From Eledone cirrhosa (lineage: Eukaryota): a stretch of DNA of 64,000 nucleotides. Below, in pieces: positions 1 through 64,000 of the stretch (its first letter is position 1; each line of letters begins with the position of its first letter). Location: positions 145,576,001 to 145,640,000 of the forward strand of contig OZ024740.1 of assembly GCA_964016885.1 (NCBI GenBank), given 5' to 3'. The position numbers and the translations under genes were made by a program. Under the pieces are notes generated by a model. The model was not told the DNA's origin, ran no database searches, and saw only the letters and a list, made by a program, of their open reading frames with translations.

Positions 1-1324
1 GCCCTTTGAATAAATAATGAATGAATATTACATAATTTATCTACTAAATTTCGTGGCTGTTCATTAAATATATTTTGTTTATTTAAAGATTCACTTCTTT
101 AAAATTTCTGAAATGTCAACACTTCCGGTTGGCCATCGCTTAAATAAACATACTAATTTTCTCCTAATGCAGTTTATATATAATATCGTTTTTTTTAATG
201 TATCATGGATTACGTTACTGATTAAATAAGACAGTGTAACGCAGTCTTCGTTCAATTTCTATGTATTATATATTGTCAATTACGATTTTATTTGACGTAT
301 CATATCTAAATGTATATATAATATTTGCATATAATATCAATATACACACTACACATGCTAGCAGAAAACCACCCCAAGGGTGGTTTTTCTGCTAGTCTCT
401 CATAATATTGAATCTATGAGATTTTGATGTTATTTATTTTGAGAACAATATCTTAATATCAGTATGAGTGGCCAGTTACAGCCGGTTTGAACAGAAAGGT
501 GGGAGAATTCTGGCCGGATAAGGCTGGTTTAAATGCTAATCAGAAAAATATTCTTCTTGGTTGACATCTCAGCAGTTTGTTTTATCTAAAAGATGAACTT
601 CTTGATTGCTCTGAACATTTTGAGAGCTGAATAATTAAATTACAAACAACATGCAGCTCTCTGGTAGCTTTTTTGTCAAACCGATAGCTGTTGAAGCATC
701 CTCTGCCCTTGAATCACATCCATACTCACTACTATCATGATGAAAATTACTATCTACAAGGATGATCCCCATTAAGTGAACTGGTTCTTTCAGTACATCC
801 CCTTTACAATCTTCCAGAACAATGCATTCATTATTTTGTCCAATGGGACCATGAAACATTTGCATAACACAAAGATTTTGTTTACTAAATAAAATGTAAA
901 CAACCACAGGAATATGTCTTTGTGAAACCCAACTAGTGAGGTTATCACTCACATAAACATGATAGAATAAAATTATACTTTTCCAGTTTATTAACCTCGT
1001 CGGTATACTTTATATTTATATTTATACTACATTTTTAATCTTTGATTGTTATCACTTGTCTTATTCCTAAATATGTTGATTTCTCATGACTGGATTCAAA
1101 CTAATAACCTTTTTATTAAAACTAAGGATAATAATTTCCTTAGTCACTGGCATACTGACTCTCTTGATAAGCACATTATTACTTTTAGTTTATAGACTTA
1201 AATTGAATCCAGTGCTGAACCATCCAGAAATATAACAAACAATGATGAATGGAAATCAAATCGATAATGAAAGAGATAAATATTGTTTAAATATAAGGTT
1301 AATACTCTAGGAAATTGGTATGGG

Positions 1325-1745
1325 CCTCCATCAGTTTTGATGAGGAGTGTTTCAGTTGTTCAATCAACAGAACAGCCTCCTCCTAAAATTAACATGCAAG
1401 TGACTGAGCATTCCACAAGCCCATGTACCCTGATCTTAATTCTCAGGGAGATTTAATGTGATACAGTGTGATAAGGTTGGCCCTTTGAATTATAGTTACA
1501 GTTTATCTGACGAGCCATTATTTTTCCTATCACTAAATTTCTATCATAGCAAAGGAAAAAACCTCCATCTGTTTCAACAATGAGTGTTCCAATTGCTGAA
1601 TCAATAAAACAGCCTGTTCATGAACTTAACATATAAATGGCTGAGCATTCCAGACATCTGTACCTTTAATGTAATTCTTAAGGAGATTCAGCATGACACA
1701 TTGTGTGACAAGACTGGTCCCTTGAATTAAAGGTACAATCCAACT
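1325..1745 (-). mobile_element. Two adjacent decayed SINE-like copies (same family as 20570-20790)
   Basis: Shared core aaattaac.tg.aagt.gctgagcattccacagac...tctcagggagattcagc.tgacaca...ggccctttgaa at ~1385-1500, ~1622-1740 and ~20630-20750; orientation inferred from recalled SINE consensus. Confidence 0.6.
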
Positions 1746-1754
1746 GATGGATAT

Positions 1755-1905
1755 TCAAAGTTTCCATCAACCCAATTTCACTCACAAGGCTTGGGTCTGT
1801 CTGAGGCTATGGTAAATGACACTTGTCCAAGATGTCATGCAGTGGGATTGAACCTGAGACCCAATGATCGTGAAGCAAACTTCTTAAACATTTGGCCATG
1901 CTGTG
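1755..1905 (-). mobile_element. tRNA-derived SINE head, decayed
   Basis: Minus strand reads gcatggccaaatgtttaagaag...ggttcaatcccactgca...cttggacaagtg (A/B-box-like); a related copy lies on + at ~8941-9065. Confidence 0.55.
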
Positions 1906-2633
1906 TCCATTCTAGAAAATTACAATCCTATTTCAAACCCATTTCAGTCATTTAGACATAAGTATTGAATGGCTTAGATCATATAGCCTAATACATCAAT
2001 GACTACAAATATAGGAGTAAAAACTCTCTGGATATAGAATCTTAGTTCCTCATTAGTTAGCTATTTATATTTGTCATATTCTCAAACATCTATGTCTATT
2101 CTGTAATCTATGCTCTTTGTTTCTGTGATGGTAACATAGTGTCAGTATTCTTTATTTTTGTGTGTATGTATACAATCTATGTGTAGCAAATTGGCAAAAA
2201 CGTTAGAATATCAGATAGAATACTTGGCAATATTTGTTCTGGCTCTCTAAGTTCAAATCCCCACCAAGATCAACTTTGCCTTTCATCTCTGAGGTTATAA
2301 AAAAAAAAAAAATGTACTATCAGTCATATATTGGGGTCGACTCGTCTGCTATATCTTTCTTACTTTCTTTCTTTTTCTGCTTCTCTAAAAGAAATTGACT
2401 GTGTTCAGGCATGGAGAAGTAATGGGTTCCACTAAGTTTAAAGTACCCAAGACACATCCTATATCATGATGGTACTCCTACAACACACCTACCTTCATCA
2501 GGAGTTTCAGCCCCTTATATATAGTTTACATCACCATAGCTTATATATCAATCTCCCAATTTATTTTTCCTATTGCATTTTGTTATGATGGGTAGATTGC
2601 ATAAGTTCTATTTTTATGACTGGATTCCTTCTA

Positions 2634-3781
2634 CAAGGTTGCTCAGTTCTTTGAGGACACGTCTTTTAATCAGGCTAACATTTTTCTATATTTTCAGATA
2701 AATGATGACAGACATCAAGCTAACTTAGCAAATGAAAAAGCACAGGCAGAGCATAGTGATTTAGTGATTGCTTGCCTCCTAAAAGTTGCAGTCATTTATT
2801 GTCAAAGTTTTCAAAGACCTGGAAGCCACTACAGCAGTAGCAAAATGTAAAACACCTGCTAAGAGTCCTAATACCATCAGAACATCCAAATTTGTATAAA
2901 AGGTGCAGAAAATGTTTGATAAGAACCCCAGAAAATTAATTAACGCTATTGCTAAGAAGCTCAGGGTGTCAAGGCACACTATCAGAAGAATTATGCATGA
3001 GGACCTTTGATACAAGTCATATGTGATGCAGAGAAGCCAATTCATGTCTGCAAAGACAAAAGATAACCTGCACAAAGCACTTGTTGGGCAAGTTGAAAAA
3101 TCAAGAACCGAGAGTGCTTTGTTCTTATCTGATGAGAAAAACTTTGCTAAGGACCAAAAGGTCAACCAAAGGAATGACAGGTGGTTAAAAACGTTCCAAA
3201 GGTCATACACAAAGTTTCCAGCAACTGTGATGATTCTGGGAGATGTCAGCCTCTTCACTTCTTTCCTCAGGGCTTAAGAGTCAATGATGCTGACTATAAG
3301 GTGTTGGAGAGGGTTGTGAAGCCTTGGATAGAGAATGTGAGCAAAGGAAGGCCATAGACTTACTAAGACTCTGCACCACCTCATAAGGCTAAGACAACCC
3401 AAGAATGAATGAGTTACAATCTCCATGATCATGTCACCCAAAACATATAGCTCCCTAGCTCTCCAGACCTGAATCTGTTGGACTACTATGTATGGGGTGT
3501 AGTTGAAAGGGAAGTCAATCAATGCCTCCATAACACTATAAAATCTTTGAAGTCCACTATAATTAGCACAATGTCCAAAATAGATAAAGATCATCTGATT
3601 CAGGCATATCAATATTTCAGACCTTGTATTGAAGCAGTCACTAATGGACTTATTGAGTAAATGCATCAACAAGTCTCAAGATTATTCATGCCAATTTTTT
3701 ATGAAATAAAGCTCTTCTTTCATGAATTATGTGTCTATTATTAAATTCATGCAAATGTCATCAAAGAACTGAGCAACTCTG
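2634..3781 (+). mobile_element. Decayed Tc1/mariner-superfamily DNA transposon (DDxD, maT-like)
   Basis: ~25-bp imperfect TIRs (caaggttgctcagttctttgaggac / gtcatcaaagaactgagcaactctg), TA on the left; broken transposase with FLSDEKNF, DSAPPHKAK and SPDLNLLDYYVWG motifs and several stops. Confidence 0.88.
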
Positions 3782-4749
3782 CAACAACAACGCAGTGGAT
3801 TCAGCAACAGACCCAGAGTTTGTTGCCTTACCAGTTGAAGATTACAAACTGTTGATGCATTGGCCACTTTCCAATAGGCTTGTCATTGAACCTATAGCAT
3901 AGATTTCTGGATACCTGGACTTCCTCACTAGCCTCCAAACTAATGCTTTCCCTATTCTGTCCAGTGGGATCATGAGGCGACATGTTCTTGGGAGTTCTGC
4001 ATGTCAGAGAGAAAGAGTAAATGAATGGCAGAGAGGTGGGTGACAACGTTCATCAATTGATTCATGCTGTTACTGTTGGCCACTACATACACACATATAT
4101 GCACACACAAACTAAATTTTCTATGCAATCATAATAGTGATTTGTAATTTTGGTACAAGACCAGAAATTTTAATATTATGACAATTATTTTTCTTGACTA
4201 AAATGTAAACATTTTATAGTAAAATCTCTTACTATTCATCCTAAAAATTATATTATAGTGTTATCACATGTTATCTTACAGGAATAGAAAATTAAATTTT
4301 AATCTTGAAAGTGTGTATCCCAGTGTTTGGAATAGGTATCCCTATGTGTTGTAAGAGGCAACTAAAAGGGTTGGAGTCAGGAAAGGCATCCAGCTATGAA
4401 ACATGGTCTCAAAAATCTTGTCCAATCCATGCCAACATAGGAAAGTGAAAGTAAGAATGATGAGCATAATGTGCATTTCATAAAGTTTTATATATTTGAC
4501 AAAACAATGTTGATAACATAAATTTCATCTGATAAATCCCAAAGACAATCAAAGGATTAGTTACTGTCAACTGAATCGCCCTCAGTACATTAATTATTTA
4601 TTTAACTGGATGCAAGATTCAAAATTGACTAGTGTAAGATTTGAATTCAGAATGCAATTTATTCCACTGCTTTACCAACTCATCAACATTTGCTCTATGA
4701 ATACTGTCCATTAATTTAGGATAATAAATTGGCAGAATAGGTAGAACTT

Positions 4750-5070
4750 CTTTCCATCACCCACTTATTCCTGAGACGGTCGTCAGGGCAGAGTCCTCAA
4801 ACACTCCTCCCAGCAGGTCCTGTTAGAAGCAATCCTCTCCAGCTGATCTGGCTGGATCCCCAAGCATGACCAACCAAGCTCATGGATGTTATCCAAACAT
4901 CTTGCTCAGGGTCTACCTCTGGGTCCCCTACCCGTTGGTTTTGCCCATAAAATCTGTCCAGCCATTCTTTTACTGAGACATTCTAACCACATGCCATAAG
5001 TATCAGAGCTGTGATCTCTTCAGAGAAGTAGCAGCTCTACCTGGAGTGACTCTCTGATCTCCAAGCTATG
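4750..5070 (-). mobile_element. Old RTE LINE 3' fragment
   Basis: Decayed RT C-terminal tail (LRYLWHVVR..., GPRGRP...WLG-like) on the minus strand. Confidence 0.55.
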
Positions 5071-5079
5071 TACGGGTTA

Positions 5080-5400
5080 ACAAGGGATGTGGCCAGGCCT
5101 TAGGTAGAGGGGTCTGTTCGAAAAATATATTGCAGTCTCCATTTTATGCCACAAAAACTGGTGATGGGCCTGCAACCCACCCTGGGTGGCGTGGGATAGA
5201 CACACAAAGGTTGTGTATCCCGAGACCCCAAAGAGGGTCCAGAAGGGAGCAAACCATAACAGTTGGAACCTAGAACATCACAACCATTATAGGTAAGGAG
5301 CAGGAACTAGTGGAGGAGGCTAGATGCTACCAGCTAGATATTGTCAGGGTTTCCTCAACAAAGTTCTGTGACTCTGTAAATTTGGATGGAGGATGGAATA
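5080..5400 (+). mobile_element. Old RTE LINE 5' fragment (start of APE endonuclease)
   Basis: Translates GT*NITTIIGKEQELVEEARCYQLDIVRVSST, matching the RTE APE start GTWNV.SL.GKE.ELV.E...Y.LDIVG. Confidence 0.65.
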
Positions 5401-8400
5401 GGGAGAACTCCATACAAAATACATGATTTTTAATGTTCTGAATTCAAATTCCAAGGAGATCAACTTTGTCATTCATCCATTGATAAAACACCATTCAAAT
5501 ACTGGAGTCAATTTAATACATTATACCCTCCTCTTAACAAGGTGGTTTTGTGTCACTGTTATAAATAAATAAAAAAAATCTATTAATTTACACCTACAAA
5601 GTTTTAAGCAAGTTATATCTTAAATTCTATACAATCAAATCTATAGAAAACTTTCCTAAAATATATTTGCAGTTCAATGTGGTATTTTATTTTATCTTTT
5701 ACAAGCTAAAGGTATTTAATCAGGAGCTACAGAATTAAGTACCTTATCTAAGCAATGATGTTACAATGAACAAAAATTTGAGAAACTAATAAGTTATAAA
5801 CTAATATTTAAATTTAACAAATATTTTACTATGAAATTTTTAGTAAAGGTGAGATTTACAATAAATAAGAGTTGTTATCTAGTCAGGTTACAGTGCTGCA
5901 AGTCCTACAAGACAATCAGACACATCAATCAAAGTAAATCTCCAACAGTTTTGAAGACTGATTTAAGACTTCTTTAATATCCTATGAAGTAAGAGAGACA
6001 AAAACTTTGGTTAGAGGCTACAAATGAGATATATACAGTTAATTTGACAAAGATTTTGCTTTTTGTCCTGATAGCAGTCATTAGCAGCTCAGCTTCCTAA
6101 CTGCACTGTTTAAGCCTTGTTGATTCTTTTATTTCATGGTTGAATGGTTAGCAGCTTGGCTTATTAACTGTGCTGTTTCATTTCTTATATGTTCAAATCC
6201 CAGTAATTCCTTAGTTTTTTTTTAAAAAGAGATCTGCTGCATATCATAAGTTTCTTAGTTCACTCCATAAGTGAACCCTAATGTTTATTGAAAATATGAT
6301 AAAAGGTTGTCCAAAAATAATACTTGACATTAGTATTTAAAGGGTACATTATTTTATTGAATGTCAAAGTGGATCTCAGTGTTATTTGAACCTGAAATGT
6401 AAAGGACTGACCCGAAATATATAACATTTTGTTCACCCCTATATTTTCCATTAGTTTTATTGAAATAACACAGACAATTTGTTGAAACCATTTTTATACT
6501 GCCTTAGGAACCCATCAAAATTCTATGTATTTAAATTATATTTAATTCTTTGGGGTGTTTTGATAATTACACTTCTGGTCGTGATAGAGCAACATGTTTC
6601 TACAGTGTTTATGTATTATTTTGCCATAAAATTAATACCGTTTACCTCGAGTTTTCCTATCAGCTCTACCAGAGTAGGTTTACAGTAAGAAGCCAAAAAA
6701 ATCCAGCACCTTAGATTAGGTGTAGTGAGGGGGTGCAAAATAGTTAAGACTAGTGAGCAAAATACCTTGTTATAGATTTCTGGTTGATCCTTTACATTCA
6801 AAATTCAAATCCCACCAATATCAATAAAATAATGTACCAGTCATGTTTAATTGACTAATACTGCTGTTTCACAGGCTTCTTCAAACAAGCAACAATGGCA
6901 AAAAAAATTCCAAACAAATCTTAGTGCCATTTGCACTTCAAGGATAAATGAGGCTGTAAACCACAAGTCACACTATTCCTGTGAAGAACAGCAACCCCAG
7001 AAGTGGATTAGCAGAATTATTAGAGCACCAGGGCATTTAGTTAGCAGTTATTTCAAACCTTAATCTAAACTTCAAAGTTGTCAGTCCTGCTTTTCTTGAA
7101 TAGAATTAATCATTGAGCTAATTGAGTTTTCCCCCACCTCATTACAGGTATAATTTTGATTAAAATGTTTTCTTGGTACACTCCATTTAGTAAGTTAGTA
7201 CCAATTTAACTAAATTTGATATAGTTATATTCTGAAATAATGGCTTCACTGATGACTGAATTGTTAAGATCCTGTGTTAAACTAGATATACAGAGCAATA
7301 AGATGATTTGAATTTTGCATATAAAATATACCAATAAATATTTATTTTGTATTGAAAAGCAATTCATTTGAGTTTAAATAGATAAAAACTGCTCAAATTT
7401 TTCCGAGTCTTTTAATAGATGTAAAAGAATAAGACAGTAAGAAAGACAAATATCAAGGCACTTGGTAATCCCCATCAACACTAAGGGAGCACCATCAACC
7501 TAAAATAACAGCAATGATGAATTGTTTCTGGAAACAAAATTCAGAAATTAATATTTCTTTATAAATAGATTTAAAAGGTAAAATTCTTTACCTAATTTGA
7601 AATATCATACAACTCAAAACATTTTTTACTGGAAATCTATGGATAAAGGAAGATAACATAAAATAACTACATATTTGTTTTTAAAACATTTTGTTTCAGT
7701 ATTAAAAAATTATAAAAATTTAAAGCTACAGATCATTATAAAAGACACTTTTAGGAAAGGGAACCATATTTACAATCACACATACACACACATATATATA
7801 TATATATGTACATACATAAATAAAAACACATGCATGCATGTGTGTATATATATGCATGTATGTATATACTATCACAAGCAGATGCAGTTTTGTTTTTGTC
7901 TTTTTCTTAAAGGTGTGCTTTAAAATTTACTTTGAATTTGAGAAAATGTATAATTATTTTTAGGAAATTTGAATTAAATAAACCTTATGCTATACAGCTA
8001 ACACCTGAATTATTTAATCTGTGAAGATATAATTATACATTAGATCTATCTCAATAATATATACCAACAAATCAGCAAGATAAAAGCACACTTACAAACT
8101 GAAATAGAATTTGCTTTCTGCCATCTAAAATTCAAATGCTTTAGTAACAATATTCAAATAGATTGCAAGGCAACATTCCTAAGAGCTGATCTTGGTAAAC
8201 ATTCATTTATCAGCAATGACAATTATTCCAAGCTCACATAATTATTTCTGATGCCATAAACACTAACAAAAGAAAAATAGTAAATACTACCAGTACATCA
8301 AAAGACAAAAAGAAATAACAATCCATAACTTTAACAATATATGCAAAAAAGACAAATATAGGAGTAACCAATTCAATTTATAACAGTATACCTTAGACAT

Positions 8401-10079
8401 ATATTTATTATTTAAACCAATTTAATACCATTGAGACATAAGGCCTTGAAATTTGATTGCCATTTATTATTCATCTTGGATCATATGTTGAGCTTCACCA
8501 TCCTCAAGATTCATCTCTATCAAACTGGCTTTTATTATCCTCTGTCAAATGCTCTTAGGGCAACTGGGTTTCCTTTTTCCTGGTGGACTCTATATTACAA
8601 TGCTATTTTAGTAAGTAATAGATGAATTCTGAACCTGAATTAGCCAAAACAGATATTTAATCTATAAACAATTTATCTGTTTGAAAACCTTTAAAGTAAG
8701 GATTGGCAACTTCTTTTTCCTATATTTTTACCTATGTGGGATATAGAAAAAAAAGTTATACACACACACACACATTTATATATATATATATATATATATA
8801 CATACATATATACTCATCATATATATATATAAACATACATATATACTCATTATATATATATATATATATAAAGTGCTCTTACACAGACATGTAGCTGGAC
8901 TATTTTAAGGGAGAGAGAGAGACAAAGAGAGGGGGGGAGACAGGCATGGCCATGTGGTTAAAGTGTTCACTTTGCAACCATATGGTTTCAGTCTTCTAAT
9001 ATCGCCTCACTTAACCAATGCCTATTGAGTGAAACTTGGCAGACGGAAACTGCAGAAGTCCATTTCATACACACACACACACATTTAAATACAAAGGAAA
9101 GAAAACAGCACTGAATACATTATGATATATATTTGTACATATTTATAGTTAAGCAGTTAATGACTCACACTGTTTCATAAGCATAAAAGCATGTGTCTAA
9201 TCAATCAGATACCTGTGACAAGTGAAACCTTAGATGTGTTCAACTTGAAAGGTGGTTTCTTATTTGTTGCTCATAAGCTACATTCACACAGGATAAGCCA
9301 TGTCAAATGATGAAAATTATTGCAGACTATGAAGCATTATTAGATTGTAAAAGCGCTACTATGATGTAGGTGTAGCAATTTGGCCAAGATTAACATTCAT
9401 TAATGGACAAGTAAACTTCTCAATTTTACCGAATATTATTTTCTGAGTCAGCCAATAGAAAATAACCCAAGACAAAAAGATCATCTGCAAGAGCAATTAG
9501 ATATAACTTTGGATTATTTTGTTTAAGGATACCATGGGCTGGTTCAAGATGTGCAGTTTCTCTGACAAGCAGAGCCTGCAGTCGCATAATCCACTGGAGT
9601 ATGGAGGGGTTTTTGGTAAGGCTCTAGTTCATATATTTGGTCTCTAGGCTTCCAAATGAAATAGGATAGGCAAGTAGAGTTTATCAGATATACCATCCGT
9701 AAAGTTGCTGGTGGTAATCCCCATGACGTTTTCTCGAGATACTGTCTTGAGTAAATGTAGATCTATACACAAGGGCCAGTGAACGACAAAACTCTGCTCA
9801 GAAAGCATGTGGAGTTATTTTGTCAATTGCAGTTGGGTTACTCAAGTGGGCACTGTGCAAATGTATGCTTTCAGTTGTGGTGTGTAATGTTGGAAGTGGT
9901 GTTATCTACACAAAAATACCTAAACTTAATGTGTATTAAAGTGTTTGGTACTCATGTATCATCTGAAAGTACTACCTCACAATACATAGAACATTCCTAG
10001 AAATGTTAGTAATGATGTTTAAATTAAGAGGTTGATTAAACTAATTTACTTTTTGCTTTCTCAGGCACATAGATATACG

Positions 10080-10160
10080 TATATCCATACCCACAAATAT
10101 ATATATATATACACACACGCACACACATATATATCATCATTCAATTCACACACACATTAG

Positions 10161-10191
<31 letters not shown>

Positions 10192-10197
10192 AGACAT

Positions 10198-10228
<31 letters not shown>

Positions 10229-10294
10229 CATTCAGAGAGATCCAAGTATATACATATAAAAATATAAATACATAGGTATTCACACACACACCAT

Positions 10295-10349
<55 letters not shown>

Positions 10350-10446
10350 TACACATGTATATATACTTATATACACACACACACATATATATATATATAT
10401 ATGGATGTATATATACATATATATATACACAAATATATAGAGATTT

Positions 10447-10477
<31 letters not shown>

Positions 10478-10525
10478 CACATGCATACATACATATATTT
10501 AAATACACGTGTATCTATATACATG
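10080..10525. repeat. Compound (TA)/(CA)/(TACA)/(TG)/(AG) microsatellite
   Basis: Directly visible simple repeats. Confidence 0.95.
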
Positions 10526-11044
10526 GCAAACCAATCAGTGAATAATTGAAGTTAGTATATGTCACCCAGTATTCTATTCTACTCCTGTAAGTACCTTTCT
10601 ACCACACTATTCATTATCCTCACATCCATACTATGCCATGTGTGTAATGAGGGAGGGTATTTAGTCTGTCTGTGTTCAATTCCTCCACCATCATCCTTCT
10701 TTCAATCCATACTATCTTTGTAACAAAAAATGACATTGTATCTGTCCATATTCAATACCTTCCACAGTCACTATCTACCACAAACCATCCTTCTCTCTTC
10801 CCCATGTGACTTAATTGATATCTACTGTTCTGACCATTGCACGCTCTTTATTACCTTGACCTATCTTATCACTATCCCATTCTCTATTCAACCTCCTACC
10901 AATTCATACCTATCACTGTCTCTCTCCTATTAACCACTGCTCCCATCCTATCTTTTCCTGTTCTACATTTATAATCTCCCCTCTTTCACACTACCCTTTC
11001 TTTTCAAAAACTCTTGGTCAAGTTCACATTGAAAGAACAGTGTC

Positions 11045-11372
11045 TACATAAAGTCAAAAGAGCAAGGTAACTTCCTTAGAAATTGTGCCACAATAAAATG
11101 CATCCAGTATACTCTGAAAAGTGGCTGGCAATCTATAGTCACCTGGAGGGCTTGGCAACCTTTCTAGTACTATGATAAAATATACCCAATAAAATATGAA
11201 GATATTGGTGTTAAGAAGAGCATCCAGCCATAAAAAAAAATAGAATGTACAAGTGAAACATGGTCTTCTGACCCATGGAGGAGGGGCAGCAACTTTGAAT
11301 AAAAACTGACTTAGAACATAAGACAACCCATCCAACCCATGCCAGCATGGAAAACAAAGGTAAAATGATGAT
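11045..11372 (+). mobile_element. SINE with RTE-derived 3' tail
   Basis: Ends ...ttggtgttaagaagagcatccagcc...ccaacccatgccagcatggaaaac...aaatgatgat, matching the 3' ends of the RTE LINEs at 28910-29062. Confidence 0.6.
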
Positions 11373-11549
11373 TACCATGAATGATACATGTGTGGGTGTG
11401 TATGTGCTTGTATGCATGTGTGTGTACATATATGTGTGTATGTGTCTTTATGCATAAAAACACACGTAAACACACACACATAACTTAACCACATACATAA
11501 GATATATACATACACATATATGCACACATATAAAAACACTTACAAACAC

Positions 11550-13332
11550 TCATTTTAAATCTGTGTATATGCATGGAATGCGAGACTACATACATTTACA
11601 TAATGAGTCTGCATAAGCTTCCTGAGATGAAAACAACTGTCTCACTGAAGACATTAACCCTCTGAAATGTCAATGTAATACTAAAGATTCTTTGATACTG
11701 AATACTTAATGAAACAAATTCTATTAGAAACTGGACAATAAAAAAAAATCCATTCAATCCTGAATTGCTAATATCTCAGATATATGTAAACTAATAGTAA
11801 GTAGGTGATATTTTCCAATAAAAAAACAAACATGCTCCAATATATAGAGGAACAGAACATAATCTCCACAAAACATAACATTAGCAAATATAAAATTTGA
11901 AAAAATATATTGAAATTATAGTAGTCCCAAATAATATAGAGTAACAGTATAAAAACCAACAACAATTCTACTATCAACAATTCTAAGAAAATGAACATCA
12001 GAAGTAAAACCTAATATCTATGTTATGCCAGAATTAGTTTTATTGTCAACCCAGAAATATACTATTAATTGTATTGAGTTAGTAACTAAGTTTGAAAAAA
12101 AAAACATATTACAAAATAAATTGATACATGTAATAATCTTTTAATTTGGATTTAAATGAGGTTATTAAATTCATTATAGAAAGCTTTGATTGATGTCAAT
12201 GATAAATTTTTAAATGTAGGAAGATGTACGTATGATACATAATAATAAGTTGACCAATGTACAGAACATTCTCAGCAAATACATATCCAAATTATTTACA
12301 ATTTCTTGCAAAATGATCTCTGTAAAGATAGCGAATTGTCTTGAGAAAGAAAAGAAGAAGCTAGGTTTTTTAAAGAAACTTTTTTTATCACCCAAAATGC
12401 ATTTTGGTTTTCAGAAAAGTATATAAAAAATATTAACAAAAGAAAGAAATTATTTTTACAAACTTATAAACAGAAAAATTGTTTTAAGTATACTTGCAGT
12501 ATTCAAACAGTTTAATAGGGGAAGGAAAATATTCAACAACTATTTAATAACTAAAATAATACACCTTAAACTATAAAATTATCATTTTAGCTTTCATTTG
12601 CTTTTTATTATAAAATTGTGTGCTAATTTAACATTCAGATTTTAACAGTTTTTAAATTGTTTTCTAGTTATATAAATTTATATATACCAACTTATAATTA
12701 TTTTCAATTTGTTAATGTTATATATGAAAGTAAATAAAGAAGAGTACATTATTTTAGCTTGAATTGATTGATAACTGCAGGACATCTTTGTATTGTCCAT
12801 CCACGATGAATGAGATACTAAACATATTCCTTCCCCTAAATCCCTGCAACATAGGTGGGAGCAGTTAATGGAAATGTGATAGAAGGAAATACAAAGAACA
12901 CTGCATAAAAAGAGAAAGGTTGGTACAGCAGCTTTGGTGACAGTAGACAACTTGTAAATCACTGCAGAAATGAATACTTTCCAGGAGATAAACAAGAAAA
13001 CATTTTGTTCTATTATACACTTTTACTATTACGAATTAATAAAATGATTTCTTTTGCATAAAAACTTTTTAGGCTTTTTTTTTTACAGGCTTTTGTTCAG
13101 GATTCTTTTTTTATAGTTTTCTCTTTGTTAATTGTAGACAAGGAGGATAATAGTAAACATGACAGCAGTGGGAGTATTTGAAGCAATATTCTCAAGATAG
13201 ATGAATAAAGCTTAAAATAGGGAGAAGGCTAATGAAACTTCATTAAACATTTCCATCAAATTCTTTCCAACAATTGGTGTCCTTTGTAGCAAGAGAAAAA
13301 GAGAAGGTAGAAAAAGATGAGAAGCCAATGAT
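11550..13332 (-). other. NCK: Probable Nck 3' UTR (distal end uncertain)
   Basis: AT-rich, repeat-poor stretch directly after the stop with several minus-strand AATAAA (e.g. near 12604 and 12038); the true poly(A) site cannot be fixed from sequence. Confidence 0.4.
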
Positions 13333-13539
13333 TTAGAATTCTAATGGATACATAAATGCTTTTACAAGATATAATTTTTCAGAATCTTGTTTATATATAG
13401 GGTGTTTCTTATAATGTTCTATCATATCATCAAGTGATGAGAAAGTCTGCTGTCCAATCTGATATACTCCATCATTTACTTGGACACGGAAATGCTTGTT
13501 CCGACCAGGAGCTTTCAAAACAACAGTATAATGTCCAAC
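13333..13539 (-). CDS. NCK: Nck last coding exon (C-terminal part of SH2), 68 aa + stop
   Basis: Acceptor ttctttattttag|GTT at 13540/13539; in frame with the phase-0 donor, giving DSEST|[20 protein letters not shown]...[14 protein letters not shown]...KLYLVKAF, typical of the Nck SH2 C-terminus; TAA at 13335-13333. Confidence 0.96.
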
Positions 13540-14689
13540 CTAAAATAAAGAAAGGAAAATCAAATTAAAAAAAGAAATCCAACTTTATACATACAAACAC
13601 AACTCAACTTTGAATACATAATCATTTACATTGAACAAATGTTTGTTGTTCTGTGACATGGTAAATATCAATTTAAAAAAAAAAATGTTTGAAGATAGGA
13701 TACATGACATTTTAGGGCTGTATTTATTATTCATCGCTAACAGCAGCAATTTTGCAAGTTTTTCTATATCTGTATGGGTTGAATAGGATTACACTATAAT
13801 AAAGCTTCTATGCATCTTGATGCAGCTTCCACATTCTGTAAAGCCTATTCTAGTTGCTTCTATCCCATATCTTTGGTCAGTCTCAACTGGATTCTTTAGC
13901 TTATAGCCTCCATTTGCATCACATGCCCAAACCAATGTAGTTACCTACTCATTTGCTGTTACTTTTGATGTCTAGACACTTTCTTTATTCATTTTTGTCT
14001 TTTGGTTAGCACTGAGTAGAATTATTTTACATAGTTGGCTTCATAATAGTTTTAAATTTATGAATATGCTTAGACTCAGTTGGATGCACATAAACTAGTA
14101 GCAAAAATCCCAGCACAGGAAGAAACTAGATACATCAAAGTTCCATCTTCTCATTCACAGAATATGTCCCATCTTAAATTTAGAAGATTAGCATGCCTTC
14201 ATTTTGGCTCAGAATTTTGTGTTGTTTGTCATATGTATCATTACCTTGAACTGAAAAATGAGGCTTTCAAAATTTAAGGTATTTTTAACAATAAAGAATT
14301 CCATTATGGTCATTTAGAATATTATATTACAATGTTACTAATTGACTCAATTTATAATATATAAAGATTTTATAATTTTTAGTAAATAATAATAGCTGCT
14401 AAATATACCAGGGAAAAAAAAAAATTCCTACACAAAAGTCTATATTCAATTCAAAGTTGCTTATTTAGAATGATTGAGATTAGCATGTAAAACTGTTGAA
14501 CATTTTTGATTTTTACAAAATTTTGGACTTATAATCTTATAACCATGGAAAAAGAAAAAAAGAGGGACTAACATAAATTGTTCTGGTAAATATCATGCTA
14601 TACCATATTACAATATTATGCCAACCAGGAAAACAATGCCTCAATATTTTGAGAGAACTCCTAATACTATGCACTTGTTTTTTTTTTTT

Positions 14690-15334
14690 TGCATCCAAAT
14701 TCAGAGAGCTCCCTGAGCAAACTGAGGACATTGAGTGGAAACTGTTCAGATCAGCAGTTTCTACTTCAGCTGTTAAATGCTGTGGGCAATAGCGGCTTGG
14801 TGTGGTGCAAAAAAAGAAGCTTACAAAGCTTGGCATGAAATAAGTCCTCCTTCTTGCACTTGCAGTACAAGCAGGCATGAAAAGTCACAGCAGAGACAGT
14901 AAAGGCGTCAAAAGATAAAACATCGGATGACTGGAATCCGACTTCACATCAGCAAATAAAGTGTTCTGGCAGACCATCCACCGACTTTGTAATAAAAAAT
15001 CCTTCTCCATGCCTCCTATCAGGAATACATCTGGGGTTCTCTCTGAAGAGAGGTATATCCTTGTGAGGTGGAAAGAATACTTTGCTGATCTCCTAAACCC
15101 GGTCACACAGCATCTTCTGATGTACATGAAGTACATCTGTGAGCGATAACTAACCTCTCAGAGGCTGAGATCATAATGAGCTCAAATGTGGCAAGGCCAC
15201 TGGAGAGGAAGAAATTCAGCCTGAGATGTTAAAAGCCTTAAATAGAGAAGGTATTCTCTGGCTGGCTCATATGTGCCAGGTGGTCTGGATCTCTGGAGAG
15301 GCACCAAAGCAATGGCAATCGTAAGTGATAATCA

Positions 15335-15384
<50 letters not shown>

Positions 15385-16080
15385 TAAAGATAGATTTCTT
15401 CAATTATGTTAAACCTTCCCAGTAAAGTCTATGTTAAATGTCTGGCAAAGAAATGTAGGGATATTGTCATGTCCAAGCTAGCTGATGAACAGTGTGGTTT
15501 TCACCACAAACGCAGCACAGCAGACCAAATATTCACACTGCAGCAGGTCTTTTGAGAAATCATGGGATTATTGCCAAGATATATATTCTTGTTTTGTAAA
15601 CTTCAAAAATGCATATGACCAGGTTCTGCAGGAGTATGGGATTGATGGAGAGCTTCTTGTTGGTCTGATGTCTCTATATGAATGACTTAGTATTTGTGTT
15701 CGGATAAATAGTACTAAGTCGAAACCATTCAATGTGGATGTCAAACTCTGCCAAGGGGGAGTACTGTTAACTCTCCTGTTCATAATCTGCATGGACAGGA
15801 TTGACATACAACTGGGACGGAAGTGGTATTGAGACTGGCGGGTTTAGGATCAGTTGGCTGAAATTTGCGGATGACATGGTACTATGTAACTCATTAGAAG
15901 GTGATCTCCAACATGCCTCTGCTAGGTTTGCTGCAAAGTGCTGCACAGGAGGAATGAAAATCAGTGCTGCAAAGACTGAGACTTTCAACCTCTCAAAGAA
16001 GCCTGTGCAGTGCACTCTACATGTGAGTGAGGTTCCACTGAAGTAGGTGGAAAAGTTCAAGTATTTCAGGACTGTGTTCA
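14690..16080 (+). pseudogene. Decayed RTE LINE reverse-transcriptase fragment inside the Nck intron
   Basis: Fragments FWQTIHRL, RWKEYFADLLNP, KCGKATGEEEIQPEMLK, CFVNFKNAYD, CQGGVL, KFADDMVL, GMKISAAKTE with many stops/frameshifts and an inserted poly(A). Confidence 0.88.
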
Positions 16081-19000
16081 TAGAAGAGTTTGTTGAATTA
16101 ATTTTTCATAAGAAGTGATAAGATGGAGAATATATTGTCACTTTAGCAGCAAGCTAGCAATTGTAGAACAGTCCTTGTTAATAGCAACACCAAAGAACAT
16201 CATATATAATCAACCATCACACTAAACTATAAAGACACACTACACACATATAGAAAACACAGTCTTCTTTTTTTTTAGTTCCTTTTGCTCCTTATGGAGC
16301 AGTGAGTGACAAGAAATTTCCATTCTGCACAGTTGCAAACCCAGCTATGAGCTTGGGAACATGGGCCTGGCTTGTTCCCAAGCCAGGCCCATGTTTGTCA
16401 GGCTTTCCTCAACAGACCACAACCAGGTCTTGACCGATCTACCTTGTTTCCTATGCCTGAAGACATAATAAACACAGGAAAGCCATGCAAAAACACCATA
16501 ACGACTCAGAGGCACCATATTTGGCCAACACTGAAACAATAGCACTTATACAAACAATACATTAAATTTAACATGGCATACCTCCATAGAGACCTAAATC
16601 TCTCAAAATACTACAAAGAACATAAAATAGTACATTTCATATCATCATACAAATAAGCCATCTATAAAACGAAACCAAAATGCTTCTGGTCATTGAGAGA
16701 GCTTCTATGCAGTTGCTCAGCCTTTTAGAATTAGCAGGCAAATCTCCCTTTCAAATCCCACTCAACCAACTTGAAAAAGGACACATTGGATCAAGTGGGT
16801 TTGGTTAAACAAAACCTGAAAATAAAGGATGGTTGTGGCTAGAAAGCATTTCATTATAGGTCTGTTCCATCAAGGAGGATCTGTTGCTAAACAACAACAA
16901 CCAACATACTCAAAATAAAACCCCAGCTGCTTGCATAGTTTGTTGCCACAGTCATTCCCCCTATGTTCAATAAAACACCAAAACACTCCAAGGCATTATT
17001 ACAACACCCTCCTAAGAATACTATGCTTCCAACACACTACACACTCAAAAATTCCATACACACAATAATAAAATCAACATTGATAATTTCATATGATCCA
17101 TTGTATTGAGATGCACACCACTGGAGATAAATGCAGCAGAACAGTAACTGGTGAGCTGTGAGTCCATGTAGCTACCACCAGATCCTACATGCAGAAACCT
17201 CAAACAATGAATGATTGCATGTCAGAGTGCACAGTGTAGTCCTCAACAGGGTAGAGATATGGTATATTAAGAGAACTAGATCTGTTCATCAGTTGACCGG
17301 CTGACTATATATGTACCACAGGTCTGCTTATCAGCAACTCACAAAAATAGTGAATCATTTAGAAACCTGTGTTTAATTGTTTAAGAAATAAAGCTATGTA
17401 TGTCTGAATGGACCATTAACTCCTGAAAAGGTCATAGGGGTGCCATCATGACACACTTGAGTACTTTAAACCTGGCAAAGCTCATCCCCTCTCCAGGTCT
17501 AAACAGAGCCAATTTCTTCCAGAGAAAGAGTGTGAGACAGAGGTAGTGAGAAAGAGATAAAAGAATCAACCACCAGTACTGGATTGGTACATGTTTTATC
17601 AACCTCAAAAAGATAAAAGACAAATGTGACACTGGAATGAATACCTCAAAGCATTCTATCTGATAAATAAAGCTATACTCTGAGAGAAAAAGAAATAATG
17701 TAGTAAACTGCTAATAATATGGCATGACAACAGAAAACCTTTAACTCTATCACCTAGTTATGGTAACTGGAATAGGCAGTGATGAAAACTTGATAATCTG
17801 GCAGACAAAAATCTCAGACTGGTAAACAAAATATAATTGATAATGATGCTGTAGGTCCTTCAAAAGTAATATTTCAAAAGAACAATCTCTGTAGTTTTGT
17901 ATTAATACTAAGCCTTCTCTTGTTTTTACTACAATGATTCAGAAAGGTTATATTTTAATCTACAACACAAAAAGATGTTAAAAGCCCTAATTCCTCTGTA
18001 TATGATTTACATTTCAATTTCTCATGTTGTAAATGTTCAAATTTAAAGCTACACTCATGTATTATATACATGAGTAAAGCCGGTAAAGAATTTGACCAGA
18101 TAAAATAATTATACTATCATAAAGAAAACAAGTTAGATGTTTCAAATTTGTCTACTATTTGACAGTCGTATTTAAGGAATATCGAAATTAAAATCAAATA
18201 TAGAGAAATGTTTGAAAAATATTAGTAGAAATATGATCCAATCTTTAAAAATTATTCAGAGAAAAAAAGACATGAAAAAGAACTATGAAAATGTTACCAA
18301 TATTGACAAGAAGAGTAGCCTCTCTTGGACCAGTGATCAATAACTAAATCTTTTATTATGAAAAATGAGTTATAAGCTATTTTATGTCAATTTTTCAATG
18401 TTAGCATGGGTTGGATGATGCCCACAGTTTATGCTAGTTTTTATGGTTGTTAAAGCAACTAAGAGTACAAGACATTGTTGCAGGGCTAAAAGCAACCATT
18501 GGTACTCATTTAAACTGAGTGAACTAGAGCTAAGTGAATTAAGTGCTTTGCTTATCCAGTCTACGAATTGAACTCATGACATTATGATCTAGAGTCAAAA
18601 TCTAGGCTGAGCACCTCCGCATTTAAAAAAATAGCCCATCGTAATTGAGGAATAAAATAGCTTTTTATGTAATATAAAGATATGACAGGAAATGTGTACT
18701 AATTCTGTGTACCCATAATCTGCAGATGTTCCCAAATATTTAAAAAAATCATATCAGATGTTACTGCAAAGAAGTAGTATAAAACAGGTTTTGTTTAAAA
18801 TGACAACTCAGAAAAAGTTTTCAAAGGTACCAATGAAACACAATTCATCCACACCTACAGTAATTATTTGTAGGGTGTTCCACCAAATACATGTACAACA
18901 TATCTAATATAGTCAATTTTTGTTTGTTTTTCCAAATTCAGTTAAATGTCACAACTGTAAAAGGATAAAATACAACTAGCCTATACAACTAACCTATTCT

Positions 19001-19379
19001 ACTAATCATCAGAAACCAATAAATATTTCTTTTTAATATACATTCATTTTTTCATGATAGCTCGAGTTGGATAGTTTTTTAAAATGTTTAATAATATTTT
19101 TGCATATTGTTACATCTTTCCTATTAGGAAGTAAAAGTGAAGCTTAATGTCAACCAGGTAGAATGAGATAAGCAGAATTTATGTTGAGACCAATCTATTT
19201 ATCTATATGAAGTAAACAGTCATGCATATCATTCTCTAGTCCTGATACCACATAATTAAACCCTTCAAAGTTGCTACAAATGTTAGTTTTCATAATCTCT
19301 GGAGATTTTTCATAGCACTCCCACATATATATAACATTACTAAAACTGCATCACACAGACTAGGATACCTTTTTAGAGA

Positions 19380-19770
19380 TAGGAAATCTTCAGTTCTTAT
19401 CAGTTGCTAACCCCCTACAAAGCTCAAGTAAGATAAATGTTAGAAGATCAAATCCTAAAGAAGGCCATAGAATGTTGATGCTGCTACACTAAAATCCTAA
19501 ATCAAATCTAAAATAAGGCCATTAGGTTGATTGGCAGAGATTCAATTATAAAAATACTTCAGCCACTGGCTTACAGATGCATAGTTTCTTGATGTATTTC
19601 ACCTCCCTGACTCTATAAAAAACACTTTTCCCAGTCCTTCTTCCACAGAACAGCATCCTGCTGGAATTCCCTCCTCACCCATAATTTCCCAACAGACACT
19701 GACCTACAGATGAAGTTGAAGCTCAACATCATTTATACCTATCTCACCATTCTTTCCTCGTCTGATGTTC
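19380..19770 (+). mobile_element. Decayed CR1/L2/Jockey-group LINE 3' fragment
   Basis: HFSQSFFHRTASCWNSL resembles the SFF.R....WN.L ORF2 C-terminal motif. Confidence 0.45.
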
Positions 19771-20005
19771 TAATTCAAGCCTTATAGATCTAGATAGTCT
19801 TCAAGTTTGAACATTTTGGTTTTATTCTATGTGATTAGTATTTTAAATATGCAGCTGGTTATGAAGTCTTATTTTGAATAGTTTGTAATTTGTCTTGTAT
19901 GAGTGAGAGATTGTGGCAATGAAAAGAAAAATGCATGGAAATATAATAGGGAACATAAATAGAATGGTGAAGGCCAACATCTAAATCAACTTCACAGAAG
20001 TTTAA

Positions 20006-20200
20006 CCCTTTAGCATTTACATTACTCTATATTTACTATTGTATTTTCATGGTAAAGGCTTTATCTTACATAATTATCTCACATAATATCAAATCTATGA
20101 GATTTTGATATTTATTTTAAGAAAAATACATTAACATCAGTATGAATGGCCGGAGATGAGAGAAGCCTGGCTGGATACAGCCAATTTAAATGCTAAAAGG
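20006..20200. mobile_element. piggyBac-type MITE
   Basis: TTAA on both sides (20002-20005, 20201-20204); 14-bp TIRs CCCTTTAGCATTTA / TAAATGCTAAAAGG; a partial related copy at ~398-539. Confidence 0.8.
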
Positions 20201-21019
20201 TTAAGCTCTAAAAGTTTACGAAATCCCTGTATTCTCACAAATTCATAAATCCTTTCATTGTTTGAGTTATGAAGATTGCTGTGTGAATGACTTTAATGTT
20301 ATTCACACTGCAAACTTACAGTTGAAGTTGACATATAGCCGTGTGTCATAATAGCTTAGTTGTATCAAGAAGTAATCAATAATACATTATGTGAATGTTT
20401 GTGTATGCAGATTAGAAGTAGACCTCAGATTTTAAATAATTACTGTATTTGATGGTATATAAGACCCACTTTTCTTTTATCAAAACAGACTAAAAATATC
20501 ATCCATGTCTTATAAGAGACGTTGAGCTACTTGTTTTAATAACATTAGATGCTTACTCATGTTGTTGTTGGACCTCCATCATTTTCTACAGGTGCTCCAG
20601 CTGATTCAATCAGTGGAGTTGCCTGCTTGTGAAATTAATGTGTAAGTAGCTAAGCATTCCACAGACACATTCTTAACGTAGTTCTCAGGGAGATTCAGCA
20701 TGACACAATGTGTGCCAAGGATGGCAACATGAATTACTGGTACAACTCACTTTTGCCAGCTGAGTGGATTAGAGCAACATGAAATATCCATAGTTACAAG
20801 AAAATACACAAAACATCCTCTTTTTCCAAACATTCCCTGCTGAGATCAGGGTGGGGGGAGGGGTTATCTTTTATGCCCATGGATCTTATATGCCATCAAG
20901 TACAGTAGTTCATTATAATAGAAGCCTAAAACAATATGTAGATAATTTGTTTTCAAAAATTATATTATTTTAAATAATGATTAAGATTGTAGGCTGCAGT
21001 TTAAAGCAGCAATACTTAC

Positions 21020-21982
21020 TGTAGATTCACTATCTCGAATTAGGAAGTCCCCATCTTCAGCATGTTTTGTAAGCATTTCTTCACACTGGGTCCGTGTTAT
21101 TTTCCCAAAATACCACTCTTTATCAGCTAGAGGTCCCGATAAATGCTGTGGTTTATGGTTAGGCATGCCGACCACACTAAGTGAGGATGCATTAGAAAGA
21201 CTACTAGCTGACTGAGAGTGTGGAGTACATGAGCTGTCATTGGTTGCAGTATCATATTCAATATCATCTACTGATTGAACATAATTACGTGGTACAAGAC
21301 CTAAATGGTCGAACTTGTTCCGTGCCTTCCACCAATCAGGATCCTCAATAGGTTTTTCAACAATTAATAAACGGTCCCCTTTTTCAAAGCTAAGTTCTTC
21401 TTGATTTGAACGTTTAAAAGTGTATAAAGCTGTGACGACTTCTATCCCCTCCATTGCACCAAAATCCACACGAGCAGTTGCAGATAAGTCAGAGGTTTGT
21501 TCCAACTCAACATAGTTGGATGGAAACCAACCATATTCTTCATTATCTTTTCGGCCACGCCACCATCCATCAATGGATTTCTGCATGACTATCACCTTCT
21601 CTGATTTAGTTAATGATATTTCATCAGGACGCTGAGCTTGATAGCCATATTTGACAATTGCGGGTACATGCTCGCAAATCTGGATATCAGCCCCTCCTGG
21701 ACTTTTTTGGTCAAGTGCTGCAACTCCATTTCTTGAAGCCTGATAGCTAGCAGCTGGACATTTGTTCTTTTTCCTAGTGAGTAAACTAGAGAAGAAGGAA
21801 GGCTTTGATTTTTTGACATAATTTGATGGTACAAAGCCAGATTTGCTCTGCATATTTTGTACTTTCCACCATTCTTTACTGTCGTCAAGAAGACGTAGCT
21901 TCTCATTCTTCTTAATGTCCAATTCTTGGCTGTTTTCAGCCTTATAATCATATTTTGCAATGACTATCACCTCCTCCGCCAT
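21020..21982 (-). CDS. NCK: Nck/dreadlocks adaptor, first coding exon (three SH3 domains + N-terminal part of SH2), 321 codons
   Basis: [13 protein letters not shown]...[10 protein letters not shown]...WWKV...GFVPSNYV is the Nck SH3-1 pattern; two more SH3 motifs ([16 protein letters not shown]) and SH2 start WYFGKITR...[10 protein letters not shown]. Donor ACA|gtaagt at 21020/21019 (phase 0); acceptor ttttcattttattcctcag| opens the exon at 22005, 23 nt before the ATG. Confidence 0.97.
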
Positions 21983-22496
21983 CTTTGGACCACATAACAG
22001 ACCATCTGAGGAATAAAATGAAAATATAACATTTAATTAGAATATGCAATTTTTATGTAAATTTTTATACAATTAAAAATACACTCACACGTATACATAT
22101 ATACATACACACATACATACATATATATATATACATACATACATACATACATACACATATATATATATATACATACACATACATATATATATATATATAT
22201 ACATACACACATGATGATGATGACATATATATAAGTATACATACACATACATATATATATACATACACACGCACATATATATATACATACACATACATAC
22301 ACATATAGACACACATACATACACACATATATATATACATACATACACATATATATATACATACATACACACACATATATATATACACATACATACACAC
22401 ATATATATACACACATACATACATACAAATATATATACATACATACAAATATATATACATACACACACACATATATATATATATATATAGCGAAGT

Positions 22497-22527
<31 letters not shown>

Positions 22528-22655
22528 GGATGTATATATATAATGTATTTTGCAATACACTTTATGCTTAATTAAAAGCATTTTGAAGACCGTAAGCTAT
22601 TATTTTAAAGTAGTGACAAATTCACTCACTTTGATCTCAGCAAACAGGGGAGATA

Positions 22656-22699
22656 AGCCGACAAGACTTGTTTCGCTTTGGTTGAAGCTTATCAAGGCC
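22656..22699 (-). ncRNA. Type I hammerhead ribozyme, U3-A8 core variant
   Basis: ggcc-UUGAUAA-gcuu(caacca)aagc-GAAA-caa(guc)uug-U-C-ggcu; all three helices pair, GUC cleavage triplet. Confidence 0.78.
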
Positions 22700-22915
22700 A
22701 ACTACCCCACCTGCTTACTGAGATCATTGATGTTATAATCTTATAGAAATCTAGTAAATAATCAGGAGCTGATTATGCAGAGCGGTTGTTGGTCAGGCAG
22801 AAATTAAAAATTAGAATTGGAGCTCTGAAATAGCAATATATATATGGATGTATATATAATGTATTAATCTATAAGAATATAACATCAATGATCTCAGTAA
22901 GCAGGTGGGGTAGTT

Positions 22916-22959
22916 GGCCTTGATAAGCTTCAACCAAAGCGAAACAAGTCTTGTCGGCT
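22916..22959 (+). ncRNA. Type I hammerhead ribozyme, U3-A8 core variant (inverted copy)
   Basis: Identical motif on + strand: ggccTTGATAAgcttcaaccaaagcGAAAcaagtcttgTCggct; helix I extends via gggg(22907)/cccc(22968). Confidence 0.78.
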
Positions 22960-23121
22960 TATCTCCCCTGTTTGCTGAGATCAAAGTGAGTGAATTTGTC
23001 ACCACTTTAAAACAATAGCTTACGATCTTCAAAATGCTTTTAATTAAGCATAAAGTGTATTGCAAAATACATTATATATACATCCATATATATATATTGC
23101 TATTTCAGAGCTCCAATTCTA

Positions 23122-23154
<33 letters not shown>

Positions 23155-23434
23155 TATATATATATACATACACACACACACACACATATATATATAGCGA
23201 AGTGATATATATATATATTATATTTATATACATACACACACATATATATATAGATACATACACATATATATATACATACATACACATATATATATACATA
23301 TATACATACATATATATATACATACACACACATATATATATACATACATACACATATATATATATATATATACATATATACACACATATATATATATACA
23401 TACACACATATATATATATACATACACACATATA

Positions 23435-24517
23435 TCATCATCATCATCATCATCATCACCGTTTTACGTCCGTTCTTCAACGCTAGCATGGGTTAGATGG
23501 GTTGTCCTGTTGTGGGCAGTGTCTGGTCGGCTGACCATGCCTTGCTCATACAGGAACTGATTTGGTTTGATTTCTACAGCTGGATGTCATTCCTAACACC
23601 AACCTCATTTACAGTGTGTGCTTTTTCATGGCGCCTACACGTCCACTTTACAGTGTGGGCTGGGTGCTTTTTTGCTGTGGCATCTCCACGACCACCTTGC
23701 AGTGGGAGGGTGTGGGGCATATTGTCTATATGCTTCAGCTTGTACCCATGGGAGGTCGGGTACTCTGTATTACTGCGTGACGCCAGTGGTCACGGTCGTG
23801 TGTCATCGCCTTTGAGAGGTGTAAGTGAGTAAGGTCGGCTTTTATCACCTCATCCCAGGTCATCTTGGGTGTCCCCACTCCGCGGCTTCCATTGACTTCT
23901 AGTGCTCTGCACCTTTTTATGCAGCTGTCATCCTTCATACGCATCACATGTCCATACCAAGGCATCCGCCTCTCCTGCACACAGCATTTGATTCCTCTTA
24001 TGCTCAGTGTCTCTCTCAATTCATTTATGCTTTGTCGTTCGCGTATATTACTATTACACATCCATCGGAGCATGCAGGCTTCGTTTCTCTCTAATCGACG
24101 TAAGTCTTCCACCTTCAGCGCCCAGGTCTCACTACCATGCAACATTGCTGTTCGGATACACGCATCACACAGTCTGCCTTTCATTTTGAGGGAGAAGCCT
24201 TTTGCAGCTAGCAGTGGTAGTAGTTCCCTGAACTTCTTCCATCCCGTTCTTACCCTAGTTATTGTACTTTCTGAGCACCCACCTCCGCTGCTAATTCGGT
24301 CACCTCGGTAGCAGAAGCTGTCTACTGTCTCTACAGAGCCCTACCAGAGATTGGTGGTACTTGTTTCCTGTCGCTGTTTGCTGCTCGCTGTCTCAGCACA
24401 GCTGCTGCATGTGAATCCTACATTCTTAATTAAGCTTCCTGAGATCCCGCTACATCTCTTGTGTACCCATTTTTTGCATTTGGGGCACAGAATGGAGTTT
24501 CTACCTACACCTTTCCT
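23435..24517 (-). mobile_element. RTE LINE family A, 5'-truncated copy
   Basis: [13 protein letters not shown]...[12 protein letters not shown]...WYGHVMR; 3' UTR ends ...cggacgtaaaacggt(GAT)n. Confidence 0.93.
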
Positions 24518-24544
24518 TTCCTATATATATATATATATATATAT

Positions 24545-24595
<51 letters not shown>

Positions 24596-26248
24596 TATAT
24601 ATACATACATACATATATATATACATACATACACATATATATATATACATACACATATATATATACATACATACATACACATATATACATACATACATAC
24701 ACATATATACATACATACATACATACACATATATATATACATACATACATACACATATATATATACATACATACATACATACACATATATATATACATAC
24801 ATACATACATACACATATATATATACATACATACATACACATATATATATACATACATACACATATATATATATACATACATACACATATATATACATAC
24901 ATACACACATATATATATACATACATACATACACATATATATATATACATACATACATATATATATACATACATACATATATATATACATACATACATAC
25001 ATATATATATACATACATACATACATATATATACATACATACATATATATATACATACATACATATATATATACATACATACACATATATATACATACAT
25101 ACACATATATATAAATACATACATACACATATATATAAATACATACATACACATATATATAAATACATACATACACATATATATAAATACATACATACAC
25201 ATATATATAAATACATACATACACATATATATAAATACATACATACACATATATATATATATACATACACATATATATATATACATACATACACATATAT
25301 ATATACATACATACATACACATATATATATATATACATACATACACATATATATATATATACATACATACATACATACATACACATATATATATATATAT
25401 ATACATACATATACACATATATATATATATATACATACATACATACACATATATATATATATACATACATACATACACATATATATATATATACATACAT
25501 ACATACACATATATATATATATACATACATACATACACATATATATATACATACATACATACACATATATATATATATACATACATACATACACATATAT
25601 ATATATATACATACATACACATATATATATATACATACATACATACACATATATATATATATACATACATACATACACATATATATATATACATACATAC
25701 ACACACATATATATATATATACATACATACACACACATATATATATATATACATACATACACATATATATATATATATATACATACATACATACACATAT
25801 ATATATATATACATACATACATACACATATATATATATATACATACATACATACACATATATATATATATACATACATACATACACATATATATATATAT
25901 ACATACATACATACACATATATATATATATACATACATACATACACATATATATATATATACATACATACATACACATATATATATATATACATACATAC
26001 ATACACATATATATATATATACATACATACACATATATATATATATACATACATACATACACATATATATATATATACATACATACATATATATATATAC
26101 ATACATACATATATATATATATACATACATACATATATATATATATACATACATACATACATACATATATATATACATACATACATATATATATATATAC
26201 ATACATACATACATATATATATACATACATACATACATACATATATAT

Positions 26249-26309
<61 letters not shown>

Positions 26310-27547
26310 TACATACATACATACATACATATATATATACATACATACATACATACATATATATATACATACATACACATATATATATATATATATACAT
26401 ACATACACATATATATATATATACATACATACACATATATATATATATACATACATACATACACATATATATATATATACATACATACATACACATATAT
26501 ATATATATATATATACATACATGCATACACATTATATATACATACATACATACACATATATATATATACATACATACATACACATATATATATATACATA
26601 CACATATATATATATACATACATACATACACATATATATATATACATACATACATACACATATATATATATACATACATACATACACATATATATATATA
26701 TATACATACACATATATATATATACATACATACATATATATATATATATACATACATACATACACATATATATACATACATACACATATATATACATACA
26801 TACACATATACATACATACATACACATATATATATACATACATACATATATATATATACATACATACATATATATATACATACATACATACACATATATA
26901 TATACATACATACACATATATATATACATACATACACATATATATATACATACATACACATATATATACATACATACATACACATATATATATACATACA
27001 TACACATATATATATACATACATACATACACATATATATATACATACATACATACACATATATATATATACATACATACATACACATATATATATATACA
27101 TACATACATACACATATATATATACATACATACATACATACACATATATATATACATACATATATATATACATACATACATACATATATATATACATACA
27201 TACATACATATATACATACATATACATACATACATACATACATACATACACATATATACATACATATAAGTATGTATACGCACATACATATATGTGTACA
27301 AACGTACAGTAGTATGTATATATATATATATATACATATATGCACACATATATATATATGTATGTATGGGTTTATCGAACATTTATTATAATGTTCGGTT
27401 GTTTGTAAACGATATATATATATATATACATACATATAAATATACATACACATATATATATATATATATACATACATATAAATATACATACACACATATA
27501 TATACATACACATATATATATATATATACATACACATATATATATAT

Positions 27548-29062
27548 ATGGCTTGTGAGAGCTATACAAGCCATGTATAAAGAAACAGTCAGCAAGGTTA
27601 GAATTAACAACGAATATAGTGAAGAGTTTAGTGTAAAAGTTGGTGTTCATCAGGGCTCTGTTCTTAGCCCCCTACTATTTATTATTGCCCTCCAGGCTAT
27701 AACAGTGGAGTTCAAGACCGGCTGCCCATGGGAACTCCTATACGCAGATGATCTAACGCTCATAGCTGAATCAATGGCCGAGCTAGAGAAGAAATTCCAA
27801 ACATGGAAGCACGGCCTAGAATCAAAAGGCCTTAAAATTAACCTGGCTAAGACTAAAGTTCTAGTTTGTAAGAAAGAAAATAAGGCGGCGGTCCCCTCCG
27901 GGAAGTGGTCATGCGCAGAGTGTAGGAAAGGCGTAGGTAGACATTCCATTTTGTGTCCCAAATGCAAAGTTTGGGTGCATAAAAGATGTAGTGGGATCAC
28001 AGGTAAGCTAACTAAGAACATAGATTTTACATATGGCCGGTGTTCTGGGGCAATAAGTAGCAGCAAGTGCTTTCAATTGCGCAGAGGGTTCTATAGAAAT
28101 AGTGGACAGCTTCCGTTACCTGGGTGACAAAATCAGCAGTGGGGGAGGGTGCTCTGAAAGTACAGTAGCTAGAGTCAGAACTGGGTGGAAAAAGTTCAGA
28201 GAGCTTATACCACTATTAGCCGCTAAAGGGTTCTCCCTAAAAATGAAAGGCAGGCTGTACGATGCCTGCATACGAACAGCAATGTTGCATGGCAGTGAGA
28301 CCTGGGCATTGTGTGCAGAGGATATACGCAGACTAGAGAGAAACGAAGCTTGCATGCTCCGCTGGATGTGTAATAGTAATATACGTGAACGACAAAGCAT
28401 AAACGAACTAAGGAAAAAATTAGAAATAAGAGGGATCAGATGTTGTTTACTAGAGAGAAGGCTACGTTGGTATGGTCACGTGATGCGCATGAAGGACGAT
28501 AGCTGTATAGCAAAGTGCAGGGCAATAAAGATAGACGGTAGCCACGGAATAGGCAGACCCAGAAAAACCTGGGACGAGCTGATAAACTCCGACCTCACAC
28601 ACTTACACCTCACCAAGACAATGTCACTGGACCGAGACCTTTGGCGGTACTCAGTAATAGAGAAGACCCGCCTTACCTAAATACAAAGTAAAACCTACTG
28701 TAGTCAGTAGGCATCTCTAACAAAATACACCCCCGTCCCACCACCCCCACCCCATCGCCCCCTTCTATGTAAAGTTATGTTGGTGCCACACCATCCAGGC
28801 AGAAACAAATGAGATCGTGTAGGTGTCATGACAAAAAAACACACAGTCCACGCTGTAATGTGGCCGTGTAGGCAACACGGTATAAACCTCCCAGACCCAC
28901 ACTGTAAATGTGGTTGGTGTTAGGAAGGGCATCCAACTGTAGAAAACCTGCCAGACAGTCCTATGCGAGCAAGACAATCACTCTTGCCTCAAGTGGGAAA
29001 ATCCCCGTCCAAACCCATGCAAGCGTGGAACACGGATGTTAAACGTTGATGATGATGATGAT
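27548..29062 (+). mobile_element. RTE LINE family B, 5'-truncated, frameshifted copy
   Basis: [31 protein letters not shown]; small deletion near 28069 shifts the frame; (GAT)n tail. Confidence 0.95.
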
Positions 29063-29112
29063 ACACATATATATATATATATACATACATACACACATAT
29101 ATATATATACAC

Positions 29113-29161
<49 letters not shown>

Positions 29162-29199
29162 CATACATACATACACATATATATACATACATACATACA

Positions 29200-30597
29200 C
29201 ATCATCATCATCATCATCAACGTTTAACGTCCGTGTTCCACGCTTGCATGGGTTTGGACGGGGGTAGTCCCACTTGAGGCAAGAGTGATTGTCTTGCTCG
29301 CATAGGACTGTCTGGCAGATTTTCTACAGTTGGATGCCCTTCCTAACACCAACCACATTTACAGTGTGGGTCTGGGAGGTTTTTACCGTGTTGCCTACAC
29401 GGCCACATTACAGCGTGGACTGTGTGATTTTTTTGTCGTGACACCTACACGATCTCATTTGTTTCGGCCTGGATGGCGCGGCACCAACATAACTTTACAT
29501 AGAACGGGGTGGTGTGGATGGGGTGGGGGTGGTGGCGTGACGGGGTGTATTTTGTTAGAGATGCCTACTGGCAAGGCGGGTCTTCTCTGTTACTGAGTAC
29601 CGCCAAAGGTCTCGGTCCACTGACATTGTCTTGGAGAGGTGTAAGTGTGTGAGGTCGGAGTTTATCAGCTCGTCCCAGGTTTTTCTAGGTCTGCCTATTC
29701 CGTGGCTACCGTCTATCTTTATTGTCCTGCACTTTGTTATACAGCTATCGACTTTCATGCGCATCACGTGTCCATACCAACGTAGCCTTCTCTCGAGTAA
29801 ACAACATCTGATCCCTCTTATCTCTAATTTTTTCCTTAGTTCGTTTATGCTTTGCCGTTCACGTATATTACTGTTACACATCCAGTGGAGCATGCAAGTT
29901 TCGTTCCTCTCTAGTCTGCGTATATCCTCTGCACACAATGCCCAGGTCTCACTGCCATGCAACATTGCTGTTCGTATGCAGGCATCGTACAACCTGCCTT
30001 TCATTTTTAGGGAGAACCCTTTAGCAGCTAATAGTGGTATAAGCTCTCTGAACTTTTTCCACCCAGTTCTGACTCTAGCTACTGTACTTTCAGAGCACCC
30101 TCCCCCACTGCTGATTTTATCGCCCAGGTAACGGAAGCTGTCCACTATTTCTATAGAACCCTCTGCGCAATTGAAAGAGCTAGTATTTTGTGGGCACTTG
30201 CTGCTACTTATTGCACCAGAACACCGGCCACATGTAAAATCTATGTTCTTAGTTAGCTTACCTGTGATCCCACTACATCTTTTATGCACCCATACTTTGC
30301 ATTTAGGACATAAAATGGAGTTTCTACCTACGCCTTTCCTACACACCGAGCACGACCATTTCCCAGAAGGCACCGCCGCCTTGTTTTCTTTCCTACAAAC
30401 TAGAACTTTAGTCTTAGCCAGGTTAATTTTAAGTCCTTTTGACTCTAGGCCGTGCTTCCATGTTTGGAATTTCTTCTCTAGCTCGGCCATTGATTCCGCT
30501 ATGAGTGTCAGGTCGTCTGCGTATAGGAGTTCCCATGGGCAGCCGGTCTTGAACTCCTCTGTTATAGCCTGAAGGGCAATAATAAATAGTAGGGGGC
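29200..30597 (-). mobile_element. RTE LINE family B, 5'-truncated copy (tail-to-tail with the previous copy)
   Basis: Open frame PLLFII...YADD...PHD-like finger...FRYLG...WYGHVMR; (GAT)n tail. Confidence 0.95.
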
Positions 30598-31107
30598 AGA
30601 TATATACATACATACATACACACATATATATACATACATACATACACATATATATATATACATACATACATACACATATATATATACATACATACATACA
30701 CACATATATATACATACATACATACACATATATATATATACATACATACACATATATATATACATACATACACATATATATATATACATACATACACATA
30801 TATATATATACATACATACACATATATATATATACATACATACACATATATATATATACATACATACACATATATATATATACATACATACACATATATA
30901 TATATACATACATACACATATATATATATACATACATACATACATATATATATATATACATACATACATACACATATATATACATACATACATACATACA
31001 CATATATATATATACATACATACACATATATATATATACATACATACATACACATATATACATACATACACATATATATATATACATACATATATATATA
31101 TATACAT

Positions 31108-32071
31108 TAAAAAAAAAATATCATTAGAATATGGAATAAAGCCTGATATAAATCTCTCACCCAGAGAAATCGGAAGATCCTATTCAATGTTCAAACAAGA
31201 TTAAAAAATTGACCAATTTACAGAAAAAGTTGTGCATGGATACTTGAGGCGTAAAACACAGACCATAGAGGGGATAAACCACTCAAAAAGCCTGGCATGG
31301 AGTTCCGACAAGTTTATGACATCACACCTTGAGAGATATCTCTATGCAATACAGGAACAAGAACTCCCTACCAAATATCTGCTGCACAAAAGAGGAGGGC
31401 CAGCAGCTGACAATAAATGTAGGCTATGTAAAACAAAGATCGAGGATGTAAACCACATTGTTGCCAGCTGTGAAAGAATGTCATCTCGCTACTACCTGCC
31501 CATGAGACACGATGGGATAGCTAGAACCATCTGGAACACACTTCGGAAAACAAAATTAACAACAAACGAGGAAGAATATATTTAGACAGATGGCACTAAG
31601 GAATACTGGTGGAACCTGAAAATAAAAACTGCCACCAAATTAAAGCACAACCGGCCTGAGATTGTAGTTTGGGACCACACATTGAAAACGTGTTCTGTTG
31701 TGGAGATCAGCTGCCCACTTGATGTAAACGTTGTCAGAAAAATACAGGAGAAGTAGGACATCTACGGACCATTGATGAGGAGTTTACAAATCCAGTATCC
31801 AAGATACACCTTTAGCTTCATACCCATCATTATTGGTGCTACGGGTTATATACCAACCCGCTTGGACCAAAGTATGACTGAACTTGGATTTGCGGACAAA
31901 AAGCGCAGCTCCCTAATTCATAGTCTACAAATGGCTGCGATAGCTGGCACCTTCAAAATTTGCAAAACATTCTTGCGATTCAAGGGATGACAATTTCTTT
32001 TCTTTTACAACCTTGCCACCAGGAAGGTGGCCGGTCAAAAAAATATACTCGAAATTATGAGAAAGAGAAAA
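31108..32071 (+). mobile_element. R4/Dong-like non-LTR retrotransposon 3' fragment (restriction-like endonuclease)
   Basis: HGY...AIQEQELPTKY, CCHC knuckle CRLC...HIVASC, RHD, RPEIVVWD...VEISCP, PIIIGATG; in-frame stops at ~31583 and ~31754. Confidence 0.88.
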
Positions 32072-32078
32072 CATATAT

Positions 32079-32131
<53 letters not shown>

Positions 32132-32174
32132 CATATATATATATACATATATATATATACATATATATATATAC

Positions 32175-32209
<35 letters not shown>

Positions 32210-34070
32210 CATATATATATACATATATATATACATACATATATATATATACATATATATATATATACATATATATATACATACATATATATATATACAT
32301 ATATATATACATATATATATATATACATATATATATACATACATATATACATATATATATATATACATATATATATACATACATATATACATACATATAT
32401 ATATATACATATATATATACATACATATATACATACATATATACATACATATATACATACATACATATATATATACATATATATATACATACATATATAT
32501 ATACATACATACATATATACATACATACATACATATATACATATACATATATATATACATATACATATATATATACACATACATACATATATATATACAT
32601 ACATATATATATACATACATATATATATACATACATATATATATACATACATATATATATACATACATATATATATATATACATACATATATATATACAT
32701 ACATATATATATACATACATATATATATACATACATATATATATACATACATACATATACATACATACATATATATATATATATACATACATACATATAT
32801 ATATATATACATACATACATATATATATACATACATACATATATATATACATACATACATATATATATACATACATACATACATATATATATATACATAC
32901 ATACATATATATATACATATACATATATATATACATATACATACATATATATATACATACATATATATATACATACATATATATATACATACATATATAT
33001 ATATATATATACATACATATATATATACATACACATATATATATACATACACATATATATATACATACATACATATATATATACATACATATATATATAC
33101 ATACATATATATATACATACATACATATATATATACATACATACATACATATATACATACATACATACATATATATATACATACATACATACATATATAT
33201 ATACATACTTATATATATATATACATACATATATATATATATACATACATACATACATACATATATATATACATACATACATATATACATACATACATAT
33301 ATACATACATATATATATATACATACACATATATATATATATATATACATATATACATATATATATACATATATACATACATATATATATATATATACAT
33401 ACATATATACATACATATATATATATATACATACATACATATATATATACATACATACATATATACATACATATATATATATATACACATACATATATAT
33501 ATATACACATACATATATATATATATATATACACATACATATATATATATACACATACATATATATATATACACATACATATATATATATACACATACAT
33601 ATATATATATACACATACATATATATATACACATACATTTATATATATACACATACACATATATATATACACATATATATATACACATACATATATATAT
33701 ATATACACATACATATATATATATATATATACACATACATATATATATATATATACACATACATATATATATATATACACATACATATATATATATATAT
33801 ATATACACATACATATATATATATACACATACATATATATATATATATACACATACATATATATATATATATATACACATATATATATATACACATACAT
33901 ATATATATATATATACACATACATATATATATATATATATACACATATATATATATACACATACATATATATATATACACATACATATATATATATACAC
34001 ATACATATATATATATACACATACATATATATATATACACATACATATATATATATACACATATATATAT

Positions 34071-34111
<41 letters not shown>

Positions 34112-34286
34112 TACATATATACATACATATATATATATACATATATACATACATATATATATATACATATATACATACATATATATATATACATATATAC
34201 ATACATATATATATACATACATATATACATACATATATATATACATACATATATATATACATACATACATACATACATACATACAT

Positions 34287-34695
34287 GGTGGCTGCCAACT
34301 CGTTTTCGAGTACGGCCACTACTTCATATCCATGTAGGAGAACCTCTACCGATGCGCTGAACGAGTGTGACTTTTTAGTCCAGCCAGCGACTTGAAAACT
34401 CTGGTACAAACACTACACTTGTGACAATTATTGACACATAGTGCTAGGCCCATGGTACCATGTGACGACAAGTGCAGAGAGATCTCCAGATATAAAGCAA
34501 TGCCTGTGCCGTGAAGCCTTTATAGTGAGCAAAGGCACTGCACAAAGCCAGTCCCACTCTCTTAACCAAGATGATATTTACCAAAAAGAAGAACAAGTCA
34601 ACATCATTGGATACCATCAGGGTTGCAGGTGTTATATCAGAGTTTTCCTTCTCCTAGAATTCTGCCTTGACAAAGGCTAAGGGGTCATCTCTCCC
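34287..34695 (-). mobile_element. 608-bp RTE-derived non-autonomous element, copy 1 (5'-truncated)
   Basis: Near-identical to five other copies; 3' end ...cgagttggcagccacc followed by (ATGT)n. Confidence 0.9.
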
Positions 34696-34760
34696 ATATA
34701 TATATACATACATATATACATACATACATACATACATACATACATACATACATACATACA

Positions 34761-34796
<36 letters not shown>

Positions 34797-35099
34797 TACA
34801 TACATATATACATACATATATACATACATACATATATACATACATATATTCATACATACATACATACATATATATATACATACATACATACATACATATA
34901 TATATACATACATACATACATATATATACATACATACATACATATATATACATACATACATATATATACATACATACATACATATATATACATACATACA
35001 TATATATACATACATACATATATATACATACATACATATATATACATACATACATATATATACATACATACATATATATACATACATACATATATATAC

Positions 35100-35138
<39 letters not shown>

Positions 35139-35887
35139 CATATATATATACATACATATATACATACATATATATACATACATACATACATATATACATA
35201 CATACATATATATACATACATACATATATACATACATACATATATATATACATACATACATATATATATACATACATATATATATGTGTGTATGTATATG
35301 TGTGTATGTATATACATACATATATATATACATACACACATATATACATACACACATATATACATACACATATATATACATACACATATATATACATACA
35401 CATATATATACATACACATATATATACATACACATATATATACATACACATATATATACATACACATATATATACATACATATATATACATACACATATA
35501 TATACATACTCATATATATACATACACATATATACATACACATATATATACATACATACATATATACATACACATATATATATATACACATATATATATA
35601 TACACATACATATATATACACATACATATATATACACATACATACATATACACATACATACATATATATATACATACATACATACATATATATATACATA
35701 CACATATATATATAGATATATACATACACATATATATATAGATATATACATACACATATATATATAGATATATACATACACATATATATATAGATATATA
35801 CATACACATATATATATAGATATATACATACACATATATATATACATACACATATATATATATATATACATACATATATATATATAT

Positions 35888-35926
<39 letters not shown>

Positions 35927-35963
35927 CATATATATATATATATACATACATATATATATATAT

Positions 35964-35994
<31 letters not shown>

Positions 35995-36025
35995 CATACA
36001 TATATATATAGATATATACATACAC

Positions 36026-36060
<35 letters not shown>

Positions 36061-36329
36061 CATACATACATATATATATATATATACATACATATATATA
36101 TATATATACATACATACATACATATATATATATATACATACATACATATATATATATACATACATATATATATATATATACATACATACATATATATATA
36201 TATACATACATACATATATATATATATATACATACATATATATATATATATACATACATATATATATACATACATATATATATACATACATATATATATA
36301 CATACATATATATATACATACATATATAT

Positions 36330-36362
<33 letters not shown>

Positions 36363-36372
36363 CATACATACA

Positions 36373-36418
<46 letters not shown>

Positions 36419-36535
36419 CATATATATACATACATACATATATATACATACATACATATATATACATACATACATACATACATATATACATACATACATA
36501 CATATACATACATACATACATATACATACATACAT

Positions 36536-37143
36536 GGTGGCTGCCAACTCGTTTTCGAGTACGGCCACTACTTTATATCCATGTAGGAGAACCTCTACCG
36601 ATGCGCTGAACGAGTGTGACTTTTTAGTCCAGCCAGCGACTTGAAAACTCTGGTACAAACACTACACTTGTGACAATTATTGACACATAGTGCTTTACCC
36701 TTGATACCATGTGACGACAAGTGCAGAGAGATCTCCAGATACAAAGCAATGCCTGTGCCGTGAAGCTTTTATAGTGAGCAAAGGCACTGCACAAAGCCAG
36801 TCCCACTCTCTTAACCAAGATGATATTTACCAAAAAGAAGAACAAGTCAACATCATTGGATACCATCAGGGTTGCAGGTGTTATATCAGAGTTTTCCTTC
36901 TCCTAGAATTCTGCCTTGACAAAGGCTAAGGGGTCATCTCTCCCAGTGATTTTGGATGGCCATTGACTCTTATGAGCTCCTTTGCCCTTTGACAGGTTTT
37001 GTTTTTAGTCCTGCAGGATGTCCAAAGTCACCCTCCTCACCAAGAAACCTTGGTGGGGTTGCCAGTTTAGTCGCCAACGACCCGACCATGAGACAGGTTG
37101 TACTGGGATACATGTTACCAGTAGCACCAAGTGGTGACCTGAC
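36536..37143 (-). mobile_element. 608-bp RTE-derived non-autonomous element, copy 2 (full length)
   Basis: Starts GTCAGGTCACC, ends cagccacc(ATGT)n. Confidence 0.9.
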
Positions 37144-37434
37144 ATAAATACATACATACATACATACATATACATACATACATATATATATACATACATA
37201 TATATATACATACATATATACATACATATATATATACATACATATATACATACATATATATATACATACATATATACATACATACATATATACATACACA
37301 TATATATACATACACATATATACATACACATATATATACATACACATATATATACATACACATAGATATATACATACATATATATATACATACATACATA
37401 TATATATACATACATATATATATATACATACATA

Positions 37435-38306
37435 TCATCATCATCATCATCATCAACGTTTAACGTCCGTGTTCCACGCTTGCATGGGTTTGGACGGGGG
37501 TTTTCCCACTTGAGGCAAGAGTGATTGTCTTGCTCGCATAGGACTGTCTGGCAGGTTTTCTACAGTTGGATGCCCTTCCTAACACCAACCACATTTACAG
37601 TGTGGGTCTGGGAGGTTTTTACCGTGTTGCCTACACGGCCACATTACAGCGTGGACTGTGTGTTTTTTTGTCGTGACACCTACACAACCTCTTTTGTTTC
37701 GGCCTGGATGGCGCGGCACCAACATAACTTTACATAGAACGGGGTGGTGTGGATTGGGTGGGGGTGATGGTGGTGGGACGGGGTGTATTTTGTTAGAGAT
37801 GCCTACTGGTTGGAGTAGGTTTTACTATATATTTAGGTAAGGCGGGTCTTCTCTGTTACTGAGTACCGCCAAAGGTCTCGGTCCAGTGACATTGTCTTGG
37901 AGAGGTGTAAGTGTGTGATGTCGGAGTTTATCAGCTCATCCCAGGTTTTTCTAGGTCTGCCTATTCCGTGACTACCGTCTACCTTTATTGCCCTGCACTT
38001 TGTTATACAGCTATCGACTTTCATGCGCATCACGTGTCCATACCAACGTAGCCTTCTCTCGAGTAAACAACATCTGATCCCTCTTATCTCTAATTTTTTC
38101 CTTAGTTCGTTTATGCTTTGCCGTTCACGTATATTACTGTTACACATCCAACGGAGCATGCAAGCTTCGTTCCTCTCTAGTCTGCGTATATCCTCTGCAC
38201 ACAATGCCCAGGTCTCACTGCCATGCAGCATTGCTGTTCGTATGCAGGCATCGTACAACCTGCCTTTCACTTTTAGGGAGAACCCTTTAGCAGCTAATAG
38301 TGGTAT
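37435..38306 (-). mobile_element. RTE LINE family B, 5'-truncated copy
   Basis: [11 protein letters not shown]...HGSETW...WYGHVMR...KTRLT*, (GAT)n tail. Confidence 0.94.
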
Positions 38307-38322
38307 ATATATATACATACAC

Positions 38323-38353
<31 letters not shown>

Positions 38354-39617
38354 CATACACATACATATATATACACATACATACATATACACATACATAC
38401 ATATTATACATACATACATACATACATACATACATACATACATACATACACATATATATACATACACATATATATATATACACATATATATATATACATA
38501 CACATATATATATACATACACATATATATATATACATACACATATATATATATACATACACATATATATATATACATACACATATATATATATACATACA
38601 CATATATATATATATATACATACACATATATATATATATATACATACACATATATATATATACATACACATATATATATATACATACACATATATATATA
38701 TACATACACATATATATATATACATACACATATATATATACACATATATATATATATATACATACACATATATATATATATACATACACATATATATATA
38801 TATGCATACACATATATATATATGCATACACATATATATATATACATACACATATATATATATACATACACATATATATATATACATACACATATATATA
38901 TATACATACACATATATATATATACATACACATATATATATATACATACACATATATATATAGATATATACATACACATATATATATATATATATATATA
39001 CATACACATATATATATATACATACACATATATATATATATACATACACATATATATATATACATACACATATATATATATATACATACACATATATATA
39101 TATATACATACACATATATATATATATACATACACATATATATATATACATACACATATATATATATACATACACATATATATATATACATACACATATA
39201 TATATATATACATACACATATATATATACATACACATATATATATATACATACACATATATATATATACATACACATATATATATATATATACATACACA
39301 CATATATATATATACATACACACATATATATATATATACATACACATATATATATATATATACATACACACATATATATATATACATACACACATATATA
39401 TATATATACATACACATATATATATATATATACATACACATATATATATATATATACATACACATATATATATATATATACATACACATATATATATATA
39501 TATACATACACATATATATATATATATACATACACATATATATATATATATACATACACATATATATATATATATACATACACATATATATATATACATA
39601 CATACACATATATATAT

Positions 39618-39718
<101 letters not shown>

Positions 39719-39798
39719 CATACATACATATATATATACAAACATATATATATACATACAAACATATATATATATATACATACATACATACATACATA

Positions 39799-42377
39799 TC
39801 ATCATCATCACCGTTTTACGTCCGTTCTTCCACGCTAGCATGGGTTACACGGGTTGTCCTGTTGTGTGCAGTGTCTGGTCGGCTGACCATGCCTTGCTCA
39901 TACAGGAACTGATCTGGCTTGATTTCTACAGCTGGATGCCCTTCCTAACACCAACCTCATTTACAGTGAGTGCTGGGTGCTTTTTCGTGGCGCCTACACA
40001 TCCAGTTTACAGTGTGGCCTGGGTGCTTTTTTGCCGTGGCACCTCCACGACCACCTTGCGGTGGGGGGTGTGGGGGCATATTGTTTATATGCTTCAGCAT
40101 GTACCCATGGTAGGTCGGGTACTCTGTATTACTGCGTGACGCCAGAGATCACGGTCGTGTGTCATCGCCTTTGAGAGGTGTAATTGGGTACGGTCGGCTT
40201 TTATCACCTCATCCCAGGTCATCTTGGGTCTCCCCACTCCGCGGTTTCCATCGACTTCTAGTGCTCCGCACCTTTTTATGCAGCTGTCATCCTTCATACG
40301 CATCACATGTCCATACCAGCGCAACCGCCTCTCCTGCACACAGCATTTGATTCCTCTTATGCTCAGTCTCTCTCTCAATTCATTTATGCTTTGTCGTTCA
40401 CGTATATTACTGTTACACATCCATCGGAGCATGCAGGCTTCGTTTCTCTCTAATCTTCGTAAGTCTTCCACCTTCAGCGCCCAGGTCTCACTACCATGCA
40501 ACATCGCTGTTCGGATACACGCATCATACAGTCTGCCTTTCATTCTGAGGGAGAAGCCTTTTGCAGCTAGCAGTGGTAGTAGTTCCCTAAACTTCTTCCA
40601 TCCCGTTCTTACCCTAGTTATTGTACTTTCTGAGCACCCACCTCCGTTGCTAATTCGGTCACCTAGGTAGCAGAAGCTGTCTACTGTTTCTACAGGGCCC
40701 TCCCAGAGATTGGTGGTACGTGTTTCCTGTGGCTGTTTACTGCTTGCTGTTTCAGCACAGCTGCTGCATGTGAATCCTACATTCTTAATTAAGCTTCCTG
40801 AGATCCCGCTACATCTCTTGTGTACCCATTGTTTGCATTTGGGGCAGAGAATGGAGTTCCTACCTACACCTTTCCTACATACTGAGCAAGGTCATTTCCC
40901 TGAGGGGATCTGGGTTCTGTTTTCTCGTCTACTTACAAGGACCTTAGTCTTTGTCATGTTGACTTTGAGACCCTTTCTTTCTAGTCCCTGCTTCCAGGTT
41001 TGGAATTTATTCTCTAGTTCTACCATAGATTCAGCTATGAGTGCGAGGTCATTAGCATACAGGAGTTCCCATGGGCATCCGGTCTTAAACTCCTCCGTTA
41101 TTGCCTGCAGGACTATGATGAACAGGAGAGGGCTAAGAACAGAGCCCTGGTGGACCCCAACCTGGACGCTAAATTCCTCGCTATACTCATTGCTAATCCT
41201 AACTTTGCTGACTGCTCCCCTATACATGGCTTGTACCGCTATCACAAGCCATTCATCTACTCCTAGTTTTCTAAGAGCCCACCAGATTACAACACGTGGA
41301 ACTCTGTCAAAGGCTTTCTCAAGGTCGACAAATGCCAAGTAGAGTGGCTTACTTTTAGCTAGGTACTTTTCCTGTAATTGCCTCACAAGGAAGAGGGCAT
41401 CAGTGGTGCCTCTTCCTGGTACAAACCCAAATTGCATCTCGTCTATTTTCACCCGGTCCCTAATCAGCTGTGCTATAACTCTTTCTGTTACTTTCATGAC
41501 CTGGTCCATCAACTTTATACCTCTATAGTTTCCTCTATCTAGTGCATCGCCTTTACCTTTGTAGCAGTTGACAATGATGCTACTGCACCAATCTTTTGGT
41601 ATGGCCCCTTCTAGTATTACCTGGTTAACGATACGTGTGGTTATAGTGTGACCTACAGACCCAGATGCCTTCAGCATCTCGGCAGCTATACCCGATGGAC
41701 CGGTTGTCTTCCCCATCTTCATATCTTTGATTGCCTTACATACTACGCTGCTGCTGACTTGTACTGCTGGTCTCTCTATAGGGTCTACTTGGGGTAGGGT
41801 CTCTTCTTCCCATGCATTCTCCTCGTTTAGTAATCTATCATAATGACTCTTCCATGCATCTTTCTTCTCAGCGCTTGTGAGGGCAAGCTCACCTTTATCA
41901 TTCCGGATACACTTCTCTCCAATGACATCACAACTATCTCTGACACACTGCCTCGCAATCTTGAATACCTCCTGTTTCTGGTCCCCACGTTGTAAAACAT
42001 GCTTGAATTTTCTATCCTCTGCTTCCCTCCTAGCTAAGTATACTTGTCGCCTAGCTTCCCTCTTGGTCTCTATGTAATGTACCCTGCTCCCCCCGTTCTT
42101 CCATTCTTTCCAAGCCTGTCTCTTGGCCTTAACTGCTTCATCTACCTTATTGTTCCAGCACCAAGTCACTCTCCTCCTGTTTGAGGTCTTACTCCAGCCA
42201 CAGACCTCATCCGTTGCCTCTAGTAAATTATTTTTTAGGAACTCCCAATTCTCTTCTACGTTAAATGTCTATCTGTTCTTCTTTACTGTCGTAGGCGTTG
42301 AGTAAAATATCTTTAAATCTGTTACTGGTTGAGGGGACTTTCAGCTTCCAGATCTTTCTTCTCCAGGTTGGCCTCTG
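39799..42377 (-). mobile_element. RTE LINE family A, 2.6-kb 5'-truncated inactive copy
   Basis: RT motifs [34 protein letters not shown]; catalytic YADD reads YAND; premature TGA at 40894-40892; (GAT)n tail. Confidence 0.96.
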
Positions 42378-42702
42378 TATACATACATATATCTATACAA
42401 ACATATATACACATATATATACATACATACACATATACATACATACATATATACATACATACATACATATATATATACATACATATATATATACATACAT
42501 ACATACATACACATATATATACATATATATATACACATATACATACATATATACATACATATACATACATATATACATACATACATACACATATATATAC
42601 ATATATATATATACATATACATACATATATCTATACATATACATACATATATATACATATACATACATATATCTATACATACATATATACATACACACAC
42701 AT

Positions 42703-42735
<33 letters not shown>

Positions 42736-42830
42736 TACATACATATATATATACATACATACATACACATATATATACATACATACATATATATACATAC
42801 ATACATACATATATATACATACATACATAT

Positions 42831-43312
42831 GGTGGCTGCCAACTCGTTTTCGAGTACAGCCACTACTTTATATCCATGTAGGAGAACTCCTACGAATGCG
42901 CTGAACGAGTGTGACTTTTTAGTCCAGCCAGCGACTTGAAAACTCTGGTACAAACACTACACTTGTGACAATTATTGACACATAGTGCTGGGTCCATGGT
43001 ACCATGTGACGACAAGTGCAGAGAGATCTCCAGATATAAAGCAATGCCTGTGCCGTGAAGATTTTATAGTGAGCAAAGGCACTGCACAAAGCCAGTCCCA
43101 CTCTCTTAACCAAGATGATATTTACCAAAAAGAAGAACAAGTCAACATCATTGGATACCATCAGGGTTGCAGGTGTTATATCAGAGTTTTCCTTCACCTA
43201 GAATTCTGCCTTGACAAAGGCTAAGGGGTCATCTCTCCCGGTGATTTTGGATGGCCATTGACTCTTAAGAGCTCCTTTGCCCTTTGACAGGTTTTTTTTT
43301 TTAGTCCTGCAG
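42831..43312 (-). mobile_element. 608-bp RTE-derived non-autonomous element, copy 3 (5'-truncated)
   Basis: Same sequence as the other copies. Confidence 0.9.
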
Positions 43313-43387
43313 AATATACATACATACATACACATATATATATATATATATACATACATACATACATACACATATATATATATATAT

Positions 43388-43450
43388 GATGGCTGCCCCC
43401 TCGTTATCGAGTATGGCCATTGCACAATAAAAAAAAAAAAAAAAAAAAAA

Positions 43451-43501
<51 letters not shown>

Positions 43502-43526
43502 AATAAAAAAAAAAAAAAAAAAAAAG

Positions 43527-43559
<33 letters not shown>

Positions 43560-43683
43560 TATACACATATATATATATACACACACATATATACACACAC
43601 ACATACATACACATACATACATATATACACACACACATACATACACATACACTCACACATATATACACACATACATTAATAAC

Positions 43684-43726
<43 letters not shown>

Positions 43727-43805
43727 GCAATAATAATAATAACGACAACAACAATAATAATATACATATTCATATATATATACACACACACGCACGCACA
43801 TAAGC

Positions 43806-43847
<42 letters not shown>

Positions 43848-44705
43848 GATAGCAACTAACAGTGCTGCGATCGAATGTGGCTTTTTAGCCCAGCCAATGA
43901 TCCAAAATGTCTCGCACAGAGTCGGCAACCAAAACATTTACTGGGAATAGTCGGCTGTGGTTGGAGTTCGTGTACTTTTGCATGTCGCTTGAGTCCTCCT
44001 GCTGATTTACATTCTCTACCACATGTTTGGCAAGCATGATGAGTAGCATCTCCAACAGCAGCCTGGTAGTCAACCACTGGTCTTACTTTATGACTGCGAA
44101 GATGACTTTCGAGTCCAGCTTTGCTTAGGCAGAGTCTCGCACAGACGCTGCATGTCAGAAACATAGGAGGACCCTCGCCGTCTGGAAGTGCAACAGCAAT
44201 ACCCTTCCTCACGTCCCGCTTTACTTTCTCGTGTGCGATTCGAGATGCCTCAAAGGCAACTTTTCCCTCATATACAGTCTTTCTCCATTTATTACGATCA
44301 GCAGCAACATTTTCCCATGTATCAGCAGAGATGTTAGCGTCTCTCAGAGAGGCCTTCAAGGAATCCTTATACCTCTTTTTTGGTTTATGTGGCGGTCGTT
44401 TTCCTTTAACCAACTCTCCATAGAAGAGTTGTTTTGGTATTCTAGAATCCTTCATCCTGGCAAGGTGACCACTCCAACGGAGTCGCTGCTTAAGCACAAG
44501 AGCTTCTATACTGTCACACATAGAGCTTTCCAAAATCTCGACATCACTGATGTGGTCCCTCCAGTGAACGCCATGTATCCGTCTGAGACACATCTGATGG
44601 AAACGCTCCAATTGCTTAAGGTGGCGTCGATATGTGACCCAGGTCTCGCAGGCATAAAGAAGACAAGAGAGTACACATGCCCTGTACACCCTGTACACAG
44701 CAACA
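43388..44705 (-). mobile_element. RTE (BovB-like) LINE 3' fragment with three C-terminal C2H2 zinc fingers
   Basis: VYRACVLSCLLYACETW...FHQMCLRRI...LRWSGHLARM...PKQLFYGEL followed by three Cx2C-x12-Hx3-4H fingers; terminal hairpin at 43388-43420. Confidence 0.9.
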
Positions 44706-45033
44706 ACAGCTTCAGAATGAACTGAAATGAACATTTACAACAATTACAACAACAACAACAACAGCGGCATCAAAACATAAAAAAAGGAAGGGAAAAGAAA
44801 AAAGAAAAGGGAAGGGGAAAAAAAAAAAAAGGAGAAAAAAAGAAAGGAAAAAAAAAAAAAAAAAAAAAAACTCAAAATAACAAAACACACACACACACAC
44901 ACACACACAACAGAACAACAACATCAACTGCCACCACCACCGCCGCCGCCACCGCCGTCGCCATCACCATCACCAGCGACCTGGCCTTAAGAACAACTTT
45001 AATATATATATATATATACATACATACATACAT

Positions 45034-45069
<36 letters not shown>

Positions 45070-45107
45070 ACATACATACATACACATATATATATATATA
45101 TATATAC

Positions 45108-45142
<35 letters not shown>

Positions 45143-45781
45143 CATACATACATACATACATACACATATATATATATATATATATACATACATACATACA
45201 CATATATATATATATATATATACATACATACATACACACATATATATATATATATATATACATACATACATACACATATATATATATATATACATACATA
45301 CATACACATATATATATATATATACATACATACATACACACATATATATATATATACATACATACACATATATATATACATACATACATACACATATATA
45401 TACATACATACATACACATATATATATACATACATACATACACATATATATATATACATACATACATACATACACATATATATATACATACATATATATA
45501 TACATACATACATACACACATATATATATACATACATACATACATACACATATATATATACATACATACATACATACATACACATATATATATACATACA
45601 TACATACACATATATATATACATACATACATACACATATATATATACATACATACATACACATATATATATACATACATACATACACATATATATATACA
45701 TACATACATACACATATATATATACATACATACATACACATATATATATATATATATATATTTATTAAAATAACAGATTAA

Positions 45782-45832
45782 AGTTTAAGCAAAGAATCGC
45801 TGCTTTCACCCTTAACGGGATCTTCTGAAACT
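45782..45832 (-). ncRNA. Type I hammerhead-like motif with U4A core deviation
   Basis: aguuu-CAGAAGA-uccc(guuaa)gggu-GAAA-gca(gcgauucuu)ugc-U-U-aaacu; helices I-III pair; located at the PLE 3' end. Confidence 0.55.
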
Positions 45833-46102
45833 AACAAAGTCAATCTGTAAACGCAGAAGTGGATATTTCAAAAAACGTTGCAACCGGAGGAAGACAGGAA
45901 GACGATACTTTGGTTCGTGGAAACGTTCCCTGGCAAAGAACGGGAAAAAACGAATAATACGTCATTAATAGGAGCGGTGAAAAACAATTACGCGCAAAGA
46001 CAGAACCACGTTTATGGTATAAAAGAAGTCGTAGACTAATGTTCTCTTAGGTGGTGCATAGAGACGTTCTCTGGCAATGAACGGAAAAAACGAAGATAAT
46101 AC

Positions 46103-46332
46103 AAAAAAAACACAGTCCATGCTGTAATGTGGCCGTGTAGGCAACACGGTAAAAACCTCCCAGCCCCACACTGTAAATGTGGTTGGTGTTAGGAAGGGCA
46201 TCCAGCTGTAGAAAACCCGCCAGACAGTCCTATGCGAGCAATGACAACCACTCTTGCCTCAAGTGGGAAAACTCCCGTCCAATCCCATGCAAGCGTGGAA
46301 CATGGACGTTAAACGATGATGATGATGTGATG
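46103..46332 (+). mobile_element. RTE family B 3' UTR fragment nested in the Penelope-like element
   Basis: Matches 28835-29062; (GAT)n tail; flanked by aatac direct repeat. Confidence 0.88.
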
Positions 46333-48282
46333 AATACGTCATGTGTGGAGCGTGGAGAACAATAACACGCAAAGACAAAACCACGTAAAAGGTATAGCTG
46401 AAGTCAGACTAAATTCTAATTAGGAAACCGAATGAATCTCCGCTTCAGAGTTAAGAATAAAGTAAATAAATACAATACAGAGGTAATAGAAATTAAATAA
46501 ATGCATACACGCATGCAAATACGTACATACACAAGCATACGCAAAACACTTGCCATAGGTATACAAAACCACGCACATATAAATATGTGTGTGTGGGTGC
46601 ATGTATACAAATAAATAAATAATTAAATAAACGTATATAAATAAATAAATACGTATATAACAAGCGCACACACATACCTAGATGTAAATACACAAATGTT
46701 CGGAGACGTAAGTCAACCAAAACATGAAGTACACATATACACACACCCTACATACGTACGAACCTGCATACTCACGCAGACGCAAAACTCCCGTATACAC
46801 ATAACCAAACCATATGTACCAGAATATATAGAAAATTTATACGCCATAACAAAATCAATCAAATATACGTATGAGAAAGTATACGTACCTTCACAAAACA
46901 TACAGGTAATATATACTTACCTATGCAAATAAGTAATGGTATAAACAAAACATATACTTAGCTACCACATCAAGACGTAAAATATCCACGTATAGATCGT
47001 ACTATCCATTAGGGTATAATGTGGGGCTGTAATACAGGAAAGTTTTGTGCAATTTATGTTTACAAGCCGAAATTGCCTCAGAATTTTTGTTTAAGATGTG
47101 GTCTGTGGCGTAGAGTATTTCCAGGGCCTCAGCGGCGCAGAGGTCACATGGTCTTTTATTTCCGTTATACGATCTAGCCCTAGCTAGGATCTCCCAGTGT
47201 AACTTAAATTGGGTGTGGTTGTCTTTTAGACTCCAGATATAAGCTGAAAGTGACGTCATATTCCTTCTTAGAGGGTAACGAAAAGAATGGGTATGCATGT
47301 AAAGACGCTGCTTGAATCTATTGGCGGTTAATCCTATGTAGGCTCTACGGGACGTGGGTGTTTCAACCTTACATTTGTAGACAATGTTACTAGAGAGGCA
47401 TTTCCCGGATAGGGGGCAATCAACCTGATACCTACAATTACAGTTAGTCCTAACTACAGGGTTGCACGTGTTCCTACGGCTAAGTAGTTTAGCTAAATTT
47501 GAAGCTGTGATGTTATGTGCAAGGTTAGGAGTCGTATAGTAAGAAATTTTAATAGTATTTCTATTAAAAATTTTACTATATTTATGTGTAGGGGGAAAAT
47601 GCTTCGTAATAAGGGAAAGAAAGATCTTAGCTAATGGTGTGGCCACCTCCATATTATATGTTGGGTTATACCAACAAATGCGACGGGATCTATTTCTTCT
47701 AGGTCTATTTTCGTACTTTGTATATGCTACCTTATCGACAAATCCACTCCGAGCAAGAGCTTCATTGTAATAAGTGGAATGGTCGTTGAAAATATGCTCG
47801 TTAGTAGATAGACGGGAAAGCCTCAACGAAATGTTTCTTACCAGGTTCTTGGTTAGGCTGGCAGGATGGTTGGAATGCTTACTTATGTAATTAAGCGTAT
47901 CATTCGGCTTTCTATACGGGTAATACAACCCATTCGATAAATTGAGGGTAACGTTGAGGTAATTAACGACCGAGAGATTGGCCTCAACCTGTATAGAGAG
48001 GTTGAAGCCTTTAAAGAAGGCTGTGAGTTCTTTTCTGAACCTGTCGCAAGCGTGAGGTCCGCGCTTAGTCATGGTCAAACGACCATCGTCATGGTACAAA
48101 CCACCGCCCGCGTTGGGGAATTCGTCCTTGATAGAGAAAAGAGGGAAAAGGCCGATAAGATCAGTAACCTCCGTAGAATCGCTGGCGCCCATACGGTTCT
48201 TATATATTTGATATATATTTATCCTTATCGAGCCCTCTTTGGATTTTAGTCTTCAAATTTATTATTATTACTATATATATAT

Positions 48283-48315
<33 letters not shown>

Positions 48316-48481
48316 CATACAGACATATATATATATATATACATACATATATATATATATACATACATATATATATATATACATACATATATATATATAT
48401 ACATACATATATATATATATACATACATATATATATACATACATATATATATATACATACATATATATATATATACATACA

Positions 48482-48583
<102 letters not shown>

Positions 48584-48584
48584 C

Positions 48585-48666
<82 letters not shown>

Positions 48667-48672
48667 ACATAC

Positions 48673-48709
<37 letters not shown>

Positions 48710-48804
48710 CATACATATATATATATATATATATACATACATATATATATATATATATATACATACATACATATATATATATACATACATACATATATAT
48801 ATAC

Positions 48805-48841
<37 letters not shown>

Positions 48842-49165
48842 CATACATATATATATATATATACATATATACATACATATATATATATATACATACATAC
48901 ATATATATATATATACATACATATATATATATATACATACATATATATATATATACATACATATATATATATATACATACATACATATATATATATACAT
49001 ACATATATATATACATACATATATATATATACATACATATATATATATACATACATATATATATATACATACATATATATATATACATACATATATATAT
49101 ATACATACATATATATATATATACATACATATATATATACATACATATATATATATACATACATA

Positions 49166-49206
<41 letters not shown>

Positions 49207-49262
49207 ACATACATATATATATATACATACATATATATATATACATACATACATATATATAC

Positions 49263-49296
<34 letters not shown>

Positions 49297-49407
49297 ATAC
49301 ATACATACATATATATACATACATACATATATATACATACATACATATATATACATATATATATATACATACATACATATATATACATACATACATATAT
49401 ATACATA

Positions 49408-49447
<40 letters not shown>

Positions 49448-49766
49448 CACATACATACATACACATACATACATATATACATACATACATATATATATAT
49501 ATACATACATATATATATACATACATACATATACATACATATACATACATACATATACATACATACATACATACATATATACATACATACATATATACAT
49601 ACATACATATATACATACATACATATATACATACATACATACATACATATACATATACATACATACATATATATACATACATACATACATATACAAAACA
49701 AAAATAAATAAAAAATATATATATATATTGAAATACTTAACTAAAACACACACACTCAAAACTAGA

Positions 49767-50903
49767 ATGGCTAACCAGCAAAAATCCAAACAGAACTGGT
49801 CTGATAATGAAATCGACATTCTAATAAACACATGGCATTGCCTTTCCCAAACAGAAGACATAGATGCTTCATGTCTGAACGACATTGCTAAACGTACAGT
49901 TCAACTTTTGAAAACTCGATCTGAACAACAGATTCAAAATAAATTAAAGCAAATCGAAATTGCTTTTAAATTAATCAATAAACATTTGGATAAACTACGG
50001 TGTGTTTTTTCTTCGGATGCTGTCCAGCAGCAGCATCAACAACAACAGCAGCTACAACGGCAACAACAACAACAGCTACAACAACAACATCAACAACAGC
50101 AACAACAACGACAACAACAGTGTGAACCACTCCTTGATTCATCAACAATGGCCGATCTACTAAATGAAACTATTGACCTCCCAGTAGCCTCCGTCTCACA
50201 GCAGGAAACGCCACATCCTTTCTCTGGCCCAGCAGTCCAATCATCACCACTGCCAACATCTTCTTCTCTGCCTACTACTACATCTTTGGCTACTGCTATC
50301 TCAAGGAATTTACCTTCTAATACCAGAACAAGAACTCTCCCTCCCACAGTCCACAAAGGTCGTCAAATCCTACTCAAACCATCATCTACACCTCTCACAA
50401 CACACACACCCACATACCCACCCACTCGAAACCCCATCATTTGCCGCTACTCTCTACGCTATAGAATATGTACGGATAGTGGCTGCAAATTCACCCATTT
50501 ACCTAGGACAAAACGATCTATCCCCACAAACAGCCACCACCATAATACATACTCTAATTTAACACCAACACAACCACCAATAACTCAAACAAGGAATCCA
50601 CAAATCTGCCGCTTTTCCCTGCGAGACAGATTGTGTTTAGACCGGGATTGTCCCTTTACCCATCTCCCGGGGACCCGTCGGACAAATGAAAATAAAATTA
50701 AAAATAAAAGCAAAAACAAAAACCATAACCTACATAAAAATAACCACTACCACAGTCACCAACAGTCTTCTAAACAGGAAACTTCTTCCTCTTTTTTAGC
50801 CATAATGAATCTGGCAAAAGAACTGGAAAAAAACATTCGAGCTATCACCCAGCACCACCCTCCACTATCACCCCACTGCACAAACTCCCATTGCTGCCAT
50901 TAA
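49767..50903 (+). CDS. LINE ORF1 (Myb/SANT-like N-terminus, poly-Q, two CCCH fingers), 378 aa
   Basis: ATG at 49767; [13 protein letters not shown]...[13 protein letters not shown]; two C-x8-C-x4-C-x3-H motifs. Confidence 0.8.
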
Positions 50904-53900
50904 CGAACAAACAAATTAACAACACACCAAAACAATTAAAACCATCCACTCTCGCCTCTACATTTTTGCTTAACGCCCAAGGCATCAGCCCTTCCACCAA
51001 TACTCAAAAATGGAAGATCAAATTCCTGGAGGACTGGATTGATGTCCATCCAAACCACATCCCTTTCTTCGTCCTCACTGAAACCCATCTCAGTAACCTC
51101 CACTTGGAAGCCGAGGTGAAAGTGAAAAATTTCAAAGCCATCCGTGCTGATCGCGCTGGCAGAAGAAAGGGCGGGACTGCCATTTATGTCCATAATTCTT
51201 TCTCAACAGAGGCTATGAACATATTCACTAATGGATACTGTGAAGCAGTCACTGTATTCAGTCAAACCAACAACCTAATAGTAGTTGGGCTCTATAGGCC
51301 ACCCCAAACGCCTGTACCATGCTTCAAGGAATGCCTCAACAGCATAAAGTGTTTCATCCAAGAGTGTCACCCTGACAACATCTTAATGATGGGGGACTTC
51401 AACCTCCCCGGAGTTGACTGGTCCACAAACAGCCTGCCACCAGGTTCTTCTGCCTCAACCTCTGACAGGGAAGCAGTGGAATCGCTTCTTGACTTCATGG
51501 ATGATTTCTTCCTATCCCAACTGGTGCTCGAACCAACGAGGTGCCACAAAAACGTCCTAGACTTAATTTTCAGCAATCACACTGACAATATCCACAAAAT
51601 TGCAGTGGAGAAAACTCTACTCTCTGATCATGACATGGTTCTCTGTGATCTGAGATTCCACCGTCCAATATACAAACCCAATGTCATCTCTCCTGTCCAT
51701 CCGTTTGACGCTATGGATTTCCACAATGCAAACTGGGAAGCGATCAGTCATGATCTTGCACATGTCGACTGGTCCTTCACGCACACTCATACACCCACTA
51801 ACATCAAAAAGTCCTGGCAGACATTTATGGACACTGTTACAAACATATGTGCTAAACACACCCCATTAAGAACTATAAACAAATCTAAGAGCAGAATCCC
51901 TAGAAATAGAAAAACGCTCATCAGAAAAATTAAGAGAACGAACAAAAAAATCAACAAGCTGAAATACTGTCAGCAGCAACACATCAACTTGACTGCCATT
52001 TCATCACTAAAGATTAAAAAACATAACCTCCAAAACAACATAATGTCCCTCATCAACAATCAGAGAAGAGCTGAAGAGGCCTGGGCCATTGAGAAGATCA
52101 AACTCAATCCCAAAGTGTTCTTTTCATTTGCAAAAAAACACAAAATCACTGGCTCTACTGTTGGCCCTCTAATTGATGAAAATGGCACTCTTCAAGACAA
52201 TGCTAAAACCATGGGTGAGATACTGCAGAAACAATACTGCTCTGTTTTCAGCAATCCTGATATGGCCGATCTGGGCTGTATCGGCGATGTTACTCCCCAT
52301 TACACCTTATCGGACATAACGTTTGGCGCCCCTGATGTCTTAGCGGCAATAAAGGAAATCAAGCATAATTCAGCAGTAGGTCCCGATAGGTTCCCTGCTT
52401 GTGTCTTGAAGGCGTGTCAACACCAACTTGCATCTCCTCTTGCCAATCTGTGGCGGAACTCACTGGATGCTGGATATGTGCCAGAAAACCTTCTATCCCA
52501 GTCTGTTGTCCCAGTTTTCAAAAAGGGAAACAAATCCCTTGCCGTGAATTACCGTCCAATCTCACTCACCTCTCATATCATTAAGGTATTTGAGAGAGTG
52601 GTGAGATCGCGAATGACCCACTTCCTTGAGAGTAACAATATGCTGAACTCCAACCAGCATGGATTCTGTAATGGAAGGGATTGCCTGACGCAGCTACTGC
52701 ATCACTTTGATGACATTTTGAGAGCCTTGGGAGAGGGTTCCAACACTGATGTTATCTACCTTGATTTCAGCAAGGCCTTTGACAGGGTTGATCATAACAT
52801 TCTACTGAGAAAGCTGTCCAATATTGGTGTCACTGGAAAGCTGCTGCAGTGGATCAAGAGCTTCCTGTCAAACAGAACCCAACATGTTGTAGTTGAAGGA
52901 GTCAAATCCAGCCCAGCCAAAGTCAGTAGTGGGGTCCCACAAGGCACTGTGTTGGGCCCACTTCTCTTCATCATCTATATTAATGACATCACTGACATCA
53001 TCAAACACAGCAACATTAAAATTTTCGCTGATGATTCCAAGCTCCAAAAGGTCATGAATGGCGTGGATGACCGGATAAGCCTTCAGTCAGACCTACTGGC
53101 TGTTACCCAATGGGCGGAAAAGAACAACATGTTACTGAACGAAGACAAATTCGAACTGATCCACTTTGGAAAAGAGGATGCTCTGAAACTCCCGTACTCC
53201 CTTCCCTCCGTGGAAACTCTCGTGGCATCTAACAACATCAGAGACTTGGGAGTAACCATGGACAGCAACATAAGCTGGGCCACGCATATAAGCAGCAAAG
53301 TTGACATGGCCCGCAGAATGTGTTCCTGGATCCTCAGAACCTTCCAGTCGAGAGATTCCCACACCATTATCCTTCTCTTCTCTACTTTTGCCCGACCACA
53401 CCTTGAATACTGTTGTCCACTGTGGTCTCCCCACACGAAACAAAGTATCATGAAACTTGAAGCTCCTCAAAGGGCAATCACGAAAAAGATAGATGGCATG
53501 TCAGACCTTGACTACTGGGGTCGACTAGAAAAGCTAAAACTTTACTCACTCCAACGTCGCCGTGAGCGTTATATTATCTGCATGATGTGGAAAATGTTCC
53601 ATCATCACTGCCCAAATGATGTTGGCATCGCCTTCAAGATACACCCAAGGCTTGGGCCCCGTGCTATCCGTCCCATACAAAAATCTAAATCGCAACTCAT
53701 AACAACAATACGGCACAATTATTTCACCTCAATCGGCCCTGCTCTCTTCAACATCACACCAGGACACGTCAAAACAGAAACTGACCACACAAAATTCAAG
53801 AAGTCTTTGGACAAATTCCTCCAAGTAATCCCGGACAAACCACCCACACCCGGATATGTCTCCGCAAACAGTAATTCTCTTCTCGAATGGGCCATGGTGC

Positions 53901-53911
53901 CCAAATCCTGA
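50774..53911 (+). CDS. LINE ORF2 (APE endonuclease + reverse transcriptase); frame open from 50774, start mechanism uncertain
   Basis: LLNAQG, LTETHL, GGTAIY, YRPP, MGDFN, LDLIF, SDH; [48 protein letters not shown]; no internal stops. Confidence 0.96.
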
Positions 53912-55496
53912 ATTGAAAGACTTCGCCAGGTGGTGCTATTAAGTTAGACATGGCCTGGGCCAATACTGGTCAAAACATTTCAAAGTTATTCAAAGTTACA
54001 TACATATATATACATACATACATATACATACATACACACATATATATATATATATATACATACATACACATATATATATATACATACATACACATATATA
54101 TATATACATACACACACATATATATATATATACATACACACATACACATATATATATATATACATACACATACATATATATACATACACACACATATATA
54201 TATATATATACATACACACATACACATATATATATATATACATACACATACATATATACATACATACACATATATATATACATACATACACATATATATA
54301 TACATACATACATATATATATATATACATACATATATACACACATATATATATATACATACATATATACACACATATATATATATACATACATACATACA
54401 CACATATATATACATACATACACACACACATATATATATATACATACATACACACACACATATATATATATACATACATACACACACACATATATATACA
54501 TACATACATACACACATGTATATACATACATATATATATACATACATACATACATACACATACATACACATATATATACATACATACACATATATATATA
54601 TACATACATACACATATATATATATACATACATACACATATATATATATACATACATACACATATATATACACATACATACACATATATATATACATACA
54701 TACACATATATATATATACATACATACACATATATATATATACATACATACACATATATATATATACATACATACACATATATATATATACATACATACA
54801 TACATACACATATATATACATACATACACATATATATATATACATACATACATACATACACATATATATATATACATACATACATACATACACATATATA
54901 TATATACATACACATATATATATATACATACATACACATATATATATATACATACATACACATATATATATATACATACATACACATATATATATATACA
55001 TACATACACATATATATATATATATGCATACACAAATACATACACACATACATACATATATATACATACATACACATATATATACATACATACACATATA
55101 TATACATACATACATATATATACATACATACATATATATACATACATACACATATATATGCATACATACATATTCATACATACATACATACATACATATA
55201 TATACATACATACATACATATATATACATACATACATATATATATGCATACATACACATATATATACATACATACACATATATATACATACATACACATA
55301 TATATACATACATACACACATATATACATACATACACACATATATATACATACATACACACATATATATACATACATACACGTATATATATGTACATACA
55401 TACATATATACATACATACATATATATACATACATACATATACATACATACATATATATACATACATACATATATACATACATATATATACATACA

Positions 55497-55596
<100 letters not shown>

Positions 55597-56839
55597 CATA
55601 CATACATACACATACATACATACATACACATACATACATATATATATACATACATACATACATATATATATACATACATACATACATATATATATACATA
55701 CATACATACATATATATATACATACATACATACATATATACATACATACATACACATACATACATACATATATATATATATATACATACATACACACATA
55801 TATATATATATATATATACATACACACACATATATATATATATATACATACACACACATATATATATACATACATACGCATATATATATACATACATACA
55901 CATATATATAAATACATACATACACACACATACATATATATACATACATACATACATACATACACACATACATATATATATATACATACATATATATATA
56001 AATACATACATACACACACATACATACATACATACACACACATACATACATACATACATACACATACATATATATATATACATACATACATACACATACA
56101 TATATATATATACATACATATATATATATACATACATACACATACATATATACATACATACACATACACATACATACACACATATATATACATACATATA
56201 TATATATACATACATACACATACATATATACATACATACACACATATATATATATATATATATATACATACACATACATATATATATATACATACATATA
56301 TATATATACATACATACACATACATATATACATACATACACACATATATATATATCTATATATACATACATACATACACGTACATATATATATATATATA
56401 TACATATATATATACATACATACACACATATATATATATATATATACATATATACATACATACACATATATATATATATATATATACATACATACATATA
56501 TACATACATACATATATATATACATACACACATATATATATACATACACACATATATATATACATACACACATATATACATACACACATATATACATACA
56601 TACACATATATATACATACATACACATATATATACATACATACACATATATATACATACATACACATATATATACATATACACATATATATACATACATA
56701 CACATATATATACATACATACACATATATATACATACATACATATATATACATACATACATACATATACATACATACATACATATACATACATACATACA
56801 TACATACATACATACACATATATATATATACATACATAT

Positions 56840-57447
56840 GGTCGCTGCCAACTCGTTTTCGAGTACGGCCACTGCTTTATATCCATGTAGGAGAACCCCT
56901 ACCGATGCGCTGAACGAGTGTGACTTTTTAGTCCAGCCAGCGACTTGAAAACTCTGGTACAAACACTACACTTGTGACAATTATTAACACATAGTGCTGG
57001 GCCCATGGTACCATGTGACGACAAGTGCAGAGAGATCTCCAGATATAAAGCAATGCTTGTGCCGTGAAGCTTTTATAGTGAGCAAAGGCACTGCACAAAG
57101 CCAGTCCCACTCTCTTAACCAAGATGATATTTACCAAAAAGAAGAACAAGTCAACATCATTGGATACCATCAGGGTTGCAGGTGTTATATCAGAGTTTTC
57201 CTTCTCCTAGAATTCTGCCTTGACAAAGGCTAAGGGGTCATCTCTCCCAGTGATTTTGGATGGCCATTGACTCTTAAGAGCTCCTTTGCCCTTTCACAGG
57301 TTTTGTTTTTAGTCCTGCAGGATGTCCAAAGTCACCCTCCTCACCAAGAAACCTTGGTGGGGTTGCCAGTTTAGTCGCCAACGACCCGACCATGAGACAG
57401 GTTGTACTGGGATACATGTTACCAGTAGCACCAACTGATGACCTGAC
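56840..57447 (-). mobile_element. 608-bp RTE-derived non-autonomous element, copy 4 (full length)
   Basis: Same ends as copy 2. Confidence 0.9.
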
Positions 57448-57593
57448 ATATATATATATACATACATACATACATACATATATATACATACATACATATA
57501 TATACATACATACATATATATACATACATACATATATATACATACATACATACATATACATACATACATACATACATTCATACATATATACAT

Positions 57594-58201
57594 GGTGGCT
57601 GCCAACTCGTTTTCAAGTACGGCCACTACTTTATATGTAGGAGAACCCCTACCGATGTGCTGAACGAGTGTGAATTTTTAGTCCAGCCAGCGACTTGAAA
57701 ACTCTGGTAGGTACAAACGCTACACTTGTGACAATTATTGACACATAGTGCTGGGCCGATGGTACCATGTGATGACAAGTGCAGAGAGATCTCCAGATAT
57801 AAAGCAATGCCTGTGCCGTGAAGCTTTTATAGTGAGCAAAGGCACTGCACAAAGCCAGTCCCACTCTCTTAACCAAGATGATATTTACCAAAAAGAAGAA
57901 CAAGTCAACATCATTGGATACCATCAGGGTTGCAGGTGTTATATCAGAGTTTTCCTTCTCCTAGAATTCTGCCTTGACAAAGGCTAAGGGGTCATCTCTC
58001 CCAGTGATTTTGGATGGCCAGTGACTCTTAAGAGCTCCTTTGCCCTTTGACAGGTTTTGTTTTTAGTCCTGCAGGATGTCCAAAGTCACCCTCCTCACCA
58101 AGAAACCTTGGTGGGGTTGCCAGTTTAGTCGCCAACGACCTGACCATGAGACTGGTTGTACTGGGATACATGTTACCAGTAGCACCAACTGGTGACCTGA
58201 C
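57594..58201 (-). mobile_element. 608-bp RTE-derived non-autonomous element, copy 5 (full length)
   Basis: Same ends; small indels near the 3' end. Confidence 0.9.
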
Positions 58202-58243
58202 ATAACATATATATATATACATATATACACATATATACATACA

Positions 58244-58279
<36 letters not shown>

Positions 58280-58308
58280 TATACATATACATACATATAT
58301 AAACATAT

Positions 58309-58341
<33 letters not shown>

Positions 58342-58362
58342 CATATAAACATATATACATAC

Positions 58363-58394
<32 letters not shown>

Positions 58395-58998
58395 GGTGGC
58401 TGCCAACTCGTTTTCGAGTACGGCCACTAATTTATATCCATGTAGGAGAACCCCTACCGGTGCGCTGAACGAGTGTGACTTTTTAGTCCAGCGACTTGAA
58501 AACTCTGGTACAAACACTACACCTGTGACAATTATTGACACATAGTGCTGGGCCCATGGTACCATGTGACGACAAGTGCAGAGAGATCTCCAGATATAAA
58601 GCAATGCCTGTGCTGTGAAGCTTTTATAGTGAGCAAAGGCACTGCACAAAGCCAGTCCCACTCTCTTAACCAAGATGATATTTACCAAAAAGAAGAACAA
58701 GTCAACATCATTGGATACCATCAGGGTTGCAGGTGTTATATCAGAGTTTTCCTTCTCCTAGAATTCTGCCTTGACAAAGGCTAAGGGGTCATCTCTCCCG
58801 GTGATTTTGGATGGCCATTGACTCTTAAGAGCTCCTTTGCCCTTTGACAGGTTTTGTTTTTAGTCCTGCAGGATGTCCAAAGTCACCCTCCTCACCAAGT
58901 AACCTTGGTGGGGTTGCCAGTTTAGTCGCCAACGACCTGACCATGAGACAGGTTGTACTGGGATACACGTTACCAGTAACACCAACTGGTGACCTGAC
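58395..58998 (-). mobile_element. 608-bp RTE-derived non-autonomous element, copy 6 (full length)
   Basis: Same ends; 4-bp deletion. Confidence 0.9.
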
Positions 58999-59021
58999 AT
59001 AAATATATATGACATATATAT

Positions 59022-60067
59022 TAGGTATAGGATTATCCAAGATGTAGTAATGGTTAATTACTACACTGGATTTGAATCGAACGACCAGAAATGGTATTAT
59101 ATCGGATCTACCACCACATCGTTTAAATCTCGCTGGTACCGTCATCGATTCTCAATCAAACATCCGAATCACCGTTTTGTGACCACGCTCGCCAACAAGA
59201 CCTGGCATCTCCGTGAACACAACCAACAGTTCACCTTAAAATGGAATATACTTTCCAGCGCAAATGCATATCGGAGTGGATTGAAGTACTGCAGGTTATG
59301 TAACCTTGAGCTATTTTACATACTAAAATCCAAAAACAAACTACTTAACGATAGAATTGAACGATCATTATACTGCAACCACAAACTAAAAGCTAAATTC
59401 TCTCACTATAAAATAACTTAACATTCGAACCCGTAACTACAACACCACTCTCTAGCTTCTCTTCCCCCCACACTACAAGACAATACACTGCTTATCACTA
59501 TACATGGTAACTCAGTACAATTCCTAGATTACTACTACAAAACCAAAAGTTCACTCACCACACATACTTTATCTGTCCCCTCTCTACCTATATATCTCTC
59601 TCTACATCCATTACACTCTCTCTCTCTCACCTTTGACCTACCTCCCTCTCAACATCTATGAACTTGCCCTCTGGGGCAATAAATAATTCCGACCTCAACT
59701 ATCTATGCATCTCTCCAAAAGTAACCAATAAAACCCCTACCATAACATTTTGATTAAGATATCTACAAGCCACTCTCTCCTACTTCTCCAACCCCTGCAT
59801 ATCTTTCCTTCTCTCTCCCTCTTCCCTACTTTTCTCTCTTCCTGTTCCACTCTATCTTCCCCAACAACCCCACTTAAGGGTTTTTACATTGTACATTTAC
59901 CACTCTGCTCTGAGAAAACAGTGGTCACAGCATTGGATATTCGAGTTCTGCAAATACTTGTGAATTTGCACGTAGCGGAACTAGGCTGCAGTACCACCGT
60001 GGAAACACTTGTAAGCACACGGAATAAATTACCTTTTTATGATGTCTACCTGTTATTATTCATTCTT
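59022..60067 (+). mobile_element. Penelope-like element 3' fragment (GIY-YIG C-part 59050-59421 + pLTR) with 16-bp target-site duplication
   Basis: YYIGST...FKSRWYRH..S, LKWNIL, CRLCNLE, LLN; tatatgacatatatat at 59006-59021 and 60068-60083; AATAAA at 60023. Confidence 0.88.
59906..60017 (+). ncRNA. Type I hammerhead-like motif with very long helix II and G8A deviation
   Basis: ugcu-CUGAGAA-[acagtggt..cagc..agttc..tgcaaat / atttgca..gaact..gctg..accaccgt]-GAAA-ca(cu)ug-U-A-agca, just before AATAAA. Confidence 0.6.
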
Positions 60068-60390
60068 TATATGACATATATATATATATATATATATAAA
60101 AACAAATAACGAAACGAAATTAAATTTCGTTTCGTTTGTAACTCACTTTTGTATGACTGACGCTTAAACAATTAAGTTAAAAATGTACATCCACATATGT
60201 ATACTGAAATACTAGTATGCATATGAATACACACACGTATACATATGTAGATGTACCAAGTTTTTCACTGGTCACTTTACCGTGAGTGTCCAGCTATTCT
60301 GTATGTAAACACACAGACAAACCGGTTTTTAGAGTCATACTGGTTTTTGAGGAAACACCTTTCCTCTATTCTCCAGAAAGCCAGACAAGG

Positions 60391-60435
60391 AATATTGAAC
60401 TAGTTTCGTTGTTGTTACAACTCATCAGCAATATT
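60391..60435 (-). ncRNA. Minimal type I hammerhead ribozyme (unit 1)
   Basis: aauauug-CUGAUGA-guugu(aaca)acaac-GAAA-cuag-U-U-caauauu; canonical core, 7-bp helix I, 5-bp helix II, palindromic minimal helix III. Confidence 0.93.
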
Positions 60436-60856
60436 TACCTATCTACCGGCCTTTCTGGAGAATCGTAAAAGCACATATCGTTATATGCTTTTTCTATGAA
60501 AATTAGTAGTGGGCAGACTAATTTGCATAGAGTGTGAGTACGTACCGGTTCAACGGAGACGATAAAAACAAATAACGAAACAAAATTAAATTTCGTTTCG
60601 TTTGTAACTCACTTTTGTATGACTGACGCTTAAACAATTAAGTTAAAAATGTACATCCACATATGTATACTGAAATACTAGTATGCATATGAATACACAC
60701 ACGTATACATATGTAGATGTACCAAGTTTTTCACTGGTCACTTTACCGTGAGTGTCCAGCTATTCTGTATGTAAACACACAGACAAACCGGTTTTTAGAG
60801 TCATACTGGTTTTTGAGGAAACACCTTTCCTCTATTCACCAGAAAGCCAGACAAGG

Positions 60857-60901
60857 AATATTGAACTAGTTTCGTTGTTGTTACAACTCATCAGCAATAT
60901 T
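60857..60901 (-). ncRNA. Minimal type I hammerhead ribozyme (unit 2)
   Basis: Identical motif 466 bp downstream. Confidence 0.93.
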
Positions 60902-61322
60902 TACCTATCTACCGGCCTTTCTGGAGAATCGTAAAAGCACATATCGTTATATGCTTTTCCTATGAAAATTAGTAGTGGGCAGACTAATTTGCATAGAGTG
61001 TGAGTACGTACCGGTTCAACAGAGACGATAAAAACAAATAACGAAACGAAATTAAATTTCGTTTCGTTTGTAACTCACTTTTGTATGACTGACGCTTAAA
61101 CAATTAAGTTAAAAATGTACATCCACATATGTATACTGAAATACTAGTATGCATATGAATACACACACGTATACATATGTAGATGTACCAAGTTTTTCAC
61201 TGGTCACTTTACCGTGAGTGTCCAGCTATTCTGTATGTAAACACACAGACAAACCGGTTTTTAGAGTCATACTGGTTTTTGAGGAAACACCTTTCCTCTA
61301 TTCTCCAGAAAGCCAGACAAGA

Positions 61323-61367
61323 AATATTGAACTAGTTTCGTTGTTGTTACAACTCATCAGCAATATT
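61323..61367 (-). ncRNA. Minimal type I hammerhead ribozyme (unit 3)
   Basis: Identical motif 932 bp downstream of unit 1. Confidence 0.93.
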
Positions 61368-61984
61368 TACCTATCTACCGGCCTTTCTGGAGAATCGTAA
61401 AAGCACATATCGTTATATGCTTTTTCTATGAAAATTAGTAGTGGGCAGACTAATTTGCATAGAGTGTGAGTACGTACCGGTTCAACGGAGACGATAAAAA
61501 CAAATAACGAAACGAAATTAAATTTCGTTTCGTTTGTAACTCACTTTTGTATGACTGACGCTTAAACAATTGGCTTTCTGGAGAATAGAGGAAAGGTGTT
61601 TCCTCAAAAACCAGTATGACTCTAAAAACCGGTTTGTCTGTGTGTTTACATACAGAATAGCTGGACACTCACGGTAAAGTGACCAGTGAAAAACTTGGTA
61701 CATCTACATATGTATACGTGTGTGTATTCATATGCATACTAGTATTTCAGTATACATATGTGGATGTACATTTTTAACTTAATTGTTTAAGCGTCAGTCA
61801 TACAAAAGTGAGTTACAAACGAAACGAAATTTAATTTCGTTTCGTTATTTGTTTTTATCGTCTCCGTTGAACCGGTACGTACTCACACTCTATGCAAATT
61901 AGTCTGCCCACTACTAATTTTCATAGAAAAAGCATATAACGATATGTGCTGTTACGATTCTCCAGAAAGGCCGGTAGATAGGTA

Positions 61985-62029
61985 AATATTGCTGATGAGT
62001 TGTAACAACAACGAAACTAGTTCAATATT
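61985..62029 (+). ncRNA. Minimal type I hammerhead ribozyme (inverted segment)
   Basis: aatattgCTGATGAgttgtaacaacaacGAAActagTTcaatatt read directly on + strand. Confidence 0.93.
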
Positions 62030-62375
62030 CCTTGTCTGGCTTTCTGGAGAATAGAGGAAAGGTGTTTCCTCAAAAACCAGTATGACTCTAAAAACCGGTT
62101 TGTCTGTGTGTTTACATACAGAATAGCTGGACACTCACGGTAAAGTGACCAGTGAAAAACTTGGTACATCTACATATGTATACGTGTGTGTATTCATATG
62201 CATACTAGTATTTCAGTATACATATGTGGATGTACATTTTTAACTTAATTATATATATATATACACATATATATATATACATACATACATACATATATAT
62301 ATATACATACATATATATATACATACATATATATATACATATATATACATAGATATATATATATATATATATATA

Positions 62376-62408
<33 letters not shown>

Positions 62409-62409
<1 letters not shown>

Positions 62410-64000
62410 GATCGGGGGAACACACAAGCCAGGTAGATTATATCCTTACCAGAAGACGTGACAGAGTGTCTGTTGTTAACACTAAATCCCACCCCCATGA
62501 AGAATTCACCTCCCAACATAGACTGATAATTAGCGACCTCATAGTCAGGACGAGACGTACTAGACAGCGGAAGAGGACTATCCTCAGGAGAAAAATATGG
62601 AAGCTAAAGGACCCCATAGCCAGAAATAAATTCCAAAGCATATTACTTGACGCTTTCGACAGTAAGGAAGAGCAATTAGAGTCGTATAATATAGAGGAAC
62701 AGTGGGAATTCCTGAGAGCAAACCTGCTGACGGCGGCAGACGAAGTCTGTGGCTGGAGCAGGCCTGTAGGTAGGAGGAGAGTAACATGGTGGTGGAACAG
62801 TAAGGTGGAGGAGTCAATTAAGGCCAAAAAGCAGGCTTGGAAAGTATGGCGGGATGGGGGAAGTAGAGAAGACTATCAAGTGGCCAGGAGGGAAGCTAGG
62901 AGACAAGTGTACTTCGCAAGAAGGGAAGCAGAGGAAAGAAAGTTCAAGCATGTTCTACAACGTGAGGACCAAAAACGTGAGGTGTTCAGGATTGCCAGGC
63001 AATGTGTCAAGGAAAACCGTGATATTGTCGGGGAGAAGTGTGTACTTAACGATGATGGCATACTTGCCATCACCGACGCTGATAAGAAGGTAGCTTGGAA
63101 GTGTCACTACGAAAGGCTTCTAAATGAGGAGAACAAATGGGAGAAAGACAGTCTCCCCCAGATCGATCCAATAGAGGGACCAGCAGTGTTAGTTGAAGGT
63201 AGTATAATAAGTAAGGCAATCAAAGATATGAAGACGGGTAAGGCGGCTGGGCCTTCGGAAATAGTTGCTGAGATGCTGAAGGCATCTGGTTCGGTGGGAC
63301 ACACCATGGTCACCCGGATAGTTAACCAAGTCGTACAGAATGGGGTTGTTCCGAAGGAATGGCGTAGCAGCATCATCGTTAACTGCTATAAGGGAAAAGG
63401 AGATGCCCTAGATAGGAGTAACTATAGAGGCATTAAATTAATCGACCAGGTCATGAAGGTCACGGAAAAAGTAATAGCGCAACTAATCAGAGAGAGAATT
63501 GATCTAGATGAAATGCAGTTCGGGTTTGTGTCAGGCAAAAGTACCACAGACGCTCTTTTCATTGTACGACAACTACAGGAGAAGTACCTAGCTAAAAGTA
63601 AACCCCTATACTTAGCTTTCGTCGACTTGGAGAAAGCCTTCGACAGAGTCCCCCGTTCCATTATCTGGTAGTCTCTTAGAAAACTAGGTGTTGACGAATG
63701 GCTTGTGAGAGCTATACAAGCCATGTATAAAGAAACAGTCAGTAAGGTTAGAATTAACAACGAATATAGTAAAGAGTTTAGCGTAAAAGTTGGTGTCAAT
63801 CAGGGCTCTGTTCTTAGCCCCCTACTATTTATTATTGCCCTTCAGGCTATAACAGAGGAGTTCAAGACCGGCTGCCCATGGGAACTCCTATACGCAGATG
63901 ATCTAACGCTCATAGCTGAATCAATGACCGAACTAGAGAAGAAATTCCAAACGTGGAAGCACGGCCTAGAATCAAAAGGCCTTAAAATTAACCTGGCTAA
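62409..64000 (+). mobile_element. RTE LINE family B copy (end of APE + RT), runs off the window
   Basis: [35 protein letters not shown], premature TAG at 63669-63671, then QGSVLSP and YADD; near-identical to 27548 onward. Confidence 0.95.

What the first reader, a model, noticed from the sequence alone, without database searches (positions are those of the whole stretch)
60096..62250. 466-bp hammerhead tandem array: a candidate cephalopod retrozyme / viroid-like circular RNA system
Seen: near-identical non-coding units each with a canonical minimal type I hammerhead whose helix III is the palindrome AACUAGUU, flanked by (TA)n. Known: such minimal hammerheads cleave as dimers in tandem transcripts and characterise Penelope pLTRs and metazoan non-LTR retrozymes that yield small circular RNAs. 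Inference: multimeric transcripts self-process to 466-nt monomers/circles and are re-inserted by Penelope RT/GIY-YIG, which is encoded by neighbours in this window. The unit is longer than most described animal retrozymes as I recall them, and I know of no description in cephalopods.
Basis: partly seen in the sequence, partly recalled or inferred. Interest (0 to 1): 0.92.

Follow-up and report, generated by a model that had tools for sequence, protein, structure and literature searches.

The report
Octopus hammerhead retrozyme with Penelope scars
This is one of thousands of copies of a small, protein-free jumping RNA element with a self-cutting ribozyme, a kind known in other animals, and the shape of its insertions points to Penelope-type retrotransposons as the machinery that copies it around this octopus genome.

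Summary
The ribozyme is real, but the locus is not a plain tandem array. It is one inverted insertion in (TA)n: 3.2 units with three hammerheads on the minus strand, then 1.5 units with one on the plus strand. The 466-bp unit is a young, dispersed, non-coding family in an octopod genome (at least 7,742 exact ribozyme cores, at least 2,235 end/(TA)n junctions). Its helices covary across three sister families. In silico it meets the definition of a metazoan non-LTR retrozyme; cleavage and circles were not testable.

The insertions carry the Penelope-like-element (PLE) signature: two fixed 3' ends about 70 nt apart, scattered 5' breaks, inversions and (TA)n targets. In 60 of 61 fully resolved inverted inserts one arm ends at each site. 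No sampled copy is the pLTR of an ORF. The two neighbouring PLEs are truncated Hydra-clade fragments unrelated to the unit; a young Hydra family elsewhere is the best, unproven, mobiliser. Each unit also carries the octamer found at -77 in this genome's U6/MRP promoters.

Verdict: a new member of a known kind, with unusually clear mechanistic footprints.

The parts
60096..61571 (-). Long arm: 3.17 units, RNA sense on minus; 3' end at fixed site A (monomer nt 302, counted from the cleavage site) = 60096; 5' break at nt 225
61571..62250 (+). Inverted arm: 1.46 units, from nt 15 through one ribozyme to fixed site B (nt 228) = 62250
60391..60435 (-). Type I hammerhead 1 (helix I to helix I); H17 at 60398
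60857..60901 (-). Type I hammerhead 2; H17 at 60864
61323..61367 (-). Type I hammerhead 3; H17 at 61330
61985..62029 (+). Type I hammerhead 4 (only one in the inverted arm); cleavage predicted after 62022
60398..60863 (-). Complete cleavage-to-cleavage monomer 1 (466 nt; MFE -158.6 kcal/mol, z -10.5; ends held together by helix I)
60864..61329 (-). Complete cleavage-to-cleavage monomer 2
60096..60169 (-). PLE-type 'tail' (nt 229-302) between end sites B and A, with a 13-bp hairpin at 60108-60136 and a T5 run at nt 296-300
60521..60528 (-). Octamer of a candidate U6/MRP-type promoter (nt 336-343); repeats at 60987-60994 and 61453-61460
61892..61899 (+). Octamer of the candidate promoter in the inverted arm
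60077..60097 (.). (TA)n target, left flank (shared with the 3' end of the neighbouring Hydra fragment)
62251..62409 (.). (TA)n/(TACA)n target, right flank
59053..60076 (+). Neighbour, not part of the element: 3' fragment of a Hydra-clade PLE (GIY-YIG piece plus 3' UTR)
45761..48192 (-). Neighbour, not part of the element: 5'-truncated Hydra-clade PLE (RT C-terminal half, CxCX5C linker, GIY-YIG, 3' UTR)

Best explanation
A young, non-autonomous non-LTR retrozyme moved in trans by Penelope-like-element (PLE) machinery. (1, inferred) A promoter inside each unit, probably of the U6/MRP type, starts RNA just upstream of the hammerhead; some transcripts reach the next hammerhead. (2, structure shown, chemistry inferred) The hammerheads cut after GUU/GUC, probably helped by dimeric helix III, giving a highly self-paired 466-nt monomer that a host ligase closes, as shown for coral, mussel and axolotl. 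(3, scars shown, enzyme inferred) A PLE RT-endonuclease nicks both strands of (TA)n and starts reverse transcription at two fixed internal sites, nt 228-233 on one target strand and nt 298-302 on the other. Each cDNA runs around or along the template for part of a unit up to dozens of units and stops at a variable point. The two cDNAs are joined head to head, giving an inverted insert like this one. The best candidate enzyme is a young Hydra-clade PLE family, not the fragments in this window.
For: Dispersed and young: 5,142 + 2,600 exact cores of two helix II variants; 2,235 A-end and 644 B-end junctions with (TA)n, controls 0. In 20 loci chosen by the ribozyme rather than by TA, 16 of 18 A ends and 12 of 13 B ends run into (TA)n. 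In 99 loci chosen by one end, 60 of 61 inverted inserts with both ends at a fixed site are A+B, 1 B+B, 0 A+A (Fisher p 3e-15). The two arms of one insert differ by 0.6% against 4.1% between inserts (51 loci). This matches PLE anatomy (tail, inverted 5'-truncated copy) and PLE biochemistry: two adjacent internal RT starts flanking the tail, both strands nicked and extended (PMC11167929). Ribozyme under selection: 95.6% of cells paired, 7 of 11 pairs with double changes, slid controls 49% or less (31 chosen sequences). Monomer z -10.5. Units differ by a median 3 changes within a locus and 15 between loci; arrays reach 31 units. Hydra family PLE-X has the same two-end, (TA)n habit, many long open frames at 89-100% identity, and forms one arm of a retrozyme insert at L151. 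Octamer at -76 to -78 in 5 of 6 type-3 promoters seen and 0 of 4 U2 upstream regions; a matrix from 4 promoters finds it in three retrozyme families (0, 2, 2 of 1,000 shuffles).
Against: Nothing here shows transcription, cleavage or circles. In PMC11167929 cleavage was not needed for insertion; only 1 of 9 Xenopus dimers cleaved in vitro. 5' breaks pile up only weakly behind the cleavage site: 15 against 8.5 expected, p 0.024, one of 19 bins. Some arrays hold recurring unit variants or 3- and 4-unit repeats (L045, L159, L160), which one monomer circle does not explain. The unit has no similarity to the Hydra 3' ends tested. Junction partners are mixed: Hydra (L106/L151), a Neptune-like RT (L173), a sister retrozyme (L103) and a small TA element (L109). 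Each could be nesting plus deletion, as is likely for L211. The promoter reading has problems: TATA spacing is 42-43 nt against 46-47 in U6, local alignment to U6 upstream was not significant for the octamer (24 of 200 shuffles), RNase P lacked the motif, and two T5 runs (nt 215, 296) would stop Pol III.
Confidence: 0.82

Rival explanations
1. The unit is simply the pseudo-LTR of an autonomous PLE, and the arrays are its 5'-truncated or tandem remnants.
For: PLE-type ends; 24 of 57 Xenopus retrozyme families match known TEs, nearly all PLE termini; junctions to PLE sequence at L106 and L173; the search for such a parent was a sample, not exhaustive.
Against: None of 99 end-chosen loci shows a recurring non-unit sequence or ORF upstream, so such copies are under about 3%. 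Arms read on into further units instead. PLEs in the fetched loci carry their own hammerheads with other palindromes. The only other hammerheads with this palindrome found (1,509 matches) were sister retrozymes in 19 of 20 loci fetched, 1 unrelated, none with a PLE ORF directly upstream in the output seen (cut for part of L141).
Confidence: 0.07
2. Same element and same PLE enzyme, but the template is an uncleaved linear multimer from a source array; the ribozyme and circles are by-products, and long arrays grow by unequal crossing-over after insertion.
For: Unprocessed RNA is the dominant PLE substrate in vitro; arms read through cleavage sites with only weak pile-up; recurring unit variants and higher-order repeats.
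Against: About half of both A arms (41 of 82) and B arms (44 of 81) exceed one unit. Repeated 5' truncation would shrink arrays without a re-multimerising step. Homogeneous arrays with locus-specific changes fixed in every unit of both arms (L108) imply a monomer bottleneck. The ribozyme covaries.
Confidence: 0.25
3. A SINE-like Pol III element mobilised by a LINE (RTE or CR1, both abundant in the window), with end A being the transcript's oligo-U end and inversions made by L1-type twin priming.
For: End A falls in a T5 run (ends at 298, 300, 302); candidate type-3 promoter; young LINE frames in the window.
Against: The second site is fixed, not random; A-arm breaks are not enriched at site B (11 against 7.2 expected, p 0.11) as L1-type twin priming (recalled) predicts; either end can lie on the long arm; inserts include the upstream promoter and many units.
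Confidence: 0.06
4. A passive satellite or an assembly artefact with a chance ribozyme-like motif.
For: Flanked by low-complexity (TA)n; below Rfam's gathering score.
Against: Thousands of dispersed copies with fixed ends; covariation; contigs of run X1 show loose TA ends at the same two sites (X1 may not be independent of the assembly).
Confidence: 0.01

Closest known systems
Metazoan non-LTR retrozymes (Cervera and de la Pena 2020, PMC7229834: coral, mussel, axolotl)
   Same: Tandem non-coding units, canonical type I hammerhead in each, GC under 50% (35% here), highly self-paired monomer, thousands of copies, coexistence with PLEs.
   Different: Cephalopod host; 466 nt against 170-400 nt RNAs. 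Fixed double 3' ends, inversions, (TA)n targeting and an internal promoter were not seen in the passages read ('inverted' 0 and 'microsatellite' 0 occurrences; supplement unreadable). Expression is shown there, not here.
Vertebrate retrozymes as PLE pLTR derivatives (Li, Clavereau, Pollet, bioRxiv 10.64898/2026.07.22.740005)
   Same: Meets their working definition (two or more consecutive units with complete hammerheads); size within 51-972 bp; PLEs in the same genome.
   Different: No sequence link to the PLE termini tested here; the link is the insertion scar. Arrays here arise as dispersed inverted inserts, whereas they propose local amplification of a pLTR. Their 35 genomes (31 vertebrates, 3 insects, 1 coral) include no mollusc.
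Penelope-like elements: Poseidon PAc biochemistry (Frangieh 2024, PMC11167929) and Hydra clade (Craig 2021, PMC8557442)
   Same: Two RT start sites flanking a tail with a stem-loop, both strands extended, AT-rich or (TA)n targets, inverted 5'-truncated copy, hammerhead upstream of the ends.
   Different: No ORF; tail about 70 nt against 30-40; the two sites assort one per arm, whereas PAc showed no strand difference in vitro.
Newt satellite 2 and Schistosoma hammerhead repeats
   Same: Tandem hammerhead repeats with short palindromic helix III, dimer-assisted cleavage; their own promoters (snRNA-type in newt, Pol III in schistosomes; recalled, from no call).
   Different: Here the motif matches this genome's U6/MRP promoters and not its U2 upstream regions.
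Hammerhead viroids (Avsunviroidae) and viroid-like cccRNAs
   Same: Small, non-coding, self-paired, hammerhead-processed RNA.
   Different: Genome-encoded, ribozyme in one polarity only, spread by reverse transcription.

Membership tests
Type I hammerhead ribozyme | Intact core CUGANGA / GAAA / UH with helices I and II | tested here: met
Type I hammerhead ribozyme | Self-cleavage at the predicted site | not testable with these tools
   no assay; 5' break pile-up weak
Minimal hammerhead (min-HHR of PLEs) | No helix III/loop 3, long helix II (7-8 bp), short helix I | tested here: not met
   helix I 7, helix II 5, helix III with palindromic loop against PMC4209133 passages
Non-LTR retrozyme | Tandem units each with a complete type I hammerhead | tested here: met
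Non-LTR retrozyme | Non-coding, no LTR structure, GC under 50%, unit of a few hundred bp | tested here: met
   (GC 35%); size ranges. PBS and PPT were not searched for separately.
Non-LTR retrozyme | Highly self-paired monomer | tested here: met
   z -10.5; 67% paired as a circle
Non-LTR retrozyme | Dispersed, mobile copies | tested here: met
Non-LTR retrozyme | Accumulates as linear and circular monomer RNA | not testable with these tools
PLE-mobilised element | Optional tail: two alternative fixed 3' ends | tested here: met
   ends at nt 228-234 and 296-302 in 165 arms
PLE-mobilised element | 5' truncation with inverted copy; microsatellite target | tested here: met
   70 of 100 groups in 99 loci inverted; TA flanks
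PLE-mobilised element | Identity of the enzyme (Hydra, Neptune or other) | tested here: inconclusive
   junctions with both Hydra and Neptune-like copies; no shared end sequence
pLTR of an autonomous PLE | Attached 5' to an RT-GIY-YIG ORF | tested here: not met
   0 of 99 loci with a recurring upstream ORF; sample only
Viroid / viroid-like replicon | Ribozymes in both polarities | tested here: not met
Viroid / viroid-like replicon | RNA-to-RNA replication without a DNA form | tested here: not met
   thousands of genomic DNA copies; extra RNA-to-RNA copying itself is not testable
Type-3 Pol III (U6/MRP) promoter | Host upstream octamer motif | tested here: met
Type-3 Pol III (U6/MRP) promoter | TATA at the host spacing and a working start site | tested here: inconclusive
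   42-43 nt against 46-47 nt (counted); function untested

The most novel reading that the evidence does not exclude
A self-promoted circular-RNA parasite of Hydra-clade PLEs that is not descended from a pLTR but mimics the PLE tail by structure. It carries a captured U6/MRP-type promoter in every unit, and a dimeric PLE enzyme copies one circle by two rolling reverse transcriptions, each target strand obligately using a different start site. The A+B rule would then be a general, so far unreported property of PLE integration.
Probability: 0.3. Interest if true: 0.75.

Novelty: new member of a known kind. Interest (0 to 1): 0.52.

Why it matters
Which enzyme moves animal retrozymes, and how, is stated as open: PMC7229834 names LINEs or PLEs, and the 2026 preprint says the mechanism remains to be elucidated. 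This family gives thousands of young insertions whose ends reproduce the two-site initiation measured for a PLE protein. It adds a strict one-site-per-arm rule that constrains how the PLE dimer works, and a defined 466-nt RNA with predicted start, cut and priming sites that can go straight into the published in vitro assay. It also extends retrozymes to cephalopods. The class itself is known, so it is not a new kind of system.

Tried and rejected
1. A first count suggested 5' breaks pile up right behind the cleavage site (22 against about 8, p 3e-5, none in nt 442-466). This was largely an edge artefact of aligning to a monomer; after realignment it was 15 against 8.5, p 0.024, carried by B arms (10 against 4.4). 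It is not used as evidence of cleavage.
2. Rfam at gathering score found nothing in the window; the miRNA and snoRNA hits at loose E-values are TA-rich noise.
3. RNA runs: no RNA holder listed. Four runs of unrecorded kind were laid as contigs. X1 and X5 (organism A) hold the unit richly; organisms B (1 contig, depth 4.5) and C (18 contigs, low depth) hold it weakly. No conclusion on expression or host range was drawn.
4. L211 was first read as a PLE-retrozyme chimera; it is a retrozyme lying inside a PLE 3' UTR in place of about 155 nt and is treated as ambiguous. L170 abuts a PLE end across (TA)16 and is nesting.
5. I first took the PLEs for Neptune; their motifs fit Hydra.
6. No similarity between the unit and four Hydra 3' regions (63, 56, 95 and 6 of 100 shuffles as high).
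7. U2 upstream regions share no specific motif with the unit; RNase P upstream (110 nt seen) lacks the octamer. The first script to cut U6 promoters matched nothing and was redone.
8. Target-site duplications are mostly hidden in (TA)n; one clear long one at L186; none can be read at the window locus.
9. Earlier-scan look-ups returned nothing.
Rows dropped: L178 (duplicate of L177) before the 99-locus counts; arms with other 3' ends or cut by a locus edge before the break statistics; 22 redundant loci; 39 of 70 distinct ribozyme variants (mostly single copies) were not put into the alignment, but all 70 were tallied.

Full report
OBSERVATION. Tandem Repeats Finder gives 3.2 copies of a 466-bp unit at 60096-61571. 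BLAST of the unit shows that the rest, 61571-62250, is the same sequence reversed. A structural scan of the whole window on both strands finds four hammerheads only: three on minus (H17 at 60398, 60864, 61330) and one on plus (62022). Rfam matches all four to Hammerhead_HH9 at E about 1e-7, under the gathering score. Helix I has 7 bp, helix II 5 bp, and helix III is 1-2 bp around the palindrome ACUAGU. This is the canonical metazoan type I form that can fold as a dimer (PMC4209133, passages); the 6-bp dimer helix is predicted at -4.8 kcal/mol. The cleavage-to-cleavage monomer folds at z -10.5 with its ends joined by helix I. Positions below are monomer nt counted from the cleavage site. The host is an octopod: the Nck exon is 96% identical to an Argonauta hians cluster.

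FAMILY. The exact 31-nt core occurs 5,142 times and a variant with a compensatory change in helix II 2,600 times, reversed controls 0. 144 distinct natural units are 88.5-100% identical to the window unit, median 97%. Two sister families of about 430-520 bp share the palindrome and layout at about 70% identity over part of the unit; one pattern for them gives 1,509 matches against 1 control. Across 31 of 70 ribozyme variants, 95.6% of cells pair, 7 of 11 pairs change on both sides, and slid controls reach at most 49%. These sequences are related, so the shuffle counts are not probabilities.

INSERTION ANATOMY. The genomic 3' ends are not at the ribozyme. They fall at nt 296-302 (site A) or nt 228-234 (site B) and run into (TA)n. 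Exact junction patterns count 2,235 A ends and 644 B ends. I took 60 loci from the B list and 40 from the A list, all on contig C1 and in list order, skipping those already held; one duplicate was dropped. Of 100 element groups in 99 loci, 70 are inverted: 60 A+B, 1 B+B, 0 A+A, 5 with one other end, 4 cut by the locus edge. B-chosen loci gave 40 A+B and 1 B+B; A-chosen loci gave 20 A+B and 0 A+A (Fisher p 3e-15). Several of the 30 other groups still show a stub of the opposite end. Either end can be on the long arm, and about half of each arm type exceeds one unit. The two arms of one insert differ by 0.6%, arms of different inserts by 4.1%, so both come from one source in one event. The window locus is typical: A at 60096, B at 62250, 5' breaks at nt 225 and 15 meeting at 61571.

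WHAT THAT MEANS. A tail at one end, an inverted 5'-truncated copy and microsatellite targets are PLE hallmarks (Craig 2021, passages). For a purified Poseidon protein, reverse transcription starts at two adjacent internal sites that bound the tail, both target strands are nicked and extended, and a dimer is predicted (Frangieh 2024, main text parts 1-2 of 4). The retrozyme reproduces this with a 70-nt tail holding a 13-bp hairpin and adds a one-site-per-arm rule; that paper saw no strand difference in vitro. The scar is shown; the enzyme is inferred.

WHICH PLE. The two PLE pieces in the window have the CxCX5C linker, CxxC and CxH and lack CCHH, as described for the Hydra clade, which targets (TA)n (PMC8557442 section 11). 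I classed them by motif and built no tree. Both are 5'-truncated and unrelated to the unit, so they are neighbours by shared target. A third Hydra family, PLE-X, is young: 93 scored matches at 89-100% identity, open frames up to 816 aa. It has two ends about 90 nt apart and its own hammerhead. At L151 one arm starts at retrozyme site B and passes, over a 5-nt microhomology 8 nt upstream of a cleavage site, into a PLE-X 3' UTR and RT, while the other arm is PLE-X. Against this, L173 joins a Neptune-like RT, L103 a sister retrozyme and L109 a small TA element, L211 looks nested, and the unit shares no sequence with Hydra ends. The partner is not settled.

NOT A pLTR. None of the 99 loci has a recurring upstream sequence or ORF. 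This bounds such copies at about 3% but does not exclude a rare parent.

TEMPLATE. Units differ by a median 3 changes within a locus and 15 between loci (191 units, 70 loci). Some arrays are uniform with locus-specific changes fixed in both arms (L108); one arm has 31 units. That fits rolling reverse transcription of a monomer circle, the model of Cervera 2020 (Discussion). But L045 has 3- and 4-unit repeats, and L159 and L160 have recurring variants, which need multimeric templates or later recombination. 5' breaks are only weakly enriched behind the cleavage site once an alignment artefact is removed.

PROMOTER. I noticed an octamer (motif name recalled) at nt 336-343, present in 129 of 144 units and kept with its flanks in both sister families. 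I then looked at host promoters. It lies at -76 to -78 in three distinct U6 promoters, RNase MRP and, with one mismatch, U6atac, but not in RNase P (110 nt seen) or four U2 upstream regions. One U6 promoter shares 14 of 14 nt with the unit. A matrix from four promoters picks this site in all three families (0, 2 and 2 of 1,000 shuffles; three PLE UTR controls score 3.3, 1.0 and 10.3 against about 15). The matrix was anchored on the octamer, so the test is partly circular. Anchoring puts +1 at G413, or at the start of helix I in the sisters. Against: TATA spacing is 4 nt short, plain local alignment was not significant for the octamer, and T5 runs at nt 215 and 296 would stop Pol III, so unit-length RNA would need read-through. 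I give this about 60%.

COMPARISON AND NOVELTY. It meets every testable feature of non-LTR retrozymes (PMC7229834, passages and Discussion; supplement not readable; bioRxiv 10.64898/2026.07.22.740005, parts 1-3 of 5; its supplements were not seen). It fails the viroid and pLTR tests. Seven full-text searches (listings only, plus passages of PMC6155905 and PMC10886601) showed no cephalopod retrozyme and no report of tails, end assortment or a U6-type promoter in one. The library lacks most subscription papers and Repbase was not searched, so a prior annotation may exist; unseen supplements may list cephalopods. The Craig supplement (first places only) lists octopus Naiad PLEs, one with a half hammerhead core.

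VERDICT. A new member of a known kind. Retrozyme moved by PLE machinery: 0.82. Circle as the main template: about 0.6. Hydra as the enzyme: about 0.5.

Noticed in passing
L109:2946-3088; also L059, L078, L102, L125 and others: A roughly 170-bp (TA)n-flanked element with an internal palindrome and an inversion at a seemingly fixed point, with two ends about 85-90 nt apart; matched in 46 of the fetched loci. Possibly a minimal non-autonomous PLE derivative without a ribozyme.
   Followed up: partly
L055, L060, L082, L103, L131-L150, L152-L154: Two older sister retrozyme families (about 430 and 470-520 bp) with the same helix III palindrome, a mismatch at the base of helix II, GUA or GUU triplets, and in one a (TA)n expansion inside the unit.
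   Followed up: partly
L035, L050, L055, L058, L074, L079, L097, L118, L121 and others: Many other hammerheads in PLE-like termini, each with its own palindromic helix III and long helix II; this genome holds a diverse hammerhead set.
   Followed up: partly
L045 (G000:C1:375634600-375644500): An array of about 19 units with 3-unit and 4-unit higher-order repeats.
   Followed up: partly
G000:C1:5738087-5752751: A single inverted insert of about 14.6 kb with 31 ribozymes on one arm and one on the other.
   Followed up: partly
L012:1098-1216; L001:1460-1490; L039:2215-2229: Short pieces resembling Hydra-type PLE 3' regions joined to retrozyme 5' breaks; possible template jumps.
   Followed up: partly
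L091:3670-3734: About 65 nt of GC-rich foreign sequence captured between the two arms, both of which break at nt 14.
   Followed up: no
window 20981-22036 (-): Large exon of the Nck/dock adaptor gene (three SH3 domains and the start of SH2).
   Followed up: partly
window 50774-53911 (+) and about 49770-50900 (+): A LINE ORF2 frame of 1,045 aa with AP endonuclease and RT, preceded by an ORF1-like frame with a glutamine run; 98.9-99.6% identical 3' pieces occur at L081 and L123, so the family is young.
   Followed up: no
window 62412-64000 (+), 40094-42268 (-), 27600-28680 (+), 29555-30600 (-): Several RTE-like LINE fragments (family name from recall), mostly abutting (TA)n/(TACA)n tracts.
   Followed up: no
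G000:C19:31780605-31840331; G000:C3:307349256-307453739: Long tandem clusters of U6 (about 1.8-kb period) and U2 (about 2.2-kb period) genes; some U6 copies carry an insertion of about 200 bp near the TATA box.
   Followed up: no
L213-L215, L227, L228: Octopod type-3 Pol III promoters place an octamer at -76 to -78, close to the TATA box, while U2 upstream regions have a different conserved block.
   Followed up: partly
L177 and L178: Identical insert and flanks 17.7 kb apart on C1: a local duplication or an assembly duplicate.
   Followed up: no
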